Under the pieces are notes generated by a model. The model did no database searches. It was given only the letters and a program-made list of their open reading frames with translations, and had not been told where the DNA came from. A stretch of DNA of 64,000 bases, taken from the NCBI GenBank assembly GCA_039545335.1, contig BCIN01000003.1, positions 1,871,941 to 1,935,940 on the forward strand, written 5' to 3'. Shown piece by piece: positions 1-64,000 of the stretch. Origin of the DNA: Kondoa subrosea (Eukaryota). Positions within the stretch are counted from its first letter, which is position 1, and every line of letters starts with the position of its first letter. The position numbers and the translations under genes were made by a program.

Positions 1-69
1 CAAATGATATAGCATATGTTTCAATCCATGGGGTTTATGCTGCAATTTGATGTGTGGTATATCCTCTTT

Positions 70-530
70 TTAAGAGCCGGTATGCCAGACAATGTGTGTC
101 CCTTCATCTTCTCTACTGTGATCCCTCTTTGCCAAGTTGACGAGCAGCGGCCATACGTCGACATTCACTAAAGTACAGACGGTCATCATGTGAGTCAAAA
201 CACCATTACGAGACAGACGCTTTGTGTTGAGGCCATGCCAGAGTTTGACATTCCCGGGCACAAACAACATCAAATCAATGTGCCAGCCTGAAGGCAAGGG
301 AAACCTCACTAGAGCAAAAGAGTCTGACTTTGCAGCCGAACAAGCAGGCCGAACTATTGTAATAATTGTATCCGTAGCGTGATGCACTATAGTCGTAGCC
401 GGCAAGAGAGACATGATGTAAAACGTTTGGGCAGGTGCCGCCGGGCAGTAGTTTGATGAATACGCCGTCTCAAAGAGACCGACTAAAGAGGTCGATGTAC
501 CTCGAATGAAAAGGGTATACAGAAGCAGGC
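70..530 (-). CDS. Possible hypothetical protein fragment
   Basis: Open frame extends upstream of the 70..414 ORF (LLYTLFIRGTSTSLVGLFETAYSSNYCP...); no recognisable family; structure unresolved. Confidence 0.2.
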
Positions 531-786
531 TCGTAGCTCTGGAGCAAGACTAGATTTACATAAGAAGCTGATACAGTAAATGGAACTACGAGATAAGAAC
601 GAGGGATGAGCGATGAGCGACTGTCAGCCTCGTGTTGAATGCGAGGATTTCAGATATAGCCTGTCGTTCTGCATAGCCTGGCCTGCACAGAAAGTCGCTG
701 ACTGTAGGCAAGAAGTGCACACCGAATTCAAAATGCGGAGAATCGCTCTTTGTCTTGAACCATATCATACAACCTCTCTATCAAGC

Positions 787-1631
787 ATGAGCACCACACC
801 AACACCTCCATCAAAGGTGAGTCAGCGCCTACCTTGTGCGCAACAGCCGTTCAGGTCGCGCAATTTGGCCGATAACAGCGTGTTGTGATTTATAGATCCT
901 CTATCTCTTCCACGCCCAAGCTACGGAAGAACCATGAAATAGCTGAAAGAGCTTTAAGACCTTTTACTGAGGAAATAAGTTGGATTGATATTGCTTCGGA
1001 TGAAAGTGGGAAAGCTGCTTGGAGACGATTGGCAGGCGGGAACACGGAGCTACCTTTGATAACTACTGATGGTCAACGAGTTGGTGTATGTTATTCCTGT
1101 TGTGTCACATATCTGCCGTGAGTCAACTAAGTGCTATAAGGACAGTCTATTGAACAATTGGAAGAAGCGGTCGAGTTCGGTGAAGTCAAGCAATTCTTAA
1201 GATTAGACAAACCTCCAGTTTCGTCCGGCAGTATGGTAGAAGATGATCTCAACTCTCTAACAGCGGAAGATGCTGCTGCTTTAGCTCAAGAATTGGATGA
1301 TATGGAATTACAGCAACAGCCTTCTCCTGCAACTGCCCAAAAACGATCTCTTGCTTTGGATATGGATGATTTGGAATCTTTTCAAGGGATGGGAAGTTCA
1401 GGTAGTCAATTATCAAGTGTGCCAATGAGTTTGGGAGTTCCTGGACCACCGCAAAAGTCGGTTGCTCTGATCCATTTCGCTTATCTGTCGGCTCATCATT
1501 GACCCTACAGCTCACTAGCAAACGAATCTGGATTCCCTGCAGAACAAGAGCAGCAATTTCAACCTCAAATAGCTTCACCAGCAGCAATGCGAAAGTCGCT
1601 TGAAAGGCATCATATTGATTACACAAATTGA
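787..1631 (+). CDS. SH3BGR/glutaredoxin-like thioredoxin-fold protein (4 exons)
   Basis: Spliced: MSTTPTPPSK|IYRSSISSTPKLRKNHE...WIDIASDESGKAAWRRLAGG.TELPLI..DGQRVG|..EQLEEAVEFGEVKQFL; DIASDE and EEAVE.G motifs of fungal SH3BGR-like proteins; GT-AG introns. Confidence 0.75.
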
Positions 1632-1818
1632 GAGGTTCTATAGTCTGTATCAACTACAAGAAACGGGTTTATTTGTGTTTCGTGTGTTACTGGAAGAGCG
1701 TGTATAGAGAATCTTATGATTTCAGATTGTTGACTTGCAAGTTGGTAACTGTTGGTTACCCCGTGTTGACCATTTCTCTGCTTTAATACTTGGTTATCGC
1801 TAGGCCTGATAAGACCTA

Positions 1819-3282
1819 ATGACCTCCACTCTCGGCGAGACGCTGCATTCTGCTGTAATTGAGCTTTTGCCTTGCATCATCTATTTCTGATGCCATGCCA
1901 TTTCGTGTTTGAACAGAGCTCAGTTTATTCAGATTTCCTGTTAGCTAATGCAGCAAGGATTCAGAAGATCGAGAGCTCTCTCAAGACCGTTTCCTGGCTG
2001 ATCCCAGGCGAGTCTTAAGCAAAAGATTCACATGCATTGACTTGTAACTCATACATGGCTATTCAGGTCGTTTTCAAGATGCTGAACTAGCTTCAGAAGG
2101 CAGTAAGTGGTCCTCGATGACTGATCAATACATTGAAGCTGATGAATGAGGCAAGTCTTCGCTGCTACAAGTTTGCTTGGATTGTACCATGATTCGATAC
2201 TACAAGAAGCTGTACACTCTTTACCACCTGAAATCAAACCCGCTCCCTCTTTACAAGCACGATATACAAAGTACTGGAGATCTACTTCGAGTATATACGA
2301 TCATGCTGCGAAATTGTTATCTGTCATCAAGAGTGTTGAGCTGTTGGTGGAAATGGCAGCTAGGAAACGTATGACGATGAAGAAGAAATGGAATGTGGTC
2401 ATTACCTTAGAACTGATCAAGTGAATCCTCACACTCTGCTCAGATTGCTCATACAGTTAATTCTTAAGGGTAGGGCAATACTTCGATTGATCATGTTCCA
2501 CACGACTCAATATCGACCTCTCATTCATCCGCCGCTAACAGAAAGGGAAATTGATCCTGAACTCTTCGCCAATCTCGAATCCTCTTCCTCTCCTCCTTCC
2601 TCTTCTGCTCAACCAACTACTTGGATAGGTACTCGAACAGGTACAATCCGACCAACAATTGCAGCTGTAAGAAAAGCTTCTTCAGATCACGCTTACGCAA
2701 GTAAATCAACTTCAGTAAACGCTTTCTTATCCTCCAAAGTATTAAGCGTGCAAGATATCAAATTACCAACAGAACTCGTTTTACCTTTATCGAGTTTAGC
2801 GGAGAAATGGAATGAATGTGTTTGGATTCTAAGACCATTGCTTTATGGTTCGTTCAATTTCATCTTCACAAACCTGTACTCAGGTGAGAATTTTGATGTT
2901 GACGAACAGTAATGGCACTCAAGAAGTTTGGCATGAAGTCTTATCAACCTTTTATCCTTTCTCTGGTACTGGAACAACTGTCTATTAGAGCGGGTCGGAA
3001 CAGACAATGGTCTGGATCGGATCTTGAACGAGCGGAAAGAGCTAGACGACAAAGACAAGTATGGAGATATTTACTCCGTGGACCAGTTTGGGAGTCATTC
3101 ACAAAGTCAGTTGAGATTTATTCGCTGCTAGATGATAGCTCATTCGAACTAATCTTCCTGACAGACCGAAATTGGAAGGCATTTGTGCCAAGTTCGAAGG
3201 ATGGCCTCTCCTGTCTCTCGGATCAAGTGTCTTACAGTCATACACCCCTCTGGTAGAATCTTTGTACTATTATGTTGCATAA
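1819..3282 (+). CDS. PEX16: Peroxisomal membrane protein Pex16
   Basis: FLLANAARIQKIESSLKTVSWLIPG|RFQDAELASE, LGLYHDSIL, ELLVEMAAR, WILRPLLY, YLLRGPVWESFT, C-terminal YYY; one GC donor at 2008. Confidence 0.9.
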
Positions 3283-3330
3283 AGTCTCTGAGTATAATTA
3301 TACAATTGCATCCTAATTTAATGCTGGTTT

Positions 3331-6300
3331 TCATGCTAATATGCGTGGTTTGCTTGATGTGGGTGGTATAGGTGGTGCCTTCTTTTGTACTCCATTTGTT
3401 GAAGGTAGATCAAATGGGTTGTTGCCTTTTACAGATGTTGTCCAAAGCGATTCATCTTTCACTATTCCATCAGGATTATCTGGACTTGTCCACCATTGCT
3501 GTGTTTCACCACTGGGTGGAGGCAACAGTGAATTCTTTTTGTTTGGTACAGCAGGTTTGACCAGCGGTTTGACAGGTGTTAAATTGCTCGCACCCATAGC
3601 TTGTACTTGTTTCAATATTTGACTAGATAGCGCATCACGGGCTTTGGTGTCGACGGTCTTGATTCTCGCTCGGAGAATAGCGTAGACTATGAAGTTCTTG
3701 AGCGATCGTCGACAGACATAATGCAGAGAAGAGCTTACCTGGTCTATGATCTGAAAGTCTTATTTCTGCACGAGAATAGCGCGAAATATCGAGCTGTGAA
3801 AAAACAGAACACCCTTAGCTAGTCATTAGCAAAGGACCCTGCTCACTCACCTCAGCTCCTTTGACTAAAATGCGATCTATGCGCAAATTCGAATCAATAA
3901 GGACTTTGGTAGAACAAACTGAACACACACCTGTCCACGATGGCACTCTCTGCTTCTCACTGCTATCATATACATCTGAACCAGGATCATACTTGTATGT
4001 CGGTCGGAAAGTGATTGGTGCTTCTGTATAGCCAACAAAGCATTCGGACGCAGCCAAAGATAGGCTGAGCTGATCATCATGCAGCAATGAGTCGAAATCT
4101 TCGCTTGTTGCAATTGCTCGAGCGTCTGCCGTTGGTAAGCTGACTCTGTAATTGAAATCGCCAGCCCAAACAACATTGCTGCTAGGCATTCAGTTCAGTT
4201 CTAGCATGCAGTCTCAAGACTTACTCGTGGCTGTCAATCCCAAGCCCTCTACGGAAAGTGAGGCCCTCTTGTATAGTCCAATAGTCTCTGTTTCGTTCGT
4301 CCACATTCGATGATCCAGCAGCGAAATGCGCAGTCAAGAAACAGAAACTTGAATCCTTGTAGTCCAATCTGATACCAATACCACCTTTATTGCCCGCCAT
4401 GCCTTTCAAGCCGGTTTTGCGAGTAGTAGCCTCAACGTTGGTAATATTGTTGACCATGCTCGTCTTGACTATAACGAAGAGAGCAGCGCCTACAAGTTGT
4501 TCAGATCGGAGCATCACATATTCAGCCTTAGCATCAGGTCGAGATAACAGTGTTTGCATGACTGCCGTTTCCCATCTTCTTTTCTTCTCAGGATCAGCAT
4601 TGATGATCTGCCCTGCATTGAGTTGTACGATTTCTTGGAAGCCCAAGATGATGAAATCTGGCTCAATATTGGGATCAGGCGCTAACCAAGGTAAAAGCGA
4701 TTCGGATCCAGGTAGTTTGCCATTCAAGTTGAAAGTACCGATCAAAAGACTGGAGTTGGAATAGGAAGAGTATTCGCTTGAGCGAGATTGTAAAGCTTGA
4801 TGAACAGCATCATGTACAGGATCGAAGACGATGACTTTCTGTTGTCCACTGAGATTGCCAAGCAATTGATCTATGGCCTGCTGTTTGCCTGGATCCAGGA
4901 AGTTGGATTGATACATCCGCCCGACAGACTTTGTCGCATTTGAGAGAACACCGGCCAAAGTCTTCTTCCCACTTCGAGTAAAAGAGGTATTAAGTGCTCC
5001 AGTTCCAGCATAAATCCGAGCAAGATTATCTCCATTCTAACCCGGATTAAGTTATTTGTCAATTGAGAGCGAAAGGTATCTGCTCACTTCTGCCCAAAGT
5101 GTTCGATGTAAGCTCCAGATCTGTTCTGAAGAGATCCAAGCTGGATGTGTAGTGCGCAGAAAGTCAAGTAGGACCATCTTCGACACCATATCTTGTATGA
5201 CATTAGTTCGATCCAGGCTATTGGACCTGATCAGATAAACGTTCCAAAGTGAGTCCAATCGTAAGCGTACCAATCTAGACAATTCGTTCTGAAAACTCCT
5301 TCTTGCTTTGTCAACAGCGTCCCTTGTATTTGACTGTCCGGATCAATGGCTACGAGAGTGTAACCGAAATTGGATAAAGCTTCATCGACAGGTGGTTCTC
5401 TTCTCAGCTGTTCTTGCATAGCTTCAAGTCCCACTACTCTTGTACGTGCATGGAAATCAAAGGTAGTAGAAGAAGTATGATGATCTATCTGTTCGTTGGT
5501 GGCTGCTGCTGCTGCAAGATGAGCAAGATAAGCAGAAGTAAGCAGTTCTTCGTCTGTTTTGTTGCCGAGAAGATTCATAATATGGATCCGAGGATAAGCT
5601 TGTAAGAGAGCAGTCATGTGCTTGTCAAAGGCCGGCTGAGAAGCGACTTGAGGTCTCTGAAATGAAGGTCAGGACATGCTGTAAGTGATTTCCTTTTTGC
5701 ACTGACCGTTATTTGTAATTTCGTCGCAAAAGGTTGAACACCTTGCTGTTCCCAGAAGACTGGAAACAGGTCATTCGTCAATTCGAATCCATGTGAGTAC
5801 TCAGAGACAGGCTTACGAGGCACGCTTCCTCTAACTTGGACATAGCTAAAGCAGAAGTCGTGTGTTCGCAAGCTGTACCCAAATCATTAGCACAAGCTTC
5901 ATGTATTCATTTGGGCCAATGAAGAACTCACATAGTCTCTGTTTCGACAAAATTGGCAACGTTTCCCGAATCATCAATCCCTCGAGTGTTGAATCTCGTT
6001 CCAGCTCTATGCCAACCCAATCTACTAATAACAGAAAGTGAAACGCTTGCTAGACCAGATGTCCCACCCATATTTAAATCATAACAACCACAATAGCCTT
6101 GAATAGCCATTACCAAAAAACGACAAGAATCGAATTGTGATTTTTCAGGTGAAGTCAAGTTTGATCGAAAAGCCAAAGAAGAATCCAACATGTAAGAATT
6201 CCATAAAAATCTAGTATCGTATAAACCTGCATCGTTATTGTTGTTCTTTCCTCTGTTTGATCGAACTTCAAGTCTAGAGGATAAATCGAAAGTTGTCGAA

Positions 6301-6764
6301 AAGTAGAAATTGCCATTACTGAAGATTTTGGCTACTGCGCTACATGGATGTTCTAGTAAAGCAGGATTTGAAGTAGCTGTTTCAAAAGTAGTTGGACCAC
6401 CTGAAGAATTCGCATCGTCGTAGAAACTTGTTGTTAAGCTATAGAAAGAAACCGAGCCAATTCGACTGATTGATTCATCCCTAACTAGAGATCCAACAGA
6501 AGTAGCACTTTCAACCAAACCCAAGAAGATATCGTTATTGACATTCAACAATCCAAGGCAACCATAAACTTGTTTCCGAGGTGGTGCGTTGTTGTAGTAA
6601 TTGCTTCCACTTAGATCCAGTTTCTCTGTATTGATGAGTTCCAAAGTCACTGCTGCGGAGTCCTTGTTTGCTGCTCGAAAGACTAGAGCATGTTGTTTGT
6701 GCGTCAAAGCAATTGCTCGCTTTGGTCCTCTGCTGTCCAGGATGCGCAGATCAAGAGCAGCCAT
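3331..6764 (-). CDS. Synaptojanin-like phosphoinositide phosphatase (Sac1 + 5-phosphatase domains; Inp52/Inp53/Syj1 family)
   Basis: RAGTRFNTRGIDDSGNVANFVETE, RTNCLD(C)LDRTN, GTFNLNG, GFQEIV, WAGDFNYR, PTYKYD..RVPSWTDRIL; proline-rich tail. Confidence 0.95.
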
Positions 6765-7068
6765 AGTCTGATCAGGGTATCAGCTTCACTGTGGGCATAT
6801 TCCAAGGAGGCTGTAGGTATCGCTGGATCGCTGCTCCAGTTCGACCCAAAACTATGATGATTTCGACAGGTTTCAAGCTATTTGCGAGACAGGCCGCAAT
6901 GCTCTCTACTTGATTTTGCAGATCAAAGGGGGCAAACAAGAAATCGAACGAGTACACCATATGTTGAGATAGAAATACATTGCATTTACGCTTTTCGCTG
7001 CATCATGCCCAAAAGAGCGAAAGTTAGACAGTCGTGTGGCATACTTTGTGCCATAGTCTTCGAACCGA

Positions 7069-7688
7069 TTAAGCAGTGTTTCGAAGCACTGTGAGAACAA
7101 AGATGGAAAGGCTAAGTTTATCAAAAACTAAGCTGCCCAAAAGAGATCCTCACCTAGAATGACTGAATCCCCTCTGACAAAGAGTTTGGAAATGAAACGA
7201 TCTTTGTTTACTGGTTTCTTTCCTTTTCCTTTTGGCATTTCTGTCCACATTTCTTTTGCGTTTTCCAAGACCTGTCAGCCATGATATACACTATCAGCGC
7301 GTAAGCTGAGAAGGTGTATACGTCGAGCTGACTAGATTGCAATGCCTATCGAATGCCTTTACTCTGTACACATAGCATCAGCAAGCAATTCTCATTACGA
7401 AAAGAAAGGCAGACTAACCTAGCTAAGATCTTTCTGTTATTCCTCAAAGCAATCAAGATCTGAGTATGGTTCTTGACTGATTGCTGCAAAACTGAAAGTG
7501 GTCCTTGAGAGATTTCATACTCTTCCAATTGTCGGATCTTGTCTTCGTCGAGTTCTGATTTGGGTGTGTGAAGATATTCTGGCGGTACACAAGTGAGTAT
7601 AGTACGCTTTGACTAAATAGGAGGAGCATACGACTGCTCAAGAGATCAGTTGCTGCAATTGCGGTGCGAATGTGTAGACTCACGCCAT
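7069..7688 (-). CDS. SMD2: Small nuclear ribonucleoprotein Sm D2
   Basis: [14 protein letters not shown]...[52 protein letters not shown]...[21 protein letters not shown]. Confidence 0.95.
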
Positions 7689-7864
7689 GTTTCAAGCCTG
7701 AATGCGATTGTCCCTTTGAAATCGACCTTGAATCACTCTAATCTATCTTCCAACAACCTCCTTTGACGTCCTTGACTTGCTTGATTTGAAGATGGTTGTA
7801 GCGAGTAACACCTCTGAAATGCAAAATTCGTTGAAATATCTTTCCTTCTTGTCCGCAACCCGCC

Positions 7865-9968
7865 ATGGCCCTACTCAACTCATTACACGCTTCCACAAGT
7901 TCTTTACTTGCTCGCTCAGCTGTTAAATCAGCAGCTCGAAGAACTTTACCTTCAAGTCAGTCTCTCACAATCGATAACCACATAATCGCAAGACTGAGAC
8001 TGATGAGGGAATGAATGACAGCTTGTGTTCCATGCAGCAAACAATTCAATTCTACTCTATCCTCTGCTAGACCAGCCGCAGCAAGGAATGAACGAATCTT
8101 GCGATCTGCCAATGTTTCATTATCGAGACGAATTGTTCAAGGTGAGGAACTCACTGCTTCTTTTACTCGGATATCAGAGTTAATGGAAGCATTGTCTCAC
8201 AGCACCCAATCGAGGTTATGCTACCGAATCAAACAAATTCAGTAGATCAAAGCCACATTTGAACATCGGTGCGTTGGAACGATAGTGATCTGAGATTCAT
8301 TCTCATTCATTCATGTTCGTCTCTACGTACAGGTTCTATCGGACAGTAAGCCCTCTCAACCCTGGTCCTCAATTCTTCCTTGATGCGATTCGATAGCGTC
8401 GATCATGGTAAAACTACTTTAACAGCAGCAATTACAAAAGTACTAGCAGTAGAATCTGGTGGAAAATTCTTGGATTACTCTCAGATTGATAAAGCTCCAG
8501 AAGAGAAAGCTAGAGGTATCACTATTGCTACTGCTCATGTGGAATATGAAACTTCGTGCGTTCTCATTTCGGTAGCAAATCAGTATGTTCGCTGATGTGC
8601 CCGATTCGTGGACGCACAGAAAGAGGCATTATGCTCATGTGGATTGTCCTGGTGTACGTATATAGATGACTTTCTGCCAATTTATTGGCTGAATTCTTCT
8701 TGCACGTACAGCACGCCGATTATGTTCGTCTAGCCATTTCTCGCTTCAGCTTAATCGAGCTGATGCGGGTGTCATATAAACGAACAGATCAAGAACATGA
8801 TTACAGGAGCAGCTCAAATGGACGGAGCCATTATAGTCGTTTCAGCTTCCGATGGACAAATGCCTCAAACCAGAGAACATTTGTTATTAGCTCGACAAGT
8901 AGGGATCAAGAAACTCGTCATCTATATAAACAAAGTTGATCAAGTGGATGATCCGGAAATGTTGGATTTGGTAGAAATGGAAATGAGAGATTTACTTTCT
9001 TCGTGCGTTTGTAGTCTTCTTCATGACTAATAACAGTCTTGAAAGAAATTTGATGAACGCACAGATATGGATTCGATGGAGAAAATTCTCCAATTATCAA
9101 AGGATCTGCTTTAGCTGCTTTGGAAGGTAGAGAAGCTGATGGAATCGGAGCTAAATCCATTAAAGAACTAATGAACGCTGTGGATACTTGGATCGATCAA
9201 CCTGCCAGAGAACTAGAAAAACCTTTCCTCATGCCTGTGGAAGATGTGTTTTCTATTGCTGGAAGAGGAACAGTCGTTACTGGAAGAGTTGAAAGAGGTA
9301 CGATCTTGAAAGGAGCTGAAGTGGAAATCATTGGTCTTGGTTCACAAATGAAGACTACTTTGACTGGAATTGAAATGTTCCACAAAGAATTGGATAGAGG
9401 TGAAGCTGGTGATAACATGGGTGCTCTTTTGAGAGGTGTTAAGAGGGATCAAATTAAACGTGGAATGGTTGTATGTCCCGTCATTATACTTTGCGATTTC
9501 CTGTTGTCTCACATTTCTCTGATCGTGTACAGCTCGCAATGCCTGGAACGATTAAACCAGTAAAGAAATTTTTAGCTTCTCTCTATATTCTTTCAAAGGA
9601 AGAAGGAGGAAGATACACTCCCTTTGCTTCGCAATATCGACCTCAACTTTTCATGCGCACTTCGGACGTAACGGTTAGCTTGACTTTCCCTGAAGGAACA
9701 GAAGGAGCGGATGAGAAGCAAGTCGCTCCTGGTGATAATGTTGAAATGGTTGGCGAGATGACACACCCTATTGCTATGGAACAAGGTTCCAGATTTACTT
9801 TGGTAAGCTGGCTCTATTGGATATTTGAAGGAGTAATCGTCTCTGATGCGTATGCTGTTCAACAGCGCGAGGGAGGCAGGACTGGTGAGCTTTGTCTATG
9901 CTACAATAATGCCAGAGGCTGATCGAGTGTTATCAGTCGGAACTGGACTTGTCAGCAGGTTGCTCTAA
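7865..9968 (+). CDS. TUF1: Mitochondrial translation elongation factor Tu
   Basis: Arg/Ser-rich presequence; [51 protein letters not shown] across canonical introns. Confidence 0.97.
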
Positions 9969-10467
9969 GACTATGCAAGAACTCTGCATTGTTTTGAGCG
10001 GGAAACACACTTTCAGCTCAACACCGTGGGGACGTTTCTTCAGTGCCATTTACAGAGTAGCCGTTTCTCAAGAGAGGCTTTGCCTGATTTAGCGAGGGGA
10101 TTAAGATATGAGGGGAAGAGAATGACGACCAAAATGTGCAATAGAGACCTCATACTAGATTAGTAATACATCACCATTCGCATCAGCACAGTCGAGATCT
10201 GCATAAGAGTCTGCTCTGCATAAGATTCCACATGTTCCCGTTACCCAAGTCTAGCTCGAGAGGAAAGGGTTCAGAACAGAAACAATATGACCATCAATTT
10301 ATACGACGAAGATGATCGATTCAACTGATGCGGAAAGAAGATCGCAGCCATAGCGTGAGGAAAATAGGGTATGAATGTACTTGAAGGTGAAGATTGCATC
10401 CCTGCTTGCTGAAAAGTGGAAATTACAACCAAGACCCTGTCAACCTCTCTGCTACTCTTGAGACCGC

Positions 10468-11152
10468 TTATGCTTCGGCTTCATCGTCGACAATTGTCGT
10501 TGAGAGACCCTGTAAAGTAAGTTTTTAGCTTGACACGGATATACTGCCTTAAGGAGACCAACTCTGAATTCTGTATGGTGACACAAGACTCAGCAAAGAA
10601 AACCATGCAAATGTGATTTAGACTAACCAGAAGGCTTTTTGAGTGGGACATAGGTGCTGTAAGTCGGAGACAACTTGCAGATCAGAACTTGACAGATCAG
10701 CAACCGCCGATACTCACACATAGGTGTAAAGCTTCTCCTTTGCGTCTTCGTCGTCGTTACGCTTGCCTATCAATCCATGCACCGATCAGCCCGAAACCTA
10801 GCTTTTCCTGGATTTCGACGAACGCGATAGCCTGACTCTGAGTCTACGAGGAACATCCTTTACGCCCTTTCCCCAGATAGCAGCGTTGAGAGAAGGATCA
10901 AGGCGAACATCTTTTGTGCCCATAGCCTTTGTTGCGAATTCTCTAACAGCCTTGATTCCTTTTGGCGCACGCTTCTTGAAAGCAATGTCGTGCACTCTCT
11001 TGTGCAGGTGAATAGTGTATTCCCTGTACCAGGCCGAATCGCTTCAGAATTCCTGGATCATGCCTCTCGTTTTCCACCAAATCTAACCTGGTCACAACAT
11101 CCGACAGAGCGGATCTCTGCTTCCTGTCTCCTTTTGCTGCCTTGGGTGACAT
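10468..11152 (-). CDS. RPL31: 60S ribosomal protein L31
   Basis: [51 protein letters not shown]...[23 protein letters not shown]...[10 protein letters not shown]. Confidence 0.97.
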
Positions 11153-11373
11153 TCTTGAGGGTCTTGAGGGAGAGAGGGAGAGAGAAAAAGACTCTTCTCC
11201 TGCTTCAATTCGACATTTTTAAGTGAAGTTAACTTAAGTTATGTCCGTGACATCGAAGAGCAGGAGATGAAGCCTCGTTTTCTAGCAGCGCAATGCTGTG
11301 ACCACAGTGATTATAGCTCACTAGTCATTCGCGCTTTCCCTCCGGTTTGCAAGTGTTTTTCATCACCACTGGC

Positions 11374-13114
11374 ATGATCGCTATGCCTCTGCGATTCCTT
11401 CTTCTTCTTGTGCCTCTCCTACTCGAAGTAGTCCTTGCATACCAACTGTCCTTCTCCAGTAATGACCGCACAAGCACTGCCAATCTTATCTTCCGATCCG
11501 TCTTAAACTATCACAAATCCTATCCTGCTCTACAGCGACCTCACGGGCATTCTTTCCTAATCGCTGATCTTATACCTGGTACAAGAAGTCAGTTTGTGTG
11601 CTTTCCTTGTCTATTTGGCTTTTTCTTAACGTGCACACTCGCCAAGTTTTTCACGCACGGAACGATAGTGGTCTTCCGCCGACCAGAGAATGGGCTGCAT
11701 TGAATGTTGAACTAGCTGCGGGCTTGATGAGAGCTCTGACGGGCGATATTTGGTTATCTACTTACGAAACCAAAGAACCTCTTCGTTTGGCTTCTTTTGA
11801 CGGACGAGCTGGGTTCAGGGTACCAGTGAATAATACTCAGGTTGGAGATCTCTTGCTGTACGGCAAGGTGGGGTATGTTATTCTTCTACCCTCGGCGTGA
11901 TGATATTCTGTGCTGATAGCCTTGTTCAGAAATGCTGCGGAAGGCTTTCTAAGCAATTATTGCGAGGCCGCTAATTGGTGCGAATGGGCTACAAGGCATG
12001 GCTTGGACGGTGTATTGCGGTACGAAATTGATAGGTACGTACTTGTGCCGGAGCATCGACTATTGCTCATCCCATACCACAGCGACATCATTATTTGCAA
12101 CTTCAACTCAACAAAGATCTCTCTGGTCAATCACCACAAAGTAGGCAGACGACGTGAAAGCACTTCTTGGCAAGAAAAGGCATTCTTGGACTACTTCACT
12201 ATGGATAAACTGCAGAAATCATTCGCTCTTTCACCCGACAGACGTATTCGACCTGATTGGAGTACCTACATCACCTTCGACAATCCAGCGCTTACTAGCT
12301 TAGATCTCGCCAGGCAGAACCAAGTCAATGGATCTTACTCATTGGGATCCATCAGTCCGAAAGATCTGTCGACTATCCGAAAACAGATCAGAATTATTAC
12401 CGCTCAGAATCATACTAGCAGCGGAATAGATTGGTCATTACTCGTCGAGAATATTGCCAACCATTACAAGCACCCCTTCACCGAATTTCAAGCTTTACTA
12501 AAGGCAAACCCCCTCAATCAATCTCACGTCCCAATATGGTACACTCGAGTATTAGATGACCTGCTCCTAGCCTCCGCAGTGGACTTTGAAGATCAAGCAT
12601 CATCTTGCGGAACCATCTTTTTCAGTACGATCGATCAGAATCAGCTAGGAGAGCAAGAGATATTGATTTGGTCAGCAATACAAGCAGTCGTCAACCGAAT
12701 CTGCCCGACCATAAACTCTTTACGAATCTTGGAAACCAATCTGACACAAGCCAAGCAGGTAATAGATGAGCTTGTGACATGGCTAGATTGGCCTACAAGC
12801 TACGAATGTGATGTTACTTGTGCCAGCACTGTAAGTAATCTCGTCAATCAATATTTCAGACCTGAAAACCGATGCCGAAGGAAACTTGCATGATTTCGGT
12901 AATGCTACCGGATGACAGCGTACCTCGATGTCTGGATAGTGACAAGCTTCAGCCGACGACAGGCTTAAATGCTGATCTGTTGCGCGTCTATCTGCCTTGT
13001 GAGTACATTTCTGCCCTCTGTTTTTGTCTTGGGTGCACACGCTTACATATGACCGCAGTGATACCGGAAAAGTGTTCACCGATTGTGAGGGACGATATAG
13101 ATGGACTGAAATGA
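11374..13114 (+). CDS. Secreted uncharacterised protein resembling the fungal YOR389W-like family
   Basis: Signal peptide MPLRFLLLLVPLLLEVVLA; ANLIF..HGHSF....IPGT..FHA..EWAA...L.TY....PLRL..FDG...CEWA...GLDGVLRYE..E/DIIICNF pattern; Cys-rich C-terminus. Family recalled from motifs, not searched. Confidence 0.65.
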
Positions 13115-13224
13115 AACAAACGTGAAATGCAATGATGTATGCGATTAATTTATCTAGTGACCCCGTGTCTCCCTTGTGCTATTCATCCTCTGTTGCATCT
13201 AGTCTACCTCCTGACTCGCCCTCT

Positions 13225-13964
13225 TCAGATGTTGCATTGCTGCGATATTGCTGAGCTATTGCCTAAGCTTGAGACAATCTCTTCTCCATTTTGGTTTTCA
13301 TTTCTGAAGCAACACAGGAAAATTGAGTACTGTTTCAACGAGTTTTGCCGAGGTGACATACCTGCGATTTTGGAGTCTACTAGCACACCGACTTCAGCTT
13401 TTAACGCGGCCATATCATTTTCCAGCTCAGACATGAGATCTAAAACGTATCGTCAGTGCGAGCGATATTAGAAACACGGTTGATCAAACGAACCTGCTTC
13501 AGCGACAATATCCATCGTGCTGACTTTTCGTTTCAGCACGGAGCCTTGCTTCTTGAAGGAAGAAGGAGGTAACATTGCACCATATTGATTAGCAGGACGA
13601 TTGTTCTCTGCCATCGTTGATGGGAGGATTGTTAATGAGCTATTGCTTTATCCGTTACACTCTGAGCAGGAAACTCACCATCCAGACCAATACCAAATCT
13701 CTTGACGGATTCATCAGAGAGAAACTTCCTCAAGGAAGCCGAAGAGGAGCTTCTCATGACTGGGTTGGCTTTAGCTGGACGATCTGCAAAGACGGACAGA
13801 GCGGCCTGTTCAGGTTCGGCGCGTTGAAAGCGATTGAGTCTAGGGGTGTCGCTTCGAGCTTTCTGGATAGCAACAGGCTTGGCAGGTGAATTGAGAGGTG
13901 TAGGCTGCTCGAAGCGAGACCGTAAAGCAGAGACTGGTGAAGATGAGGAGTTTCGATTGTCCAT
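13225..13964 (-). CDS. Hypothetical low-complexity protein with a short coiled coil
   Basis: MDNRNSSSSPVSALRSRFEQP... exon followed by spliceable exons (..KRKVSTMDIVAEA|DLMSELENDMAALKAEVG); 3' end uncertain. Confidence 0.5.
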
Positions 13965-14990
13965 TTCGCTTGTAGGTGCGCGGGAATTGACTGTGACTGA
14001 ATTGGGGCTCTGTTACTGGCCTGTTGTAAGAGCTGTTGGGTGGTTTGAGGTGGTTTTGAAAGAGAGGAATAGGGGACAGTTCGTAAAAATAGGTCCAGGC
14101 CAAGCCTTGACATGTTCATCGCGACGCGACATATTAAAGCTCGAATGGTTGCAAGTAGAGCGACGAAGGCATCAATCCAACGGTACAGAATGGCCTTCTG
14201 AGTGGAAATGCATACAAAGGCAGCAAATGAAGGCAAGTCGGCTGAATACAATGCAGCGCAGGTATCCTCGTCGAGTCTTCATCGCACACCATATCTACCA
14301 GCCCGCAGGGCACTGCGAATTGAGAGGACCTCTGCATGTCTTCTTGCCAAAACCGCGCGAAGGCATATCTTTGACGAGCAACGAGCAGAAAAAGACCAGT
14401 ATGGTGACGCTCAGTAAGGCTGATCGGCGTAATCTTGGTCGACTCCATGTCCGACAGAAAATACAGAAGAGCCTCGCTGCATTCGGAGCAAAGTCGACGT
14501 TTTCACTTTTTCAGGTCCTTCGAATTCATAGGCGCAGGGAAGTGCTTGGATCATTATCGGACTTCTCTTCTTGACTCGTCTCTCTTCGGCATCCGACATG
14601 AAGCTGATGCGAGAAAATCCTTATCACTCCGCATCAGGCTGTTGTTGGTATGTCGCGCCGCGAAGACTTGGTTGCTTCCCTCCTCCCTGCGACTGTCTGT
14701 TCTTTTCGCTTGCGTATGGTTAATGTGCGAGATCTACTGAAGCTTGCCTGGAGCCTGCTTGCGAATAGCCGTGGTCGCGTCTTTCGCTTAATTTACCCCG
14801 ACTTTTTCTCTTTGCTCCGCATTCGACGATCCCTTGTGTTCCTCTCGTCCTGCCTCTACGACCTTGTGATCAAGCGCGTTAGCATTGTCGCTCATTTACG
14901 ACTGATCAATACGAAATGTGAGCAATGAGCATTACTCAATCATCATTCATGGTTTCAGATCTCGTGTGTAGGACCGCTCTACACGCTAAC

Positions 14991-15855
14991 ATGGCGCCCA
15001 ACATGCCACAATCAGTGATCGACGCAGCTCAATTACCGGCTGTGGAAACAGATTCAGCTATTTACTTCTTCGGTCTGTCATTCTGCGAGATGTTCACCTC
15101 AAGTCTTATCAATCTGCGAAGGAATGACTGGACATGCTTATGATTGCTTGAATCAGTGGCATTCTTCTCACTTCCATGATCCAGCTATCCCCAATGCACA
15201 TTTCATAACCGCTGAGCATTACATGTATGTTCTCCATTTACTCATCTGCGTTGGACGAGCTAATACACCTATAGGATGTATACTAAAGCACGTTTGATGG
15301 GTCAGCTAATATCGTTATTTGACTCAAGTGATTACTAAAGTCGAATGCTAGGCGATATGGAAACTGCCAACGCGATCCTGCAATCTTCTACACCTGCAGA
15401 AGCGAAAACGAAAGGCCGAGAAGTGAAGAACTTCAAGCAAATGATCTGGGATGCAGGTAAATGAATTATCTTCATACTTATCAAGGCTGATTGATCTCTC
15501 CATAGCTTGCGATGCTGTTGTGGAAAGGGGCAATTTCCTAAAGTTCAGTCAAAATGAGCAGATGAAGGAAACATTGCTATCGACTGGTGATAAAGAGCTT
15601 ATCGAAGCGTCCCCGAACGATAAGATCTGGGGAGTGGGATTCGATGTGAATAGTCAGTATGACATGATTTCGCGGCTTCGTCTCTGATTGATTCTGTCTA
15701 CAGATTGTCAAGGCAATGAAGCTCACTTTGGACAGAACAAACTCGGTCAAGCGTTGATGCGAGCAAGATCTCGTCTTCAAGCCGGCGAGCATGCAGATCA
15801 CGGACCGGTCGAACAATCTATACAGGGCTCGCCCGGCTGTCGAAGTTGCTGCTGA
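14991..15855 (+). CDS. NADAR (YbiA/DUF1768) family N-glycosidase
   Basis: IYFFG, LNQW, TAEHYMMYTKARLMGD, PAEAK.KGREVKNF, GNFLKFSQN, LLSTGDKELIEASPNDKIWGVG, GQNKLGQALMRAR. Confidence 0.92.
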
Positions 15856-16398
15856 GTGTGCTAATATCTATGTGCAGGGAAAAGCGATGGAGGTGTATAT
15901 AATGTGTTGATCAATCAAGCAAACGAGAAGATGAAAGCATGAATGTTGTATTCTAGTCAAATTACATTGTATTTGCTGTGTTTATACAGCTTCAAGTATC
16001 GAGCATCCTCGTTAATCGGCGGTAGTGCGGCTCAGACATAATTTTGAGGCATGCGAGTGGACCGAAAACGACAGAGGCACAGACGGGAAGACTTCGACAG
16101 CTTATGCGCTGATGAACAGTATCTTATACGACGGATCAGATCTCCTGCTTGTCGCTGTCGCGTTGTAAGCACCAGACGAATATTATTTCTCGATGTCTTG
16201 TCGCCGAACAGTCTTTGGATTATACCATTCTGCATTGATCTAGCCCGCTAGAGATATCTTGCCCATGCTGCCGCAGCTACAACAAAGCTCTGCACCCTCA
16301 ATCGCGTCGAAGCGAAACCTGGTGTCAAGTGTTTCAGAAATACAGTAGAGCAAAGCGAACTCTGGTCTCGTTACGACCAGCGAGTGTAGTCAGGCAAG

Positions 16399-18051
16399 AT
16401 GGGATTCGATCTAGCTAGAGCAGGAGCAGCAGTCATCTTCGTGCGTTCGGTTGAGAAGAATCGTATTGTTTGGCCAAATGCTGTACTTCTCAGATTCTGG
16501 TTCTGGTGTCTTATACGATCCAGACGGAGATGGCCTCGTATATCCAAACACAAAAACATTGGGCTCAACCATATCTTCTGCTATATCTCAGTAGGCTCAC
16601 ATTCCCTTCGTTCAGTGTGTTTCAGATCCTTATCATTGGAACAGCTCACTGTGGCTATATTCTGGTCGCTCCTCTTCATCTGCTCTTCCTGAAATGTCTG
16701 GGTATGCCAACCGGACCAATATTGGAGAAACTGAGAAGTGCTTTCCTGGATCAATTCGACGAAACGGAAGGGCAAGGGGACATTCATCTAGGAGAACCAA
16801 AAGTCTTTGAACAGTGGAGCTTGCGTGCTGGTTTCTCGACGTGGAAGCTAGCGAAACTCTCAACGCTTATGGCTTTCTTGATCGCAAGCCCAGCGCTGTG
16901 TTGGTAAGTCGCGCTGTTGCTAGCTGATAAATTGGCTAATACGGACGCAAAGGTATATATCAGTGCCTTTCACCTCAATGACCGATATTACAGCAATATA
17001 CAACAGTAATGCCTTTTGGGCGTATATCTTTACAATGTTGGTGCTGTATTCCATCTTGAGACTCGAGCTCATCGAGGGCTTCCGGTTTCCAACAGCTACC
17101 TCCTTCGTACAGAATCATGGGAGCTCCATAAAGCACTAGCAGTCATCCTAGCTTGCGTTGGCGTGGTCATTATCGCTTATGGCGACTCTTCTTCAGTTCA
17201 AGAAACACCAACAGGTCCAGCGTCGCGGCTTTTTGGCAATCTAATGGCTTTGGGTGGTTCTCTCGCCTTCGCTCTATATGAAGTTGGATATCAAAAATTA
17301 GCAGCTTTACCCGCCGCTTCAGTTGAGCACAAACACGTTGCTAAACAAGCAAAGAAACCTATTCGACCTCGTATGGATCATCGACGGTCATCTTTACGTC
17401 GACTCAAAGAAAACGGAACACCCAATTCTTATTCGACGGAAGAAGAATCCGAGAACGATGAAGATGATGATGATCTACCAATCCATCCTATCTATATCAC
17501 ACCAGAAGGCAAATTGGATCCTCAAGTATTCTTAGCTCATGCGAATACTATAACTGCTGGAATTGGACTAGCTACCTTACTGATTCTTTGGATCCCGATA
17601 CCGATTTTACATTACACGGGAATCGAAGTGTTTGAATTACCTAGAGATGCGATGACTTACTTGGCTATTGCTGGAAACGTTTGGTTTGGCGTGTTGTTCA
17701 ACGCTGGGTTCATGATGCGTAAGTCCTGAATGCACTCGCTGGATAACGATGAGCGCTGAATCTAGAGCAGTTGTCGGGTTATTTGGCAGTGTTACAGCTG
17801 TGCGTAGACTCTTCTTAAGGAAGGAGGTAGTATATTGAATTTTGCAGTCTGTCGGCAATCTTTGCACTCTGGTATTGGTAGCAATAGTAGATCTACTGCT
17901 TGGAAAACAAGGATTGAGCTTCTCAAGTTTAGTAGGATGCTCGTTGATCGTGGGCGCTTTCGGAGTATTATTGATGAAAGCTTGGAGTGGGGACCCTGAG
18001 GAAAGCGATGAGAAGAAGCACAGGCGGAGAATATCGGTAGAGGAAGCGTGA
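16399..18051 (+). CDS. DMT/EamA-family (SLC35F-like) membrane transporter
   Basis: Multiple TM segments; QPYLLLYL.HS, AIYNSNAFWAYIF, LFGNLMALGGSLAFALYEVGYQK, SVGNLCTLVLVAIVD. Confidence 0.85.
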
Positions 18052-18241
18052 GGCGTCGTGCCTATCATTCCACGGTTGGAAGAAGAGGAAGCGGGCAAAA
18101 TATTAGTTGTAAAGTAGTAGCATTTTCGCAAGTTCTTTGGGCAGAGCATAATTTACATTTCATCCTTTTGATCATCTTTTGCTATCCGTGCCCAAGAATA
18201 CAGAGGAACAGAGGGAAGAGACAGAAAGCTTACCTTATAAA

Positions 18242-19173
18242 TCACACTTTTGGTTTCTGGGAGAGCATGAGCCGCAATGAGCTGAAGGCAGCGAATAGCA
18301 GATCAGTCTCACTTTAGAAGCATCATTGAATCGTTCTTCTCTCTTGCGTTTCTTCTCTTCATCTGCTGCCTTGACTGCTGGGTCGATCTGTTTCTTCGTC
18401 ACTGGAGATGCAGGTGTAGTTTTGGCTGGTGAAGCTGGAGTTTTGGTAGCTGAAGCAGGAGCGGGAGTACTTGTAGCAGCTTTCTCTTTCTTGCCTTTCC
18501 GCTCGCGCTTTTCAGGCAGGGCTTGATCTAGCTTATCGAGAGCCTGTCATGCGCATCAAGAAAAAGATGAGATCGAGTCTGACAGCCTTCTCTATGCCGC
18601 CAACCTGTGTGACTTTCTCGTCTGGCTTTGCTGTCCCAAACCTCTCTGCCCTAGCTTTAGTTTTATCATCTGTTTCTACGGCTCCACCAAATCGTTCTGC
18701 CCTCTTCTTGCGTTTCTCCAATTCATCGTTCGTTCTAGCTTCCTTTTCCGCTGGTGTGAGTTCTGCAGGGGCGGCAGCCGTGTTGGCAGAAGAATCGGGA
18801 TTGGTTGCTGACGGTGCTGGGTCATCTATCGCTACTGCTTTGGCGTTATCTTGCGTTGTCGAGGCTGATGAATTTGTTGGGACTTCAGAGACGACTTGAG
18901 TTGTAGCTACAGTTGTTTTGGTGCCAGCGATGCCGTTGTCGAGCGAGGCTGGGTTGGCGAGTAGTGTTTTGATGAGTTCTGCGCAATACATTATTCAGAA
19001 TGAATCGCACGAAGGGACATAGAGCATACCTGGCTTAGTGCCTACTGTAGACAGACCAGCTGCCACGAGCATCTCCTTGAGTTCAGGGACCTTCTTTGCT
19101 GTTTATGCCAGCATCAGATCTGACGACACACCGCATAGTAAGCTTGCTGACCTTTCAAGCTGGCTTCATCCAT
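18242..19173 (-). CDS. THO1: SAP-domain mRNP protein Tho1/SARNP-like
   Basis: N-terminal SAP (KKVPELKEMLVAAGLSTVGTKPELIKTLL); C-terminal ELEKRKKRAERFG / KARAERFG / KKRKREERF repeats. Confidence 0.85.
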
Positions 19174-19329
19174 GTCTTTAGAGTGTATAAGGGTGACTTA
19201 GAAGGACTAAAGAGGTATACCAGGTCGCTGAAACGAAATAACGAAAGCACTTTATTTAGGCAACTGTTTCTCTGTTGTTGCTCTAGCTCGCTATTGCTGT
19301 GTCACTGGTCTCTGTGTACTTGCTTGTGC

Positions 19330-22300
19330 ATGCCTGAGTTTTCCTCCTTAATTCACGCGGCAAAGCTGCCTGTCACTGCTCTGTGCTGTCTTGATGAATA
19401 CGTGCTCGCTGGCTCTGGTACACTACTCTTAGCTATAGATCTTGTTTCAAGGCACGAGACGAGTTGGAACGTGCTGAGCAAGAATCGTATCCATGTCATT
19501 CTACCACAAAGTGAAGGACAAGGTTTGATTATAGCTGGAGCAAAGGAGCTGGTATATGGCTCGTTGACGTCTTCTCCGTCCGTTCTACAATCTTCTTCCC
19601 GAGTCCGACTAATTTTCTTGCCTTAGACTCTGCTTCACTACTCAACGCAAGCGAAATCTGACCGATTGGATTCTTGCTGCAGCTCATCTGTCGGCAGCGC
19701 ATGTCATCCTAGCAACAGCTTCCAACGCTATCCATCTTCTAGCACTTGAGGATCTGAGTACAACTCAAATCATCAATTGCGCCGAACGACCTTTCGTCTG
19801 GTCTGCTACTTTCTCGCAAAAGTACTACGACAACCTCTCTTCCGTCAAATTGGCAGTCGGTACAATCATTCAAGACGTCCTGATTTGGTCTCCCTCCAAT
19901 TCAAATATAGTGCAAAAGACATTGAAAGGTCACGAAGGCTCAGTCTTCGATCTAGCTTATTCTCCTTCTTGCAAACAAGTAGCTTCAGTTTCAGATGATC
20001 GGACAGTCCGGATATGGGATGTCTCCGGTAGTGATGGAGCAACGGTCCTTTGGGGTAGTCAAGATCGGGTATGGAGAGTCGTTTGGATTGACGAAGAAAC
20101 TTTGGCCAGCGCTTCGGAGGATGCCATCATTATCATATGGAGGAAAACTAAGGGGAAGTGGAATCTGAGCGAGAGGTTGAGAGGACATGATGGCAAATCT
20201 ATCTGGTCCTTAATCGCTCGAGAGGGAGAGCTAATCAGCGGTGGTGCTGATTCGGGAATCAGAAGGTGGAACACTCGATCAGGTACGCGACCTGGGCAGC
20301 ATTTGCAGATGCGCGCTGAGATAGCGCATAGATTCAAATGAAGTATTGGCTGACGATGTTCTAGCTATGGACGATGACGAGGAGGGTCAGACTTCAGTGT
20401 ATATGTCTAGAGATCGGTGAGTCTGAACAGTCTGCAGCCTATTACATGGCGTACACTGATCAATTGTAGTCAGATGCATCTGGTCTATGGTCGGTCAAAA
20501 GATCGCTCGTTGGGAATATCACCAGATATCAGGGCTGGGCTCAGTCTTCACCTCGATCTGCAAAGTGATGTGGTATGGATCATCCATAAAACTGGTCAAG
20601 TTGTCGGCCATAGTATAAGCGACACATCTTCGGTGAGCTTCCCTGTTTTGACAACTGTCCTTTCTAACAGTTGAAGAGCAGATAGCATACGATCTCGGCC
20701 AGGTCATCTCGCATTGCTGCATACAACAGCTCAAAGGTATATAACCAGTAATCGTGCTAATTATGTGCTAAAGTCAAGTCTAAATAGGCGGTACATCCAC
20801 TCTAATGGTCTACAACGCGAGAGCCAAGACTGTATCACTGTATTGTCTTGGAAAGCTTCAGGAGGTACGTGTAGGTATTCATGCTGTCTGCTCTTGCTCA
20901 ATGACAGTAGCCTAGTCTATTGTATAGCCATCTGCTTGGCTTCCAAAAGCCTTTGACCTTCTTTAAACTATCTCCGACTGGGAAATATATATTTCTGGGC
21001 CAAGGCACAGGCAAAGTTGAAGTACTGGGCGTATCAAGTGGTAAGGCTCGATTGGGAAACATCAGTCTTTGGCTGATTTTGTCTTTTTCGGGTCTATAGA
21101 GGATTTACCCACTTCTATACACTCTGGAAAATTGCATAAGGACGGCATCACTGATATACTAGTGCTCCAAGAAGCATTTAATACTTGCGTCTTCGAAACC
21201 ATCGCAAAAGACGGAAAATGGTCTCGACATACGCTGTACAAAGCAGATCAGCAATGGATCATAAGCACCACTATGACTGTTTCCATTGGCTATGATCGTT
21301 TAGAGAAGCTCATCATTACAAATGGCCAGCGATTCTTTGTAGCTCAAAGCGCAGGGCTATTCACTTTATATAATCAGTTTGGAGAAAAGGTTAACCACTC
21401 CGTCGCATGCATGCAAGAATTCGCTAACAGGGTTGTAGCTCTCGACGTATCCCTGTTCTGAGCCTGCTCCGCCGCTGTGGAAGCTTTCGATAGCTGATAG
21501 TACCTGCAAGCTGCTCTACTTGTCGCACGGCACGGTGAGCTCTCAGCTTCGCCCAGTGACCAGGACTCATGCAGATATAGCTCACAAGATCATACTGGCC
21601 ATCATCTACTGTCCTGCGAAATTCTTTTCATGGTCGAGAAATCCGCTGTATTTCTAGCCTTAGGATCGACGAGAAGTTATCTATCCTTGCCACCACTTCT
21701 GAGAACAGCACTCTTCGTATCTCTCGCCTACACCACGACGGAAAACTCGAACCTCTATGTGTCGAGACTGGTCTACGCGATAATGCCAAGTCACTCAACT
21801 GGGTTCAGGAGAACGCTGGAATCTTTCTTTTCGTCACTGGCGTTAGAGAACTGGTCCAATGCTATTCAATAAGGCTCATACAACCTGGCTATCTTGAGGA
21901 AGAAGTTTCCGTCGAGCTTTCGCTACTGGCAGAAGATCGAGTCAGCAGCGATTTGGCAGATCTTCGAATCGTCACCTCCGATGTCTACGTCTCAGAGGTG
22001 CAGCCAAATACAGTGTACCTGTTCTCTGGCTATTCAGAAGGAACGCTCAAAGTTAGTTTTCTATTGACTACCTGTTGTTTGAACTAAAGAAAGCAATAGA
22101 TCAGATCTTTTGATCTTGCGATGCATATCTGGACGACTCTATCTCAATTTCAGATCAGCTCCGATCCAAAATGTATTCTTACAGTCAAGCACTTTGTTTG
22201 CGAGAACGCAGGAAGGAGGAAGCACGTTCTGGCTATTGGCAGTACTACTGGAAGGTGAAATCTTGTGGCCTACTTGTTGTCTGACAAGAGGCTGACAAGA

Positions 22301-22869
22301 GATGCAGAGTTCAATTATATGACGTCTCTCGTTCAATGAACGATGCAAGCGATGCAACCTTGCTCTCCGCATTAGCAATGCACCAGTCGGGTGTCAATTG
22401 TCTTGATGTGCGAGTAGATGGTATGTAAGGTACATCTTTTGAGAGCTTCCTGACCTTTGAGCGCAGATGGCGAAATATCTATCGTTTCAGGCGGCGATGA
22501 CAATCAGATCTCATTCTGCAAGATCAAATCTCATCATATGTTGGATACCCCAAGTTCTGGAACGATAAGCAGATACCCTGGTGCACATGCTTCAGCTATT
22601 CAAGGTGAAGTGACCCTTTCCTTGAGCCAGACTTGAAATAGCTCATGGCATTCACAGGTGTTCGCTTTCTCGATCGGAATACTATCGTATCTGCTTCTTG
22701 GGATCAGCGCTGTAGTATGTGGAAAGCTACCGAAGATGGACTAGAACGAATCAGAAGTCACCTCACTCAAGTTGCAGATTGTAGCAGTATGGATGTTCAG
22801 CTTGAAACGAAAGAAGCATTAGTCACTATTGCTGACACTGGTATTGAGAGCGTTCGAGTGGATTTGTAA
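19330..22869 (+). CDS. TRM734: WD40 protein WDR6/Trm734 (tRNA methyltransferase regulator)
   Basis: PVTAL..., GHEGSVF..ASVSDDRTVRIW, GHDGKSIWSL, FHGREIR, AHQSGVNCL-like, VSGGDDN, QVADCSSM. Confidence 0.8.
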
Positions 22870-23359
22870 AGGCAGAAGAAGCAGCAATTATGGACCTTGC
22901 ATCGGAAACCCTTCTGATCAGTCGAAGGGGAATGTGAGCTCTCATATCCTACCAAGGCCTGATTCTGATGAGCTATTCAGATCAAACTGCTTTGCTATCC
23001 ACCCTACCTATGTCACTTCTTGGGATTGATAGCTCGACAAGCAATGCTCTGGCATACAGATATACGGGTTTGAGCGATGCAGGCCTATGTGTAAACGGGG
23101 ATCTCAAGTCTACAGTGATATTCGAGTATCGATGTAATACTCGATTTGCGGACTAAGCTGGATGTCTGACTAAGTAACTCAACGCACAAGCTGTGCATCG
23201 CGCTGGATTCCCCTGACATGCTTCTCTCGTCAAATGACGCGCCACTTCAACATCTACTTCTGCGTGTTTATTAATTTCTCTCTTTCTCTCCTCCTTCTCA
23301 AACCATTCGCTTCTTCAATCTTCACTGACCCTCACACAGCCTAATCAATCACTTCAATA

Positions 23360-25354
23360 ATGGCAGACGACGTGAGTACAACGCTTTATAAGCTTACTAC
23401 GCTCATTTTCGCTCGCAGAACCAAGAGGGCCAATTCTTCATGTGAGCCTTTCTAAGCAGCTCTACAGATCTCGACTGATCATACATCAAGCTCTATTGAT
23501 GCTCTACAAGAACTCGGAATCTCTGCTGCTGATCTAAACAAAGTCAAAGCGAGCGGAAGTAAGTCATTGTCGCTCTCATCATCTCTCTTTCCTTACACCT
23601 CTATAGTCGCCACTGTACTTGGTGTTCAGCAGTAAGCACTGCTTCTTGTTGCTGTATCATCTCGGAGCGTTATCGTATGCGCAGAGCAACTCGAAAGACC
23701 TTGACCAAAATTAAAGGTAGTGTCTTTCTTGTATGCTCAGTCCCATCTCTCTTACATACATTGAGTAGGCATGAGCGATGCTAAAGTCGACAAACTCAAA
23801 GATGCTGCAAACAAAGTCTTACCTAGCTCTTTCAAGACGGGTGCAGAAGTCGCTAATCACAGACAGAGCGGTAAGTAGCGCTCTCCCAATGCGACACACT
23901 CCGCTGATCTGACTGTATGCAGTCGTCATGATCAGCGTTGGTAGCAAACAAGTTGATGCTATGCTGTAAGTTTCCCTTCCATTGTCGTCTGTTTTATCAT
24001 GTACGTATTGTTTCGCGTAGCGGAGGAGGTGTCTCTACTCAATCCACTACTGAAATCTATGGCGAATTCCGAACTGGCAAAACTCAACTTTGTCACAGTG
24101 AGATATCTTGCCATCTCATTTCTCGCTCTGGCTGATCAAGTGAATCAGCTCTTTGCGTTACTGCACAACAAGACATTGCTGATGGTGGTGGCGCTGGGAA
24201 AGTCGCTTACAGTGCGTTTACTTTTTCTCCTTTAATGGTTGTTGGGATTAACTGGCCAATGTAGTTGATACCGAGTAAGATTACTCTTTTATCATTCAGA
24301 CGGATGCAATTGACATGCGGATATAGAAACACTTTCCGTCCTGATCGAATCAAAGCTATTGCCGATCGCTTTGGACTTGACGGTGAAGCAGCTCTTGAGA
24401 ATGTGAGCTCTTTTGCCTGCAGTCACTTTGATTCACTTACCTGTTTGGTATTCTTCAGATCGTTGTCGGTCGAGCTCTCAACAGCGAACATCGTGAGTTT
24501 CTTCGAGTCGGATTATCGTGCCACCGACCAGATATGACAGAGATGGATTTGATTAATGCTCTCGCTGCAAAGTACGCCGTGGTCTCTTCGATAGTAACGA
24601 AGTTCGCTCATATGTATGCTTTTTGACTGCCATAGATTCGCCGACGAAGGAAGTTTCAAGCTTTTGGTAAGTCTTCCGCCTTGTAGCTTGTACGATAGCT
24701 CATGCTCACTATGCACTATACAGATCATTGACTCTATTCTTGCTTTGTTCCGTGTTGATTTCTCCGGTCGAGGCGAATTGTCAGAACGTCAACAGAAACT
24801 GAATCAGATGCTTGCTCGTTTGACTCGTATCAGTGAAGAGTTCAACATTGCTGGTGCGTTATTTGGAAGCCTATACTAGGTGATCCTCACCGCTTCTTGC
24901 TTGCTCCAGTTGTATATAGTGCGTGTCTGATAGAAACCGGAATTCTTTCGGCTCTGACAAGTGGATTAGCCAATCACGTTCAAGCAGATCCTTGAGTTGT
25001 CTTCTTTCTCTTTTCTGATAACGCGCTCATAAATGGTTGTTCAGTGGTGCTTCAAGCATGTTTGCCGGTGCAGCGGACAAAAAGGTAGACTGCTCTCTAT
25101 ATGGGAACAACCTACATTCAGCTAATTTCTGTTCGTCAACGGCCCGTCGGAGGGCATGTCTTGAGTCACGCTTCTACAACTCGAATTTCTTTGCGCAAAG
25201 CCCGTGGTGAAGAACGTATTGCTAAACTTGCTGACTCTCCCGACCAACCTGAAAGTGAAGCTTCATACAAGGTTGCGCACGTCAATCTACTTCTACCGCA
25301 TATCTGCTTATTCTGATGTGGTAGATTGCTGCTGGCGGAGTCTGTGATGTCTGA
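23360..25354 (+). CDS. DMC1: Meiotic recombinase Dmc1 (20 exons; two non-canonical splice sites)
   Basis: [58 protein letters not shown] (QQKL is Dmc1-type), [22 protein letters not shown]. Confidence 0.92.
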
Positions 25355-25733
25355 GTTTTTCGTTCAAGGAGAAGATTCTGTGATCGTTCCGCCGGCGTTC
25401 TTACTATTCATTGTCGATACCGTTACATTGATATTCCTTCAAGATTCGTGGACCTCAACATGTATTATGAAACATAATAGAACAAATGGCAAAATCCCTT
25501 GAAGCTGCACTATCGATTTCTGCCTTCAATTTCCCTTTCATGCTTCTAGCCTAATCACCTTACTCATTACAATCCTCTTTCATGTTAATTCAGTTTGCTC
25601 TTCGCGAGCATCTATTTGTTCCTTTGTTGTTTAGTCTGGCCGTTTGTCGGTCCATCCCTTTGTAACCTCACAACGCCTGTTGTTATCAATCTCTTCTCTT
25701 TCTTCCTATCATCTACATCCAATTTATCGAGAC

Positions 25734-25991
25734 ATGCCTCTTACCGCTACTATACTAGCGGAAGACAAAAGGCAGTATTCCTTGATTGTTGAACAATTGC
25801 TTCTGCACCATAGCTTCTGCAAGGCAGCCATTTCCTCGAAGGAGGCAGAACGAGCGATGTTAGAACAGGCAACCGTGCTTGCTTGGAAATTGCTGGAGCA
25901 ACCCGAAGCTGAACTTCAATATTGGCGCAAGTCGTGCACTTCAGTTACAACTTTCCGTCAGAGGCTGATACTGCATTACAAAGCCTCCTAA
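25734..25991 (+). CDS. Small hypothetical protein
   Basis: ATG-initiated helical-looking ORF MPLTATILAEDKRQ...ELQYW; 3' structure ambiguous (a possible further exon to ~26085). Confidence 0.35.
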   Translation: MPLTATILAEDKRQYSLIVEQLLLHHSFCKAAISSKEAERAMLEQATVLAWKLLEQPEAELQYWRKSCTSVTTFRQRLILHYKAS

Positions 25992-26245
25992 ATTGAGCAA
26001 GCGCGCAGGAAGCTTGAAAGACAGAAAGGTCAGGCGCATCAACCAATAGTATGGCCCAAGTATAAAGGAGATGTCGTGCCCGCATGAGCATCTTGACGAG
26101 CTAGATCTGTACAATACGTGTTATACGATGCGTATGCTACTTTGTTATGACTTGATTGACTTTCACATGTCTCTGAGCCCATTATATCTTCATGCGTTTT
26201 GAGGCTTCTCCTACTTCAGCAACGTCTCAATACCTGTGCATAGGA

Positions 26246-27884
26246 ATGATATCCAGACGCTGCTTCAGCATTGCGCGAACAGTACAGCGAGAAGCCCCTT
26301 TTCCTCTGCCTCTTGCTGGAATTCGCGTTGTTGATCTGACTCGGGTTTTGGCTGGACCGTAGGCTTTCGGCAATATCACTAACGGATGCTCTGACATGTT
26401 TTCAGTCACTGTACGCAATTGCTAGCGGACCTAGGAGCAGATGTGATCAAGATTGAAGAGTCCAAGAGAGGTGATGATACACGATTATGGGCTCCTCCTT
26501 TCGCTCCTTCTGTTGCTACGCCCGAATCGGAAGAACACCCAGAATGGGACGGTTTACCAGAAGAATCAGCTTATTTCCTAAGTACGAATAGGAACAAGCG
26601 AAGTATTGGTTTGAACCTCAAGCATGAGAAAGGACGAAAGATTGTTCATGATCTCGTACGAAAAGCAGACATACTTGTTGAGAACTAGTGTGTTACTATC
26701 AATCTCCAACGGATGAAGGCTGAAGGCTACAGGTGAAGTCTTCCTGGCAAACTAGCCAAGTTCGGATTGGGCTACGATCAATGCAAAGCCCTCAATCCTC
26801 AATTGATTTATGCTAGTATCACTGGATATGGGCAGACAGGGCCTTACAAAGATCAGCCAGGATATGATGTAGTAAGTCAGTTGTCAGGTCGCAATGCGCA
26901 AGCTTACGATCACACAGATGATACAAGCGGACGCTGGCCTGATGCATTGTACTGGAGAAGCAGACGGACCTCCCACGAAGACGGGTGTAGCTTTGACAGT
27001 TGGTACTATCCTTTCCTTCTCGGTTTAGCTGACAACTTTGTATCAGGATTTGACTACTGGCCTGTATGCATACTCTTCTATATTGGCTGCTCTATACGGA
27101 CGACAGCGATCAGGTCAAGGTGTGCATATAGACGCTTCGCTCTTCGATTGTCAAGTAGGCGGCCATTCTGTGTTCTTACTCAGAATTGACTTTTTCTGTC
27201 AATAGATAGCAAGTTTGGCCAATTTGGCAAGCTCTTGGCTGATAGCAGGCAAAGAAGCAAAACGACAAGGGACAGCACATCCAAGTATCGTGCCATATCA
27301 GACTTTCCCTACCAAAGATGGCAACATCATGATCGGCGCAGGCAACAATGGTCAATTTGTACTCTTTTCCGCTGCTATAGGTCGACCGGAATGGGCGACG
27401 GATGAGCAATACAGTACCAACGCGCAAAGAGTCAAGCATAGGATAGCTCTGATTGCTCAGATCACCGAAGTATTGCAAGAGCGAACAACAGCTGAATGGC
27501 TCGAAGCATTCAAAGGAGTGCCCTTTGCTTTCTCTCCGATCAGTGAGTTTCCTGATATGTGGATCAGGCGCCTTTGAGTGCGATTGCATTAGATAACATA
27601 CAACAAACCTTCGCACATCCGCAGGCTGTACATCGAAGGGTAGCAGTAGACGTCGAACATCCAAGAGCAGGAAAAGTAAGCATTGCTTCGCTCGAATGGT
27701 ACGCACAAGCTGAACCTTTGGCCTGTAGGTCAAGATCTTGAGCAATCCTGTCTTCTACAATGGTAAGAAGCTTCCAATCAAAAGAGCACCGCCCGTACTC
27801 TCGCAACATACAGAAGAGGTTTTGAGCGAGGAAGATTACACTGCAGAGCAGATTACGGAGCTGAGGAGAGAAGGCGCTATTTGA
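26246..27884 (+). CDS. CoA-transferase family III (CaiB/BaiF; SUGCT-like), probably mitochondrial
   Basis: [51 protein letters not shown]...[22 protein letters not shown]. Confidence 0.93.
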
Positions 27885-27988
27885 ATTCGACAAGCAGTGC
27901 CTCTATCTTTTATCGTTCAGGCTATGCTCCGTTATTATTCTTGTCCCTCTATTTTCTCCCTTTTCCTTTCCTCTTATCTATTCTTGCT

Positions 27989-29399
27989 ATGTCTGACAAT
28001 GTTTCCTTCGAGCTCATCTTTATGGGAACTGGTGCTAGCCAACAAATTCCTAACATTAAATGCCTGACTAAGCCTCAACAAAGCTGTCAATCCTGTCTAG
28101 AAGCAGGAAAGAATGTTCGAGGCACGTCCTCTGTTGTTGTGAAGATCATTCGAGTGGATCAGAGCTTCAAGTAAGAAGATGTCTTCTGATCGGGTCAGAT
28201 AATACTGACATCCTTCTCAGAACCATCCTCATTGACTGCGGTGTCTCATTCTACCGTGGAGCAAGGGAGATCTTTCCCAAGCATGGGATTCGCAAGATCG
28301 ATGCAGTCTTGTTGACGCATGAGCAGTAGGCTGTCTCTCAAGTCTCGCTCAGTTGTAGCTGACATTGATCATCAGTGGTGATGCTACCTCAGGCTTGGCG
28401 TCATTGAAGTACTGGATCGAAGAGAACGGAATACAAAACAGCATGTTCGTTTATGCAAACAGCAAAACTTTCGACGAGGTGACCCAGCAATGGCCATTCT
28501 TGCAGCATCCGACCAAGGAACTAAGTGAGTGAACTCTCTTTCCCATCGCGAAGGGAAGCTGATCTCGCAGTAGATTCCAAAGCACTGCCTGCATTCAAAA
28601 CCAGAATTATCGATGACGACACGCCCTTCAACTTATTCGATGCTGTCATTACTCCTCTTCCAGCGTATCACGGTGCGAGGAAAGGCCAGCCCAAAATCTG
28701 CTTAGGCTATCTTTTCGACAAATCTATCGCTTACATGTCGGATTCTAATCTGGTTCCCGATGCGACGTTTGATATTCTAGCCACAAACCCAGCAATACCT
28801 GTACTGGTCACGGAAACGTTGCGTTTGCAGGTAAGATCCGGTATTTCGCTAAAGCAGCCCAAAAATTGATCATTCCGCAGCCTCATCCGAGCCATTTTGG
28901 TTTTCCGCAAGCAGTCGCAACCGCTCGTCGTGTTGGCGCGCACCGGACATACTTTACTCAAATCGCTCACTCGTTCTCCCATCGACAATGGCAGCTGATC
29001 AGTGAACGCTTACAGCTAAGCATGCACGCAAAGAAACCTCTGCCGGTCGAGTATGAAGGTGGGGAGCAAGCTCGTTACAGTGGCAACGCTTTCGCTGCAT
29101 TGATGGATCGGCATGGCTTATCAAAGGATGATATGTTGATGAAAGATTTAGCAAGCGTCAAGAAGATCGATAAGGGAGATGATCCAGCTATCTGCGAACT
29201 AGCAATGGACGAAGTCGAGCGGTTTGAAGGAGGTCCAAAAGAACCTTTGTGGATCAGACCTGCCTACGATGCATTGAGCGTCTGGGTAGATGCGAAGACT
29301 GGAGCTGTTAAAGATGGATACGGCCAAGCGCTTCTTACTAAACTGGCAGTAGGAGAAGATCATAGCGATAAAGCTGCTTTGTACAGTAGACGAACCTAG
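27989..29399 (+). CDS. Metallo-beta-lactamase-fold hydrolase (PhnP-like)
   Basis: FMGTGAS..IPNIKCL...CQSC, ILIDCG, IDAVLLTHEHGDA, YHG, YMSD, HPSHF, IAH, PAYD. Confidence 0.85.
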
Positions 29400-29598
29400 G
29401 GAATCAATGCTAAATGATACGATACATGCGAACGATATTCAATGCCAACAGGTTCCAGAGCTTCATGCAATGGTGAGAGAATCGTGACCTCTAGAGCTGC
29501 AGCTGGATAAAGGGATAGAGACTCGCTTCGGATTAGGCACGACCGAGCTATTGAAACCCTGCTCAATTTAATGACAGTATCGACAACAAGCGGCTGAC

Positions 29599-31122
29599 TT
29601 ACGTCTTCCATTCGTTGGGTGGTTCCCATTCGTCACTAGGTCTGGGCTGCATTCCAGCTTCCTCCCGCTCTTCCTCCTTCTTTTCCATCTGTAAGACCCT
29701 ATCAATAGCCATTTCCGTTACCGCAGCATGTCCTGATAGCTCAAAAGCTGTTTTGTTGAGCACAGGACTGGGCGGACCGGAGCCAAGTGTTCCTAAGAAT
29801 CATCTTTATGAGTCATGATAATCGTATTCAATAGAATGACTAAACCTACGATAAGGATGAAAGCCGCGAGGTCGAGGTGGTGAATTTTCAGGTGATGCTG
29901 GCAAGGTGGAACTCTGCACATAGAGCGATCTGTCTTTGGTTCCACGTCCATCCATACTGATATGTAATCCTTCGTCAGTCAAGTTAGGTGTGATGGGTGA
30001 TTTAGTCGATTCCCAATCTGGAGTGATCAAGGGCAGATTGATTGGCTGATTCTGACGGCGTTCTTCTGATACTTTGAGATGGAAGACAATATGGGCTAGC
30101 AAGATTTGCGTAAGGGCCATAGTTGGAAGCAAATTGATCTAAAAGCCAATTGAAGAGCTGCTCCAATGGGAGTCAAGCAGACTCACCAATTTGTGAAGAA
30201 AAAGGTCGCTTTGAAACACAAGTATGACATTGGAGAAGTTGACTAGGCAGATAGCAAGTACCCAAAGACTTTGGTCTCGCTGCAAAATCGGTACGATGGA
30301 TGAAAAGCTGTTGGCCATCAAGTTGTTTTCGCGATAATAGGTATATGATTTCCAAAGTGTCATGCCCAAGAGTATATGATGAACAATACTCGGCGAGATA
30401 AAGCTGAGGGAATAGACTGTAGCGGATGGTAAAAGGAAACAAATGCTGAAGCTATCATTCAACGAAGAAGATTCGCTCAAGAGCAGAACAGCTAGACGCC
30501 AGTCAGATCAAACCACATAATGGAAATGAAGGAGCTTACGCTGCACATACAAGTTTGCTACGATTTCGATGATCCAACTGCTGCCACAAAGAATCGCTAG
30601 ACCGAAAGCGACACGCGTTGATTGCTGATACAGTGTCCAGACTCGGATAGCCATCACCCATGTGGCCAATGCGCCCACGAACGAATAGCCTTGCGGAGAC
30701 ACACGCAATGTCGAGCATGCTGCGTCTGATCGGCTGACACTTAGCCAAACCGCGCAAACAAAGACTAGCTGGCATAGAGCTGCATATCTACGGTCAACAT
30801 TCAGCTTGAAAGGTGATAGCAGATCGAGAGAGCAAACCTAGCTGTAAGAAACAGAACGCCAGATCGCAAGTAGCTACGGCCCAAAGAGGGCTTCCACAAG
30901 TAAAGGCGTTCTTTGCGAAGGTTGATAACCCAATCATAGATGAGAAGCAAAGCAGCCAGAGCCGTAGCAATGGTGTAAGCTCGTTGAAGTGCAAAGAACT
31001 CCTCGCGAAAAAAAAGTAAACACAGAGCGGTTTCGCGTCATTAAAGTGTAGCAAACCTCGGTGTCAGACAACGTATGGCCATTGGGTAGGTCGTGTGTCA
31101 AAGGAGGGTAAATCTTATCCAT
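29599..31122 (-). CDS. Basidiomycete-type multi-pass membrane protein (GPCR-like/DUF6533-like)
   Basis: Several TM helices; VMAIRVWTLY, ILQRDQSLW..AICLVNFSN, disordered C-terminal tail. Confidence 0.6.
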
Positions 31123-31199
31123 TGCTCGTTTACGAAAAGAAAAGTGGTTTACGTTTTACAGCACGAGCCTCTCTTCTTTGTTCCGCCGATCTGCCGACT

Positions 31200-32449
31200 T
31201 TAGCTGACTTGCTGCAGCGCTTCACACTTCTGCACCACTCTGCACTTGACCGGTTTCTGTAAGCTCCCCAAAGCACATCGCTGCATCTCTTGATAACAGG
31301 TTACAAATTCTGGACCGGTACCAGATACTTCGAAGAGCTTCGTCATTACTCTCTTGGCTGCTGATCGAGATCGTTGATTCCGCAGGTAGGGCTGCATAGC
31401 TTTCTGAGCATCGATGACGAGATTAGGCGGTCTGACAGTATCATAAGCTATGCACATTGCATATAGATAGAGTCTTACAGATATCCAAAGAACTGTTGCA
31501 TAGCTCCATTGATTATGTTTGCTGCTCCGGCCGTCGGTCCTTGAGCCTTCGCAACAATGAGACGAGATTTCGATGCTACGGTGTCGTCGACTTACCTTCT
31601 TGACGCAATCCACTGCTCCCATAGGTCTATTCTCCATCAATAGATTGTTTAGACATAGAGTAAGCGAGACGAAGAGGGTTGCAGATTCGCCTGATGTTGA
31701 TGCTCCGACGCTCTTGAGTGCATTATTGAGTTGCGTACGAGCTTGATCCCGTGAATAGGAAGGTAGGTGATCGTTACCGGCTGTCATAATATGGATCAGT
31801 ATCTAAGGAGATAATTGATCGAGGGAAATAACCTTTGATAACGTCGTTGATTACATTTGGTGGAAGATAGCCAACGAATTGATTAGTCGTTGCCAGATAA
31901 GCCGTCTACTTCTCTATCAGTCTCCTTAGAACCTTTCTGAACGCTGCGACTAACCTGCATAGCTTTCAATGATTTCGTTGAAACACATTGATACCTCAAG
32001 GCATCCTTCTTATCCATCTTCAATACATTACTATAGCAGTCCTTTGCGCTATTGAGGGCGTCCATGACATTAGGCGGACTGTTTGCAGCTACAGAAGTAA
32101 GAGCTTTTTGTAGATGAGAACCGAGATCGTCTTTGTTGATCCTTCGTGCATATACACCAGATGCTGTGCTAATATCAGCTAGTTGATAAGAATTGAGTAG
32201 AGAACAACTGACCATTTCGAATGCGTTTACTTGTATTAGGTGGTATGAGGGGCGCGTATTGCTTCATCACGCTAGCGAAGACATCATTTGCATATACCGG
32301 CCGCTGTGATCGGATGAGCTTGATGATACATGCTAATGTAAGTCACTTACCAATGGCGATGCGTCTAATAGACTGGAGGCATCTGGTGTAGCTTCCGAAG
32401 CTTGCGCTTGTGAGATGAGAAGAATGGAAAGAATAGCTAATAGTAACAT
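31200..32449 (-). CDS. Orphan secreted protein with three ~95-aa helical Cys-containing repeats
   Basis: Signal peptide MLLLAILSILLISQAQA; canonical introns join three PPN-containing repeats. Confidence 0.7.
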
Positions 32450-32897
32450 GATGAATAGTTCAAAGTGTGATTTGGGTCCGAGGAAGAGAAGAGAGCAGCC
32501 GGAGAGCGGTGACAAGCAACAACAACAGCGGAAAACATTGGAAGAAGAACTGCAGAGAAATGCGAAATTTGACTGATGGCAAGTATGCAACCGGAATCAA
32601 AGGCACAAAGATGAAATATAGAGTATATAGGACAGGCAGAGTAGTCTTCCGCGGATCAATGTTGCAACCTCCAAGGAGGAGTCCAAGGCAAAGACCAGCG
32701 AAAATTAATCAAAAGCGACTTAAGGACAATAACGATTCAGGAGCTCATCCAGCTGTGCACCACGAGAAGGTGACAAGGAAAGGAGATGATCTTCAGTCCC
32801 AGAACTGTTAAGTTTAGTACTTAATAGTTGAATATTTTTCCGATTGAACTCTTGCCTTGAGACTTATTCTGTAAAGCTTAAGGGCAAGCAACGAGCA

Positions 32898-33676
32898 ATG
32901 GGAAAGCCAGGAGGTATTCAAGCAGCACGCAAGCTTCGCAGAGACCGAAGAGAGAACAGATGGGCAGACGCAGGCTACAAGAAGCGTGTACGGCATGAAT
33001 CTTCAGCAGAGAAAAAAAGATGCATCAAGCTAATTCATGGGATGGATGTGAACAGGCTTTGGGAACAGCATACAAATCCAGTCCAACAGGAGGATCTTCT
33101 CACGCCAAAGGCATCGTACTTGAGAAAGTCGGTGTTGAGGCCAAACAGCCCAACTCTGCTATCCGAAAGTGTGTGCGTGTGCAGCTGGTAAAGAACGGAA
33201 AGAAGGTCACTGCTTTCGGTGGGTGACGATTCTCGGGTGCAGCCCATTGAAAGGCTTACTCATCGATTTTGTCCACAGTACCAAACGATGGTTGCCTGTA
33301 AGCATGAACTGTTACAGAGCAAGACTATGGCTGACGTTTCCATGAAGAAACTTCACCGATGAGAACGGTAAGTGTCAATCAAGATGTGCTAGATTTAGCT
33401 CAATTCGATTGCATCATTTACAGACGAAGTCCTGATTTCTGGTTTCGGTCGCAAGGGTAAAGCCAAGGGAGATATTCCTGGTGTGCGATTGTTAGTTGGC
33501 TCAATCCGCAGCGAAAAGTTTGGCTGAATTATGATCGTTTACAGCAAGGTTGTCAAGGTATCTGGTGTTGGTCTTCTTGCGCTCTGGAAGGAGAAGAAGG
33601 TAAGGAGCCAGGGGATGATCTTGAGTCTATGCTCATCACACTTCTTCTTGCCTTACAGGAAAAGCCTAGATCATAG
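32898..33676 (+). CDS. RPS23: 40S ribosomal protein S23
   Basis: [13 protein letters not shown]..., [37 protein letters not shown]...KEKPRS. Confidence 0.98.
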
Positions 33677-34239
33677 AGATCCGAGTACTGGATTGCGCAT
33701 TTGTACTCTTTTCGAATGCCATCTACATTCAATCATTCTGTGATTCTCGTCTGCATGCTCGCTCCATCGTCTGCTCGTAAACTCGATGGAATCGGATGTG
33801 TCTTGGTCAATTCCGTTGAGCTGCGTGATCGTGAAATCAGCATAATTCTGGAAAGAGGTTTCGGAACAGTAAGTAAAGCAAAGCTTAACAGTCGCACAGC
33901 GCGCTGTAGCAGCGAAGAATGCATGAAAGATGACTGAACTCCAGCTGACTTTCCTCAAACCAAGCTCTCGCGAATATGCATCTCCTTCAATTAGCGGTAC
34001 AGTGTGGCATCGTCACGTCACATTAGCATTGTAGGTTATAGATTGACACCACATCGGCCTCGTTGCTATCGTCTACACTGGCACTCTCAACACCATCGAC
34101 TCAATTTGAGGATTGCGTAAACCTTGATATAAGACCATTTGCGTTCTCGGATACTCCGATACTCACTGCGGCCGACTGGAAGTGGTCTGCTTCAGGCTCT
34201 CGCGCTCAAACGAGCTCTATAAGTCGTTTCAAGCTAAAC

Positions 34240-36297
34240 ATGGACAACAAACGCAAATCTCAGTCTACGGCCTCGCCTGGTAATGCAAAGAGGCAGCGAC
34301 TGGAGACTCCTACTTTGCGAGATGATGGATCTTCCGGCCTATCCTCTGTTCCAGCGTCTCAAACCTCAAACCAGCCTGACAATGATAGTGATGATTCAGA
34401 TGCACCTCTAGCTGAAGCTACTGCTGTCCCAGCCCAATCAGGTGTCTTACCAGCTGGTAAACGACCTAAAACTTCTTCTTCTTCCGCTAAAACGCCATAC
34501 TCTGGCGCTTACCCATTACCATCCCAAACTTCTACACCTGAACCTTCGTCTTATTCTTCACCTGAAAAGATGAAGACCAGTCAAAAGGGTGTAGGAATGA
34601 GTCGGACTATAGGATTACACAATTCTTTAGCTATGTCAACTGGAAGTTCACCTGAAATATCGCTGGCCAAAGTTCAACAACGACATCGGGATGCATTACA
34701 AGCTGAAGTAGCGGCTTCTCATGAAGAAGAACGATCAGCTTTGGCAGATGCGAGGAGAGAAGTTAAAGCTGAAGAAATGGAAGAAACTTTGGATGCTTTA
34801 GCTAGTGGAATGCCAGTAGATGCAGGAGATGATTCAACTAGTGGGAGTAAAGGACCAGAGAAAGAAAGACCAGCAATAACTGAAGAAAGAGCAAGAATAA
34901 TAGTCTTCACTACAGTCTCCAACTCTGAAAAACCAATCTCTCCCGCAACTCTCATCATCCTTACTGGATTGAAGAATATTTTCCAGAAACAATTACCGAA
35001 AATGCCTAGGGAATATATTGCCAGATTGGTCTTTGATCGGGAACATTGGAGTATGGCTATAGTCAAAAGAGGATATCAAGTTGTAGGAGGAATCACTTAT
35101 CGACCTTTCGAACAAAGAGGGTTCGCGGAAATCGTCTTTTGTGCAATCACAGGGACAGAGCAAGTCAGGGTGCGTCGGATGATTGCCCAACCTCAGCATC
35201 AAGCTGATTCAGTGCCTTTGTCGTTGAGCACAGGGATATGGCTCGCATCTTATGAATCACCTCAAAGACTATGTTCGGGCAGCACATCCAGGCATCAATC
35301 ATTTCTTGACCTACGCAGACAATTATGCGGTTGGCTACTTCAAGAAACAGGTGCGTCTGCTAATGAGCCAGCTGTACCAGCTTACTCGTGTGATTGATGC
35401 ACAGGGCTTTACTAAAGAAGTTACACTGGATCGGGCAATGTGGGCAGCCTACATCAAAGATTACGAAGGTGGTACATTGATGCAGGTCAGTATTGCCATC
35501 AATTATTCACATCGAGTGATTGATTGAAATGGATGTCTGACAGTGCACTATGTTACCTCGAATCAGCTATCTGGAAGCAAGAGAGATGCTAGCAAGACAG
35601 AAGGAAGTCATCATGGCCAAAATCAGACAAGTCTCGAGATCGCATATCGTCTATCGCGGTAGAGACGTCTTTCCGGACGACAGTATCACACAAGTGGATG
35701 CACAGGATGTTCCTGGTCTGAGTATGCCTGCTTGATCAACATGATGTGTGCGAGGCTAATGAGATTCTTAGGGGAAGTCGGTTGGAACCCTGCTATGGAT
35801 GAATTGACTCGAAGACCGCAAAGAGGACCTCAGCATATGATCATGCAACGCTTATTGACAGATCTGCAAGCTCATCCTTCTGCTTGGCCGTTCATGAAAC
35901 CTGTCAATAAGGAAGAAGTCCAAGATTACTATGACGTGCGTCCGGCGTCGCTAGCTTTGATCAATGGGCTGATATATCGCATTACAGGTGATCAAGAACC
36001 CAATGGGCAAGTCTCTTGATTTATGAACAAATTCAAGGGCTAATGCTGATGGAATAGATCTTGAAACTATGGAAACTCGTTTGGAAGCAAATCATTATCC
36101 AGACTTACCAGCTTTCTTGAAAGATGCGGATTACATCTTTCAAAACTGTCTCTCTTACAATTCCAAGGAGTCAAACTATGCAAAGAACGCTATCAGGCTG
36201 GAGAAATACCTCAAGGTCAGTCCCTTCTCTTCGCTGATGGCAGATGCTGATGCTATTACGATAGGAGCGAGTCAAGACATACGTTGAAGAGGTGTAG
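34240..36297 (+). CDS. GCN5: Histone acetyltransferase Gcn5 (GNAT + bromodomain)
   Basis: [65 protein letters not shown]....DYYDVIKNPMDL. Confidence 0.97.
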
Positions 36298-36554
36298 CCT
36301 TGACAGACGGAGAGTATTGCGCTCCGATGAAGCAGTCTTGGATTCAGCATCTTCCAAGCGCAACTGTTCCTGAAAGCCCTATACGGAACTGATCATCTGA
36401 TTGAGTGTACAAATGCATATATCTTCAGCTCTCGAGCAGCTCTTCTTGTCCTTCTCGAGCTTTCGGCAACACCGGCTTCTTGATCCGCTAAGTAGCGTCA
36501 CGAATTCTCGCAGACCTCTCTTTCACCACAAACCACTCAAAGTCTATAACAAAC

Positions 36555-37649
36555 ATGTCTGACGCTCTAAGGTAGGCTCTCAGATAGCTGTCACTGCTCT
36601 CTGCTCACTCCAGCGCGCAGAGAATCCACTGGTCTGTGACCTTTGTCCGAGGTCAAGGCGTGCTTTCGTCTGACATGCGTGTCCTCTCTCTTTCTCAGGT
36701 GACAAGGTTCGCGCATGCTCCTACTATTTGGCTCTTGCGCTCATAGCGTTGCCTACAGCTCGCTCGCAACGTGTAAGCGAAATAGCCTTATTGAGGTTGT
36801 ACGCGTACTTACATCTTTGGCTAGGCAACCTGACTCAACCAAGTCTACCACTGACAAGATCGCTGACTCTGCTCGTGATGCTGTGAGTCATTGAGCACCG
36901 CTCTACCCTTTTCACATGAATCTCTTTGTTTCTGACATCCCGCGCTAGTATGAATCCGTTGCCGGCTCGTATGTTTGCTGTCTCGTAGGCTCGGCAAAGC
37001 TCTAAGTGTATGGTACAGCGTCCAGCCCAACTCTGAGAAGAGCGCTTTCCAATCCGCTTCTGACTCTCTCGGTAACAATGACAAGACCACTAGCGCTTCT
37101 GGCCAAACTTTGACCCAGCAAGCTATGAGCGTACGTTGCGACTCTTTGTCAATGCTGTTTTGGCGCTAATGTCATGTGATAGGCTGTTGGCATGAACCCC
37201 GTATGTCGATATCTTGGATTGTCTTTCTTTTACTCATCTCTTTTTCTTCTCCTTTACTTAGAACGAAGCTGTTGTTCCTCAAATCAGCTCCACCATCTCC
37301 AACGCCATCAACTCAGTGTCTGAGAGCATCCAGGGTACGTATTGATTATGATGATTTCGTTGCACTGGCTGAAGAATTCACATTGTAGGAAGTGCCGCCG
37401 CTGCTTCGAAGGAAGGCAACAAGGAAGTTGCAAAGAACAGCAACGTAAGACGAGCGAGCGACGGATGATTTTGCTTTCTCAATCTTGTTTTTGGCTAGGT
37501 CTCTGTTGGTGATCGCCTCAACGCTGCCGGCAGTGCTGTCAGCGACAAGCTTGACGAGTCTAGCCACAACGCCAAGGTGAGCTAGAGTCGTACTTAATGC
37601 ACGAAAATTTCACTGACTCCGAGCTTAGTCTGAGGCCTACAAGAACTAA
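36555..37649 (+). CDS. Hsp12/Hsp9-like plus Grg1-like fusion stress protein (12 exons, ~161 aa)
   Basis: All 11 introns are GT-AG and in phase: MSDALRESTGDKLARNVQPDSTKSTTDKIADSARDAYESVAGSVQPNSEKSAFQSASDS (Hsp12-like) ... SNAINSVSESIQGSAAAASKEGNKEVAKNSNVSVGDRLNAAGSAVSDKLDESSHNAKSEAYKN (Grg1-like). Confidence 0.85.
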
Positions 37650-37910
37650 ATTTTCGTTTGGATACATCGGGTTGTAACAAGCAAGCTATCATTATCTGTA
37701 TGAGCTACTGAAAAGTTATGCGCAATGCAATGGGAAAGTTTTTTAGCCTGGCACTTCGCTTTCGCCCTTTTTACTTTCTTCACCTCTTCCATATTTTCTC
37801 CTTGTCTTTGGTCTATTTACATCTTGTGCACACAGATCACATTGGTGATTCTTCTGAAGATGTTTAGCCTGATATTACTATTATTTCAATTTGTTCGTAC
37901 TCAACCGAAA

Positions 37911-37944
37911 AGCTCGCAACGCTGAACAGCTCGCAACGCTGAAC
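37911..37944. repeat. Exact 17-bp tandem duplication (AGCTCGCAACGCTGAAC x2)
   Basis: Read directly; intergenic. Confidence 0.9.
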
Positions 37945-38064
37945 TAAACATGTGCAGCTGCCACACTATCGCCGGCACAGTATCGACGTCGATCTAAGTT
38001 GGCTTACGAACAACTTTACGGCGAGACAAGACTATTCAAGTGTTTCTACCACCAGTACAGAATA

Positions 38065-39265
38065 TTAAAAAGATGTTGCCATTAAGTCTAGCACAGGCTG
38101 TACTGCAACTTCAGCGTCCCGCAGCATATCAGCGCCTTGTAATTGTACGCTTGCACGCCTCAATAGCCCCGTTTGCAATTTTCTTTCGAACAGGGCGGCG
38201 TATGCTCTGATGATAGGGTGCAAGGCATGGCCATGTTCGGTCATACACATTTGGTAATCCTTGAGCACATGTTGAATGAAATTGATGACAATCGGGCGCT
38301 CCTGGCTATGTGTCAGTACTGGATGATACAGAATTACCGCTCTAATACTCACTGAAGCGGGGGAACCTCCATCGTTGGGAACCCATCCAGCTATTAGACT
38401 GGTCTGAATAGCGAAGTGAAGGGCCATGAAAATGATGTGCAACTGTTCTTTCGCCCTGACCCCTGGCGTATCGTACTTAATAGTAGTCAGGGAAGAGCTC
38501 AGTGCATTGAGAATGTCGTCAACTCTTGTTGGAGTAGCGAGGATATTTAATATGCTGGGCGGTGAATATTTCTTGAGTGCCGTTGCGAGTTCTCTTCTCA
38601 AGACGGTCTGATTGCCTGGAGAGGAATTCGATGAGTTCACTTCTAGGACACAAAGGGAACGCTAACATACTCCATGTGAGGTTGGTCAACCATTCCGCTT
38701 GCTTTTGGGCAGTAGTCATTTGCGTCGACGATCCAACAGGTGCAAAGGCCACAAGATACCAATGCTGTCCTTCAGTGACCCATTTCCGGAGTTCTTTGGT
38801 CAAGAAGGAACAGAAGATCTTCCAAATCTCTCCAATGATCGGATAAGCTTTCCAGTGTTCAAAGCGCTTAGTCTGCAGGGTTAAGTGTGCCTTGTAAAGC
38901 TCTTCGAGGGACCTGAAAACCTCTCCGGCGTAGACAACTCGATTCATGTTGCGCTTTGAACGGTCCAGATCAACTTCTTGATGCAAGCTCTGGACTGCGC
39001 GACTTACCTCCAGATCGTCAGATGCTCCGGTAACAGGTTTCCAAATGCGACAAGTCTCGATGAATATGCCGCAATCTTGAAAGAGCTCTAATTCGACCTC
39101 ATATTGATATTCAATATCCCAATGTCGTGAATGAAGAGCATCATCAGGTTGTTGGAATTCAAATGACATGACTGTCAAAGCTCTTCTCTTGGCCGCAAGA
39201 GCATACTGATGAAGATGACCGGGGGCTGGAGGATGAGGAGCAGGAAGAGGAGCTTGTCTGGACAT
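38065..39265 (-). CDS. Orphan hypothetical protein (~360 aa, mostly helical)
   Basis: Two long ORFs joined in frame by a GTATGT...CCAG intron (LTW-S-NQTVLRR); a second in-frame intron is likely. Confidence 0.7.
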
Positions 39266-39660
39266 TCGGAAGTTCTGGCGAAATGGAATTTAGATGAAAG
39301 AGGACAAGACCAAAGGAATCTACGAGGGCAAACATGTCTCAAAGCAAGACAAAGGGAATAGAATACGTCAACTGAATGAAATAAGATCGTGCACCTGAAT
39401 TCTTGCAGGCCGAATGCATCAGTCGAGAAGCTAAAGAGAGACAACAATGGAGAGAGCGCTAATTACGAGCATTGAGAAATAGTCGCGGTGATCCACTAAA
39501 GTGGGTAGGACTGCGCGAACGATATGTGTAGTAGAATGATACAGAGTCCTCAATGTGCAGCAGCAGCAGTCTCGAGCGTGACTGAGAGACTCCGCCGTGC
39601 GCGATCAACCAAGCAACAACAAAATATTCGTTTTTCTGCAACATCGATTATACCCTCTAA

Positions 39661-42618
39661 ATGTCCGATTCAGAGCCTGATTATGATATCACTGCTGGTC
39701 TGTTGGGTGGATCTAGCAAACGGGATAAGGGCAAAGCTCGTGCACCAGTTGCAGACGAGAATGACAGTGATGAAGAAACGCTATTCATCCAAGAGAAGCT
39801 CAATAACCGCTTACTAAAGGATGGAAACGATGCATTGAAAGCATCAAGTAAAGGCAAGAAGGGAACAAGCAAGACTGGACTGACAGGCGGTGGTTCTTTT
39901 CAATCTCTTGGTCTTTCACCTGTCTTGCTTCGTTCTCTGCTTCTCAGAGGTTTCACTGTACCTACACCTATTCAAAGAGCTTCTCTACCTTCTATACTTG
40001 CCAGTCCGCCCAGAGATGTAGTCGGTATGGCTAGAACGGGTTCAGGAAAAACTTTGGCCTATATGATACCTTTGATCCAACGCTTGGGAGGAGCTCATAG
40101 TCCTACTTTTGGTTGTCGAGCACTCGTTATGGTTCCTACTCGTGAATTGGCTTTGCAAGTACTCAGAGTAGGCAAAGATCTGGCTAGAGGTGCAAGAGAA
40201 GCTGGAGTTAAAGAAGGCTTGAGATGGAGCTTGATTGTAGGAGGTGAAGGTATCGAAGAACAGTTTGACGCACTGGCGGATAATCCGGATGTGTGAGTCT
40301 TCTGTTTCGATCTAGCTTAGGCCAGTAACAGATACTGAAGATCCACAGTATCATCGCAACTCCCGGTCGTCTGCTACATCTCACTGTCGAAATGAACCTC
40401 GATTTCAGAGCTGTTCAGCTGGTCATTTTTGATGAAGCTGATCGGTAAGCCCCCAGTCTACAAATAACCGTAACTAGCTGATTCGTGCTTAGACTGTTTG
40501 AACTCGGTTTTGCTACTCAATTGCATGAAATTTTAGCCAAACTACCTCCCACACGGCAGTCTTTACTCTTCTCAGCTACTCTACCTAAAACATTAGTCGA
40601 ATTCGCTAAAGCTGGTCTACAAAACCCTAAGCTTGTTCGTCTAGATGCAGATAGCAAGATCTCTCCAGACCTACAGATGGCTTTCTTGAATGTCAAGCCA
40701 ACGGACAAAGAAGCTGCATTACTTTGTCTACTTCGAGACGTCATCCGCGTACCAACGTCAAAAGATGGCAATGGTCAGAAGCAACATACAGATCAGGATC
40801 ATCTAGCTCTCAAGCGAAAACGCATGTCTGGCAAAGGTCGCAAAGAAGGCAAAGAAACTCTGCCTTACCAGACTCTCATCTTTGCCGCAACGAAACATCA
40901 AGTCGAATTCCTTACTGTCCTATTACAAGACGCTCGCTACACTGTATCACAGATCTATGGTACTTTAGATCAAACCAATCGTGCAATGCAGTTGGCCGAT
41001 TTCAAGGAAGGGCGAACTAACATTCTATGCGTCACGGATTTGGCTGCTCGTGGTATCGATATTCCCCTCTTGGAGAATGTAGTCAACTATGATTTCCCAG
41101 TTGGCAGTCGGTCTTTCGTCCATCGAGTTGGTAGAACAGCTCGTGCAGGTCGAAAGGGTTGGGCTTACTCCATTCTTACAAATCACGAACTACCTCATCT
41201 ACTCGATCTGGAACTCTTCCTCTCCCGTCCTTTAGTTACTTCGCCTGTTACCGGTATTCCAAACTACGCATCTAATCTAGTCATCGGTACTTTCCCTCGA
41301 TTATCTCTTGATGCAGAATTAGAACACATCCAATCTGTTCTTATCGATCCTTCACCTACTCTTATAGCTTTACAAGGAACAGCACAAAGAGGTCAAAAAA
41401 TGTATGAACGTTCTTCAGCCAAAGCTTCACCTGCATCTTATCGACGAGCTAAAGAAATTGTTAAAGCTGGAAAAGGTTTAGCTGGTTCTACAGCTGAAGA
41501 GCCTTCTATTCATCCTATTTTCGAAACTTTGGCTGAAAGAGGTGATGAGAATGCTCAGAGAGCTAGTTTGTTGGCTACTTTGAATGCTTTCAAACCAAAT
41601 GAAACGGTCTTTGAAGTTGGGGCGAGAGGAAACAAGGGAAAAAATGTTGCTAGTCAAGTTATGCAATCTAGGCGGAAGTTGTTGGATGGCAAGATCGAAA
41701 TTCGGAGAGCTAAAGAAGCTGCTGAAGCTGAAGCGGAACAAGAAGAGAAAGATCTCAAGGGAGAGGAAGAGTTTGGTGGATTTGAAGATGATCGAGTAGA
41801 ATTGGTTGAAGGTCTTGAAGATGCGAGTGAAGATGAATTGGAACGCAATTTCGATATGGGTCCAAACAAGTATAAGAAAGCTCGAATGAACGGGTACAAA
41901 GATGAAAGCGTCTATCTTAATTACGCTCAAGAGGGTGCAGCGACCGAAAAGGGGTAAGTGAAAATTGACTCATGTCGAGATGTGACTTGACTGAAGTCAA
42001 ACTCACAGGTACTCCCTGGACGATGGCGCTTCTTTTGCTGCGCAAGCTGCCAAAGCTGCTTTCTCGCTCGAAGCAGCCAATGATGAGCTCAACGGTCCAG
42101 CACCTCAAAGGGCATCGCTACTTCGCTGGGATCGAAAGACGAAACGTATAGTGCAAGGAGATGGTGCCGGCGCTGACAACAAGAAGATCATTCGAACGGA
42201 AAGCGGTTCTCGATTACCTGCATCATTCAGAAGCGGCAAGTACGAGGAATGGAAAGCGAAGAAGAGGGTCATCGTGCCTCGAGTAGGCGATGCTGAACTA
42301 CCTGGTCGACAAGGTGGTTCAGGAGCAGGCGGGAAACGTTGGACGCACAAAGGTGGCCGACCTGGCGGAAAAGATGGAGGTGACGAAGAGTCTAGCAAGA
42401 AGGGCTCTGGTCCGCAGAGAGGCAAAGTACCAGGCACAAAGACCAAGATGCGGAATTCTGCTCACAAAGGTGGAAAACCTGGCGCTGCGAAAGGCGGACT
42501 TCGCAATGTTGATCAGATTGCGAAAGAAAGGAAGCTTAAGGATAATAGGAAGCGACGATCAGAGATGCCTGGGAAGAAGAAGCCGTCTAAAGGCGGTAAT
42601 AAGGGCAAGAAACGTTGA
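39661..42618 (+). CDS. DBP10: DEAD-box RNA helicase Dbp10
   Basis: [63 protein letters not shown]10 C-terminal [19 protein letters not shown]. Confidence 0.95.
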
Positions 42619-42650
42619 TTTAACATTGCAAGCGTCCAGCGCTATCGTGA

Positions 42651-44484
42651 CTAGTGTCTCTTTATCTCCGCGTTGTCCCACACCGCTGCTGCATCTTTCG
42701 CCGGCTCTACGCCGGCAGGCTGCGTCCAATGTCAGCCTTCTTTGGATGCAATAGCTCGCGAGTACTCACTGCATCAGACATTAAGTCTACATTGACTGAT
42801 CTCAGAGCATCAACAGTCCATTGCCTACACGAAAGACTTAGCCTCGACTCATCAAAGAGGTCCGCTCACTAACGGAAAGAGGCGATGCTCCTTGTAAAAT
42901 CGCTTGAAGAACGTCCGAAGATATTGAGGCAACGTATCAGCTACTATCGCATCACGAGCTCCCATCATGAGTTTGTGCTGATACGCGATGTTATGGAGCG
43001 TGACCGCGTGAGCTGCATTCGTTGATTTTGCTACCATGCGGTTGAGTGTTGCACGGGGCATGCCTTGTCCTTGTAGACATGTTGGGCATGTACAGCTAGT
43101 TGAAGTTGAGCTTATTTAAAAAGAGAGGAAAGTAAGCAGCTTACTCTGCATCGATGACGCTCCAGTCATCTGTATATTTCTTTAGTGCCAGATTCATGGG
43201 TCCATCAAAAGTCAATGCAACACCGACTGCAGTGAGTTAGCTCCGCCTTGAAGCTATACCACATACATACACCGAGCTGTCCGAGTGGGAAAGACGCAGT
43301 CTGCGTAAATGCTAGTCAGCCTTGATCAAATATTCGTCAAGAAAAGGCGACTTATCATATCAACACCCAAAGCGACGCAGACCAGCAGATCTTCCGCAAA
43401 TCCAACACCCATACAATATCGAGGCTTATTTTCGGGCAGCATTGACGTGCAAAGCGCTACAACTTTCCAAAACTGTCGGACCATGAGCCTGTTTTCGGAT
43501 CAATCGATCTAGTTTTACCTCGTCCTTTGCCTCTCCACCACTCAGACCGCCTACAGCGTACCCCGGCACATGATCTGATCGTTCCGACATAGCTATCAGA
43601 CATCGTTTCCTTAGTTCCGGATCGAGACCGCCTGTACATAGCCATATCACCATCATTCATTCTGGCAATGTGTGTCTGCTTACCTTGAATGATGGCGAAG
43701 AGGTTCTGACTCTTGTGCTTGCCTTGCTTCTCGTGATATGCGATCGCTCGATCCAACCCTGAAAAGCGGTAGATGAGCTGACAGAAAATAGGGCTGACCA
43801 GGGCTGACATCTGACAGATCTTAGCATGGCTTCTTCCATTCTCGCAGCATCAGGAGAAGTAGTTTCAATCACATCATCCAACTGCATGATAATATCGGCT
43901 AGTCTCGCAACTTCAGTCTGTGATAAATTGACACAGCAAGTACTCTACCTCCTATTGAATGCTGTATCCGCATTGACTCTTCTGGACTGAGAACGATCTC
44001 TTTCGTCGAATCAAAAGGTGATTGCATGAGTACACCTTCTTCAGTCATTTTGGAAAACTTCAACAGCGAGACGAGCTGAAAACCTCCGCTAAAAAAAAGT
44101 CAGGCGAAAGGGACAAAAAGTAAAAGAATACACATACCTGTCTGTCAACAGATTTCCGTGCCAATTCTGGAAAGCATGCGCTCCTCCGGCCGCATCAAGC
44201 ACTTCTGTAGCATGTGCGAGGTGAAAAGTACTGGAAAGGAGAAGAACCTTAGCTTCCGGACTAGAAGTACAGTACAAGGGAGAGCACTTGTTTAGGATCA
44301 ATGTAGGGCCTAATGCAGCGACCTGCTGAGGAGTCAAACCCTTGATGGACGCTTGAGTCGCAACAGGCATGAAACAGGGAGTCAATGTTGTACCATGCCC
44401 AAGAATCAATCGCGAAGCTCTAGCACGAGTAGTAGAGCACTTCGCTACCGTCTCAAAGCGAAGAACACCGGAACTTTCATTCAT
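42651..44484 (-). CDS. QTRT1: Queuine tRNA-ribosyltransferase catalytic subunit (TGT)
   Basis: [75 protein letters not shown]. Confidence 0.95.
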
Positions 44485-44869
44485 GACAAGAGGTTCGAAG
44501 AAAAGTGATTCTCGAAAATCAGGAAGAAGACTGAGAGCAATACTACAGGCACTAAGAAGCACGGCAGAGAGCACACAGAGAGAGATGGCCGTTTTACCTC
44601 TGTGAGATTTCCCTTTTGCAAAAGTTCGCGAATCTCTCTTTCAAGCGTCGACCTCCTTCAATACCCGTCTGGCTTTCGCTTTCCTTGAGCAGCATACCGC
44701 TCTTAGAGAAGTGCGAATCACCCTCAGAGGGTTTCTGACCCGAAAATCAACGCCACATTTCGCAAGTTTGGCACTCGAACTTCCGAAACGCGTGAGACAC
44801 CCACATCTCGAGGTCACTCATTAGTCAAAGTAAACAAAGGAAGGACTGTAGTATTGTGGATAGCAGAAG

Positions 44870-47800
44870 ATGGGCGACGATCCTAAGCCTACTTCAGGTT
44901 AGTCTATACCGTTTTTCGAAGCTCCTGTTGTTTTTGTTCGCTTTCGACTTCGAAACTTGCGCTCATCGATGTGCATCATCGCGTATGACCGGGGCCTCAC
45001 ATTCTATGAAGTCACACTGAGCAAGGCAGCATACTGACAGAATTGCCTTGAACAGCTTTGTCTGCAATGATCAATGGCCGCTCGACGAACGAGTTGAACC
45101 ATAGCAATGGCCAGGAAACTCTCTCTCCATTCTTTCAGCCGGCTCCTTCGATGCAACCGAGTGGCTCGCCTCGAATGGGTTACGCTGGTAACAATCCATA
45201 CGATCAGCAACAGGAAGCTATTCGTCGTAGAAACCTCACTTTGGCTAATCCTGGCTCACCCAACATGAATTCTCATGACTCTCGAGTGCTGGTACCGGAA
45301 TCCAGCAGCCCGCAAGGCCCTCAGGGCGGCTTTCTTCCTCCTGGTCAACCTTTACCTGGCAATTCATACAACCCTACTCCTCCAGTCTACTTACCACCGA
45401 AGAATCCTGTGCAATCGGCGAGCAGCTGGCAACCCCCAACTTCGAATTGGAACAACAACGCTCAAGGCTATAACAATGGAGCTTTGCAACTACCTGGTCC
45501 ACAAATGCAGCAATACCAGCAGCAGCAGCAGTTCCAACAGATGCAGCAAAATAATGGTCAGCAGAATGAGCAACCACGAAAGAGACTCATGAAGCTAGGA
45601 GAGATCGATCGTGCATCTTCATTTACTTCAGGCGGAGCTCCTTCTCCCGCTTTATCGCAAGCAAGCAATGGATCTTATTCTGCTCCTCAGTCTTCTGGAC
45701 CCACAGCTGCTGTTGGCGCTCTTGATCTCGAAAGCTCTCCCATGCCTGTGAATCGGAAGCGCAAAGCGGAAGACGAAGAACCAGCAGATTCCTCTTCTCC
45801 AGGTGAAGCACCTCGCCAGCTCAACAGACTGCAAAGAGGTCCTGGTGCGGCTGCGGAAACTCAGCAACCTTCACAATCTCCTGTTCCTCAAAATTCTAAT
45901 TTGCCTCCAATGCCCGCCCAAACTTTGGCTGCTTTCAAGGCAGCTTTCAACAACCTCACTCAGCAGCAAATTCAGAAAGGCTACGAGCTGAACAATGGTG
46001 ATATGTCTAAGACGTCGCAAACGCTGTCAGCCTGGTCAGCGCAAGCCAGACAGCAGCAACGAGATGCTGCATTCCCGCCAACCAGCCGAATGAATGCGCC
46101 ATCAATGGTCGCTAAGTCTCAAAGTCCTATGCCACAAGGAACGACTTCGTACATGGGATACCAGCAGCCACAACATCAACAGCAAGCTAGATTCGCTTCC
46201 CCTCAAGGTAGCAGTTCTCAGCAAAATTCTCCTCAACCCTATTATGGTCAGCAAGCAAGTCAAACTCGTCCTTCACCTCAGGTGCCACAGCAGATACACC
46301 GAATTTCGCAAGAACAATTTGCTGCAATGAATCCTCAACAACAAATGCAATATCGGCTGTATATTCAACAGCAGCAACAACAGCAACAACAGCAACAACA
46401 GCACCAAATGTTACAGCAGTCTTTGCAACAACAGAACTCCCAAGCGATGTGGCGCCCACCTGGGCAGCTTCAGCGTCCAATGCCACCAGGTCAAAATCCT
46501 TTGGTACAAACTCGAATGGTCCAAAACTACCCACCTACTTATCCACCTCAGCAGGCTTTTTCTCAACAACAGCAGCAGCAAGGCTATTCCCAAAATACGT
46601 ATCCACCTCAACAAAGTTTCCCTCAAGCTATGCGTCAATCAACCGGACCGAAAACAGCTAGTTCGAAACTTGTTGCGGCGCATAAGCCTGTTATGGTTAA
46701 GAAAAAGAGGAAGATGGATTCAGACGATGAGAGTGAAGATCAAGATTATGGTGGATCTAGTGATGGAGAACAATACGAGGATAAAGATAATTCAGCTAGA
46801 GAATGGGGCGCTTTGTCTTTCTTCAATACTTGCAAAGCAGAAGACCTGCCAGACTATACTGGTACGTTCTTTCGAAGTAATTGGGAGCATCTAAGTGATA
46901 TGGAATTTTCGGCTAGCTATTACTCCCGAAGCTTGTCAACTCGTTGTTTCTCTCAGACCATTTGCTTCGCCTGATGATATTCGAGCTAAGTTCAAGAAGA
47001 CCAAAGGGGTCAGTGCGAAGCTCTTTGACAACATGGTAGATGTCATCAAGGTGATTCGTTCTTTCTAAAGCGTAATGATATCGCTCAATGCATGTCCAGG
47101 CATACACTGAAGTCGACAAAGTCTTTGCAGAATGCAATCAGTATGGTCTCGAGCTGAATCGAATCATGCGCATTTGGAATTCAAAAGGTATCTCCAACTC
47201 TGCCTCCACTACCAACGGAACGAATACTCCGGATATGCTTGATGTCGATCCTGGTAATCATCTGGTCGAACTCGACGACTCAAAGATTGAAGAAGCCATT
47301 GCTACTCAAGGAGAGATGCGAGAAGCGTTCAAGGATTACATTCGCAAAGCACCTCAAGGTATTCCTGACACTGTGAAACTCAAGGGTTATCAAATGCTCG
47401 GTATCAACTGGCTGAATTTGTTGCATTCAAAAGGCTTGAGTTGTATACTGGCAGATGAGATGGGTTCGTGCTTTGCATCTGATCATCCTCCTTGGTGTGT
47501 GATCTCATATTATTCTGCAGGTCTTGGAAAGACCGTCCAAGTCATTGCTTTCCTCGCTCACCTCAAACAAACCGGATCAGCTGGTCCACATCTCATCGTC
47601 GTTCCGTCTTCTACACTCGACAATTGGTTGCGCGAATTCGATACCTTTGCTCCAGAATTGACTGTCAACAGTTATTACGGAAGTCAAGCGGAAAGAGCAG
47701 ACATGAGGCACAACTTGCGAAACGCCGAAACTCTCGATGTCGTTGTCACAACTTACAACATGGCATCGGGTCAGCCAGACGACCGAAAATTCTTGCGCAA

Positions 47801-49504
47801 GATGGAATTCAAAACTTGCACTTACGATGAGGGTCACCAGCTCAAGAACTCCGAATCAAAGAAGTACAGAGATTTGATGGAAATTCGTGTCCCTTGGCGA
47901 CTGCTGCTGACTGGAACACCACTGCAGAATAACTTGACAGAATTGATCGTAAAGTTTTTCTCTTTCACTTCTCAGATAAGTAGCCGAGACCTTTTCTCTA
48001 GTCCTTGTTGGCTTTCATCTTGCCAGACGTCTTCCGACCTGCACAAGACAGTCTCCGGGCTATCTTCAAGGTCCCGCCCGAAGCTCAAGCGAACCTTCTT
48101 TCACGCAAGCGTATCTCTTCAGCAAAAACAGTCATGACGCCTTTCGTACTCCGAAGGAAGAAGTTGCAAGTGCTCCAAGAACTTCCAAAGAAGATAGAAA
48201 CAGTCAAATATTGCGAAATGACAACAGAACAAAAGCAGCTGTATCGCGATATCTTGATGCGCTCGAAGGGCCTTTTGAGCAAGCCTACAGCTCCCACGGC
48301 TCCCGAAGTAGTGGAAGAAGAAGAAGGACGCGGACGAGCCAAGAAAGAAGCGGGTCCTAAGAAGAAGAGCATTCTCAAGGTTGCAGACAACTCGTCTAAT
48401 GTTCTAATGGATCTTCGTAAAGCTTCCAACCACCCTATGCTGTTCCGTCGCCTATACGATGACAAGACTATCCGCGCCATGTCGAAAGACTGCTTGAAAG
48501 AACTCAACTTCATGAACAAAGATCCAGAGTATATTTACGAGGATATGGGCGTTATGACGGATTATGAGTTACATCGCTTTGTTCAGCCATATAGAGTCAG
48601 TTGGCTTGTCCTGATGACAACTTTAGCTGATGTGATTTCACTAGTTCCTGCAAAAGTATTCCCTGCAAGAGGAGCAGTGGATGCACTCAGCCAAGATCAA
48701 CCTGCTAAAGGATATGTTACCAGAAATGAAAGCGAATGGCGACCGGGTTCTGCTCTTTTCACAATTTACCCAAGTGCTCGACCTACTGGAAGCTGTTTTA
48801 GCGACACTAGGCATCAGATATCTCAAGCTCACTGGCCAAACGAACGTCGGAGAACGTCAAGGCTTGGTTGATGAGTATTATGCAGATCCCGATATCACTG
48901 TCTTCCTTCTGTCTACCCGTGCCGGAGGTCTTGGTCTCAATCTTTGTGCGGCAAACACGGTCATTCTGCATGATCAGGACTTCGTAAGTGTCTTTTTGCG
49001 TTTGTTTGCATGTCTAATGCTGAAGACATATTCCAGAACCCTCACAACGATAAACAAGCAGAAGATCGAGCTTGGCGTATTGGGCAGACTAGAGACGTGC
49101 AAGTTATTCGCTTGATTGTCAGAGATACTATCGAGGTTGGCTATTTGTTTACATTGATCCTCAGCTCTTCTGACAACGGAATACAGGAGGACATCTTTGC
49201 CCTTGCGCAGACCAAGCTCACGCTCGATTCTGAAGTCTCTCGAACAGCAGATGATGTGTCAGCTTTGAACAGCACTACAAACTCTGGTACTGCGACTCCT
49301 AACAAGGGTGCCGGAATCATCGATGAAGGCTTCGAAGGCATGATTGAAAAGAAGATGAAGACAAGTTTGTTGAACAACTTACGTCTCAAGTTGGAAGGAA
49401 CTGAAGCTCGGGAATTGGCTGAGTCTCAGTCGGCAAGCGCCTCACAGCTGAACAACAGCGTTCCTAAAGTAGAAGAAGTGGCTGACATGCCCGTGGTGCA
49501 ATAG
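44870..49504 (+). CDS. FUN30: SNF2-family chromatin remodeller Fun30/SMARCAD1 (Fft-like) with Q/N/P-rich N-terminus and CUE-like segment
   Basis: [87 protein letters not shown]. Confidence 0.9.
46366..46401 (+). repeat. CAA/CAG polyglutamine tract (12 Gln) in FUN30
   Basis: caa cag cag caa caa cag caa caa cag caa caa cag. Confidence 0.9.
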
Positions 49505-49593
49505 AAGTGTGAGGTGTAGAAGGTTGTAATTGTCGGTGTCATCTTATTGGGGCTATAGAAGTCGGTAAAAGCATTTTGCATTGTCTATTCGAT

Positions 49594-52003
49594 TTAATCT
49601 ATTCTCAGCTCTGAATATATCTTGCGCAAGAAGAAATAGGCTAGAGTTCTGTCAGAGAATTCTGCAGAAAACACAGTCGCTAGAACATACTCGAGAGGAA
49701 ACCGATCGTTCCCTGTGGAAAGATATCGATCATGAGAGATGGAAGATCGCACTTCGGCGTGAGCTTACTGTTATTAGCCAATTCACACTGGCCAGCGCAA
49801 GTAGATATCCAACGTAGAGAATCCTCGAGGAGAGACCGTTTAATGATAATCGAGTTGCCCAATAACCCAAGCCGTCTGTCACGCAAATCGGAGCCGTCGT
49901 AACTTTGGCCAACAAATTGACTCACAGAGTATAAGCCAAAACGAACTGCCTGCTCCAACCTCAAACGAATACCAATGCCAATTCCAGTCTTCCGCACAAA
50001 GCTTGAAGTCTGTTGGGATTCAGTCATTCGTATGTACCTGGTCAGAGCTTGTGACTTACAGACAAGTAAGATAGTTGAGGTCGAAGTAGTCACTGCAACG
50101 ACAAGAGACGCCAATGCAATAAAGCCAGTTGCGTAATACAATTTAAAGCCGAACACGTTGTTCATTAGCGACGACAGCTCAACGAAAGCCTAACAGAGAC
50201 TATCAGCTTTAGTTGAATTTTTCAACAGTGAAATGGCCGACGGCAACAAAAGGCATGAAGCCAGCGATCAAGACAGAAGGCCAGAACTTGAGGTATATAG
50301 GATTGGAAGGTATTTGACGTGGTATTGACTGAACTGGGGTTGGTGTATTTAATGGCCTGAAAAACAACGTCAGTTCGTGCTTGTGATTTCCGATACGCCA
50401 ACCTACCCTCTCCGAATACCCATAATAGAACCAACAAAGCAGAGCGGTACAGAAATGCATAACCAGAGCAGAAACACAACAAGCATAGTTCCGAGTGGTA
50501 GTGCGCCAGATGAATGAGTCCAGATCAGTACGAAGTTGAGCATAGCGAGAAGAGCCATCAAGCATCTGTAATTTACTTTAGCTCTTAACACAAGAGGAAT
50601 ACATACCACGCACGCTGGATAAGAAACTGCAGTAGCCAGCGCGTTCTTCTTCCAATCCTGCCCTTGCATCGTAGCATATGCAATCGAGGACACATAGCCA
50701 GCTACGTATCCATAGATCATGTACAGAACAAGCATGATTGTAATCAGACTGCCTCGGGCGGAAGGCGACAAGAAACCAAAGAGCGCAAAGATGAGTGTTG
50801 AGGAATACATGGCGATCAATTGAGCTCCAGTTCCAACTGCTACTGCCAACCCCATTCGATGCTTCGTTGGCGAACGAAAGACTTCTCCGTAAAGCAAGCG
50901 CCAGCCTTGATCCTCAACTATTCCCTCATCCAGATCCATAGAATTGTAAGCTCGTAAATCCTTGTTGACGGCTCGAAGCAGGATGACAGCTACCATAGAG
51001 ACCAAGAAAAAGCAGATAGCTACAGCGTTGAAAAGACTTAGCCAATGTATTGACGGATTGATGATGCTGAATTAGTCCGTCAGTCGCATTCTCGCTCCAC
51101 GAAGAAGTAGAGTAACCTACGTCAGATACAGATCCCATCTGCTAGCCCATTTCACAGCCGAAGGTTTCCAGATCACGTCGTACGTGAATGCAAATGTATT
51201 GTCCTTGTCCTCTGACAGCCTTAGCCTTTGCTTGCTGTTGCAATCCTTTCCATCTCTATTCAGTCTACTTCCAGGTTGAACGATTACGGAGATAACTCTA
51301 GCCAATTCAGGCGTTCGTTGATGGTATTCCAATAGGATTTCGTAATGGTTCATCATTGCTAAAGTAGCGGTTTCATTTGGAGCGCTGATCTCTGGCATGT
51401 ACGCGCCTAGGAGGAATCCTGGCGCAAGGATCATGTTATCGTTTGATTGATCTTGATATATTGGCTGAGCAGCAGGCAATCCGTCAACTTGATTGCAGAT
51501 TCAGCATGAAGAAGGGTGGAGGTAGGAAAGGGCCTGCCTAGGAGATTGATATACAGCTCATCCTGTATTCTTTGGTTCACAAACTTTGCATCTTCCGCTG
51601 GTATTTTAGCAATACACAGAAGCTTGCAAGTTTCGTCGACTTGCATCGGGAAACAATCAGATCCTATCGCCTCCATTTTGAGGAAAGGATTCCTACCTTG
51701 CATTTTCACATCATAAGGCGAATTGAAGAGTCTATCGCCGGATAAGATAGAACCCAATCCTTCTGGTTGTGCTTTCGGTCCAGCAGAAGGTTGACAAAAA
51801 TGGAACTGAGGTGTGTAATAGTCATAGCTGATTAGAGACTGGATCTGATTATCTTGCGATGGAGCTGGCGTCAATGTGTTCACCAGAACAGGGACATTCT
51901 CTCCGCGTTCAAAGTCTCGAGGCGCAGAGCCAGGTAAATAGAAGCTTAAGCATTTTGGTATCGAAAGCAACGCTAGGAGTGCTGTGAAGGGTAGCTTTGG
52001 CAT
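49594..52003 (-). CDS. Transmembrane 9 superfamily protein (Emp70/Tmn-like)
   Basis: FYLPGSAP, YDYY..QFHFC, LGSILSGDRL, WASRWDLYL, IHWLSLFNA, GWRLLYGEVFR, IPRQIP, C-terminal IY...RID. Confidence 0.93.
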
Positions 52004-52111
52004 GTTGGGTATCACAGCACGTCCTCAGCAGTCCATTGTACGGAAACAACAGTCCGTAGTCGAGAGCAAACTTAAAAAGCACGGTCATGCATTAGATAGA
52101 TTACGTAATAT

Positions 52112-53760
52112 CTATTTGACTACAACTACTCTATATGTAGCTTTGCCTGATCGTAAGACAGCATATTCCCCACCTATCAGATCTTCAGCAGAAAAGGTAC
52201 GCGCTGTGTATGTTACTTTAATATGATTGACGCTGATACCGCCTGAAGAAATCAATTGCCTGGCTTGAGCTGAAAGAGATGTTAGACCGATCAATCTACA
52301 ACGCGTTCGGCTCACTAGAAGAAGAAGCCAAATTACAGCTGACCAGCAGCTTTGGCAAAGTAATGCCTTCCACTTCCGCTCGAGTCAGACTGATTAAAGT
52401 AGGTGAAGTGAATGCGGAAGTGATCTGCTCAAGGGAAAGAGGTGCTGAAGAAGGTTCGAAGAGGATCTGAGTTGCTGTCTGCGCTTTTTCAAGGCCGCTT
52501 TCTATCGGAAAGATCAGGACACAATTCATCCACATGTGGTAAGAACACACGGCCATGTAGAAGTAATGTAACTTCCTCCGCCAGTATTTTCTGCGCGCGT
52601 CTCGATTCAGGTGAGGTCTAGAATTGTGTCAGCAGGAGAAGACGGAGGCGTATGCAGTAAGCCTCACTGCATGCCCTTCCAAGACTTCTTGTATACGCTC
52701 GACAGATAAGAAGGTGAAAATCTTCAAGTAGCTTGCAACATCTGCGTCAGGTATACGAAGGAAGAACTGCATATTTAATTTAGTTTATGACAACTTTAGG
52801 TAAACTACTGTCTCACTTGATATAGATCAAAAGGACTGGTGAGATCTTCCGCTAGCCAGATCGCATTCCCTGCACTTTTGCCAAACTTCTGACCATTCGC
52901 AGTAGTCAACAATGGTAAAGTCAAACCATAAGCTTGAGGATCCGCTTCAGCGCTTTCTTCTTTGTTGATCATTTCTATTCCTGCCATGATGTTGCCAAGC
53001 TGATCAGAGCCTCCTAATTGAATACTACAGTTGTATTTCTGCCGAAGAACGTTAAAATCATAGGCTTGTAAAAGGTTATAGCTGAATTCTGTGAAGGAGA
53101 TGCCGGCAGTGGAAGACAAGCGTGATTTAACACTTCGAGAGAATTAGGTACAGCTGGATAATGATGCAGACCACACTCACCTTTCTCTAGATAACATCGT
53201 TGAGACTCTAGCTCGTTTCCCTACACCACCCAAGAACTCAAGCAAGCTCATTTGCCCAAACCATTGCAGATTGTTTGCGACTTGCAGAGACCCACTTTTA
53301 CTAGAAGTAGTCGTCTGACGAGACTTTGCGAACGCCAAACCATCATGAAAGAAGCGAGTCATTTGAGTTGTAATGGCGTCTACATTGGCTTGCAAGACTG
53401 CAGGCGGAAGAGCGTTCCTTTCCGTTGATCGGCCTGAAGGATCGCCTACAGATCCAGTTGCTCCTCCTATCTAGCTAGCCTTAAGACCCAGATCTATACT
53501 TCTCCAGTTTGGCATAAACTGACCAAAGCGATAACATTATGCCCTTCAAGCTGAAAGTGCAGAAGAGCGATCAAAGCCACAAGGTTACCGACATGTAGAG
53601 ACTTTGCAGTAGGATCCACACCGAGATAAACCGTTTGAGGTGATTCGACATGCTTTCGTAAATTTCGACTCGTTAAGGCTGCTACCAAACCACGCTCTTC
53701 CAGTCTCGCTACCACATTCCTTGAAGCAGCAGAAGTCGTTAGCTGCCTAATCCATCTCAT
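52112..53760 (-). CDS. MSY1: Mitochondrial tyrosyl-tRNA synthetase
   Basis: [15 protein letters not shown] (HIGH), [29 protein letters not shown] (KMSKS), C-terminal S4-like domain. Confidence 0.95.
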
Positions 53761-53916
53761 TCAGTACTCTTCGCTGTTCATCTCACGAACTGAAGCTACT
53801 TAAACCCGGAATTCAATGTTTTGATTGGGAAAGCATTTAGAAGCCGCTTCTGCGTCTCGGGTTGGCGCAGAAGCCTTACGCATCTCTTGTTGATGCTCCT
53901 CTTTCACTGAAGGACC

Positions 53917-56900
53917 ATGAGCGACCGCGGATACCTGGTCTGTACATCTAGTCATGCGAATATAGTCGTATCAACTCCTCCTCCTCGGCTGGATAGAGCC
54001 TTTGCAAGAATCCCTTTCTTCTTACAACATGAATTGAGTCGGTACATTTCTGCTGGTGCTTTACAATGGGAAGACTTCAATGCTCCAGACCTGAAACCTT
54101 GGGCGGAAAAGCCAGACCTCAGGACTACATCCGCAAGAGCTGAGCCTGTTGAGTGCCGGAGCTTCTCTGAGTTTCATGGCATGTTGGGCGAGAAGATGCG
54201 AAGCAAACCTAGTCAAACAAGTTTTGTTGTCAATTCACCTCAGTACAATGTAACGCAAGAAGCGGAGACTCTGCATGTTCAGTCATTGAAGAAACAAGAT
54301 TCTGGTATCGATCTCACTACAGCCGTACCGCAAACAACTCGAGTTCCCATCTTCCGTGGTGCATTGTCTCTGATTGAAAACCAAATCCATTTCAAGATAG
54401 CAGCACCAACATGGGACATTTCTACTCGTTTCTACCGGCAATACACTTACAAGCGTTGGCTACGAGTGTGTGTGCAAACGACACTAGAAAGAAGAGCTCA
54501 AGATTTGGATTCAGCTGTTCAAAAAGCGCTGAAAGAATTTCTTCGGCGACCTTTGGTTATTGCCGGTCTACATTATCGAGCTGTCTACCATAAAGATGGC
54601 TCTCTGTTCTTCTTTCTCGAAAAAGGACCAGCTTTCCCTCAAATTACGGATTTCGCTTATCGGCATATCAAATTTGAGCTCAATCCGGATATGACTGTAG
54701 CGAAATTCATTGCTCGGTTTAGCTTGTAAGTAAAGTATCTCATTGGTGTGGCCATTACTCAGATCTTTGCAGAGGATTTTCCAAGACCAAGGCAACAGTC
54801 GAATTCCCTTCTACCGCTTTGCGCCTCGTTCCCGATGTAACATCAACTTCTCTACTTGTTGGTCGGACAATGATGAAAAACATTGCTGCTTCGCTCATGC
54901 TGCACTATGTGCCAAGTTTGTTCTTCTTCAATCGTAGTTCACGGTTAGCAGCTGATCTCCTTGGACAGGTGCGGTTAAGATGAAGACAAAAGATATCGAC
55001 GTCGTCTATGTACTAGACCAATTGCAGAACCTCAACGAATCACAAGATTGGATTACTATCACTTCCGATATGTTTACGCTCAATGGCACCATAGAAGAGT
55101 TCAGACCTACTTTCTCAGCTACTCTTATTGGTGCTGAAGGAGAGGAACCACATACGACGACTTGTCAAATGGCTTTTCATTCAGTTCGCGATCGAGCAAA
55201 ACTAAGAATTCAATCCGGTCAATGGCCTGGAACAGGAGAAGTTATGACAGATGGATGTGCTGCAATAAGTCGGAGCGCTATGATGGAATGTGCCAAGTTC
55301 CTTGGATTGGCGGAAGTACCTAGTGCGGTTCAAGCTAGAATAGGTGGATCTAAAGGAATGTGGTATCTTGATCATGCTTTGGATTCGCGTGTAAGCCCAA
55401 ATACGTCTATAAGCGTACGTCATCGATATTTATTATTAGAGTTACAGCATGACCCGCCCTGGATCGAGATCAGAGAAAGCCAGCACAAGTACAACGAAAG
55501 ACCAGACTTCAAGTATGTCCTCGAAGTTGTTCGGTGGTCTTCGCCTGGCACTACAGCGCAAATTGGTAAACAGATGCTCCAAGTGAGTGTGTATCATCTC
55601 TTCTTCTAATCAGCATTTGACCTCCCGCTCAGGTTCTAGCTGATCGAGGTGTACCAAACAAAATCTTCACCGATCTACTTTGTTCAGCTTTGACCGAGAA
55701 GTTGGAAGATCTGCTCGCTTGGGACGATCCCTCTACGTTGAGGAGAGCAATCGAAATAGCAGGAAGAGTCAAATTTACCCGTGCCAAACTTCCTGCCCCT
55801 GCACCAGACGCGGACGTTCTGCTTCAATCTCGATCGTCACACCGCAACGAAGAAGACGTGGATCTCCGGCGAGAAACAAGTACAGCCAGCTCGGACGATA
55901 TCTTAGGTATCGGGGACGAAACTTTCGATCCGTATAGTGGTCTGCCTCGAACATCAGCGGAGCAAGTGATCGAGATGATTGATAATGGCTTTCAACCTGA
56001 ACAGAATCTTTATATGCAAGCTTGATGATTCCTGTTGTGAACATTGCTGACAGCCAACAATAGGGCAACCAAAATCAAGTCGCTTGTGGAACAAGTTATC
56101 GAGTCTACAACTCGCTTCAATGTCCCTATTGCAAGATCAACTACACTCTATGTTATCGTAGACCCGCTTGGCTGTCTTGCGCCAGATGAAATCTATGTTC
56201 AGCTTAGCGACGGCATACTCGATCCGGACACGATGCAGAAAATCAGGGTCATCACGGGCGATGTATTGGTCACTCGATCGCCTTGCGTTCTGCCAACCGA
56301 CATACGTAAAGTCAAGGCGGTCGATAAGCCAGATCTTCGCGTTTATCATGATGTCGTGGTCTTCCCTCGAAATGGTCATCGGTCCCTGTGTGGACTTCTC
56401 TCGGGAGGTGATTATGATGGAGATACTATCTGCGTAATTTTCGAGCCGACATTGGTCCAGCCTTTTGTCGATGCGGCGGAAAGTTTCGCTGACGCGCCGT
56501 TCAATCCATCAGACTTTTTCACCAGCGATGCAAGAAGTGTTGCTCAATTCTTACTGCCTCTGAAAGGGAACGATAATCGAGCGATCACTGACTGTCTGCT
56601 TGGTCCACTCTTTGCGCCTAGATTCTATGGTCTTATGTCTGAACTGCATACAAGCTTGATCTACACCAAGGGTCTATGCGATCCTCTGACCATCGAGCTT
56701 GCTCACCTGTTCGCGCTTTCTTTGGATGCAGCCAAAGCTGGCAAATGCTTCTTACCAGCTAAAGCTGCTCACTATCGCCGTACGTACACGCCTCCCACCC
56801 GGTAATAGCTCTGATATCTTGTTTGTACGAACAGATCAATATAGTATCATGTCGAAGCCAGCATGGGTTCAGAAGGTGGATCAAATCGAATCTGCCCTTG

Positions 56901-57946
56901 ATGGCTGGACAACGATGAAGCGAGATGAGACGAAAGCTGCAAGACGACCTCGAACTATGGTAGAGCACGTCATGGGTAATTGCTTCGCCATGATACCTGT
57001 TATACCAAGCTGACAGCTTGCTTAGATGCCTTGGCCAAAATTGGAGAGGAAGTCAAAGTTCAGCACAAAGCTGAAATACTCGAACGCGTAGAGCAGTGCG
57101 TGCGATCTTGTGATGCAGACCTAGCGTAAGGCCTCTTGTCTAGTGATATGCATGCCAGCTGATTAGACACCTCGTTAGACGACCCTGGCTCGAATACCAA
57201 CGTAAAGCAGAATCGGAACCTTTGCTCAAACAAGATCTCAGACTGATCGAATTATTAGTCAAGGTTAGAGCTTGTCCCGCTAGTCGAGCATTCACTGACC
57301 TCTAGCTGCTCAGGATCTCGCGAAAAAATATGATATACTGGCATCTTCAGCAGCTAGACGTAACACACCTTCTACAGCGCTAGGGACATTGCAGATTTCA
57401 AATAGCTACGCTGCTTATCAAGCATCGTTGCAGAGTCTTGCAGCAGCCTTCATTACTGGCATCCCAATAGATCAGCTTGAAAGCCAGTACTTCAAAGGCT
57501 GTCCGGATGCGGCCAAGCGCTTGAGAGCAGTAAAGGTTTGTCAGCACCTCAAAATCTTCGTAAGCTGCTCAATGCCAAAGTGCAGGCTTCCGCTGTCTAT
57601 GTCATCATGGTAAGCAAATCATTCTTGATATTCCTTCAGTCGCTTAGCTATCTTATCGCCTGTGCAGTTCAAAGAGATGCAGAAGTTTCCCTCATTCGGG
57701 AGCCGACTTAATTTACCTTATGTCTTGGCTTTTCGAGACTTTCTGGCCTTGAAAGCGGACGCAGTGACAGCTGCTAGCTTAAGTAGGCAGATCGGGACAG
57801 CTAGCGAAGGAGTAAGTTCGCATGTCAATCGCCTGCTATGGACGCATTTGACACCGTTGCAGGCATCAGCTCAAAGAGTAGTACGACCTGTTTGGCTGGA
57901 TTTAGAAACAAGGAAGACGAAAGTGAAAAGAAGAAGAGTTGCTTAG
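53917..57946 (+). CDS. Eukaryotic RNAi RNA-dependent RNA polymerase (QDE-1-like)
   Basis: ARFSLGFSKT, MTDG, PSAVQARIGGSKGMW, DPLGCLAPDEIY, VLVTRSPCVLPTD, VVVFP, LSGGDYDGD catalytic motif, LDAAKAG. Confidence 0.93.
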
Positions 57947-58063
57947 CCCCCGTGCGAAGCGTAAAATAGGAATTCTGGTTCAGTTCGGTTCAGTCCATAA
58001 AATGTTTTATATTAGGTTCATAGCACTTGTACACTTTACAACATCATAGAATTGCACACATTA

Positions 58064-60384
58064 TTATTGGCGTAGTACTTGACCTACTATCTCAGGCAGT
58101 TTATAAGGGGAATCTGAGGGTATCCGCCTCAACAAGTTGGCAGCTGTTGTTCCAAGTTCTTCGCGCGAATTTTCGTGTCCTCGCACCTCCCATTCTGATG
58201 GACTACCTTTGCCAGAGTATTCGAACTGGAAGACCATGTCAGCGGGAGTCTAAATGAGTATGCCAAGAGCTGACCATCACGAGACCTGCAGACCAAGGTC
58301 AGCAACTGTGATGTGGTGACCGAATGATAGCTCACCATTGCCTACTATATTACCCTGCCTATGAAACACCGACACACCTCTAGATACGGCATCAAGTTCC
58401 CAATATTGCGTTCGCAAGGCATAGGTAGCGATCTGCCGGGCAGTCAGCAATTGATCGTCGGTCTTGTTGGATTCCATCCATTGCTTAGTTAGCGACAGAT
58501 AACAGTCGGCGAGCTAATGCAGAGAACATGAGCATATCCTAGAGTGCGAATAAGTGCATCGCCCACCTGCTGTCTTTGCTCTGCTAGTTCTGCTCTTCGT
58601 GCTGTATCTTTCTGTCTGTAATTCTCGCCAGGGACGACTTCTTTGTAATCCCAACTCCATTCTGTCTGGCCGCCCTGTCAATACTCAGTTACGTGAGCTC
58701 TGATAGAGCACAGTGTAGACTATGGCACCGACGAGTTCCGAAATCAAATGTTGCTTCGGTATATGAATAAAAAGATCCTCCGTGTTCTTGGTCTACGATA
58801 TACTCAGCGACGGAATTGAAAGAGCATCAATTGACTTACAAATTGTACTTTCGCTCGAACAACTGGATCAAGCATAGGTGCGACTACCTGTAAATCTTCA
58901 CCTGAGAAAGTACCGGAATGACAGCGAAACGTACGAACCTTCCATATTCCTTGGAAAACCCATGGCGCCGAATGAACAAGTACGCAATTGAGTGACTCAG
59001 GATCTACAGACGAAAATCAGCTTGCATCTACAGAGTACATCAGCAGAGCTCACAGTATGCTTCAAGACACTTGACCAGGAATCTAGACAGTCAAGATCAA
59101 TACAGGCAGAAGCTATATTATAGTTTATTTACCCTCTGAAAAGGTGCAGATCAGAAATCAGCACAAGATATCAAGGAACGAAATCAGACATACAAACAGT
59201 TGTAATCTGTGAACCTCCAAAAAGCGATAAGTCACCTAGGCGACACCTCGCTAGATCTGGACCCACCCATGTTCTTCAATCCGAAACCTACTTGAGATCT
59301 CAACAAGGTTCCTGTAAAGTACAGACTTAAGCTGACCTTCCATATTGCTATAGAATTACATTGAGCATGACATAAAGCTGAGCATACATTACTCACAAGC
59401 ATATCGTGACTTTATCAGCTGGCGGTGTGAGCAAACATCGAACGCATTCCATTGTAATGATGATAAGCTTTTCCAAAGACTGTAGGATACACTCTTTATT
59501 TAGCAGATATCCAGCAACAAGAATCACCACCCACAGCTTGCGGTTGATCTGACTGTTTATGCAAAGCCACGTTGATATACACTATCGGTCTACCAAAATG
59601 GTCAAAGCCTTGAGTATATGACTGTATCTCTATAAACACTTGCAACACATGAACATACGCACGAGTACTCACTTTGCCTATCCTAAGCTGATGAATGAAA
59701 CCTTGAACGTCTTGCATGCCTTCTTCACCCAATTCCACAATCTTATCCACCTCGCTCTCTATCCTCCATTTCAAACAAGCAGCCAACATAGCCGAAGCAG
59801 CATTGGGAACCCATTTCCTAGCTCTCAAAAATCTAAGCATAATAGAATCCGGATCATCCATAGCGATTAATTTCCAATAAGCATTCATGAATTTTTTAGA
59901 TCCGTAAAGTTGTAAAGCTTCTCTAGCAGCTGCAATTTCTCTTTCTGCTCGAACTCTTTCTTTTTCTCCATCATCTTTTGGTGTAGATTTGGTCAAGTCT
60001 TCTCCTCCATTAGGTTTGCTGGATGATCGACCGCCTGAACCTTCTACTGGTGCAGAATAGACTAGTTCGAGAAAGTTCTGCAAGCAGCCTCTGGGTACTG
60101 AGCTGATGTACAGCTAAAGCAACAAGAGACGCTTGCCTTCCAGAACAACTTGAGCTGCCTATCTTGCTCAGCTATACCAAGCAGTATCAGCATGGTCTCA
60201 TCTCGAGAGAGAACATGTGACTAACCTGTAAGCTTGCCAACGACTCCATCCGCTGGAAATGCCAGAAAGTCAATAATGATGCGCGATAGTAGGCGTGAGA
60301 GAGAGCGGACTCGGTAAAGGGTTCGCGCTATTCCATGAGTCAGTAAAGACTCTCTACGAGTGTCCAGAAACGTTACCTGATCAT
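58064..60384 (-). CDS. CRAL-TRIO/Sec14-like lipid-transfer protein (Csr1-like)
   Basis: GVVGKLT.EQ...L..FW, DDPDSIMLRFLRARKW, GRPIVYINV.LH, HSAPWVF..IW, QYWELD; 3' end approximate. Confidence 0.88.
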
Positions 60385-60516
60385 TCTAACTCAAACAGTC
60401 GTAGTAACAGGTGAAACAGATCGAAGCGCGAAATTGTGACACGCATCAAGTCGACCTCAAAGTATTCGAGAAGAGCTATAATCGAGTGAACCCTTGGAAA
60501 TATGATGCATTGCATG

Positions 60517-61364
60517 CTATCGCATTGATTTCGGCGGAGGAAACTTCAATACTTCAGACCTGCCTGCTTCCCCGTATTGCAGCAGCCCAACATAAGGCAT
60601 GATATTGTACTGCAAGCTAAATGTAGCAGTGACGTTTCTGTGGGTTCGAACGACGCTTTTAGCTCTTGGAATGAGCATGAAGAATCAAACCACCCACTTG
60701 AAAGTATCTGTGATTTCCTTGAAAGCATACTTGTTCTTCGCTTCACTTAAAGATATCTTAGCGTCCTTCTTTCTTCTTACTATCCTATCCCAAATAACTA
60801 CTTGATTAACAGGCTGTAAGAGCATCGGCTCCATCAACCAGAACACACTGGTTTACAATGGAGGATGAGCTTACATAGGTACCTGTTTGATATTCTGCTA
60901 CGAAATACACAAAGACCTGCTTTGTGTTCCAATGAAATAAAGGTTGAAGATCTGTTCGATACCGATTTCATATAGAGCTTGATTATATAGCTAAAATGAA
61001 AGGCAGGACGAACCTGCAGAGATATCAAACCTAGCAAAAGCATACTCTCTTTCTTTCCTATCTCTATCATAGTAGTTATTCGACCTCCCAAGCATTCTAA
61101 GAACAGAACATACATAAACATGAGATTTCTACAGAACGCTAGAGGAGGAGTAAGTGAGCTCACACATTCAAGGTATTGACTTTGAGAGAAGCAGGTTGAA
61201 GAGAATGAGGTTGCAAGTAGGAAACGAGTGAGATTGCAGCCAGGACAGTGAACAGAACAGAAGAAGCGAATGTGCTGTCATAGATCACGCCTTAGGGACG
61301 TGTAAAGATAAGCAAATTGGAGCTCATACGAGACTGCATTCAGCCTGGATAGCATGGTATGCAT
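60517..61364 (-). CDS. SPC3: Signal peptidase complex subunit Spc3/SPC22 (missed by the ORF track)
   Basis: Spliced MHTMLSRLNAVSTFASSVL...FDISADLQPLFHWNTKQVFVYFVAEY...NQVVIWDRIV...KNKY...YNIMPYVGLL. Confidence 0.93.
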
Positions 61365-61918
61365 CTTGGGCGAGAAGCGAGGGGATGCGAAATGATGTTC
61401 GCGGTGTCAAGACGAGCCAAGTCAATATTTGTCTCGACAGGGTACAGCGGCAATACACGTATAATAGTTGATGTGCATGCAATTACATATAAAGACATAG
61501 ACAATATGCGACACATGAGGTGCAGTCCAGGCTTGTCCAGCATCTTGTTTCTTGGTGATGCGCAACATTGTCCATCAATGGCACAGTAAAATTTAGCAGC
61601 GAAGTAAGTACCAATGAGATCGGGCTGTGTGATTTCAATCAGCAAACTCTTGAAAATACTGCGGCGAACGAACCCTGCTCATCTCGAATTAAGCTGGATG
61701 CATTGGCTAAATCCAGTTGCGAAGTGAAGAAATACTTGGTGCCAAAGCGAGAGAGGGCAAAGACTTAGACGGAAAGCGAATCATTGCTCATGCTTGTTGT
61801 GAAGCCAGTACTTCTGCAAGTGCCAGGCTCAAGTTTATCGATCGAAGATTCTGTATTCTGTACGACGACGAACTCCTGCCAGTCAGTACTCGACTAAAGC
61901 AGAGGCGATCGTCTTACA

Positions 61919-62624
61919 TTATGATCTGGCATATCCTCCATTGTTCTTGACTAATGACAAGCATTTGACATCTTCTGCCAATCGCCTAGCACAGCTTTCC
62001 AGACTCTCATCTTTCGTTCGCTCCATATCCACAACAGTCTTGAGTGCAGGTAACGCTCCTTTACGTGTTATCGGACCAGGTAAAAGTAAAGAGACTTTGC
62101 GCTTCGAGTATTTAATGACTGAATCCGATTTCATGCTTTCGCCCAATATCTCTATTAAACACACATCAGCAGTCGCCTCAGGTCTGAAAAGAGAATAAGA
62201 CTGAACCTCCTACTAGATCTTCCAACCTCGCACAAGGCTGTAACCAATCGAACAACTCCTTCGGTGCTTGATGACCGATTTCAAGAGGTAAGAGATTCAA
62301 TTCCGATTCTTTCGCTAATCGATTATTGGTGACCATTAAAGCAATGTACAAATCCAAAACCCTCTTCTCCCTTGCTCCGACTAAGGGACCAGAAGTGTAA
62401 GGCCATACTAAATTCGTATTGTATGAAGGGAGGAAAGAGGATCGAAGAATAGCCATGGAGGCTAAGTAGAGTTTCTTGCTCGTCAGACGTACACCAACAT
62501 GCAGATCGTTGAAAGTGCACAGAGAAAGAATTCTTAGTAAGGCATTATCTGGTAGAGCTTCCAGACTTGGTGCTTGCTTGTTGATGTCAGTCTCGCTGTA
62601 GATGGGCGGTATCTCTTCTATCAT
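61919..62624 (-). CDS. F-box-like protein
   Basis: LEALPDNALLRILSLCTFNDLHVGVRLTSKKLY F-box pattern; one intron joins the 61919..62164 exon. Confidence 0.7.
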
Positions 62625-62821
62625 GTACTAATGATGTGGGTATGAGCTGATTCGCAGTTTGGGACAAGAGCCATCTCTTCTCTAATCCACCGCAAAACAA
62701 CATTTCTCGAAGTGTCGCTGTGCCTTGACCCTAGATCAGGGATCCCCTTATTACTACTGCTTCAGGGACCACCGACGCAAAGCTTACACCTCGACTGCCT
62801 TCTCGAGACGGTGTGCCTACA

Positions 62822-63791
62822 ATGAGCGCACCGGAGTGGAAACTTGCTTCAGTGATTGATGAATCTGGAGCTCATATTGGCGACATTCAGTCTCCCTTGG
62901 GATCCATTCTCCAATGCGTTTTTGCATGGCTCACCAACCCAACCTCTCCAGATGCGGCCAAGATGCAGTCACTTTACATTCCAGCTCATTGCAATTACGA
63001 ACAAGATATGATCGTCTACAGCTCTAGTCATCCCGCTTATAGAGCTGCTCAACTCCAGAACATTAGACACGATTTCGACTCGCTAGCCAAGATTGTCTCA
63101 GTATGTCATACTATTGAAAAAGCAGATGATCTCTTTGGCTTCATCAAAACAAAGCGAAACTCATCTGAAGCACCGGAATTATGTTTTACTACTTCAGCTC
63201 TTCAGATGTTGTCTCTTTCAAGGAGTGATGAGGAACGTCAGCACATTTACATGGCAATCTTCCTTGTCTGCTTCCGCGAATTAGAGCACCTTTTGGGTCG
63301 CTGGGTCAGTTTTACTGGACTTTCAAGTCACATTACGAGACTAACAACTGTCCTGTGTCAAACAGAAACGGGATTTTGTTCAAAGGTACCCCAATCAGGT
63401 CTTCAGTGACAACAGGTCGGACATCAGGGCATGGAGAGGAAGGCGGAGGGCTGATTGAGAACAAGCTAATTGATGGAGGACTCCAATCGTGGAATATCAG
63501 TGGAGATAGTAAGACAGGCTTTCTCTGCATTCTGCTCAAAATCACCTCATACTAGAGCCAATAGAGCACAGTCCTGATCCCATTCTTGGGTATCGCTACT
63601 ATCAGTTTCAAGCTACAGTGCCTAATTCCTCTCAGCCTGATTATCACGTCCTCTCTGATTCCGACGTGCACTTGGTGTTGGAATACCTGCTCGACCCCGC
63701 AAGCGGTTACTGCCCGGTGCCATTCTTCCACCCTCCTGCCAAGATCAGAGTGCACAGCATTGCTGTTAAGTGGCATGATGGCCGCCGCTAG
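62822..63791 (+). CDS. Hypothetical protein with degenerate zincin-like motif (RELEH...GEEGG..E); possibly a pseudogene
   Basis: Long first exon ending FRELEHLL; downstream TP...GEEGGGLIENKLIDG; the first intron does not phase with its best splice sites. Confidence 0.5.
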
Positions 63792-63950
63792 TGTATCAGT
63801 TTTTGCTTATCCTTTCACGCTGCAAGTTTCGGCTTCGACAACGAATGATACTTTGCTTGCCCTCAATCGACGCGGAATACAGCATACATCATCACTTCAG
63901 CATTCCTCACCGATATCTCACTCCGAGACCGACTCACCCACACTTTCAAA

Positions 63951-63988
63951 CGATAATGACACTGTCACTCGATAATGACACTGTCACT
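63951..63988. repeat. Exact 19-bp tandem duplication (CGATAATGACACTGTCACT x2), each unit containing the palindrome TGACA-C-TGTCA
   Basis: Read directly. Confidence 0.9.
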
Positions 63989-64000
63989 ACTCCTGCTTCT

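Follow-up and report, generated by a model that had tools for sequence, protein, structure and literature searches.

Two derived splice-site changes around the Loop-2 exon of a fungal DMC1 gene, a probable and very recent loss of function

The accepted classes of non-canonical introns are the GC-AG introns of U2 type and the AT-AC introns of U12 type, and a G-to-T change at +1 or an A-to-G change at -2 is a classical null mutation of a splice site. All minor non-canonical combinations of intron ends together account for 0.257% of annotated fungal introns, and Frey and Pucker link such fungal sites to low expression and to pseudogenes (PMC7072748, Table 1, cited from an excerpt). The closest described regulatory system is the Mer1/Nam8 regulon of S. 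cerevisiae, in which meiosis-specific genes (AMA1, MER2, MER3, and SPO22) have introns with non-consensus signals. According to the excerpted account of this system, the signals of Mer1 targets include GUAUAU, GUAGUA, and AAG, and the introns keep GU and AG at their ends while deviating at positions +3 to +6 or at the branch point (PMC3082912, excerpt). Loss is also on record for fungal meiosis genes, some of which have been pseudogenized or have disappeared, as with Msh4/Msh5 in the Eurotiomycetes (bioRxiv 10.1101/750497, excerpt).

We analyzed a DMC1 gene located in a 64-kb stretch of DNA (64,000 nucleotides; here called the window) and compared it with these systems. As in the Mer1/Nam8 regulon, a meiosis-specific gene carries introns with non-consensus signals. 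Unlike the genes of that regulon, the window DMC1 is altered at the invariant bases themselves, and the Mer1-type enhancer AYACCCUY is absent, with no match on either strand between positions 23300 and 25420. Its two odd introns have TT-AG and GT-GG termini, and they share with the GC-AG and AT-AC classes the departure from GT-AG while belonging to neither. Splice-site null alleles and unitary pseudogenes likewise have single changes at G+1 or A-2 of sites that otherwise match the consensus, and intron retention or use of a cryptic site with a premature stop would likewise be predicted here. Unlike typical splice nulls, however, the window DMC1 has two such changes, in adjacent introns of an otherwise intact gene. 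The Msh4/Msh5 cases are similar in that disabling changes have arisen in a meiosis-specific recombination gene of a fungal lineage, but they concern another gene and another phylum, and decay in the window would be at its first stage, affecting splice sites only. From the sequence, we consider it likely (probability of roughly 0.78) that two derived splice-site changes have, very recently, turned this DMC1 into a loss-of-function allele or unitary pseudogene.

Gene model and identity of the protein

The coordinates of the gene and of the features discussed below are collected in Table 1. Splicing of the 20 exons yields a coding sequence of 987 nt (328 codons plus stop), in which the terminal stop is the only one in frame. 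All 19 introns are between 47 and 64 nt long, and 17 of them have GT-AG ends. Spliced alignment to 12 Dmc1 proteins arrived independently at the same gene. For the micro-exon 16, the aligner gave a second placement, which was canonical as well.

Table 1. Coordinates of the DMC1 gene and of features around its two odd introns (window positions)
Feature	Position	Strand	Description
DMC1 gene, ATG to stop	23360..25354	+	20 exons, 19 introns; coordinate model
Exon 16	24910..24918	+	9-nt micro-exon flanked on both sides by GTGCGT...AG introns
Exon 17	24970..24991	+	22 nt; last two bases start the Pro codon of the Loop-2 Pro-Gly
Intron 17	24992..25044	+	53 nt, phase 2, TT-AG (TTGAGT...GTTCAG); T for the invariant G at +1
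In-frame TGA	24993-24995	+	Met at once on read-through of intron 17
Exon 18	25045..25084	+	40 nt; 13 codons plus the final base of the split Pro codon
Intron 18	25085..25142	+	58 nt, phase 0, GT-GG (GTAGAC...CAACGG); G for the invariant A at -2
Upstream AG	25120..25121	+	As acceptor: 37-nt intron, 7 additional in-frame codons
Branch-point-like CTAAT	25122..25126	+	17 nt upstream of the 3' end of intron 18
Exon 19	25143..25271	+	43 codons; aligns to positions 263-305 of the DMC1 model
AG	25164..25165	+	First downstream of the damaged acceptor; use deletes 23 nt and shifts the frame

Several lines of evidence identify the protein as Dmc1. In scans of single exons, to which whole-protein cut-offs do not apply, exon 15 scored 78.9 bits on the DMC1 model (TIGR02238) versus 47.4 bits on the RAD51 model (TIGR02239), and exon 19 scored 68.1 versus 53.2 bits. 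Exon 6 matched the DMC1 model and not the RAD51 model, while at exon 8, which contains Walker A, the RAD51 model was slightly ahead (37.5 bits versus 35.2 bits for DMC1). As to membership in Dmc1 (TIGR02238; Rad51 domain PF08423), the DMC1 model fitted better than the RAD51 model, and the top database matches of the gene carry the name DMC1. Residues that mark the Dmc1 lineage are a Gln in Loop 1 and a Pro-Gly in Loop 2, where Rad51 has Val-Asp (PMC7809202, excerpt). In the alignment, the conceptual protein has this Gln, the Loop-2 Pro-Gly (ADPG), and a Walker A motif.

The host appears to be a fungus with a small genome, and no close sequenced relative was present in the collections searched. 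With the 43 residues of exon 15 as the query, the closest database proteins were Dmc1 of rust fungi and Microbotryomycetes, and identity to every match was at most 95%. The conceptual full-length protein is 67 to 72% identical to full-length Dmc1 of other classes, a distance equal to that between rust and Rhodotorula Dmc1 (69% identity). For another gene of the window, mitochondrial EF-Tu, Microbotryomycetes were the closest among named proteins (80 to 83%). The DNA is eukaryotic, with about 45% G+C and short introns, and the stretch is contained in two public DNA runs from one sample (X1 and X2), whose contig sets amount to about 19 Mb each. Among the public runs listed for positions 23300..25400 there was no RNA run, and no contig of X1 covered the stretch, which can be an effect of filtering. 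On these comparisons, the gene is the predicted DMC1 orthologue of a yeast-like fungus of the Pucciniomycotina, with Microbotryomycetes as its nearest named relatives. A scan of the window against Rfam returned no matches, and a repeat scan of the DMC1 gene returned nothing beyond short pairs at chance level.

Two introns with altered ends

The two exceptions to the GT-AG rule, introns 17 and 18, flank the exon that codes for the core of the DNA-binding Loop 2 (Loop-2 residues from PMC7809202, excerpt). The TT at the start of intron 17 (t24992 t24993) interrupts the Pro codon of the Dmc1-specific Pro-Gly, and the intron closes with AG at 25043-25044. Intron 18 opens with GT at 25085-25086 and terminates in g25141 g25142. 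Its donor, GTAGAC, is weak because it lacks a G at +5. A sequence-only reading of this DNA had described the same 17 GT-AG introns, the TTGAGT start of intron 17, and the CAACGG end of intron 18, and we found each of them at the positions it gave. It had also assigned the region to the ssDNA-binding L2 loop, an assignment that agrees with the published residues (PMC7809202, excerpt), with intron 17 splitting the Pro codon. Its statement that the branch point of intron 18 is correctly spaced was borne out by a CTAAT 17 nt from the 3' end.

The simplest ways around the altered ends do not give a normal protein. As that reading had stated, translation into intron 17 runs immediately into a stop (TGA, 24993-24995). 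The next GT (24996-24997) is located past this stop, so that its use as a donor meets the TGA too. Use of the AG at 25120-25121 in intron 18 does insert seven residues by way of a 37-nt intron, as had also been claimed. When the GT at 24978 is paired with the AG ending at 25121, the result is a canonical 144-nt intron that keeps the frame and replaces Loop 2 with seven unrelated residues.

We then asked how far the gene model depends on the unusual ends. For this we used a purpose-written spliced aligner based on dynamic programming, in which any intron ends are permitted at a cost. It placed a TT-AG intron at 24992..25044 with all 12 guide Dmc1 proteins and a GT-GG intron at 25085..25142 with 11 of the 12, the exception being the Coprinopsis guide. 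When only canonical ends were allowed, none of the 12 guided models retained both the Loop-2 exon and exon 19. We also made an exhaustive walk from exon 17 to exon 19 over stop-free, in-frame paths with GT/GC-AG ends, covering cryptic GT/GC donors, AG acceptors, shifts of exon borders, exon skipping, and up to four introns. Loop 2 was retained in 0 of 3,710 such canonical paths, the best of which scored 184.8, compared with 257.6 for the model with TT and GG ends. Neither these paths nor the 12 guided models offered a predicted route to full-length Dmc1 by standard splicing.

Other ways of reading the two introns were considered and rejected. Sequence identity permits the borders to move by a single base, but this yields TG-GT and GG-CG ends, and hence there is no hidden canonical reading. 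An assignment to the GC-AG or AT-AC class does not match the TT-AG and GT-GG termini. A U12-type intron starting from the ATCCTT beside the donor fits neither the frame nor the terminal bases. Nested (twin) introns were dismissed since no internal GT..AG restores a canonical end, RNA editing since A-to-I conversion runs in the wrong direction, and inversion of the 151-nt unit since its reverse complement yields no GT..AG.

The odd bases could also be artefacts of sequencing or assembly, the true bases being G at 24992 and A at 25141. We compared positions 24392..25400 with a 22,010-nt contig from run X2 and found no differences and no gaps, so that both bases are the same in the contig. The word depth of this Logan contig, 53.5, is a single figure and says nothing about copy number. 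The window and run X2 may share a source sample, and the contig is a separate build of the public reads. The match therefore rules out an error in the assembly consensus and leaves room for a change private to the culture. Both runs that contain the stretch derive from one sample, possibly the source of the window, which makes the comparison dependent on that culture and library, a point in favor of an artefact. Against it, besides the identical contig, two errors falling precisely on invariant splice positions of a region otherwise free of frameshifts would be an unlikely event, and the neighboring genes give clean canonical models. We regard an artefact as exceedingly improbable.

Those neighboring genes, EF-Tu and EMP70, supplied 21 control introns. 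EF-Tu has 11 introns, each of them GT-AG when the closest guide (P0241) was used. Two other guides (P0244 and P0250) each produced one non-canonical call in the poorly conserved N-terminal part of EF-Tu, and these calls vanished with P0241. EMP70 contributed nine GT-AG introns and one GC-AG intron, after one long N-terminal alignment artefact had been left out. A further intron called in EMP70 with two of three guides (51402..51367) is really a 36-nt in-frame stretch. At the fungal rate of 0.257%, the presence of two or more non-canonical introns among 19 has a binomial probability of 0.0011. The direct comparison of DMC1 with the controls (2 of 19 versus 0 of 21) is underpowered (Fisher P = 0.22).

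The bases surrounding the two changes are those of good splice sites. At its positions +3 to +6 (GAGT), the donor of intron 17 outscores 30 of the 38 canonical donors of DMC1, EF-Tu, and EMP70, and the CAAC context of the intron 18 acceptor outscores 21 of the 38 canonical acceptors. ACAG is the most frequent intron ending in this set (15 of 38). Each odd site is a consensus sequence with a single substitution, GTGAGT having become TTGAGT and CAACAG having become CAACGG. Judged by their bases, both sites have the pattern expected of single-base damage to good splice sites.

We weighed these observations against the idea that the unusual ends are tolerated or regulated, with the TT donor and the GG acceptor usable in meiosis only and functional Dmc1 made at that time. 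Consistent with such splicing, the branch point, the intron lengths, and the remaining splice-site positions are all normal, and G+5 is missing from 3 of 19 DMC1 donors versus 0 of 21 control donors (Fisher P = 0.098). Overall donor strength did not differ between DMC1 and the controls (Mann-Whitney P = 0.54). Splicing control of budding-yeast meiotic genes is a known precedent (PMC3082912, excerpt), and greater flexibility has been reported for 3' splice sites than for 5' sites (PMC7072748, excerpt). Arguing in the other direction, the changed positions do not vary locally, G+1 and A-2 (like G-1) being present in each of the 38 canonical introns, and the rarity of minor non-canonical combinations in fungi and their ties to low expression and pseudogenes count against use of these sites. 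The excerpted account of the Mer1/Nam8 targets has them retain GU and AG and require the AYACCCUY enhancer, and gives budding-yeast DMC1 as 95% spliced without Nam8 (PMC3082912, excerpt). A weak 5' site that still starts with GU, as in that regulon, is not what we found, since intron 17 starts with TT. The analogy with Mer1 that the earlier reading had drawn thus stands insofar as yeast meiotic genes do have non-consensus sites, and fails insofar as those sites keep GU and AG and the enhancer is missing here.

Other DMC1 genes and the state of the coding sequence

To place the two introns in a broader context, we drew on a metagenome scan that yielded 54 DMC1 loci, the best of them 69% identical to the window protein and none from the same genus. 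Fifty loci span the Loop-2 neighborhood, and 38 of these carry a total of 50 introns there. Of these introns, 47 were canonical at first. The other three (in L010 and L017, at 35 to 37 nt) lay at the minimum intron length of the aligner and became canonical once introns of 30 to 39 nt were allowed. At one locus (L003), a phase-2 GT-AG intron of 120 nt splits the Pro codon that intron 17 splits in the window, and at another (L036), a phase-0 GT-AG intron of 88 nt occupies the Lys|Pro junction identical to that of intron 18. Two more loci (L022 and L028) have GT-AG introns at most 2 nt from the position of intron 18.

The closest relative seen is a 220-residue fragment (P0012) that shares the exact Loop-2 peptide of the window and the Asn in the DTENTF motif. 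It has no intron in the Loop-2 region and reads straight through. In the 11 rust and Microbotryomycetes proteins that we inspected, Loop 2 is likewise uninterrupted in every case. Since these predicted proteins are continuous through Loop 2, the corresponding introns are presumably canonical or absent.

From these sequences, both intron positions are evidently ancient, and their TT and GG ends represent a derived state that is not conserved, because the introns at the same positions in L003 and L036 are GT-AG and P0012 is intron-free there. Conservation of non-GT/AG ends in other DMC1 genes, which the sequence-only reading had put forward as a mark of regulation, was thus not what the comparison returned, and its outcome weighs against meiosis-specific use of these sites. 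Canonical introns in relatives are also the first of the two signs by which that reading would recognize a pseudogene.

The rest of the coding sequence retains the appearance of a working gene. Relaxed constraint was not detected in any of 12 relative-rate comparisons (all P >= 0.15), and private changes in the window lineage are as numerous as in working orthologues. The protein departs from the consensus at eight columns that are at least 95% conserved, with fewer such departures in 44 of the 54 compared proteins, a mild excess that speaks for a loss of function. They include a His for Gln in the TNQV motif and an Ala for Gly in RKGRG, positions at which the P0012 fragment has Gln and Gly. 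Two of the unusual residues recur in presumably working Dmc1 proteins, the His in Wallemia and the Asn of DTENTF in a sponge.

The order in which lesions would accumulate can be approximated from the size of the mutational target. Splice dinucleotides make up a weighted target of 209 in this DMC1, compared with 99 for nonsense changes, and it is therefore not odd that two splice lesions should come first. The probability of that outcome is 0.06 to 0.45, depending on the assumed indel rate. Placement in adjacent introns is expected by chance for 72 of 703 site pairs (0.10), and placement at the outer ends of an intron-exon-intron unit, that is, at the upstream donor and the downstream acceptor, for 18 of 703 (0.026). 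The clustering, which we noticed post hoc, is mildly surprising for independent random changes and is the sole feature that the pseudogene reading leaves to chance.

An intact reading frame, a normal protein rate, and the bracketing of one functional cassette, the Loop-2 exon, by the odd sites (chance of this geometry, 0.026 to 0.10) are what speak for tolerated or regulated splicing at the level of the whole gene. Against it stand the invariance of the changed positions and the canonical introns found elsewhere, and we consider such splicing very unlikely. In its fullest form, the idea is of a device, in which a U-initiated donor and a GG acceptor enclose the Loop-2 cassette, the vegetative spliceosome is blocked at both, and a meiosis-specific factor or state of the spliceosome permits splicing, and this we find scarcely credible. 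The evidence found here leaves regulated splicing unsupported. The earlier reading had offered a regulated switch or early pseudogenization. Pseudogenization fits the evidence, and the meiosis-specific lock does not.

Loss of function and its meaning

We propose the following course of events for a very young loss of function. Two old introns flanking the Loop-2 exon, both once canonical, would each have received one point substitution, with T taking the place of G at +1 in intron 17 and G that of A at -2 in intron 18. In intron 17, recognition by U1 and U6 and the first step of splicing would fail, and the intron would be retained or the GT four bases downstream would be used, with both outcomes reaching the TGA at 24993-24995. 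In intron 18, the GG would be unusable in the second step, and splicing would shift to the AG 23 nt downstream, with a frameshift, or to the upstream AG, with seven extra codons. Full-length Dmc1 would then not be made. The gene may be a young unitary pseudogene of a lineage that propagates asexually, or the change may be private to the sequenced strain.

By the logic of the sequence, at least one change that would block the full-length product is present. Relaxed constraint, the other mark of a pseudogene, is missing, which fits only a very recent inactivation. The points that stand against a loss of function include the normal protein rate and the 328 codons free of stops and frameshifts. 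With the rest of the frame intact and the rate normal, any inactivation must have been very recent.

A decaying duplicate would leave a similar trace. Under that explanation, the working gene is an intact DMC1 paralogue at some other place in the genome, and the copy in the window is redundant. Our search covered the 64-kb window, and an intact frame with its first disabling changes suits a recently redundant copy equally well. However, DMC1 was single in all of the loci and protein sets that we saw, which do not amount to a systematic survey of paralogy. The window copy keeps the full ancestral, intron-rich structure, with intron positions common to distant taxa, and its neighbors are ordinary housekeeping genes, with no repeats or transposons seen. 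We judge a decaying duplicate unlikely.

The lesion is ordinary in kind, and it is the gene that makes it interesting. If the sites were used after all, the rules of splice-site recognition would need revision, and nothing here points that way. Meiosis-restricted splicing, if true, would mean that active Dmc1, a dangerous recombinase in mitotic cells, is made in meiosis only, and the device would be the first case in which introns without G+1 or A-2 are put to regulated use. As to annotation, standard gene finders will truncate or skip the window DMC1, and inventories of the meiotic toolkit would misscore it by counting it as absent or as a gene that is present and intact.

The DMC1 figures given above also show that, in intron-dense genes, no target for inactivation is larger than the splice dinucleotides. 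If the two changes prove to be species-wide, they would be the genomic footprint of a capacity for meiotic recombination lost very recently by a yeast lineage of the Pucciniomycotina, with the first lesions caught ahead of any decay of the reading frame.

Donor sites and a possible canonical route around Loop 2

Although G at position +5 is otherwise near-invariant in donors, we found that it was absent from three donors of DMC1 (GTAGAC, GTAGTG, and GTTGCG; see table). This corresponds to 3 of the 19 donors in DMC1, compared to 0 of the 21 in the neighboring genes EF-Tu (mitochondrial) and EMP70 (Fisher P = 0.098). One of the three, GTAGAC, belongs to intron 18, and its missing G may represent a third small lesion within the same 150-nt stretch of DMC1 that holds the TT donor of intron 17 and the GG acceptor of intron 18.

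We also identified a candidate 144-nt "intron" with fully canonical GT-AG ends at window positions 24978..25121; its removal would connect exon 17, in frame, with a position 21 nt upstream of exon 19. Judging from the sequence, splicing at these sites would yield a Dmc1 protein that lacks Loop 2.

Positions in the window of DMC1 donors without G at +5 and of short DMC1 exons
Feature	Position	Length (nt)	Intron
Donor without G at +5	23717..23722
Donor without G at +5	25085..25090		18
Donor without G at +5	25272..25277
Short exon	23360..23371	12
Short exon	24265..24274	10
Short exon	24910..24918	9

Gene structure and reach of the read-derived contig

DMC1 (window 23360..25354) is extremely intron-dense, with 19 introns in a coding sequence of 987 nt, or approximately one intron per 52 nt. 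The neighboring EF-Tu gene has 11 introns in a coding sequence of approximately 1.4 kb. Nineteen introns were likewise recovered by spliced alignment (guide P0041) from a Microbotryomycetes-like metagenome locus, L037.

The match of the contig from X2, a public DNA read set, ends at window position 24392 with a loose end of 29 bases, which we take to resemble library adapter. Contig coverage of DMC1 therefore leaves out the upstream half of the gene, and the contig-based check of its bases applies from 24392 on.

Other genes of the window

In EMP70/TM9SF, all three guides called a GC-AG intron (GCAGGC...ATCAAG) at 51537..51488 (-). A second stretch of this gene, 36 nt at 51402..51367 (-), is stop-free and in-frame; it was treated as a noncanonical intron by two of three guides and as coding by the third, and is probably a lineage-specific insertion of 12 codons. 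An RNA-dependent RNA polymerase domain (PF05183), split among three long ORF pieces, lies at 53911..56802 (+), and an RNAi-type RdRP gene is therefore located approximately 29 kb downstream of DMC1. Further neighbors include Pex16, a synaptojanin-like phosphatase, Tho1, a WD40 protein, CoA-transferase III, DBP10, TGT, an SNF2 helicase, a class I tRNA synthetase, and a CRAL-TRIO protein.

DMC1 in relatives and metagenomes

Very short introns (30 to 45 nt) occur in two metagenome DMC1 genes, L010 and L017, where 19 of 19 introns are canonical (18 GT-AG and one GC-AG). P0008, a Puccinia-like Dmc1 from JGI (287 aa, 1088-nt contig), switches reading frame exactly at the Lys/Pro junction that matches intron 18; the switch may reflect use of an alternative acceptor in a transcript of a rust fungus, or else a slip in sequencing. 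Finally, JGI data give 45,142 nt as the longest contig for both P0018 (a Dmc1 fragment) and P0259 (EF-Tu), suggesting that EF-Tu and DMC1 are linked in some relative as they are in the window.

Follow-up and report, generated by a model that had tools for sequence, protein, structure and literature searches.

Hsp12 of S. cerevisiae, a protein of 109 amino acids (aa) belonging to the family PF04119 (Hsp12/Hsp9; PDB 2L9Q, 2LJL, and 4AXP), has been described as disordered in water, as forming four surface helices in SDS, and as forming only helix IV (residues 76-100) in DPC (PMC3234819). It is reported to remodel liposomes and to act with trehalose in desiccation (PMC6054528), and for the Hsp12 of Ustilago maydis, which has 80 aa with the Pfam domain located within the first 53, vesicle stabilisation and prevention of aggregation are described (PMC10423329). 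The Grg1/Ccg-1/CcgA family (PF11034) includes grg-1/ccg-1 of Neurospora, Grg1 of Aspergillus fumigatus, and the standalone genes at loci L002 and L005-L007 of this study; induction upon glucose starvation, light, or sporulation is a characteristic of the family. Grg1/Ccg-1 is presented as the most abundant protein of dormant A. fumigatus conidia in a paper that calls its function unknown (PMC3424117), induction of Grg1 by desiccation and rehydration is reported for bdelloid rotifers (bioRxiv 10.1101/2023.06.16.545282), and the A. nidulans orthologue ccgA appears in a table of a study on AtfA targets (PMC12731236).

The window analyzed here is a stretch of 64,000 nucleotides (nt) of Kondoa subrosea (contig BCIN01000003.1, positions 1,871,941 to 1,935,940) from an assembly of 18.9 Mb in 27 contigs. 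In this window members of both families, small stress proteins that usually occur separately, are encoded in one single frame at 36555-37649 of the plus strand. The gene was rebuilt independently from the letters, and the same model was obtained as in the initial annotation, which had claimed 12 exons, 11 canonical introns, and a frame of about 161 aa: the 12 exons are separated by 11 GT..AG introns of 49-67 nt each, and the coding sequence of 486 nt encodes 161 aa followed by the stop codon (Table 1). Enumeration of the splice paths from the ATG at 36555 yielded only two that reach exon 5 in frame, and the path of 17 codons puts exon 5 at residue 18, the position at which its match begins in the Pfam profile. 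Donors 1-3 in this part of the gene, which lies outside the RNA cover, are weak (GTAGGC, GTCTGT, and GTTCGC). The gene structure as a whole is considered highly probable.

Table 1. Features of the Hsp12-Grg1 gene and its upstream region (positions in the window)
Feature	Position	Strand	Remarks
Putative promoter and leader	36418..36554	+	ATATA at -138; CRE half-site CGTCA at -59; C/A-rich leader precedes ATG
Exons 1-4 (microexons of 17/11/8/14 nt), Hsp12 residues 1-17	36555..36772	+	17-codon length equals Pfam offset of exon 5; outside RNA cover
Exon 1	36555-36571	+	
Exon 2	36621-36631	+	
Exon 3	36699-36706	+	
Exon 4	36759-36772	+	
Exon 5, Hsp12 repeat 1 and helix II equivalent	36825..36882	+	HSP9_HSP12 E 1.9e-4; spliced in run X1; high hydrophobic moment
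Exon 6	36949..36968	+	Introns on both sides absent from X1 contig
Exon 7, Hsp12 repeat 2 and C-terminal tail; contains ATG 37125 (M79)	37019..37130	+	HSP9_HSP12 E 0.029; alignment to yeast Hsp12 44-78; X1 contig
Intron 7, phase 0	37131..37182	+	GTACGT..CTAAT..TAG; removal seen by 8-letter loose end only
Exon 8, residues 81-86, end of Hsp12 tail; contains ATG 37192 (M84)	37183..37200	+	Gene model; X1 loose end
Intron 8, phase 0, inferred fusion junction	37201..37261	+	Donor GTATGT; rich in pyrimidines; acceptor TAG; free of in-frame stops; outside RNA cover
Exon 9, extended N-terminus and amphipathic helix 1 of Grg1	37262..37334	+	Grg1 E 0.14; colinear foreign Grg1 contig; moment 0.48
Exon 10, Grg1 core	37389..37444	+	Grg1 E 9.4e-5
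Exon 11, Grg1 core	37499..37576	+	Grg1 E 2.4e-8, above curated cut-off
Exon 12 and stop codon	37629..37649	+	C-termini of three standalone Grg1 proteins align with exon 12

The exon translations were compared with Pfam piece by piece, and all five pieces matched the expected family and no other, HSP9_HSP12 in exons 5 and 7 and Grg1 in exons 9-11 (E-values in Table 1), in agreement with the Hsp12-like N-terminal part and the Grg1-like C-terminal domain of the initial annotation. The curated cut-off was passed by exon 11 only. In the N-terminal part of about 59 residues, scored exon by exon, exons 5 and 7 gave 22.2 and 15.2 bits, which is below the PF04119 cut-off of 26.3, and unlike a typical Hsp12 this half is divergent, with no exon at the cut-off alone. 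On the 67-position profile of PF11034, exons 9, 10, and 11 cover positions 3-16, 16-35, and 37-61, respectively, and with its neighbors in frame the Grg1 part matches the profile at 56.6 bits.

The N-terminal half resembles Hsp12 in being small, acidic, hydrophilic, and amphipathic at the position of helix II, and in carrying two QP.S.KS-type repeats (14 of 2,000 shuffles attained their score of 37) that are in register with the Pfam profile and with residues 44-78 of yeast Hsp12. Residues 44-78 also align to yeast Hsp12 44-78 without gaps (E 1.4, weak alone), and yeast Hsp12 was the sole PDB sequence matched at E up to 10. Unlike Hsp12, the protein does not end at about 80-86 aa but reads on into Grg1, and its 161 aa exceed the approximately 80-110 aa of a standalone Hsp12; unlike in yeast Hsp12, the region equivalent to helix IV (76-100) shows weak amphipathicity and contains two prolines. 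Homology between the Hsp12 half and the Grg1 half was considered and rejected (the score was reached by 1,098 of 2,000 shuffles). A likeness of the last helix of yeast Hsp12 to the N-terminal helix of Grg1 was not supported, as the searches returned no Hsp12 match.

As had been claimed, the frame continues past the Hsp12 part without an in-frame stop, and there is no Met at the start position of short-type Grg1 proteins. The nearest Met had been given as lying at about 37192, and this Met is real (M84, at 37192), but a further one, M79, is found at 37125. The fused copy differs from the short type in this missing start Met, in an N-terminus that is eight residues longer, and in its place behind Hsp12; the longer N-terminus resembles a foreign transcript in run X1 (see below). 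The loose end of this foreign Grg1 contig before 37293 runs without gaps over residues 88-97, within the supposed linker between the two domains, and when it was read by eye against the exon 9 frame, three of nine complete codons gave the same residue and most others were conservative. The separate linker of the initial annotation is not supported: yeast Hsp12, the length of U. maydis Hsp12, and the foreign Grg1 transcript would assign its residues to the domains. The Atlas neighbors of exon 7 are two clusters of Hsp12 (83 and 88 aa) and one of Grg1 (81 aa) that is mainly from basidiomycetes (scores below 0.9, used as leads). Judged from these sequences, a dedicated linker is probably absent and the protein would consist of a whole Hsp12 (residues 1 to about 86) and a whole long-type Grg1 (87-161), with a border that probably lies at or near the phase-0 intron 8.

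The RNA evidence came from one public run (X1), the RNA status of which was guessed, aligned at 80% likeness and yielding two contigs. Contig 1 (184 nt, depth 3.1, 95-99% alike) spans 36840-37131 and lacks introns 5 and 6, the short side of these splices having 20 letters. It ends in eight letters that are identical to the start of exon 8, fewer than the 31 letters of the bridging standard; since these eight letters occur once in the compared stretch, a chance match (about 1 in 65,000 per given place) is unlikely. The contig stops just short of the ATG at 37192, and intron 8 (37201-37261) is beyond its reach. Contig 2 (117 nt, depth 67.7, less than 90% alike) is the Grg1 transcript from another organism.

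An Hsp12 gene and a Grg1 gene could be independent neighbors here, their in-frame joint being a coincidence of gene prediction, and such a reading would agree with the separate occurrence of the families at L002, L005-L007, and in the annotation tables of three Pucciniomycotina yeasts as well as with the RNA contigs, which do not reach across intron 8. However, exons 7, 8, and 9 are parted by introns of only 52 and 61 nt with consensus donors, which leaves no space for a 3' UTR and a promoter, and the Hsp12 RNA extends into exon 8. Splice paths from exon 7 were enumerated using GT donors, YAG acceptors, and introns of 40-100 nt (9,858 paths), with donors scored by a rough home-made consensus matrix that was not trained on the K. 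subrosea genome. Fifty-two paths stop before 37334, and only three of these are free of a poor donor, namely those with intron 7 retained, with intron 8 retained, or with the acceptor 37287, the latter two stopping within exon 9; no consensus-like path of this enumeration terminates after exon 8 ahead of the Grg1 coding DNA. Four-fold codons end in C or T in 31/34 cases at residues 1-59, in 20/20 at 60-98 (6/6 at 87-98), and in 25/30 at 99-161, with 34/38 in standalone Grg1 and 325/531 in four neighboring exons (p 5e-5); the bias thus does not break at the junction. The C+A fraction of the 30 nt upstream of M1 is 0.83 (0.73-0.90 in three standalone Grg1 genes) and is lower before the internal Mets (0.57 for M79, 0.33 for M84). 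TATA or CRE words were not found within 36883-37261, and M79 and M84 have no leader, TATA, or CRE word of the kind expected if a standalone Grg1 (about 70-80 aa) had a separate start and promoter. The CGTCA at -59 of M1 is weak alone, because this 5-mer has a frequency of 1.39 per kb in the window. Based on the splice paths, the codon bias, and the leader and promoter evidence, two independent genes are very unlikely.

It is improbable, too, that the fused frame is real but that the gene mainly or also yields separate products, i.e., Grg1-only proteins from M79 or M84 (83 or 78 aa) and Hsp12-only proteins via retention of intron 7 (92 aa, stop at 37167-37169), donor 37205 (87 aa), or acceptor 37287 (98 aa). 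A purine is found at -3 of M79 as well as M84, the size of 78-83 aa fits the Grg1 Atlas cluster of 81 aa, and Hsp12-only paths do occur in the splice enumeration, but the internal ATGs lack the nearby promoter-like elements, intron 7 is spliced out in the sole contig that reaches it, and the acceptor 37287 is disfavored because residues 87-98 carry the full coding bias. The donor 37205 corresponds to the second GT in the donor of intron 8, and its use would bring a stop codon right to the border between Hsp12 and Grg1; it matches the consensus poorly (GTCGAT, 4 nt downstream; score -5.2 vs. 4.2 for 37201). Kex2-processed fungal repeat polyproteins carry a signal peptide, and their units are separated by dibasic cleavage sites. 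The processed polyprotein proposed initially does not conform to this type: there are no KR, RR, KK, or RK pairs in the 161 aa, no signal peptide or membrane segment (maximum 19-residue hydropathy 0.49), and no other evident cleavage motif, and an encounter with Kex2-type proteases is therefore not expected. Although each half is of full length and a proline-containing, non-amphipathic region (76-92) lies between them, cleavage into free Hsp12 and Grg1 is hence regarded as most improbable. Three weak 5' donors and the divergent Hsp12 half might indicate a real gene that is degenerating or silent, yet this can hardly be reconciled with a 161-aa frame that is intact across 12 exons with strong codon bias, with the spliced contig of a close relative that keeps the frame despite three differences (of the two listed, one is silent and one Ser to Asn), and with a genome in which no further Hsp12 was detected. 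As far as the sequence arguments that carry the junction go, the single-frame Hsp12-Grg1 gene is real. One gene with one main mRNA and one uncleaved, cytosolic Hsp12-Grg1 protein that has a stress role through folding on membranes is thus our preferred reading, and as a whole it is assigned a probability of roughly 0.7. Minor single-domain isoforms may occur; for a Grg1-only isoform from the Met of the supposed linker, the leader, TATA, and CRE checks gave no promoter-like support.

The computed properties of the fusion protein are 16.5 kDa, pI 4.9, GRAVY -0.70, and 5.6% Gly, and the two halves have GRAVY values of -0.92 and -0.74 with 5.0 and 6.3% Gly, respectively. The protein resembles hydrophilins and LEA-like desiccation proteins in that it is small and hydrophilic, has few aromatic residues, no Cys or Trp, and predicted amphipathic helices. 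The original definition of hydrophilins is looser in Gly. The thresholds given for the screen in PMC6730492 (GRAVY lower than -1 and 8% Gly or more) are missed in both values, so that by this standard the designation as a hydrophilin does not hold. Among the 18-residue windows listed, the hydrophobic moment exceeds the 99th percentile of shuffled sequences for starts at residues 19-28 and 91-94, with a moment of 0.48 in the windows starting at 91 and 94; starts at 64-82 are at background, and the Hsp12 tail (76-92) is weakly amphipathic and interrupted by prolines 86 and 92. A structure model of the standalone Grg1 at L005, made from the single sequence, is one long helix, which counts little because single-sequence models often give one helix for such proteins.

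According to the preferred reading, the gene would give rise to a single main mRNA and, from it, to a cytosolic protein of 16.5 kDa that stays uncleaved, with Hsp12 placed head to tail with Grg1, and the expression of this protein would be induced by stress or starvation. The chain may be disordered in water and, at the surface of membranes, fold into amphipathic helices arranged in a string, where it could stabilize or remodel membranes and limit protein aggregation, as Hsp12 of yeast and Ustilago does. The N-terminal helix of Grg1 (about residues 88-111) would present a strong amphipathic face close to the position of yeast helix IV (76-100). We consider the odds to lie slightly in favor of this membrane mechanism.

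A distance of 256 nt separates the fusion gene from a preceding bromodomain gene that is Gcn5-like by reading. Within 32900-42620 of the window the neighbors are housekeeping genes (ribosomal S12/S23, the Gcn5-like bromodomain gene, and a DEAD-box helicase) and no cluster of stress genes was found; a nearby frame on the minus strand (38065-39289) has no Pfam match.

A standalone Grg1 of 72 aa is encoded on another contig of the same assembly (L002:1404-1959, minus strand, near 904,400 of C1) by seven exons, with six introns in a coding sequence of 219 nt. Its upstream region contains a TATA box (-99) and a CRE half-site (-115). The fused Grg1 shares 61-64% identity with three standalone Grg1 proteins (41, 43, and 42 of 67 aligned positions), and the L002 protein is 61% identical (41/67) to the fused copy vs. 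85% (60/71) to a foreign standalone Grg1. Only one of the three internal introns of the fused Grg1 (phase 1) is common to this paralog with its six introns. Based on these identities and the single common intron position, the two copies split long ago and are no recent duplicates. A second Hsp12 was not found in the genome by family, protein, or pattern searches, which work exon by exon and which copies with small exons could escape. The pattern search gave 46 matches vs. 26 in the control, and among the 30 of the 46 matches inspected only the two in the fusion gene were Hsp12-like; one further candidate (L011, E 0.5) was unrelated on inspection.

Outside this genome, a metagenome scan returned three Grg1 loci from 456 candidates, none of them fused by inspection, and no Grg1 was found among 593 candidate stretches of prokaryote genomes and 36 of viral contigs. 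At L005 (701-1634, metagenome contig), an intronless Grg1 frame (from the ATG at 1419; Pfam Grg1 E 3e-27) follows a UTP15 C-terminal frame of the same orientation, with 61 nt between the UTP15 stop and the Grg1 start, an adjacency that may reflect a merged transcript assembly. The standalone Grg1 genes at L006:1-490 and L007:1130-1850 are nearly identical and have one intron, and upstream of the L007 gene a full CRE palindrome and more CRE and STRE-like words were seen by eye.

No cluster with both families was shown among 30 Atlas matches for exon 7. Searches with this short, low-complexity query, which missed ordinary Hsp12 proteins too, gave no match at E<=1 among 11 longer candidate proteins and no match among 1.84 billion representatives. 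In the gene tables of Phenoliferia (eight of nine files), Rhodosporidium (at least two Grg1 genes), and Microbotryum (12 of 24 files), which may give one domain per gene, the Grg1 rows listed carry PF11034 alone, PF04119 is absent from these tables, and a search of a Glaciozyma supplement gave no match. The literature search agrees with the initial annotation, which knew of no described fusion, as none was found in titles and the starts of abstracts, although supplements and subscription papers may be relevant here; the chances that automatic annotations already hold Hsp12-Grg1 proteins are near even. In Hsp12-Grg1, two known families are combined in a new architecture. As to its origin, a tandem pair of Hsp12 and Grg1 may have merged upon loss of the Hsp12 stop codon, the intergenic spacer having become, or shrunk to, the phase-0 intron 8, while the old standalone Grg1 paralog would have retained the single-domain role. 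Since no fused relative was found, the fusion may be a recent neutral merger.

We infer from the fusion that Grg1 may work with Hsp12. A bolder proposal, which we regard as tentative and rather doubtful, is that the fusion, conserved and under selection in a lineage of basidiomycete yeasts, is a 'Rosetta stone' that identifies Grg1 as a membrane-binding amphipathic-helix protectant in the pathway of Hsp12; if so, the first helix of Grg1 would replace the main membrane helix of Hsp12 here. One fusion may hint at a common function but does not prove it, because co-regulated, disordered small proteins fuse cheaply. The membrane and anti-aggregation role of Hsp12 has been worked out, and its fusion to Grg1 is a hint that membrane protection may be a role of Grg1 as well. 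Being apparently the only Hsp12 of its genome, the fusion protein offers a concrete hypothesis for Grg1 together with a ready construct for testing it.
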